A stretch of DNA of 33,192 nt from Octopus bimaculoides (taxonomy: Eukaryota): NCBI RefSeq assembly GCF_001194135.2, contig NC_068983.1:144705524-144738715 (forward strand), read 5' to 3'. A program made the position numbers and the translations under genes. Below are positions 1 through 33,192 of the stretch, in pieces; the first letter of the stretch is position 1, and each line of letters begins with the position of its first letter. The notes beneath the pieces were generated by a model. That model was not told the DNA's origin. It ran no database searches and worked only from the letters and a program-made list of their open reading frames with translations.

Positions 1-47
1 TATATATATATACATATATATATGTATGCGCGCGCGCGTGTGTGTGT
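1..47. repeat. compound (TA)n/(CG)n/(TG)n microsatellite
   Basis: Directly visible. Confidence 0.9.
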
Positions 48-405
48 AATAATTAATGTAGGCACCACTTTAGTAGTGTGTTACCACAAAGGAAAACTAT
101 AATTGTCATTAGATAGGACTGAGGGAGTTTGAACGCCTACAATGCAAGAAACGAGAGCTAATTCGCTTTAATGCTGCAGTCACAGCACATAATTGTATAC
201 ATACATACTGACATCGACAGTAATTGCCTGAAAGCAGCAGTCGAAATATCACTATAGTGACCGGACAATTTCAGCCTTTCATCGTGGCTTCTTCAGTAGG
301 CTCAGCTCGACTCAGCTGATCTCGGACAAAATCGCCGTCAGTGTACATGTCTACACCATAGAAATTTATGGATGATATAGCGAATCGCTAATGTGTATAC
401 AAATA

Positions 406-1635
406 TTAGGTCATCAAGTATGAAATTTGTAGAAAAGAAAAAAAGTTTGCCGATGTTTTATAAATACAAGGTATAGTTTTATTCATGAAAGTATGCACCC
501 CTATTGTCAATACACTTTTGCCATTTCAGCGGTAGCTTGTCCTCTCCGGAACTGTAAAAGCCTGGCAATCTAGAGTCAATAAAATCTTCGAAGGCCTGTT
601 TCACAGTATCGTCGGAATTAGATTTTTTTCCTATCAAAAAGTTATCTAAATTCTGGAAGTCAGTGGGGTCAAGATCAGGTGAGTATGGTGGATGATGGAG
701 AACTTCCAACTCCGACTCCGGTAGTTTCGCCAATGTCATTTTTCCGATGTGTGGTCTGGCGTTGTTTTGCAATAAAATAGGAGTGGATCTGTTGACCAAT
801 CTAGACAGTTTTTTTGTAAGTTTCTGCATCATTTGGTCCAATTGGCTGCAGTATACTTCTGGCCGTGATTGATGAGGCAGGTTTAATGAAATCACACCTG
901 CGCCCGACCACCAAATACACACCATCAGCTTCTTTTGTTGAATTTTGCTTTTTGGACTGTGTTTTGGTGATTCGTCTTTGTCGAACCATTGTGGTGAACG
1001 TTTACAGTTGTTGTATTGGATCCATTTCTCATTATATGTTATACTTTGATTCAAAAATGGTTCATTTTTGTGACGCGAATGTAGTATAAGGCAGACTTCC
1101 AAACGTTGCTGTTTCTGATTTTCATTGAGTTCATGTGAAACCCAGTTATCCAACTTTTTCACTTTACCGATTTGAACTAGGTGAGTCAATATTGTTTCTT
1201 TGCTAACACCATACAACAACAATAAATCACGGGCACTTTGAGATAGATTTGATTCAACGGTGGCTTTCAGTTCGTAATTATCCACTTTTGTTTCTGGTCG
1301 ACCGCGTTGCTCATCTGTGAGGTCAAAGTTACCAGAACGAAATTTTGCAAACCAATTTGATACTGTCTATTCCGAGCTGTCTGGGATGCTGTATTTCCAA
1401 GAAAGAACTCATATTTCAAAACTGCACGAATTTCCGACTTCTCCATCTCTTAACAAAAATAGTAAAAAAGATTTATAATTACTTTATAAAGCGAAAAACG
1501 AGATAGAATAAATAAATAGATGTGTCAGCTTTCTAACAATAAATAAAGATTATCAAAATATAATAATGGCGCAAAATGAGTAGCTGTCAAAGTTTACCAT
1601 ATACCTTACGACAAATTTCATACTTGACGACCTAA
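406..1635 (-). mobile_element. Tc1/mariner DNA transposon (Hsmar1/cecropia-like), near full length, decayed
   Basis: Terminal inverted repeats at 406-430 (TTAGGTCATCAAGTATGAAATTTGT) and 1611-1635 (reverse complement TTAGGTCGTCAAGTATGAAATTTGT) match at 24/25. TA flanks both ends (404-405, 1636-1637). The 1230 bp element encloses a transposase frame. Confidence 0.95.
479..1446 (-). pseudogene. mariner DD34D-type transposase pseudogene
   Basis: ATG at 1446 gives MEKSEIRAVLKYEF..ASQTARN. A frameshifting deletion near 1367 follows, then an open frame 1366-479 with WFAKFRSG, GRP, IGKVKKLDNWVSHEL (WVPHEL), TYNEKW (TxDEKW), LQNNARPH (HDNARPH), HPPYSPDLDPTD and WQKCIDNRGAYF. Two catalytic Asp positions read Asn. 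Confidence 0.92.
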
Positions 1636-1698
1636 TAATCAATGTAGGCAGCTGTTTAGTAATGTTACCATATATATGAACAGGGCGAGCGAGCGAGC

Positions 1699-1746
<48 letters not shown>

Positions 1747-1750
1747 GAGG
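1699..1750. repeat. (GA)n microsatellite running into (GGA)n
   Basis: Directly visible. Confidence 0.95.
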
Positions 1751-3540
1751 AAGGGATGGGAAGAGTAGCATTGAGCAGCATTGAGACTTGAGTTCAGGTT
1801 TTATAAATTAAAACAGAAGCTAAACACAATCAAAATAATAATATTGTCTAGAAGAAGATTGAAAAGATTATCAAAAAACAAAGGATATCGAAAATAAAAT
1901 AAACAGCGTATGCAGCCTGGAATTGAAGAGTGCCAATAATACCTGTAGCACAGCAATAGCCACGATAGGGTAGAACTTGAAGGAAATTTTTTAAAAAAAG
2001 CACGCAGTCTAAACAAAGTCAACAATAATCCTGTCAGGCACAGTACAAATCCTGCGCGAGAAACTTACTATTTATTAACACAAGCCACACTGTGCAGTTT
2101 CTGCATAACCCGCATTATACATAATCGTACATAATCGACACCCGGCACTATCACACACTCAGCATACCACCAACAATTCATGTAACTCATATTCTACTCA
2201 GTTATCACCGAGCGAAGTCTTCTCTTTCAACTCTCTTGTAATATTTTTAATGACATTTTATATACAAAAATACGAGATGGTTCCAACTGGGCGGTTATCA
2301 TTATAACTAGGAAATAAACAGCAACAAAAACAATAACAAGAACAAGTACAATGACAAATCAACAACTACAACTGTAAGTAGATGCCCTTAACAGAGCCAA
2401 TTCTGCATACTGAATACTCGACATATAAAGATATAACTAACTCCGGCTTGACTATAAATCAGGCTTGACTGGGTCAGCAGATGGAACAGAATTACCAATG
2501 CTAGAGTAGAACAGAACCTGCCATATCGAGAGATATATCAAGAATATCTACATTATTCTTGCAAAACAAAGTGAATATTACTTGTATGACGTCTTTTGGA
2601 GGAAACTATCTAATTAAAAACAAACAAAAAAGAAACGTAATGTTTTAGATAATAGCAATATAATTGAACAAAGTTTAATATTCAGACAAAGCACCAGAAT
2701 GCATATAAAGAGCTTGAAATAATCCTGTAGTCCAAACGCAGCAGTGATATATTAATAAGAAGACTAAATGCAATCACGAATGATTATAATGCACAAGAGT
2801 GAGCTGAAAAGGAATTACATTGATTGAACTAATTAAACATATTAAGGCTAATTAGTTTCCTATGAGGCGTTATTGCAAATAGGATTATAATCTTTTGGAC
2901 TATTTACCTCCTCTTTAAAGATAACATTCTATATTTTTAATAATGTTAAAGATAATGAAAACTTCATTGTTTACGTCTACATACATTTTGATCTCTCATC
3001 CTCATCTGATGTCTTATTTGTAGATGTGTACATAGTACCAGTCTACAATTAAAGGTAATGGCGTTTATAACCACTAAGCCGTTCACGTCTAAAGAATCAA
3101 TATTTATATCGTCGGTCATTATATTTATCAGGTTGATAACATAGTCATACTGAGTTGATCAGCTTATGTCTAAGTCTTAATCATAAATAGCTTCTTTGAT
3201 TTTTTTTCTAGTTCCACTACTTTATCTACTATTTACAGATGTTTCATTTCATAGCTGTATGTGATTACCTTCCTTGCTTGGTATGCGCTACACCAGTCTT
3301 CTTTTTCTTCTATTTCTTCTATTTCTTCTATTTCTTCAGTCTTCTATTTCTTGTTTTTCGATGTTTCTCTCTTTAATGATTTCCCTCTCTTTAAGACTTT
3401 TCACAAAGGCATAGTATAGTATATAATGGGCACGTCAAAAAGCATATAATAGATACAGACATATTAGTACTCTGGCCGGATAAAATACCTAAAATCCAAA
3501 GTCAAATGACGTAAGACGGAATCCAGGTAAGCTGATGAAT

Positions 3541-3813
3541 GAAGGCACGTGGCTTAGTGGTTTGAATATACCGTTCATGATCGTAAGGCCATGAGTGCGA
3601 TTCCTTTATGAAGACACTTTATTTCACGTTGATCCAGTCCACTCAGCTGGAAAATATGAGTAGTACTTGCATTTCAAGGGGCAAACCTTGTCACATTCTG
3701 CATCACGTTGAATCTCCATTAGAACTACGTCATGGTTATACGTGTCTGTAGAGTGCTGATGTTTCGTTAATTGGATCAGCGCTAAGTCTCGTAGATGTAA
3801 CAGACGGAATGAC
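3541..3813 (+). mobile_element. tRNA-derived SINE
   Basis: A-box-like TGGCTTAGTGG at 3550-3560 and degenerate B-box GAGTGCGATTCC. The body (AAGACACTTTATTTCACGTTG..CCAGTCCACTCAGCTG..ATGAGTA) resembles an abundant octopus SINE as I recall it. Confidence 0.75.
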
Positions 3814-5764
3814 AGTATAAGCCGAAGACGGCGTAGGTGAGACTATTAATTAAATTTGTGTTACTGAATATACATTTCCCAATACTAATTTACGTCATGT
3901 ATATGTATGCATACTACACACTACTGCGCTTACTGATCAGCTAACCTGAGAAACAGCTATAAATATGACCGAATGTTCCTCTTTGGTATTTGTGTATTAG
4001 ATTATGCATTCTCCTTACCTATCTATGAAGAATTGCTATGGAAGATTACATAGATTCTCCTCATTTTTATCTGTGATATTAGAGATGAACTTTCCGAATG
4101 TTACATATGTAGTTCATATGCTTTAACACCATCTGTACGTGTAAACTTCAAAAAAGCAATCTACTAAGTTTGATGCTGCATTTGAACGATGTTTTGATAT
4201 GATGCAATGTCTATTTTTTTTGTTTAGATAAATACGTGCAGAAAGGTATAGACAGAGTAGGGTTTGATATAATCTGTCTTTTGTGCTTAAAAATGGCAGT
4301 GAAATGGAACGAATGAATAATAAACAAGATGTTTGTTATTTAAGAATGTATTATGCAGTGAATTAATTTCTTTTACGTAGACTGAATCAAATTAATAGTG
4401 AATTTTGTTTTCCCGATGTTGTCAGACTTCTCTATTTTCCTTCTCTATCGCAAATACAAAGGTGTTCTTTCTTTGCATGACACGAATATTGCGATTCATA
4501 GTTTGAGTGAGGGTTCCAGAGTCGATTTGATTTTCCATTCACAGTTCCTCTTCCACTATCTTCTGTCCATCGTAATAACAGGACTTTAATGAAATGAATT
4601 TGATAATTGTTTTTTTATATCTTTTCTGGTCTAAAGTAGAATAACGCATACGGAAAAGTCGTGTGGTTGACATGACGTTTAGTGCTATCAGAGTGTACGC
4701 CGGCATGATTCACATATTTTAGAGGATTTCTGTTGTACGTTCACATGCTAAGTCAATGAAATTCACTATGTAGAGATATCATTAGTAGAATATCAATATA
4801 GAATGGACTAAGCACAATTAAGCATATAAATGAATGAATGAATGAATGAATAGATAAATAATAAATGAATAAATGGACTAACTGCATTCTGTATATCCTG
4901 TTTAACGTAGATATGCAGTAAGAATGCCAAAATACTGCGATATTTGTGTTGAGAAAACATCACGTATTGACATATAGTGTTATAAACCACAGAAGTATCG
5001 GCAGCAGATGAAAAGTTTCAGCAGTGGCGGTGGAGTTGTTAGATTCGGGATTTCTGCGTATTTGCGCGTCACCGGTAGCAAGTATCCACAGTCAAATTTC
5101 ATACTTAGACAAATACTCATATTTTTTTTTAGTTTCGCTATGAAACCAATCTTACGAAGCCTTAGTATGAGATTCCAATTAACATATTTCGTTCCTATTC
5201 TTCAATTTATCAGCTTTCGCTCACCACACTTTACAAACTGCAAATTATTAGCAGAAGGTTTCTTATTAAAATACAAATCAAATCTTAGACACAACTCATT
5301 CTAAGTGTAATGCATACTCGAAGATGGTAATAAATTACTAATGATACTCATGACGACAAAACTATTTTCCCACTCGTTAGCAAATTTCACTTTTGACTGA
5401 TTTTAATTAGTGTCAATACATCCATAATATCATTAGGTATTTTGTGTGTTCAACGAGGATACGTTATATTTCTAATGACTCTGACAACTAATAATTACTA
5501 TACGGCTATTAGCAGTAATAATGTCCGATGCAACGGCAATTATGCACTATGCTGTCATATCATGACAACGTGTGCGTGTTTATTTCGAAGAAAGTCTTGC
5601 GTGTATTGATACAATAAAGCAAAAAGCAACATGTTGTTCATATACATACTTATCACACATAAAACGCACACACAGAGATACACACATACACAGAGGTGTG
5701 TGTGCATTGACATTTATGCCTGTGTAAGTGCGAGTGTGCGTGTGTTGGTGTTTGCGTATAAAGG

Positions 5765-5900
5765 AAGCCAGTTTGCTGCGTCTTTAGAATGTCGAATAGA
5801 TTGCTTTCTGCAAACTGTTCAGGCTAGCTGCACTCTGAGTTCGAATCCCACCGAGATCAACTTTGTTTCTTATGCTCACTGGACTCAATACATTAACAAC
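5765..5900 (+). mobile_element. degenerate tRNA-type SINE remnant
   Basis: B-box GAGTTCGAATCCC at 5837-5849, followed by CGAGATCAACTTTG similar to the body of the SINE at 25257. Confidence 0.45.
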
Positions 5901-6067
5901 CTTACAATGGAGTCCATTCTCCTTTTCTGTCAAACTTTCTTTGTCTGTCTGTCTCACACACTTTACAGAAGAAATTGGTTTTGGTCAAACTGGAGAAGCG
6001 TAAGTTCAGCACGATACAACCTACCTAACGACAGAGTCTTGCTACTCCATCATATGAGGGCCAAGGG

Positions 6068-6098
<31 letters not shown>

Positions 6099-6351
6099 TG
6101 CGCGCGCTTGTATGTGTGTGTGAGTGTGTGTCTCGTAGTTGAGTTTGATGGCTTCAGTTGACGCATTTTAATGAAAGGTACGTATCGGTTGGTGATATCA
6201 AAGCATATGTCTAGGATTTGTGCCCAAGAGGGTGATACATCTGTGAGATGTCACTTCAGTAATAAAGATGCCAGCTCGTTTCCAGATTTTTAACTTTGAT
6301 ATTGTTTGTTTCGTGGAATTGTGCTACAAGTTAACAATAGGAGCAGTGTCG

Positions 6352-6352
<1 letters not shown>

Positions 6353-6412
<60 letters not shown>

Positions 6413-6438
6413 TGTTGTTGTTGTTGTAGCAGCAGCAG
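6353..6438. repeat. compound (AGT)n(GTT)n(GCA)n trinucleotide repeat
   Basis: Directly visible. Confidence 0.95.
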
Positions 6439-7536
6439 TAGTGATTGTTGTTACTGTTGTATAGCCCTAAATCAGGCGTAACCATCACGTCTTTTCCCTA
6501 GGTACAGGAAATTGGGGATCTCATTGTCCAATGCCTTGCTTCCTAAGACAATCGGGCGTGAGTTTATTGAATTCTTGGTTCCTATTTCTACCTGATCTAG
6601 TGACTACTCTTATGCTCCAACGGTGGTTTCGTGGTACGAATAGCTGTACTTGTTGATTGTAGATGTCACGAATTTTTGGCACGGTGTGAAAGATGGAGTA
6701 GTGAATTTTTCTATTTCTTATTTATTCATATTTTATATTTCAATTGTTTATTTATTATTTTGTTTTCGATAGAGAAAGGGAACGAATACAAGTTCTCGGT
6801 AGATTGTTGGTTTCTACTTTGCATGTAACAGTCCATTAATGTGCTTCTTGAAAGCAATTTTTCAAAACTATTTGACAGATTTCTTTACTTCCTGTTGAAG
6901 AGTGCTCACATTATCTGATATTGTGATGTGGCCATTGCTAGAGTTGTTGACGTTACTAATTATTTTCTATAGTGTTTCGCTTTTTAGTGGATTATACTGC
7001 ATGAAAATGTTTGCTAAGCTTCTGTTCATGTCAATGGTGTATTTTATTGATTCAATATTTAGTTGTTTGATGCTGAGTTTTATTGCTTTTTGCAAGAATT
7101 GTTGATGTGTTATGTTTAAGGCAATAGTTAGCTTTTATCAAGTCGCGTATTTAACTCTTGTATTTGGTATATTTATGTTACCTTATGGGACATGTTTCGT
7201 GGGCAGGCTACATATAAGACCGTATTATTCAGAAGCTTCCAATTTTGCTTGTAATTAGGAAAATTCGATGATGGCGAATGTGTGTTCGTAGTGGTATCAC
7301 GACTTAGTGCCAGGGGTGAGATTTCAAAAATGCTTCTTCCTTTATCTGGAGTTAGCGTGGATATATGTATGTTGGACTTTTGTGTGTGGGTATGTGCGTG
7401 TAAAACCAGTGGCTGCATTATACGAGAGCTTTCTGTTGACAAAGCTCTCTTGTTTGAAAAGGGCGGCTAAAAAGCCCAAGCGTAGACATTTTGTTGCCGG
7501 TTATTGCACACATTATATGTGTATGTGTATACATTT

Positions 7537-7537
<1 letters not shown>

Positions 7538-7577
<40 letters not shown>
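7538..7577. repeat. (GT)n microsatellite
   Basis: Directly visible. Confidence 0.95.
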
Positions 7578-7583
<6 letters not shown>

Positions 7584-8736
7584 CGCATGTGTACAAACAT
7601 ACACGCATACATATAAAATATATGCTCTGAAAAGCACAGCACGTAGCCGAAAGTCAGGGCTCAATAGTAAGTGCGACCTTCCACTCCTGCATCCATTGCT
7701 GCTAGCCAGTGACATGAAACCACAGGATAAGATATTGCGCAAAGTACGGGACACATGAAGCTATTAATGAAATATAGGAAACATTTGATAATTTAAGCTT
7801 TATGAAACAGGCCTTTCAGTCAATCAACTGGTAGGATTATAGATTCCTATGCTTAGGCACTCTTTCACTGACATGAAATTCATGTACGCCATTTCACTTG
7901 CTGAATGTATCCTTAATTTGGGCATTCGTATGATTACCTATAAATTGAAATAATCGGTACTGGAACACACCAGACCGCATCTAGAGGCATACTCCTTGCA
8001 GGTTATGTACGAGAAAACGGGAACCGGAGATTCTTTTTGCTAACAGTAGACAGGCATTCTTAGTGATCGTAGTGAATTGAGAATTTGCTGCACACACTCT
8101 AAGAGTAGAACTTTCCGAAATGTCAGACTGCGAACTACCTTACCTACAAGGCGGTACGCTAGAATATTCTGAGGAAGATGCGTTATTTGTTTGCCAGAGA
8201 GTAGGTCATTTTAATCTGATATTGTAATCCTGTTAATGAATTGACCATTAACGATCTTTACCTCTGATTAATGACAGTGGATGTTCGCACTTAACTGAAG
8301 GTCTTGTGACTATCATTATTGTCAATATTATTGTACTGTGACTGGTATTCTTGTTGGTGTGGTTGTTATCGTTGCTGCTGTTATTATTGTAACCATTGAG
8401 TCTACACGGCTCCAAGGTTATCTAGTGTTTCTCTTCTCTCTGTTGGGTATATGTGTAAGTAAACATTTGCGAATGTGACGGAGCGTGCGCGAATGCGTAT
8501 GAGTGCGTAAAAGAGTGTACGAGTGTGTATCTGTATCTCTCTATACAGTATGAAGCAGGGTGGCCTCCACTACATTTCCTGTATTTAATTTACTATCAAT
8601 TTTCCCCGTTCTACAAACCGTTGCCATGTATTCTCCTACTCTATTGGGAAGAATGGAAAAGTCTCTTACATTTCGAGCATACGCTCCTCGACAGAAAGGA
8701 TTAAAAGGGAAAAGAAAGCAAAAATATGGAGATATA

Positions 8737-8738
8737 AT

Positions 8739-8773
<35 letters not shown>

Positions 8774-8783
8774 NNNNNNNNNN

Positions 8784-8817
<34 letters not shown>
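8737..8817. repeat. (GATA)n microsatellite interrupted by a 10-N gap (8774-8783)
   Basis: Directly visible. Confidence 0.95.
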
Positions 8818-8818
<1 letters not shown>

Positions 8819-8846
8819 CATATGGATGTATTTATACATATAAATA

Positions 8847-9158
8847 TACTTTTTATCTTTTACTTGTTTCAGTTAATAAACTGAAGCCATGCTGGGGCAC
8901 CGCCTTTAAGAATTTTTAGTCCAACAAATCGGCCCCATTGCTTAAATTGTTTGCTAATCCTGGTATTTGTTCTATCGAATATTTTTGACCAACCATTAAG
9001 TTACGGAGTCGTTTACCCACCAACGCTGGTTGTTAAGCGGTAGTAGATGACAAACACAGATACCGATGATACACACACACATAAGTGGCAAGGAGTGGAA
9101 CTGAACCCGGTATCATATAGTTATGAAGCAAGCTTCTTACCACGCACCTATGCCTGAC
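8847..9158 (-). mobile_element. tRNA-headed SINE, diverged copy
   Basis: The minus strand has a tRNA-like head with B-box GGTTCAGTTCC near 9095-9105. The body (GCCATGCTGGGGCACCGCCTTTA, AAGTTACGG) is the reverse complement of the copy at 9930-10135. Confidence 0.75.
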
Positions 9159-9177
9159 GCATATATATATATATATA

Positions 9178-9651
9178 NNNNNNNNNNNNNNNNNNNNNNN
9201 NNNNNNNNNNNNNNNNNNNNNNNNNNNNNNNNNNNNNNNNNNNNNNNNNNNNNNNNNNNNNNNNNNNNNNNNNNNNNNNNNNNNNNNNNNNNNNNNNNNN
9301 NNNNNNNNNNNNNNNNNNNNNNNNNNNNNNNNNNNNNNNNNNNNNNNNNNNNNNNNNNNNNNNNNNNNNNNNNNNNNNNNNNNNNNNNNNNNNNNNNNNN
9401 NNNNNNNNNNNNNNNNNNNNNNNNNNNNNNNNNNNNNNNNNNNNNNNNNNNNNNNNNNNNNNNNNNNNNNNNNNNNNNNNNNNNNNNNNNNNNNNNNNNN
9501 NNNNNNNNNNNNNNNNNNNNNNNNNNNNNNNNNNNNNNNNNNNNNNNNNNNNNNNNNNNNNNNNNNNNNNNNNNNNNNNNNNNNNNNNNNNNNNNNNNNN
9601 NNNNNNNNNNNNNNNNNNNNNNNNNNNNNNNNNNNNNNNNNNNNNNNNNNN
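9178..9651. other. assembly gap (474 N)
   Basis: Run of N. The X-rich ORFs here are artefacts. Confidence 1.
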
Positions 9652-10146
9652 GTGGATTTGGTAGACGGAAACTGAAAGAAGCTCGTCGTATACATGTATA
9701 TATATATATAAACAATATATGAGTATATGCATATATATGTACATGTATGTACATGTATGTACATACCTTCATCTACATGTACATATAAGATACATAACTG
9801 GGTACATGACGTGGCAAAAGAACATGGACAAAATGATAAACAAGGTACAACAAACAAGCAAGCCACATGGAAACATCTTCTTCATCAGCTGCCACCATTA
9901 AAACACCGGTGTTTCGAAGGAATGTGTTTGAGTCTGTGTTTGTCCCCCCCCCCCACCAACGCTTGACAACCGATGGTGGTATGTTTACGTCCCCGTAACT
10001 TAGCGGTTCGGCAAAAGAGACCGATAGAATAAGTACTAGGCTTCCAAAGAATAAGTCCTGGGGTCGATTTGCTCGACTAAAGGCGGTGCTCCAGCATGGC
10101 CGCAGTCAAATGACTGAAACAGGTAAAGAGAGTAAAAAAAAAAAAA
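9652..10146 (+). mobile_element. SINE of the same family as 8847-9158 (head probably in the gap), with extra sequence at ~9790-9925
   Basis: GTGGATTTGGTAGACGGAAACTGAAAGAAGC, then TTGACAACCGATG..CCCCGTAACTTAGCGGTTCGGCAAAAGAGACCGATAGAATAAGTACTAGGC..GGCGGTGCTCCAGCATGGCCGCAGTC, ending in an A-rich tail. Confidence 0.8.
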
Positions 10147-10154
10147 GAGGAGAT

Positions 10155-10339
10155 ATACATACAATTAGATTATTTGAGGTGGAATTATAAAGTATATAAA
10201 TCTTTATTATGAATCGTTATAGAGAATCAGTCAGTGATCAGCTCTGACGATACCGGCATTACTTTGAATCTCTATAATGATTCATAATAGAAATTTATAT
10301 ACTTCATAATTCCACCTCAAATGATCTAATTGTATGTAT
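10155..10339. repeat. long inverted repeat, MITE-like foldback
   Basis: 75 bp arms at 10155-10229 and 10265-10339, 69/75 complementary with no indels, 35 bp spacer. Confidence 0.9.
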
Positions 10340-10679
10340 TTATTTTTGCTCTTTTAAAAAAACGCCTTTATTTTTCATATCTAATGTGCATATTTTTATT
10401 AGGGTTGCGTGTTTGTTTGCGAGATTCATTATTAAAAAACCTAGTGGTATTATTGTAGCTTAAAAAGGAAGACGAAGCATGGTTATTTCCCTTTGACTGA
10501 GAATTTTTAGGATTACGCGGATTAGGAGAATGGTTATTTAGATGGAACTGGGTATTATTTGGAATATTGATAATCGTAGGTCAAGGTAAGTACTCTTGTC
10601 GTTATTGTATCCATTATTGCTACTATTGTTATTACAACTGTTATTGTTATTATTATAGTTGGGGGCCAACATGGTTTTA

Positions 10680-11500
10680 ATATTTAATCTGTTCCTTATA
10701 TCCTACATTATATAAAGCCGAGTTATAAAACTCAGCGTTACCATTGAAAACGGTTTCGTTGGTGAATAATATAGAAATTCTAAGTGATGTGTTTTAACTA
10801 AGATTTTGTTATATTTTTATGATGATTATTGAAGACACTGATGTATTTCAGCTTAGTAGAAGGTTTATGGTATGGGAAATACAAAGCTGTATTTAAGTTT
10901 AGAGTAAGAGCGAGGAAGTTAACCTTAGTTCTATCATCATCAAAGGAAATACTTAGGTCATATTACTAAAGAATTTGACTAAACCACGTCTAACTTTTTG
11001 TAGTTTTTGATTAGAGGAATTTTGTAGGTAAAATAGGCAATCATTACGATATAAGCCACCAAGTATATAGGAGAATTGTTCTTCAATTTCGGATAGAATA
11101 TAAATTCCGATCAAATCCGAAGCTTGAGCGGAGTCAGAACTTCCCATTGGAATATCGAAGCAATCAGGTCGATCTTTACGAATCCATAGTTTATTATCAA
11201 ATTGGATGATAGATGTTCTTGCCGCTAGGACAACGTTAATGTCGTCACCGGTTAGACCGGCCTTATTATGTGCGCACCATAGAGCGTTATTAAGGATGAT
11301 AGGATTGATAAAGGAATAATAGCTACAGATGTCGAACTGGATGAATTTAGTGTTTAGTTTATTTTCGATTGAGTTGAACCAGTCTACAATCTGGAAAGAG
11401 TTAGACCAAAGATGAAGTTTAATTATTTTCGTTAATGAGGGAATGTACTTATCCAGAATATTTTTTGTTAAGTATGCCGATATCCGATCTAGAAGGACAG
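10680..11500 (-). mobile_element. Penelope-like element reverse transcriptase remnant (PLE-1)
   Basis: The ORF track gives LWSNSFQIVDWF..KFIQFDICSYYSFI (motif A), FDIPMGSSDSAQASDLIG (motif B) and GGLYRND (YRDD decayed). After frameshifts the frame continues KVNFLALTL/NLNTALYFPYHKP and LRISILFTNETVFNGNAEFYNSALYNVGY (thumb and C-terminal region). It has stops and frameshifts. Confidence 0.85.
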
Positions 11501-12777
11501 ACATATGTGTGTGTGTGTTCGTATGTATATATGCATTGATCCCTTCTATACAGTATATATATATGCATGTATTCACACACACACATTGAGTCACGCATAC
11601 ATTTACGTATGAATAAAGTGGGAGAGAGACATGAGTGAGAGGGACTAGAAGAGAATTTGACAAATAAAATAAATTACTTTTACTAAAAGTACCAAATTTA
11701 TTGTATTAAAATCACCTGTCCAAATAGATTGCCAATTCTTTTTTGGTATTAATTGGCAAGCTTTAAGACATAGATCGTTTGGCAAATGGTGTAAACACAA
11801 GAAATGAAAATGATAAACAAATGAATAGATAAATAATCTAACAAGAAAGTGGACGTAATAAAAGTTGGACCGCTTTTGATCAATATAATAGATCTGGGAT
11901 TAAACATCGATAACACACACAACTGCACTTCTTAAGGGCACATTACAAAATCACCATCGAGGGAGGTGGTACGTGAACAGTCCAGGAATAAATATAGCAG
12001 CCAATCTTCCTTGAGAGGAGAGACACATTCAATATTAAAACTATAGACACATTTTGGCTGAAGGAAATGGTAACTCTCTTAGGTCAGCACCATTTGATAA
12101 TATTCCTGTAGAACTGTGCATAAAAAGCAGAATGGCTGATTGTTTCGTTGGGATTGGTCAGGTGATGAAGTCATCCCTGATAGCCCCGATGAAACCCCAA
12201 CAAGGGTAAAAAATCGATGAAGGTTGTTCATTATTTTGTAAAACCTCGGATTAATAGTTAAATTCGACATGGTTGTATGTTAACTAGGTGAGTTTACCTA
12301 CCTACCTAGCTACCTACCTATCTACCTACCTACCTACATACATACATACATACATACATATATACATACATACGCACACACACACACACACATAAATATA
12401 TATATATATATATATACATACACATACATATATACATGCAAAAATACCTTGTTGATGTTGAAAATTCAACGAAAAAGCCTTGGATCTAGGTTAGGAACCA
12501 TCCCTTTCTCTATTGGCGAGACATTTTGATATAAAACTGAATAATGGCATACATACATATACATACATATTTACACACACACACACACATATATATATGT
12601 ATGTATGTATGTATGTATGCATATATATGCATGTATGTATGTATGTATGTATATGCATGTATGTATGTATGTATGTATATATATGCACGTATGTATGTAT
12701 GTATGTATGCATATATGTATGTATATATGCATGTATGTTTGCAGTCGTGTATGCTTGTCAAAAGCAGGGCTCATTAG

Positions 12778-12878
12778 NNNNNNNNNNNNNNNNNNNNNNN
12801 NNNNNNNNNNNNNNNNNNNNNNNNNNNNNNNNNNNNNNNNNNNNNNNNNNNNNNNNNNNNNNNNNNNNNNNNNNNNNN
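12778..12878. other. assembly gap (101 N) with duplicated flanks
   Basis: About 200 bp to the left (~12567-12777) is repeated immediately to the right (12879-13097), differing mainly in microsatellite length. Confidence 0.9.
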
Positions 12879-12902
12879 CATATTTACACACACACACACA
12901 CA

Positions 12903-12936
<34 letters not shown>

Positions 12937-13045
12937 CATATATATGCATGTATGTATGTATGTATGTATATGCATGTATGTATGTATGTATGTATATATA
13001 TGCACGTATGTATGTATGTATGTATGTATGTATGTATATATGTAT

Positions 13046-13200
13046 ATATGCATGTATGTTTGCAGTCGTGTATGCTTGACAAAAGCAGGGCTCATTAGCC
13101 ACCAACGGAGCCGCAAATGCAAAATATAAGTTAGTCCTAGAGCGCACAATGTTCCTGAAGGTCGGCAATGGTCTTCCTCGGTCAATAATGGACGGGCATC
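13046..13200 (+). mobile_element. RTE-clade LINE 3' end (5'-truncated) with (ATGT)n tail
   Basis: Reads [23 protein letters not shown] (stop 13127-13129), resembling the C-terminal Cys/His motif of RTE ORFs. A short 3' UTR (CAATGGTCTTCCTCGG) and a tetranucleotide tail follow. Confidence 0.65.
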
Positions 13201-14084
13201 ATGCATGTATGTATGAATGTATGTATGTATGTATTATGTATGTATGTATTATGTATGTATGTATGCATGTATGCATGTACGTATCTCTGTATGTATGCAG
13301 ATGTGCACACATATTAATCTAAACGTCTATGCCTATAAATGCATGTGTGTGTAGTTGCATATGCGCCAGCACAGTACAAACGGATCTAATTATACAATTA
13401 CGTGTTAGTTTGTCTCAAACACATTTCTATAACGTCATATGTTCACAAACATACAACGAAGTATGTATACACACATAAGCAGTCAAATATGCATCTTTGA
13501 GTATGGTTGCATGCGCTTGCGCGCGTGTATGCGTTTGTGAGACCGCGCGTGTACATGTATTTATGTGTGTATTAATTTCTTCCTTCCTCATGTATTTTCT
13601 GTCTTCCCCACAATAGCCCTATACCAATTTAAATGTATCGACATTATTCGTATGTTTACATGTAAAAAGTATGCTTCAAAGTTTGTGGAAACATAAATTG
13701 CCTCCTTCACCTGTATAACAAGCTATCATACAAAGAGGTATGTATCTGGATATATGCATACAGACATTCGTAACTCATAGCTATCTTGAACTCTCATTCA
13801 ACTGCATACAACTTTTGCGTAGTTTGGGTATGGAAACATCAAGTAGACGAGAAAATTATGTTTAGATGCTTTGCGTAATAAGTATAAATAAATATCTGAT
13901 AAAATACATTAAAAAATGAATATTCTTCTGCTAGAAAATGAAACGAAGGGCAATAAGTATTAGTAAAAATAAATAAGAACAACTTACAATAAATAAAAGG
14001 AAACTACGGTTATATTAGGTACGTACAACAACCGTAAAAATAAGAATATAAAAATATTTTCAAATGTACATATGAATAAATACA

Positions 14085-14167
14085 TACACAGAGATATACA
14101 CACACATATACATACATACATATATACATACATACACATACACACATGTATATATATGTGTGTGTGT

Positions 14168-14213
<46 letters not shown>

Positions 14214-14376
14214 CACATACATATGTATTTCTCTGTCTGTCTGCCTGCTTGTCTGCCTGTCTGTCTGCCTGTCTGCCTGTCTGTCTGTCTGTCTTTGTCT
14301 GTCTGTCTCTGTCTGTCTGTCTCTGTCTGTCTGTCTCTCTCTATGTCTCCATCTCACTCTCTTTCTCCTCCCCTTA

Positions 14377-14418
<42 letters not shown>

Positions 14419-14425
14419 CATATAT
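14085..14425. repeat. compound microsatellite field (CA/TA/TG/CTGT/CT/CA)
   Basis: Directly visible. It explains the overlapping low-complexity ORFs here. Confidence 0.9.
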
Positions 14426-14963
14426 ACTGAAATATTAATATTCAGATGTTTAAGCTAGCTAGTTTTGTTTAGTTATTAAGTTATCCCTTTGTTCTTTATT
14501 TTGTTCTACTTTTGGTATATTTGAATAATGTTTACAATTTCAACTTTAATCAATTTCTTTTTAATTTACTGTCTTTAAAGATTTACCATATATATCACAA
14601 TATACATACTCAAACATCCATACATACACACCCATACATCCTCACAAAACTATAAGATGTTTTTTTTTTGTAGATTGAGTAATGAAAGAAGCAAATTTTC
14701 AATTGATATGACAGATTACTTTGTAGACAGAAACTAGACAAAGTATTCTACATTAACATTGATAGTAAATATATATATATCAGTTCAAATTAAGGAATAC
14801 AGTAGCTGAGCTGGAAGATATACTACAAAGGAGAATATGTATGCGTGTTCGTACGTGTATGAGAGAGAGAGAGAGACAGACAGAGAGAGAGACAGAGAGA
14901 GGGAGTAAAAATGTGTATATTTGAGGGTGAAAAAGACAGAGACAGTGATTCTAGGTACATGTA

Positions 14964-15017
<54 letters not shown>

Positions 15018-16028
15018 GTTTTGCCTCAGGTCAGTAAGACTCAGATTTATCAGATTTCTGATCAATGGCATCTAGATATACCCAATGATATTTATAAGAT
15101 TTATCATCTGTGTTCTAGGTGGCATAGTGAAATTTGAGATAGGTTTTGGTATAATTTTTAAAAAATTGACTAGCCATTTAGATGCCTCTCGATTAGCTGA
15201 ACGGACGAGTCGTATTCTGATAGCTGGAAAATTGATGCTTTGTATATTCATACCAGTGCTACTCAGTATTAACTATTCAGTTATATTTCACTATATTTGC
15301 ACACGATTCTCTATAGGTCCTGTATAACAGGGCCGTGTAAGATTACAGCTTGTAGCTATACACAACAGAGGTACTTGACAAACCGACGGGGAAGTTACAA
15401 TTACTTAAGCTGCTAGAAATAACAACAAATCTCGCTTAAATCTCATATTTTCGGCTGAAGAGTGAAAGATCAGTTTAGATAACGTAGTCTTATAACCCTT
15501 TAAGTTAGGTTCTATGTTTTTTGGGTGTTCACTCAATGTCGGAAATGATATGATAATAACAAAGTAAGTATTGGATCTGTCACGGGTTGTCAGCTTATCC
15601 TCAGTACATAGCGCATAATCCAAGCAGTGTTTAGACGCAGTACATGATGAAAATTTTGTTGTTTTCATTCTTTACTGTTATGCATATTTTAATTTACGTG
15701 AACATGGAGGTGCATATGATGACCAGCACTATTATTGTTATATGGACTGTTAGATTTGTAATTCGTCTGACGTTCCGTGTGTCATGTGGTTCGTCTGAGT
15801 TCATTGTTTCATTGTTGTTGTCTTGTGGGACTGTCGTAGTAAAATGTCATTGAGATATATATGGCGGACATGACTTTTGTTTATTCATAACGAACATTGG
15901 GTGAGTGCGCTCTTTGTATGTAATTGAATAATAAATGTAATAATTAAATTTGTATAACTCGTTGTGTTATCTCTGCGAGTCACCCGAGGGAAATACAACA
16001 ATTATAATTACGCTGAATTCCTATGTTA

Positions 16029-16321
16029 NNNNNNNNNNNNNNNNNNNNNNNNNNNNNNNNNNNNNNNNNNNNNNNNNNNNNNNNNNNNNNNNNNNNNNNN
16101 NNNNNNNNNNNNNNNNNNNNNNNNNNNNNNNNNNNNNNNNNNNNNNNNNNNNNNNNNNNNNNNNNNNNNNNNNNNNNNNNNNNNNNNNNNNNNNNNNNNN
16201 NNNNNNNNNNNNNNNNNNNNNNNNNNNNNNNNNNNNNNNNNNNNNNNNNNNNNNNNNNNNNNNNNNNNNNNNNNNNNNNNNNNNNNNNNNNNNNNNNNNN
16301 NNNNNNNNNNNNNNNNNNNNN
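16029..16321. other. assembly gap (293 N)
   Basis: Run of N. Confidence 1.
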
Positions 16322-16828
16322 TGTGTGTGTGTGTGTATGTCTGCCTTCCTGTGTCTTTGTATATACTTCGCTAGTTTACAATCGCAAAAGGTGTAAATAA
16401 GAATGAAAAAGAATACGGAAACGTGCTTTTCGGGCGAAGTTCGTTGCAGTGTTTATTTTGCACCGTTGTTACTTATTTGTCGCTTGTGATGCTAAACATG
16501 CCTTGAACTAGAGGAAACTGCAACCAACAACGTTATTTTCACCAATCTACTCTTTCACATTTCACAGTAATATTATTTGGAATCTAAGGCCTATTGCACC
16601 TCGCCAATAAAAGAAATAACTGTTAGTTTTTCAAATCAAGTATATAAATGAGGTGAATCGAAGCTGTGGAATAAAAACTATTTCTATATTAATAATGTAA
16701 ATAAAGTAGAATACAACCAAATAGAAATGGAACGTGCAGCACCAATATTGTTTGTCTGGTGCCTTCTTTTATTTTCCCAACAATATTTTCTTTACCTAAG
16801 ACAGATTTCTAACGATTAGACCGGTCTC

Positions 16829-16970
16829 GGTACTTATCAAGTATTTTATCGTATCAACTCCTGAAGAAAGAAAGGAAATGCTGACTCCTGTGCGATTTGA
16901 ATTTAGAATGTTAGCTTATGCTACTAAATGTAGAAAGGCACTTTGTTCGATTATCTGGCCATCCGCCACA
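16829..16970 (-). mobile_element. degenerate SINE remnant, family of 25257-25460
   Basis: TTTTATCG..CCTGAAGAAAGAAAGG..TGACTCCTGTGCGATTTGAATTTAGAATG loosely matches the reverse complement of the 25257 SINE. Confidence 0.4.
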
Positions 16971-17620
16971 CTTTCTATAGGTAATTTTGATAACAAATTG
17001 GTACTGAAGATTTAAAATCTCATGATGCTTTAAAAAACATAAACTAAAATCTTTTATTGAACAAGAATTATATCTGTTACCCTTTCAATGCTAGAGGTTT
17101 TGTTATTCAAAATATGCTTAAATAAATTCAAGATTAGTAAATAAATCATTTGAAGCTCACTCTGCTAAACAATACTCTAAAGCAATACTTCTCAAATAGT
17201 GCGCTGCAAGGCGTATCCAGGTTCACTGCAGATTTTCAAAAGTATAATTTAAGTCTTTAAAAAAATCCATACTCATGTTTGAACGTTTTAGAAAACGTGT
17301 TATTCATAATTTTGTTATACGCAAGTATGATTAATAGCATAAGATTAGCAATAGTTTCTCTCTATTTCTTTTTTTTACACTTTTAGCTTTAAAATACATT
17401 TATTAAACTTTTTCATGTAAATTCCGACAGCAGTTTTTAAGTTTACATACAAAGTGTACCAGTTTGCTCTCTAATCCGACACGAAATCATAAAGCTTGAG
17501 ATCCACTGCTCTAATGATGCAGCTCCTTTGTTTAAATAGTTTACGATTTACTTTTCGGAGATAAACTTGCTCATGACTCATGATTGATTGGATATATTCA
17601 CATATAATTTTCTATTGCAG

Positions 17621-17719
17621 AAAGCCATTTTCAGTGCAGTAACGGCCTCTATATTCACAAAGACAAAGTTTGCGACTTCCACAGAGATTGTTTAATAGAC
17701 CACGATGATGAAACTAACT
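17621..17719 (+). CDS. GRL101: internal coding exon, atypical LDL-receptor class A module of a GRL101-like LDLa-LRR GPCR
   Basis: Acceptor TTTTCTATTGCAG| and donor |GTAAGT at 17720; 99 bp, phase 1/1. Translation xSHFQCSNGLYIHKDKVCDFHRDCLIDHDDETN(C) keeps the FxC, CD, DC and DE LDLa motifs, with Cys3 replaced by Tyr. The exon call is strong. The gene name rests on a remembered Lymnaea GRL101 Cys pattern. Confidence 0.85.
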
Positions 17720-18769
17720 GTAAGTATTCGAAATTCCTTATGTGTGTTCCATTCATATCAGTATTTTAATTAACCATTATAATATTTCTTAGATACTATT
17801 GTTGTCATATTTTTATTGAAAATATTTACAAAAGAAGATTTGATACTGATTATCTGTTTCAGTCAAATATATGCTCATCAATACATTGATTTTAACTGTC
17901 AAATTGTTCGGACATTAATCAATAGTGAAACAGTGGTACCACAGACGTGTTTTGTATGAGAACGAATAAAATATATGCCTGTAGCTATTGTGTATTCCTG
18001 GGCAACCGTGATCATAGAAACTGGCATAACAATTCTGTCGTATGTTTCCAGATAATGTATATCTAGCCCCAGACAAATATGTTGTTCAATTTTTTTCAAT
18101 TCAATTCGGAGTAATTTCAAGCAGATTCGGTTAAATTCATTACAAGCTAAGCACTGCATAGAGGCTCTCCTTTATGTGTTACTTTAATGTAGATAAGACT
18201 CACAAAGGCTTCTTGCAAAGTATTAATCAAATATGTCTTAGTACAGAGATCGTCTTCCTGAGAGCTATTTTCTTGTGTACACGTCTTTTACTCTTCTGAT
18301 TCTGATAAATTACATATTACACACAGTATGATTTTCCAGATTGAAAAACACTTTTTCTAGCATCACTAGAGAATCTACTTTCGGTACGTAGCCAGACCTG
18401 ATCATCCCTAATCGAATAACGTAATTAATTTAATAAAGAAACACTATTTTGTCATTTTATGTTAATGAAATACAGATCACATTAAAGTAATTAATTTGAC
18501 TAATTACTGTCGTTATTGGAACAACTGAATCTAATAGAAAATTTGGAAACACTTTTGAACTTAAGCAATTAGTACTGTAAATAAATTTGACCATGTTTGT
18601 TACAGTACAATAACAGTATATCGTAAAAGTGTATCATTGTAGTTTAGTATAGAGTCAATGTATCAATAAGTGAAGTGGTTGACTACGTTCAAATGTACAA
18701 ATTAAGCACATTTGTTTCAACTATATATTACAATAAAAAATAAAGAATTGAAAGCAATATATATATGTA

Positions 18770-18935
18770 TATATGTATGTATGTATGTATGCATGTATGC
18801 ATGTATGTATGTATGTATATATGCCTGTATGTATGTATGTATATATGTATGTGTGTGTATGTATGTATGTATGTATGTATGCATGCATGTATGCATGTAT
18901 GTATGTTTGTATGTATGTATGTATGCATGTATGTA
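18770..18935. repeat. (TATG)n / (ATAC)n microsatellite
   Basis: Directly visible. It abuts the 3' end of the RLE LINE remnant. Confidence 0.9.
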
Positions 18936-18939
18936 TGAA

Positions 18940-19476
18940 TATGTGCAGATTTTTATGTTTTGGTTATGTATGTATTCTCATGCATATAGTTGCATATCTA
19001 GACATGCTCATATATATCTAAATGACAAACTTCTGGAANNNNNNNNNNNNNNNNNNNNNNNNNNNNNNNNNNNNNNNNNNNNNNNNNNNNNNNNNNNNNN
19101 NNNNNNNNNNNNNNNNNNNNNNNNNNNNNNNNNNNNNNNNNNNNNNNNNNNNNNNNNNNNNNNNNNNNNNNNNNNNNNNNNNNNNNNNNNNNNNNNNNNN
19201 NNNNNNNNNNNNNNNNNNNNNNNCCTTTTCACTGATCTTCAGCTTTATGCCAACATCCGCTAGGCAGCTCATTTTCTATATACAGTTGCTCTTCTTCATC
19301 GCAGATCATTATATTAGGTCTGATGGGTTTTACATTTTATTAAGGTCTTCACTGGAAAATTCCACCAGTATTCCTTCTTATTGTGAGTGACTATGGCTTC
19401 TACCATACTGTAGGTTCTTTGTTCTTTGTTCTCGGGGTTATGCTTCCGATGGATTTCATTATAGAGTGTAAATAGG
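18940..19476 (-). mobile_element. non-LTR retrotransposon 3' remnant with restriction-like endonuclease (R2/R4/NeSL-type)
   Basis: The minus strand across frameshifts reads EYWWNFPVKTLIKCK / RPNIMICD / MSCLADVGIKLKISEK, matching the RLE pattern RPD..E.SCPAD...K..EK. A weak IKIC motif lies near 18945. The element is interrupted by a 185-N gap (19039-19223). Support is strongest for 19224-19476. Confidence 0.75.
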
Positions 19477-19495
19477 TATGTATATATGTATATAC

Positions 19496-19496
<1 letters not shown>

Positions 19497-19554
<58 letters not shown>
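19497..19554. repeat. (TATC)n microsatellite
   Basis: Directly visible. Confidence 0.95.
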
Positions 19555-20316
19555 CATATATAGGCACGTGACCAACTGATTAGGTTGCTGCACTCTCGAT
19601 CACAAGATCTTGTTTTTGTGCAAAACATTTCCTTCCAACTGTTATTGAGTAACCCTGTGGTGGACAGGCGTCGCGCTCAGGGGGAAGTCTGATGTCGGCT
19701 ACTGATACACCATCGAAAACCAAGTCCTTGGACTCGAAACAGTAATGTGAAAATGACTTACTACTGGTTGTCCTCTTTTTGCTTCACAAATTCAGCAGGA
19801 GTTTTTCGAACAGCACTGAGCAAACAGTAAACGGATAACGCCCTCCTTGCACTCTTACCATGTTCACCGTCCAAACTGGAGAGACTTGGAAAACACGTGC
19901 TGGTCGTCTTCGTTAATTTTATCCTCTGTTTCTTTTGAGGTATGCTATAAGAAAGCCAACTTTCTTTGAGATATCTTGTTGGTCTTGGATTCTGACTACA
20001 AACTCAGATTAAATTTATATTGTTGTATTTTCTTTATGTATCAGAATTATGCACTTACACATTTGGTAGTCTCTATTTTAATTTAATAGCTATTGAGCAA
20101 TATAAGACTTTTGATTTCACGCTTTTATGCCAAATATATAACTCATAAAGTTTGATTCAGTCGATTGTGCATATACGTGCAAGTCGGTCACATGTAGATT
20201 TACTGCAGTGCAATAATGTATTAGAGTTTTCTGTCCTGTAATTATTTGAGGTCTAAATTGCTTTGAAATCATTCTCTGATGTTTATCCTTCAAACTGTAT
20301 TGATATAGATAGATAG

Positions 20317-20386
<70 letters not shown>

Positions 20387-20821
20387 TGTGTGTGTGTTTG
20401 TGTGTGTGTGTGCGTGCGTATGTATATAAATATACATGCATACATACATACATATGCGCATGCCCGTGCTTGTGTGTCTGTAGTAACTGTAATAAACAAA
20501 AGCCAAAAAGAAATAGCAATTATTCTGAAACTAAATTAAACCCGAATTTTTTAAACAATTACAGTGATAACGATAGTATCAATACACAACAAAGCATTCC
20601 AATTGCAGTATTATTTTGAATAACAGATCGCTAATTTGATTGATTCCAGACGAATCAGTTGCGTTCACATTGCTATGTACAGTGGATATTAGGAATCGGA
20701 TTCTCTATTCCCATCATTTCCGATTTTAGAGAAATTATGCCGAGAATATATGTTATCATGTCAATAAATTTTATAATTTCGTCGCAGTTTCACCACGTGT
20801 GTACATGCATATATGCAATGT

Positions 20822-20884
<63 letters not shown>

Positions 20885-20885
<1 letters not shown>

Positions 20886-21130
20886 CCAATCTAACGTGGC
20901 AGCCAAAGAAATAGGACAGACACTGCAGTTGATTAGCTCTGGAGACGATCGCATCTAGCTAGTTTTATGACGCACAAATCTGCGTCTATAAACCTTCTAA
21001 CAGGGGAGATCATCCACTCCCCCTTGCTGGCTTGGCATCCACAGACCGGTTTCGGGGTCATTGCCCCTTATCATTGTGGAGTCGGCGAGACCACCAAAGG
21101 TTACTGTTGACCTCTGTCCGTAGGTTTTAT
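20885..21130 (+). repeat. copy 1 of a local ~310 bp interspersed repeat (left-truncated)
   Basis: Collinear with 21243-21490 (AAATCTGCGTC, TTGCTGGCTTGGCATCCACAGACC, CCCTTATCA.TGTGGAG, CTGTTGACCTCTGT). Confidence 0.85.
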
Positions 21131-21178
21131 TTATATATATTCAGTGAAACACATTCACCAATTTTCAAAAATAGAAAT

Positions 21179-21490
21179 GTTATAATTTCTAAATCTCTCT
21201 AAAGGAGAGTTACAGCAGCAGTACTGGGTATTGATATTTATTGCCAAACTAACTTGGCAGTCCAGAGAAATAGGACGAATGCTGCTGTTGGTTATCTCCG
21301 TGAGGCGATCGTCTCTAGGTAACTATATGATGCATAAATCTGCGTCCATAAACCTTCGAACAGGGGAGGTCATCAATTTGTCCTTGCTGGCTTGGCATCC
21401 ACAGACCATGTTCGGGGTAGTTGTCCCTTATCAATGTGGAGCAGACGAGTCCAGGAGGGGTCGCTGTTGACCTCTGTTCGAAGATTTTAT
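21179..21490 (+). repeat. copy 2 of the ~310 bp repeat (longest copy)
   Basis: Matches copy 1 directly and copy 3 in inverted orientation. It ends at a (TA)n array (21498-21548). Confidence 0.9.
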
Positions 21491-21496
21491 GTGTAA

Positions 21497-21549
<53 letters not shown>

Positions 21550-21553
<4 letters not shown>

Positions 21554-21775
21554 TGTGGATGTCAAGCCAGCAAGAGGTTGATGACCTCCCTTGTTCGAAG
21601 GTTTATGGACGCAGATTTGTGCCTCATGTAGCTAGCTAGAGGCGATAACCTCTCGGAACTAATCAACAGCAGCATTCGTCTTATTTCTTTGGACTGCCAT
21701 GTTGGTTTGGCAATAAATATTAATACCCAGTACTGCTTCTGTATCTCTCCTTTAGAGAGATTTAGAAACCATAAC
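21550..21775 (-). repeat. copy 3 of the repeat, inverted
   Basis: The reverse complement aligns to 21179-21407 with about 30 differences in ~229 columns (manual count, ~87%). Confidence 0.9.
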
Positions 21776-21838
21776 ACGCACGCGCACGCGCGCGCACACA
21801 CGCACACACACACATGCGCGCAGACACACGCGTGTGTT

Positions 21839-21842
<4 letters not shown>

Positions 21843-21905
<63 letters not shown>

Positions 21906-21909
21906 GTGC
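21843..21909. repeat. (TG)n microsatellite
   Basis: Directly visible. Confidence 0.95.
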
Positions 21910-23870
21910 ATGTACATTAGCGAACTTCAGAAATTACAATTATTACAGGTAGAGAAAAATATAGATGTTACTGTGCATAAGAAAGCTAATGTATAGGTAA
22001 TAAATCTACTAGGCTCTAAATCTCCTAATAAATAAACATCGGTTCTATTATTATCTCCATGTGTTGTATATGGATTTGTTTCTTCACTTAAGATTGTTAA
22101 GGTGTATATATGAGTTCACAAACACACACGCACGCGCGCGTGTGACCCCTCTCCCTCCCCCACACACATACAGAGATTGAGAGAGAGATTGAGTAAAGTA
22201 TGATAGATAGAATGGTAGAGAGATGCTTGCGTACGCGCGCCCATGTCTATGTGTGTATATGTGTTTATTTGTATTGGTGCTTAGGCTCGCGTGTATAAGT
22301 ATGCGTGCGTGGACATGTTTATATATTTGTTTGAGTATAAACTAATTGATAGGTGAACAATTTCAATATATAAAATCTGAAATGGGTATTTGAGAATATA
22401 GCATATCTTATATGCGGCAGTATTAGAAGTATTAAGATTTCGTGTAGAATATAATAGATTTCAGGTACGTGTGTCTTGAGTCACATAAACATAATTGCTG
22501 CCTTGTGTACATATGGCATTCTTTCATAAATAATCTTTTTGTTTAGATATAGATATATTTATATATATATATATTTTAAAATTACTTTCCCATTGCATAT
22601 GAGGAAGAAAAATGTGTGCATCTCGAGAAGAAAATATACGATATTAATGACAGTTTATTATGGTACACTGAAATCTGATAGAGAAATTCATCTCCTAGCT
22701 TGTGGTTAATTTGTAGTTGCTTGGCATAAATAACATGGTAACTTGCTGAAGTTAAATTTGTTTTGGTTCTCTATCCATTATGGATGAAGCCATGCTCTCA
22801 ACTCATAACAGCCTAAAACACGAGAATTAGAATTTTAGCGCAGCCGTGCAATGACCTAATGGAGTGTGTATATGTGTCACAAGATATTTTCTTAGTATAC
22901 TCTCTGCTTTTGCAGAGGGTAATTCGCATAAACATGCAAATGTCAGTAATGACTGAATATTGACTGCAGCGGTTGCCTGCATCTTCAGACCTTCGTGAGG
23001 ATAGTTTAAATAATATTCAACAAAGAAGGGTCGACTTCATGTAAAGTATAAACACTGATTCCCTGATTACTTGAAGGCAAACAAAATTGGAAAGTTTGTT
23101 ATGTAATATTTAGCTACAAAGTTTTATATATGTTTCGTTAACATTGAGTAGATCTCAATTCTATAGGGAAAACCTTATTATAAGTCGATTACATTGTCAG
23201 ATCTTCAGAGATTGCGTAACTTTCATTAGTAATCTTTAGTATTCATGTTGGACTATCGAAAGTGTTGTTCTATCAACTACTGTATCGACTATATATACCT
23301 ACATACATATACACATATATAAATTTCACACACACTTTTGTGATGAAATATTAACTATTCTCAAATAATTATCACTGTCATATAATAAGTGTTTTCTTCA
23401 CTTTATGGGAAGGAAGTATAGAGTGGAATTTAAAAATAGATAATGTATTAGATATTCTGAACACAGCCAGTTTGTAAGCATAACAGCTGTGAACAGTTGC
23501 AGACGAAAATTACTATCTGAACCGATGATTGAGCAAAAGCACAATTAAAATGTAAAACAACAGAAAGAAAAAAAATATCGAAATGTATTTTGTAGAAAGT
23601 GTATGTATACAATGTATGTGCGCGCGCGTGTGATAGTTCAGTATCCATATAAACTTTCAAACTTTGGTTTCAGAGACGCAATATTTGTATAGTGTTAAAA
23701 TGTAACACTATACAATATGTTATATTATATACTGCATAATATTGTACATATTATTGTTTTATGCGCGCACAAACACATACACAAACACACACACACGTTC
23801 TCTCTTATACACACACACATACATACACACAAACGCTAACTTTTGTATAATGAGTTGATTTTCTATGCAG

Positions 23871-23987
23871 GTGGAAAGTGTCCAGAAAGGAAATACCAAT
23901 GCCAGAGTGGCGAATGTATAGATATATCAAACCAGTGTGATGGAATATGTGATTGTGCCCATACATGCGATGACGAAAACAACTGTG
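23871..23987 (+). CDS. GRL101: internal coding exon, 8-cysteine LDLa module of a GRL101-like GPCR
   Basis: Acceptor TTTTCTATGCAG| and donor |GTAAG at 23988; 117 bp, phase 1/1. Translation (C)GKCPERKYQCQSGECIDISNQCDGICDCAHTCDDENNC is in frame with the exon at 17621-17719. Confidence 0.92.
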
Positions 23988-25256
23988 GTAAGAAAACATA
24001 TATATACGTCACTTGTTTTATTTTGTTTATATCTTCATATCAGTATGAAATAATATTACAAACATTACTTCAAATGACTGCAGGCATTGTGCTATCAACA
24101 GCGGCAACCTCACTTTTCGCATCAACGTTAGTAGTAAAATGTAGGGACTAACAATAAAAGCAAAATGTGTTATGGAAATCAATCAGTTCTGATTTATCTA
24201 CAGACATTTCTATGTAATGCTTCTTTAATATTGCCGTTATTTAACCTAGAATCGTCTTAGGTTGACGTGACAGTCTTCTTTCAGGCATATTATACTCTGC
24301 ACTTTGTAGTAAACTGTGAATATTTTTAAAAATGAGAAATGGCTTACTTGGGTGGAAATTTGGTTACTTCTCTGAGCGTAACGAGCAATCATATCAGTTG
24401 CCACTTTCGTTTACTGAAGCTAAGTACAGCCTTTAGAAAGTTTTCCTGAAAATCTGCTCGCATATACAATGATGGACATAATATATTTTGTGTTTGCCAG
24501 CGTTGTTCTTTCTGTTAGGTAAATGTGGTAGAAATGATTACCTTAGGTACTTTTTATGTATATTTGCATTCTTTTCTGCATTCTGTGTTGTTTGTTACTG
24601 GCAGCATTTTTGTCTCCTGTGTTTACGAGTATGCGAGTTTGTGCGTGTGGTTTGTTATGTTGTTGATTGGGAGAGTTAGTTGAAACTATTTACTAGTTTT
24701 ACAGGATTTATTTATATGGGGAAGGTGTATTCGTACGAAAGTTCAAGAGAGTGGGAGGAGGATGTATTTGATTTATTCAAGTGTATATGTGTAGAATAAA
24801 ATGTTGTGTAATAGGGTCGTATATGTGTAAGATAAACAAATTTGGTGGAAGCATGAATTCTCGAAGTACTCCATACAAAGAATTCCTACCATATTGGAAG
24901 TGTTTTTTTCTACTGCAGTACATAGGTTTAGTAACCTGACAGTTAGTTTGATAGTTAGTGTTTTGTGTTGATTTTAAAGTCGGCGCTGACTGATTTATAT
25001 ATGAGTGGATAACAGAAGAAATGGAAAGACTTCACTAATATTTATGAGAAGAATGTTACGTGATTAAGACTTTTGCTCTTGTAACATTTCTCTATTTTCT
25101 GTGTTAGAATCGCGAATAGTTAGGTCAATGGTTGAGTGTACTGTGATGAACCCATGTAATGACTTGGAGAGTGTATAAGGAGTCTATAAGGTGCATGATT
25201 TTATTTCACTCGAGTTTTTGTTGGACTTCAGAATTGTTTCAGTATTATCCAGCTTC

Positions 25257-25460
25257 GAAGGCAGCGAGGCGAGCCGGGCGAAATGCTTAGCGGTATTTCG
25301 TCTGTCTTTACGTTCTGAGATCAAATTCCGCTGAGGTCGACTTTGTCTTCCATTTTTTCGGGGTCGATAAATTAAGAACCAGTCGCGTACTTGGGTCAAT
25401 CTAATCGACTGGCCCTCACCTCAAAAAGTTCGGGCCTTGTGCCTAGAGTATAGAAAAGAA
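25257..25460 (+). mobile_element. SINE insertion with 14 bp target-site duplication
   Basis: TATTATCCAGCTTC occurs at 25243-25256 and 25461-25474. The body is GGCGAAATGCTTAGCGGTATTTCG..TTCTGAGATCAAATTCCGCTGAGGTCGACTTTG..GGGGTCGATAAATTAAG. Confidence 0.88.
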
Positions 25461-28400
25461 TATTATCCAGCTTCTGTGTAATGTTGCTAGTAAGAGTAAC
25501 TGTAGATATTAGTGAATGTAATGATTCCTCCAAGCACTAGAATGATTAGGTCTGTACTCACCATTTTGTATGGCATCGGGATTTTTTAGATTTTAGATTT
25601 CCCTATTGCATTTTGGATGTTCGATAAAAGGAAAGGCTCAAAACCTTCCTCTAGACGGAATGCATGTTTTCTTCATTTTATATATTGTTTTCTTTCTATG
25701 GTTGGAAGCATGAATCTTTGAAGTACTCCATACGTTTGTATTCAGGCGTTACCTGATTTCAAATATGTATCATTTGTGGGAAGCAGGCACCCAGGAATTT
25801 CGGACTCTGTACACCAAGAAGCCTGTTATCGTGGAAGATGTATGCGAGAGGAAATATGTACAAAGTACAATGACTGAAATCAGAGTTGTATGTTTGTGAA
25901 ACAAACTTCTTAACCTAACAGAATTAGCTCCTTTCTGTCTTAACAGGAAACAAGACTTTCAGGGGAACAGTATGGCAATTCTCTGCTTAGTTTAGCGCCA
26001 CCAGTTCATGGTCATTTGGTGCCTGTCAGTTTACATTTTTTCTCTTATTTCCTGCAGCAATGGACGGATGCGTAAAATCTAGTTATAAGATCATATTAGT
26101 GGTTTATGACTAGGACGTTCAAGAAATAAGTATACGGTCTAGCAACTAAATATTTGGATACTTATTGTCTCGTACAGAATCAATTTCTTACACTGATATC
26201 TAACATAGTAAGATATCTCATCCTGCATCTCTATATACAAGAGAATATGAATATGTAAGTGATATTGTTTATGTTTCTGTCAGGAAGCAGGCAGGGGGCA
26301 TGATTCTTAAACAGGCCCCTGTGACAAGGGGAAGGAATGTAAAGGGATATCCTCAAATTAGACACTTAGCTCGAATGTTTGTAAGATTTCAAGTGGTGGT
26401 TTTAAACTGACCAGCAGATTAAAGTCTCCTACCTAAATAAGCTAAGAATATTAAAGTCGGAACAAATTCCGCAAGGCATCAGTTCCGATGCTTACACAGT
26501 CCGCAAATCCACGACTGACTGTGAGAAACAAAATTGACCTTGTAGGATTCAAAATCGGAGCGCCATATATGTATGTCTATATGCTTGTATGTGCTTATGT
26601 GTGTAAATAAACTTTACTTTCCACACTGATCTATACTCTGAATTCTTGAATTTTGATTTGACCCAGGCGTATTAAAAGAGGTAATGCGAAATTCAGAGTG
26701 AGCATCAAGGAAGATAAACTTTATCTAAACATTTTTTGTCTCATCCCAGTCATATTCTGTAATACAATATCAGTTCACTTAATTGTATACACTGACGCGT
26801 ATCCAGTTTCCATCATATGTACGTATTTGCATCAATGTAAGAAAAGTGTATTTGTGCGTGTATATACACATCTGCGCGCGCGTCTGCTTGTGTACATAAA
26901 CTGATGAAAGGTTAAGAACAAATGTAAAAATTAGCAGTTGAATAAAGTAAATGCTTACAAACATTGTTTATATACATACATACACACACACATGCGCACA
27001 CACACACACGTATATATATGTATATATGTATGTATATATGTGCGTGTGTGTACGTATGTGCATACTCCCACACACATATATACATGTTCATAGATATATA
27101 TTTTTATATATACGTACATATATATATATATATATACATATATAAAAATTCACACATGCATATATGTATGTATATATCTATCTATGTATGCATGTATGTG
27201 TATATATATTCCAACATATTCCGTCGTTTGCTTTGCGATTTCTATACAACATTTCCGTTTTATTTAAATATTTTCTTAAACCATTAAGAAATTGTTTTCA
27301 TATCTACCTTCCATATCTATTTGTAAATAAATAAATACTTTCCTATCTTCGTTTATTTGTCTTTATTTTCTTTATCACTAGAAACATTCATCTATCGATG
27401 TATTTATTTATTCCTTTTGCTGATCTACATATAGATTTTGTTTCTAACTGCGTCCATATGTTTAACTATATCGTTACCTGCCTCTATTTATCGATACATC
27501 GATCTACCTACATAATTTTTTCATTCATATTTCTATAGAGATTTTGCACAGTAGTTATATATTTTTCAACTTATATCGCTATCTGTAGAGCTATCTATAA
27601 AGTAACGTAACTATATATTTCTTTTAGTTATTTACATGTTAATTTTTGTTTTAGTTGTGTTTCTTAATCTGTTTATCTATTTATTATATGTGATTTTTTT
27701 TTGTTTTAATATTTCCTTTGAATTGTCTTTTCGCTTAAATTGTGTCAACAGACATTGTTACTTACAATATACAGTGTTTGTAACATAAAATAGAATATAC
27801 AATGTATCTGGTATAACATTTCTTTTGAAACATTTTCACCTATGTAAAGCAATTGTTATATCCTGTAATATGCAAACTTTGCTCTAAAAAAAAAAATGAT
27901 CGATCAAGCCTCTCTGTGATAGCTAGAAATAACAGCCTAATACACCTCATATCACTCTATACTAAGTAAATTGGTTTTAAACATATTGTGTCCGTAAAAC
28001 AAAACCAAAATGATACGGTCACTGCTTAAATGCTTTTGGTCTATCGCTGGCGTTGTTGTCCTTAATGCTGTATTGAAACATATATCGGTTGTCATTAATT
28101 AAACCAATTATCGAAAGCATTTCAAGTGTGATATTCCGCTGATTTTATTTCAGATAGAATCTAAACTGTTAGGATTGCGTCAGTTTGTGTATTCTTTTTT
28201 TTTTTTTGGAAGTAGGAAACTGATTTGTGAGAGATACGGATGCTAATTTTAGCAGATCGATTTTCCACCCTGCCAATATATGGATTTAGCAGAACATTCT
28301 ATGTTGCAAGCAATTCCATCTTAGAATTACTAGACCTCTCACTAGACCGTGAAAAGCGTCGTGGATGATGCGTTTCCTCCTTCCACTTTCTCATATCTTT

Positions 28401-29666
28401 TAAGTAGAGAAAAAAATTGACAATTGATTTCAATTCACAGATGAAACTACGACATTTTATTTGTCTTCATATTCTTTGGAAATATATGGGCATCATATGA
28501 CGTCTATATCCATTTATTGAAGATATGATATATGTGCATGAATAACTCATGATTGTGAATTACTCGAACTAATAATTCCTTATTTTGGCTTTAAAATTAT
28601 AAACAAAATGAAAAATATGATAACTGGTTATATAAAACCCTATTGTGAAATTTGATGCATAAGTAAATGTTAATATTCAAATAGAATTACTCGTTAATCA
28701 ATCTCATTTTTGCAATGCCACTTAATGTTTTCCGTGGACTTAGGGAGCTGATTGCTACAATGGCAACTATCAATGACGAAAGCTTTACTTCTACTGTTGA
28801 ATCACAAGAAAGCAACATGTTCTGAAGTGTATCCCTTGCTTTCTCGACCATAATGATAATGATAGTTAAATTCAATTGTATCTTCAAATCACCACAATCA
28901 ACCATGCAAATATTATATTGGTTTGAAATCATACCAAAAATAACCAAGCCACTTAAAAATTATATAGTTATAACTGATAATGTACAGCCGCATGATTGAA
29001 ACTGTACGTTTTGAAGAGAAGCTTGTGTCTTTTCTCCTGTAACGCTAAAATTGAAATTATTAGTATGCTAGGCACGACCTATTGTCATAATCTCTGTGAC
29101 TACGTGAGAAAAAAGAAACACTAATGCTATAAGTGCGAAAATGGAAAATGTTTGAAACGTTTATAACCATTGCAGACTAGCATGTTTTGCAGGCATGGCT
29201 GTGTGCTTTCACAGCTATGTGGTTTACGGCTCAATCCTATTGTGCAACCACTTGGACAAGTATTATGTACTATAGCTCTACGTCGACTAAAGCCCAATGA
29301 GTGAAATTCGGTAGGCAGTAGTTGTGTAGGCACCGTCAAAGAGACTGTCTTCATGCGATTTCAAAATCGTTTAAATACTTTGAAGCATTTCAAGGTGGCT
29401 CGAAACGAAATATTTCATAAAATTGATTTTTTTAATACAGTTTACTATATTTTGTAATTTATTGAGTTTATTTTACTTCGGAAATCTTTCAGATGTGCAC
29501 CTGTATTCTAAAAACCCTATAGTGAACATATCCTTGCAGACTTGAGAAATTTTAGTAAGTTTACCGGTTTTCCAGGAAGACCGTGGCATACTCTGAGTTG
29601 TTCTCCTTCTTGAAGATAGGAATTAGAATTTCTCTTAAGTAATTAAAATTATATTGTAAAATAACA

Positions 29667-29704
29667 TTAAAACTCGCTAACAACTTTAAAACTCGCTAAC
29701 AACT
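29667..29704. repeat. perfect 19 bp tandem duplication (TTAAAACTCGCTAACAACT x2)
   Basis: Directly visible at 29667-29685 and 29686-29704. Confidence 0.95.
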
Positions 29705-30879
29705 GCCGATAGGGTTTTACAATCTCTATTCGGCGAAGAAGGAAATTTAAATTGATAGAAAGTTTTATAGTGTACATCTGCATTCAAAAATACTACCCCG
29801 TGATCTATTTGTTTAAATTCATGCCTTTTGCTCACGTCATTTATTTTCCTTAGCCCTATCTACATTCCTAAATTTCATATATAAATATATATTTATATAT
29901 GATTTTACAGATTCCTGGTAAAACGACCCTTCATCAGCTGGTTTTCTAGTTTCGTATTTCGAGCAATTAACAACAATAAAACAGTTGCTCCCGCAAAGCA
30001 AATTGAATAAAATTTTGGGTTTTATTTTCCATTTGTGTCTTTCGTTGTTCGAAAGAATAGTTCATGTTCCATGTACTCGTGCTTCGTACTTTTTTGTTGT
30101 ACACGTTTCTTGATGTCCTGTGCCCATATATGCATATATATATATATATATATATGTATATACAGATATAGGGCAGGGAATTGCCAATTCGTAATAAAAT
30201 TAATAATTGACAATTTTGCCAAGTAGTTCAGTATGAAAAAAAACCTTTATCGGTAAAAACATTTATAATCATAAATATACAGGAGTCAGCATAAGTTGCT
30301 TCACCAACATACTGAAAAATTTAGAAATAGCAGTCAAAGAACTGCTGATTCTAAACTGAGATTATAACTGAGGTGTATAATGTTATAATTTTCTAATATA
30401 GGAATTCTTAAAACTTTTTTATTGTACGCATTTGAAAATTATGTCCGTGATAACATGAAGCTAAAAGATTTCTCTAATACCGTAAAAGCTGTAGCTTATG
30501 GATACAGAATAATTGAAAATATAATTGCAAATCTTCAGTTGATAGCAAATGACACCGGATATACCCAGATGGGACCATCAACAAAGTTTAGACGGGTTTT
30601 AATATCATCATTTTCCGCGAAAAATTATTTGAAGGCTCTGTTGGGATATACAACGTCCATTTGAGTTGAAGTTGTAATTTAGGCACTGCAGCAAATTGTA
30701 ATAACTAAGGATCGAGGGCTACACTTTATTAATTCCCTGTAAAACCTTATTGGCTCAGACCCTTGGAATATTTCGTGATTAGCATATATATAAAAATTTA
30801 TATATTCAAATATACAAATATAAGTAAATATATATATGCATGCACATACATATACATTTATGCATACATATCTATAAAC

Positions 30880-30921
<42 letters not shown>

Positions 30922-31192
30922 ATGTACGTGTGTGTGTATATGTATATATACATATATGTAAATATACATTTGCACAAAGACACGCACACGCCCAAACACA
31001 TGCACACACACACACACTCATATATATATGAGTATATGAGTGAACAAATGTGTGGATGGTGCGCACATCTATAAATCTGTAAAACGCAAACTAAGCACCA
31101 TTGGGAAGGAACGCCATTTTGATTGAATTTTGTCTGGGTGTTATGCAGCATATCATAGACTGGTGTTATGCAACGTATCATAAGAACACACA

Positions 31193-31258
<66 letters not shown>

Positions 31259-31932
31259 TTGCTCAAAAAACTTCCAACTTTGATTTTTCACGCATTATTT
31301 ACAAACTTATAATAATATAATATAAAATAATATAATATAATGGAATGATAGAATATTAAATATCCATTCTGATTGAACTAGTACTTTCATGCATTAAACT
31401 ACGCAATCTTCAGATTCATGTAGGTTTCCGTAGTAGTGGTGGCAGTTATGTTTTACAATTTACAACCGTGGGGAGATGCTTACGCTGTGTGCCTTAAACA
31501 CATATGTATAGGCTCCAGAATGTCAATTTTTGCAAACTGTATTCTGACCAATCAGTGTGTGATTTTACTAAATTACTTGAGTTGATTGGTGTTTGGTTTA
31601 GGCGTCACGGTTTGTTGAACATGACATGAGTCCTGTATTTTGACCCCGGCCAAAGCGGTAATTGTTGGGCTATTTTTAGAAATAATGTAAACAACATTTC
31701 CCAAGGATTTTTGCATTTCAGTTATCATCATCATTATCATCTCCTTTATTATTGTTGTTGTAGGTGGTGGTGGTGGTGGTGGTGGTAGTAGTAGCTGTGG
31801 TAATAGAACTTTAAACCCCAAAATAAGATAATTTTTTACTAACTTTTCTCTTGACTTAGCTAGTATTTTCTTGTTATCATCTGTTGCTGTTAGTGGTAGT
31901 GGTCGTAGCAGTAGAAAAAGTACCTTTAAGTA

Positions 31933-32262
31933 TTATTGTTTATTTAGTTTGGTTTGGAATTTATTAATAAAGTTCTTTTCTCTGATTTTTCTTTCAATTT
32001 CACTTGGACAGTGTAGTTTGTAGAATGGAAATATTATAAATATTTTCCGACCGCATGTTGCTCGATGGTTATTCAAAGGTATCTGACGGACATTTGGGTC
32101 TCTAATTTGCTGCCGGTACACACGTGAACGTTCTGATAGTGCATTTCCAGTCTGACCTACATATAATTCTTCACAATTTGGGCATTTGATGCAGTAACTT
32201 AAATTTCTGCTTTTGCAGTTCATATTTGTATTTGTGAATATTTTTCTGGGTTTTGTGTTCAT
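31933..32262 (-). pseudogene. PLE GIY-YIG endonuclease domain
   Basis: NCKSRNLSYCIKCPNCEELYVGQTG..LSER..EKNFINKFQTKLN. The CxxC between the GIY and YIG halves is typical of PLE endonucleases. Confidence 0.88.
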
Positions 32263-33125
32263 ATATTGGCCGGTATGTATGAATTGGCATGTGCCACATC
32301 GGCCATCATTGCATTTAGATTCAGTAAACGATTGGTGTTTGTTGCTAAGGTTAAACTTTGCTTTGTTAATAATTTTCTCAAGTTTTTAAGCTGTCTTTTA
32401 CTAAGAACAATAGCTCGATCTGTGATTATATCTTTTAATTCATTACTTTTAGCAATGATTGGTAAGTTTTCTTCGGCAATGTTGACGATATTCTGATGAC
32501 ATGGGTTGTGTGTCACTATAAAGGGTACGACTTGTTCCTGTTTTCTTCTTTGCGTTGTTCTTAGCTGTTGCATGGGTATGTGTATGGCCTGCTCTATGCC
32601 ATTTTCTATAAGTAGACACGGGTATTTTTATTTGAGAGCAAAAACTCTCTTAGTTCTGCTAGGCGTTTGTTCGTGATATTTGCATCTTCTACAATGGTAC
32701 AAATTCTTCTGTCTAGGCATTATGGGATGTTGCGTTTGTATGTGGAGGATGGGACGGCTTAAAATTCAGGTATTCATGTATGTCCGTGTGTTTGTAGTAT
32801 ATACCTGTGGTAACGGTGGTGTGCTTTTTAATTACCATTATATCTAGGGATCGTAATTTGTTATTACTCATATCCTTTGTAAATTGGAGAGATAGGTGTA
32901 GGTTGATCAGGAGGATATTGGACTCTTCCAGAGTATTTAGAGATTGTGTCCAGATTATGAAACAATCGTCAAGGTATCTCTTCTATGACTTCTAAACCCA
33001 ATGCTATAGTTTTCCTCTACTTCTTGGTAGAGTTGTTCTTCTAGAAATCCCATTACAGAGTACGCGTAAATGGGAGCAAACAACGTTCCCATCGCCGTGC
33101 CTTTAATTTGGGTGTAATTCTTTAT
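31933..33125 (-). mobile_element. Penelope-like element (PLE-2, Neptune-like): RT C-terminal half plus GIY-YIG endonuclease, frameshifted and 5'-truncated at (TA)n
   Basis: The minus strand reads YTQIKGTAMGTLFAPIYA (motif B), RYLDDCFIIW (~32950-32978), DIMV..IYYKHTDIHEYLNFKPSHP, VPFIVTHNP..SKRQLKNLRKLL, KCNDGRCGTC and then the endonuclease. Confidence 0.92.
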
Positions 33126-33149
33126 ATATTATATAATGTTGTATAACAT

Positions 33150-33150
33150 A

Positions 33151-33192
<42 letters not shown>
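33150..33192. repeat. (TA)n microsatellite at the window end
   Basis: Directly visible. Confidence 0.95.

What the first reader, a model, noticed from the sequence alone, without database searches (positions are those of the whole stretch)
17621..23987. Hidden spliced gene: a 4-Cys LDLa followed by an 8-Cys LDLa module (GRL101 signature)
Seen: two exons missed as a unit by the ORF track join via a split TGT codon to give xSHFQCSNGLYIHKDKVCDFHRDCLIDHDDETNC-GKCPERKYQCQSGECIDISNQCDGICDCAHTCDDENNC. Known: canonical LDLa has 6 Cys (1-3, 2-5, 4-6). Module 1 has lost Cys3, and apparently Cys1, which would remove one whole disulfide. Module 2 has two extra Cys around the acidic Ca2+-binding segment while keeping CD, DC and DE. 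From memory, Lymnaea GRL101 has the same pair (FQC..VCDGWVDC..DELNC then CDGYCDCKTCDDEEVC). Inference: an orphan LDLa-LRR GPCR with a conserved, to my knowledge structurally uncharacterised, fourth-disulfide LDLa variant.
Basis: partly seen in the sequence, partly recalled or inferred. Interest (0 to 1): 0.7.

Follow-up and report, generated by a model that had tools for sequence, protein, structure and literature searches.

The report
Two exons of octopus GRL101 receptor
The two exons are real and encode the fifth and sixth cysteine-rich modules of an octopus's copy of GRL101, a known orphan hormone-type receptor. Their odd 4-cysteine plus 8-cysteine pattern is a fixed hallmark of this receptor across animals, and no structure of it has been solved.

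Summary
Exon A (17621-17719) and exon B (23871-23987) lie on the + strand, have canonical AG/GT sites and are both phase 1-1.

The assembly gap (19039-19223) is inside the intron and touches neither exon. Orthologous proteins run straight from module 5 into module 6, so no coding exon is missing.

The peptide is 71/72 identical to residues 181-252 of Octopus sinensis 'G-protein coupled receptor GRL101'. That protein is 1122 aa, with 12 LDLa modules, LRRs and a rhodopsin-type 7TM domain. The window is therefore a slice of the GRL101 gene of a closely related octopus. The O. sinensis gene spans about 804 kb, which explains why 33 kb holds only two exons.

The 4-Cys + 8-Cys pair sits at modules 5-6 in about 30 bilaterian GRL101 orthologues, apart from one faulty Lymnaea gene model. 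It is absent from paralogous LGRs, from LRP-type proteins and from every PDB sequence.

The extra fourth disulfide is supported only indirectly. The two extra Cys always occur together, in three independent contexts, and insertions are tolerated between them. It was not measured.

The gene and family are already known. The Cys signature appears undescribed and is of modest interest.

The parts
17621..17719 (+). Exon encoding LDLa module 5 of GRL101 (the 4-Cys module). Phase 1-1, 99 nt, peptide (E)SHFQCSNGLYIHKDKVCDFHRDCLIDHDDETN + first base of a Cys codon.
   Evidence: Sequence and splice sites. Pfam Ldl_recept_a 28.8 bits, matching profile positions 7-37 only. 100% identical to O. sinensis GRL101 residues 180-213.
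17720..23870 (+). Intron between the two exons, about 6.15 kb as assembled. It is GT...AG and full of microsatellites and copies of an interspersed repeat.
   Evidence: Donor GTAAGT and acceptor ...tgcAG. Tandem repeats. Repeat copies. No coding similarity to GRL101 inside it.
19039..19223 (.). Assembly gap of 185 N inside the intron. It is non-coding as far as orthologues show.
   Evidence: Orthologue residues 213|214 are contiguous across the junction.
23871..23987 (+). Exon encoding LDLa module 6 of GRL101 (the 8-Cys module). Phase 1-1, 117 nt, peptide (C)GKCPERKYQCQSGECIDISNQCDGICDCAHTCDDENNC + first base of a Gly codon.
   Evidence: Sequence and splice sites. Pfam Ldl_recept_a 24.3 bits. 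38/39 identical to O. sinensis GRL101 residues 214-252.

Best explanation
**What it is.** The two exons are consecutive coding exons of the GRL101 orthologue of an octopus. GRL101 is a type C2 leucine-rich-repeat GPCR. The species differs from O. sinensis and O. vulgaris by one residue in 72. O. bimaculoides is the obvious candidate, but that is inference.

**The full receptor, seen in the 99%-identical O. sinensis protein.** It has a signal peptide, 12 LDLa modules, an LRR block and a rhodopsin-type 7TM domain. The window encodes modules 5 and 6.

**The two modules.**
- Module 5 has no Cys1-Cys3 disulfide. It starts immediately after the last Cys of module 4.
- Module 6 follows after a 2-residue linker. 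It keeps the six canonical Cys and adds two more: one at C4+4, and one 3-4 residues after C5.
- Both modules keep the acidic residues that cage Ca2+ in LDLa modules.

**Inferred.**
- Module 5 folds with two disulfides (C2-C5 and C4-C6).
- Module 6 folds with four, the extra one stapling the Ca2+-binding loop (C'-D-C5-x2-3-C'').
- Together with the missing or short linkers, this would make modules 4-6 a stiff unit in the middle of the 12-module chain.

**By analogy only.** As in relaxin-type receptors, a still unknown ligand would bind the ectodomain and the 7TM domain would signal through G proteins.
For: **Exons and identity.**
- Exons, phases and splice sites.
- LDLa domain matches.
- Identity of 34/34 and 38/39 to contiguous residues of O. 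sinensis GRL101.
- Domain content of that protein (Ldl_recept_a 239 bits, LRR_8 198.6, 7tm_1 108.3).
- Its Cys counts per module are 6,6,6,6,4,8,6,6,6,6,6,6.
- The O. sinensis gene spans about 803.5 kb, so two exons per 33 kb is expected.

**Conservation of the pair.**
- All 12 Cys are invariant in 13 sequences from six or more phyla. In a 32-sequence alignment 11 are invariant and the first Cys of module 6 is at least 90% conserved.
- The pair is present in about 30 full-length GRL101 orthologues: molluscs, annelid, nemerteans, hemimetabolous insects, crustaceans, tardigrade, mite, echinoderms and hemichordates.
- About 24 Cys precede the pair in most of them, so it sits at modules 5-6.

**Support for C'-C'' pairing.**
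- Of 2949 LDLa C-terminal halves, 55 have both extra Cys and none has C' alone.
- The same two positions are also both Cys in module 2 of echinoderm GRL101 and in one module of a perlecan-like protein, without a 4-Cys neighbour.
- Insects tolerate insertions of roughly 5-25 aa between C5 and C''.
- The AF2 model has mean pLDDT 88.3 with two LDLa-like lobes. It matches tandem LDLa structures.
Against: - No transcript evidence from this species was available.
- The LRR and 7TM parts are not in the window. They are seen only in the orthologue.
The fourth disulfide is therefore inferred.
- About four LDLa modules elsewhere have a Cys at the C'' position without C'.
- The 55 co-occurrences are mostly one inherited event, not independent trials.
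- Non-Cys residues of modules 5-6 are no better conserved than those of other modules (0.35 and 0.39 against 0.30-0.52). Nothing marks them as the ligand or activation site.
Confidence: 0.93

Rival explanations
1. The exons belong to another LDLa-repeat protein, such as LRP2/megalin, LDLR/VLDLR-type, corin, perlecan or sortilin-related receptor, and not to an LGR.
For: A single-sequence search ranks giant multi-LDLa proteins first because many modules add up. One perlecan-like protein has a lone 8-Cys module.
Against: - Identity to those proteins is only about 40%.
- None of them has the 4+8 pair. Their profile scores are 55 bits or less, against 55-100 for pair-bearing proteins.
- The window peptide is 71/72 identical to Octopus GRL101.
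Confidence: 0.01
2. The window holds a partial duplicate or pseudogene fragment of GRL101, not the functional gene.
For: Only two exons are present in 33 kb. The region is rich in transposon remnants and gaps. No expression data are available.
Against: - Both reading frames are intact and all four splice sites are canonical.
- There is one conservative difference in 72 residues from a sister species.
- The sparse exon density matches the roughly 804-kb orthologous gene.
Confidence: 0.04
3. The two extra Cys of module 6 do not form an intramodule fourth disulfide. They might bond to another module or another protein, bind a metal, or remain free.
For: - No structure or S-S distance is available.
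- The neighbouring module has lost two Cys, which invites a cross-module scheme.
- A few unrelated modules carry C'' alone.
Against: - Module 5's four Cys are the homologues of C2, C4, C5 and C6, which pair among themselves in all solved LDLa modules. This rests on established knowledge.
- The same extra pair occurs next to ordinary 6-Cys modules in echinoderm module 2 and in a perlecan-like protein.
- C' never occurs without C''.
Confidence: 0.2

Closest known systems
GRL101 of Lymnaea stagnalis and its bilaterian orthologues (type C2 LGR; arthropod 'LGR5' of Veenstra)
   Same: - Same architecture in the 99%-identical octopus protein: 12 LDLa modules, LRRs and a 7TM domain.
- Same 4-Cys + 8-Cys pair at modules 5-6.
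- Still an orphan receptor (PMC11863921). An IGF-like ligand has been proposed (PMC8286064).
   Different: Nothing essential: this is the octopus orthologue. The window holds only 2 of its exons. The original Lymnaea protein sequence could not be retrieved for a direct comparison.
Relaxin-family receptors RXFP1/RXFP2 and insect LGR3/LGR4 (type C1 LGR)
   Same: An LDLa module or modules N-terminal to LRRs and a rhodopsin-type 7TM domain. They are the closest 7TM relatives (PMC8286064, PMC11863921).
   Different: They carry one canonical 6-Cys LDLa module (rarely two). No 4+8 pair was found in the relaxin-receptor-like proteins sampled. The RXFP2 LDLa in the PDB scores only 24.9 bits against the pair profile.
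Canonical LDL-receptor class A module (PF00057; LDLR, VLDLR, LRP2)
   Same: Same fold is predicted. Same acidic Ca2+-cage residues and the same 1-1 phase single-module exons.
   Different: The canonical module has six Cys (1-3, 2-5, 4-6). Module 5 has four, lacking 1 and 3. Module 6 has eight. No PDB sequence has either variant as a pair.

Membership tests
GRL101 / type C2 LGR | Orthology to named GRL101 proteins | tested here: met
   The window peptide is 71/72 identical to O. sinensis and O. vulgaris GRL101 over contiguous residues.
GRL101 / type C2 LGR | An array of many (about 12) LDLa modules at the N-terminus | tested here: inconclusive
   The window holds only 2 modules. The 12-module array is seen in the near-identical orthologue, not in this window.
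GRL101 / type C2 LGR | Leucine-rich-repeat block followed by a rhodopsin-type 7TM domain | not testable with these tools
   These exons lie outside the 33-kb window; the orthologous gene spans about 804 kb. They are present in the O. sinensis protein: LRR_8 198.6 bits, 7tm_1 108.3 bits.
GRL101 / type C2 LGR | 4-Cys + 8-Cys LDLa pair at modules 5-6 (a signature proposed here) | tested here: met
   All 12 Cys are present in the window peptide. A profile of the pair separates GRL101 orthologues (55-100 bits) from all other LDLa proteins sampled.
LDL-receptor class A module (PF00057) | Score above the Pfam gathering threshold | tested here: met
   28.8 and 24.3 bits against a cut-off of 24.1. Module 2 only just passes.
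LDL-receptor class A module (PF00057) | Six Cys forming the 1-3, 2-5 and 4-6 disulfides | tested here: not met
   Module 5 has 4 Cys (no C1 or C3). Module 6 has 8. They are variants of the module, not canonical members.
LDL-receptor class A module (PF00057) | Acidic Ca2+-cage residues (D after C4, D before C5, D-E before C6) | tested here: met
   Module 5 has CD...DC...DDE and module 6 has CD..CDC...CDDE. D29 (with E30 at 90% or more), D60, D67 and E68 are invariant across orthologues. Ca2+ binding itself was not tested.

The most novel reading that the evidence does not exclude
Module 6 represents a distinct LDLa subtype that is at least as old as the bilaterians. It would carry a fourth disulfide stapling the Ca2+-binding loop, paired with a two-disulfide module fused to its neighbour. 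This rigid 4-5-6 unit would be a functional determinant (ligand docking or activation) of the orphan receptor GRL101. No solved structure and no paper I could search describes it.
Probability: 0.35. Interest if true: 0.45.

Novelty: already known. Interest (0 to 1): 0.3.

Why it matters
**The gene.** It is ordinary: an orthologue of a receptor cloned in 1994 and annotated in sister octopus species.

**Two practical points.**
- The O. bimaculoides RefSeq GRL101 model (590 aa) and a Lymnaea genome model both lack these LDLa exons. The pair profile could be used to repair such models.
- The invariant 4+8 Cys pattern gives a cheap sequence marker that separates true GRL101 orthologues from the many 'GRL101-like' paralogues.

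**A structural lead.** The pattern also points to an LDLa variant with no solved structure, in a receptor whose ligand is still unknown.

Tried and rejected
- **Word-indexed homologue search.** The 72-aa peptide found nothing. The 13-sequence pair profile returned only short fragments. The index does not suit short Cys-rich queries.
- **Pfam on raw frame translations.** I prepared filtered ORF chunks, then used tblastn with orthologues instead.
- **Representative search.** It ranked giant LDLa proteins first. The orthologues had to be pulled out by motif.
- **O. sinensis genomic DNA, to fill the gap.** Isoform X2 is not on record. The isoform X1 gene is too long for DNA to be returned.
- **Species identification.** An exact look-up of a transposon ORF found nothing.
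- **Tensen et al. 1994 (PMC43879).**
- **RNA genes.** The Rfam and tRNA scans of the window were empty.
- **Disulfide geometry.** Structure prediction gave a confident model but no coordinates were accessible, so the geometry could not be measured.
- **Are modules 5-6 the best-conserved part of the LDLa array?** Tested and rejected.
Full report
**1. Observation.**
On the + strand, 17621-17719 (99 nt) follows a pyrimidine-rich tract ending in AG and is followed by GTAAGT. The second exon, 23871-23987 (117 nt), follows ...tatgcAG and is followed by GTAAGA.

Both exons start and end in phase 1, and the split codon T|GT encodes Cys.

Pfam recognises each half as an LDL-receptor class A module: 28.8 and 24.3 bits against a cut-off of 24.1, and E=3e-10 for the pair. 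The first half matches only profile positions 7-37, so it has no Cys1 region.

A six-frame scan for Cys-rich reading frames found no other LDLa-like exon in the 33 kb. All other Cys-rich ORFs are microsatellite translations.

**2. The gap.**
The window has five N runs. The one flagged, 19039-19223, lies in the intron. It is 1.3 kb past the donor of exon A and 4.6 kb before the acceptor of exon B, and it abuts a (TATG)n array.

It cannot affect the reading frame, because the frame is set by splice phase. The real risk would be a hidden exon or a wrong scaffold join.

The orthologous proteins argue against a hidden exon. O. sinensis GRL101 residues 180-213 map to 17620-17721 (34/34 identical). 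The very next residues, 214-252, map to 23873-23989 (38/39 identical). The bivalve protein P0007 shows the same contiguity.

The intron's true length and the scaffold join itself remain unverified.

**3. Identity.**
A word-indexed search with the 72-aa peptide found nothing. An exhaustive HMMER search of 1.84 billion representatives returned mostly giant multi-LDLa proteins at about 40% identity.

A motif scan of those hits found the same pair in proteins of about 1100-1150 aa. The pair is HFxCxxGxY...C-D-x-W-x-D-C...DExxC followed by C...C...C...CDGxCDCxxxCDDExxC. The sources name these proteins 'G-protein coupled receptor GRL101-like', from a crinoid, a tardigrade, a mite and a barnacle. Unnamed models come from a bivalve, an annelid and gastropods.

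A profile of three full-length members retrieved named GRL101 proteins from many phyla. Among them are Octopus sinensis GRL101 isoform X2 (1122 aa) and Argonauta hians GRL101-like.

The O. sinensis sequence contains ...ECESHFQCSNGLYIHKDKVCDFHRDCLIDHDDETNCGKCPERKYQCQSGECIDISNQCDGICDCAHTCDDENKCG.... That is 71/72 identical to the window peptide, the one change being N to K. O. vulgaris has the same K.

The window therefore comes from a closely related but different octopus. O. bimaculoides is the natural candidate (inference). Its RefSeq GRL101 model is only 590 aa and starts inside LDLa module 12, so these exons are unannotated there.

The O. sinensis protein has Ldl_recept_a (239 bits), LRR_8 (198.6) and 7tm_1 (108.3). 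Its gene spans about 803.5 kb, which explains why the window holds only two exons.

**4. Anatomy of the pair.**
Splitting the O. sinensis ectodomain by its cysteines gives 12 modules with 6,6,6,6,4,8,6,6,6,6,6,6 Cys, followed by the LRR N-cap. The window encodes modules 5 and 6.

- **Module 5** begins directly after the last Cys of module 4 (...SDETEC-ESHFQC...). It has no Cys1, and a Leu/Tyr stands where Cys3 would be (GLYI in place of GxCI). It therefore retains the homologues of C2, C4, C5 and C6.
- **Module 6** follows after a 2-residue linker (NC-GK-C). It has the six canonical Cys plus C' at C4+4 and C'' three or four residues after C5 (CDG-I-C'-D-C5-AHT-C''-DDE).
- Both modules keep the acidic residues that coordinate Ca2+ in solved LDLa modules: D after C4, D before C5, and D-E before C6. 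This comparison rests on established knowledge of LDLR module 5.

**5. Conservation and specificity.**
In an alignment of 13 pair regions from six or more phyla, all 12 Cys are invariant. In a 32-sequence alignment, 11 are invariant and the first Cys of module 6 is at least 90% conserved.

An HMM of the pair was scored against the 275 proteins gathered:

| Group | Score for the best stretch (bits) |
|---|---|
| Pair-bearing proteins | 55-100 |
| Ordinary adjacent LDLa modules | 55 or less |
| Paralogous LGRs: Mercenaria expansions, Littorina relaxin-receptor-like, other 'GRL101-like' proteins with LDLa+LRR+7TM | below 40, or no match |
| PDB chains | 38 or less |

Every named protein with the pair is GRL101 or GRL101-like. 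About 24 Cys precede the pair in most full-length orthologues, so its position at modules 5-6 is conserved.

The one exception among full-length hits is a partial Lymnaea genome model. It has the 4-Cys module, but unrelated sequence stands where module 6 should be, probably a missed exon.

**6. Is there a fourth disulfide?**
The evidence is indirect:

- Among 2949 LDLa C-terminal halves in the collected proteins, 55 have both extra Cys and none has C' alone. About four unrelated modules have a Cys at C'' alone. Most of the 55 are one inherited event, so this is not a statistical proof.
- The same two positions are both Cys in two further contexts that lack a 4-Cys neighbour: module 2 of echinoderm GRL101 (Antedon, Acanthaster, Patiria) and one module of a perlecan-like protein.
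- Hemipteran and odonate orthologues carry insertions of roughly 5-25 residues between C5 and C'' while keeping both Cys. A disulfide-closed loop would tolerate that.
- An AlphaFold2 model built with the 32-sequence alignment is confident (mean pLDDT 88.3). It shows two lobes with the short hairpins of LDLa modules and matches tandem LDLa structures.

I rate the intramodule C'-C'' bond at roughly 0.65-0.8.

**7. Function.**
GRL101 is the founding type C2 LGR. It is still called an orphan receptor (PMC11863921), and an IGF-like ligand has been proposed on comparative grounds (PMC8286064).

The ectodomain-binds, 7TM-signals scheme is taken from relaxin-type relatives and was not tested here.

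Non-Cys residues of modules 5-6 are no better conserved than those of other modules: 0.35 and 0.39 mean pairwise identity, against a range of 0.30-0.52. Modules 2-3 are the best conserved.

The evidence therefore supports a structural role, a stiff and Ca2+-dependent 4-5-6 segment, more than a special ligand site.

**8. Literature.**
None of the papers found for GRL101 and LDLa, cysteine or LDL receptor class A mentions the 4+8 pattern. The original 1994 paper was not available. 'Not described' is therefore limited to what could be searched.

**9. Verdict.**

The gene is a known one, annotated in sister species. The interest lies only in the conserved Cys signature, which has no solved structure, and in its use for fixing gene models and defining true GRL101 orthologues.

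Noticed in passing
window 479-1285 (-): A 268-aa ORF that is a mariner-type transposase remnant (Pfam Transposase_1, 65.6 bits).
   Followed up: partly
window 31936-32385 (-), with an adjacent ORF at 32259-32573 (-): An ORF with a GIY-YIG nuclease domain (25.3 bits, cut-off 22.6). It may be the endonuclease end of a Penelope-like retroelement. The neighbouring ORF is unassigned.
   Followed up: partly
window 10956-11705 (-): A 250-aa stop-free frame with no Pfam match. Its origin is unknown, possibly a decayed mobile-element gene.
   Followed up: partly
window 20942-21776 (inside the intron): Several copies of an interspersed repeat of about 200 nt. 20942-21140 and 21302-21500 are direct copies (79%). 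21178-21376 and 21578-21776 are inverted copies (89%). There is no tRNA or Rfam match.
   Followed up: partly
P0276 (O. bimaculoides XP_052822766.1) and P0189 (Lymnaea stagnalis partial model): Public GRL101 gene models are incomplete. The O. bimaculoides model is 590 aa and starts in LDLa module 12. The Lymnaea model has unrelated residues where the 8-Cys module should be.
   Followed up: partly
P0023 residues ~72-109, P0063 and P0111 residues ~68-106, P0001 residues ~4912-4945: The same two extra Cys positions also occur in module 2 of echinoderm GRL101 and in one LDLa module of a perlecan-like protein. In both cases the neighbouring modules are ordinary 6-Cys modules.
   Followed up: yes
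P0180, P0184, P0030, P0053 (hemipteran and odonate GRL101): Insertions of roughly 5-25 residues lie between Cys5 and the extra Cys'' of module 6, and both extra Cys are retained.
   Followed up: no
P0164 residues 417-460 (module 11 of GRL101): A second conserved deviant module. 'SHL' replaces the 'SDE' acidic motif in octopus, and the 3-phylum consensus reads GCxDxSHLLEC. It probably does not bind Ca2+.
   Followed up: no
O. sinensis GRL101 gene: The orthologous gene spans about 803.5 kb for a 1123-aa product, so its introns are very large.
   Followed up: no
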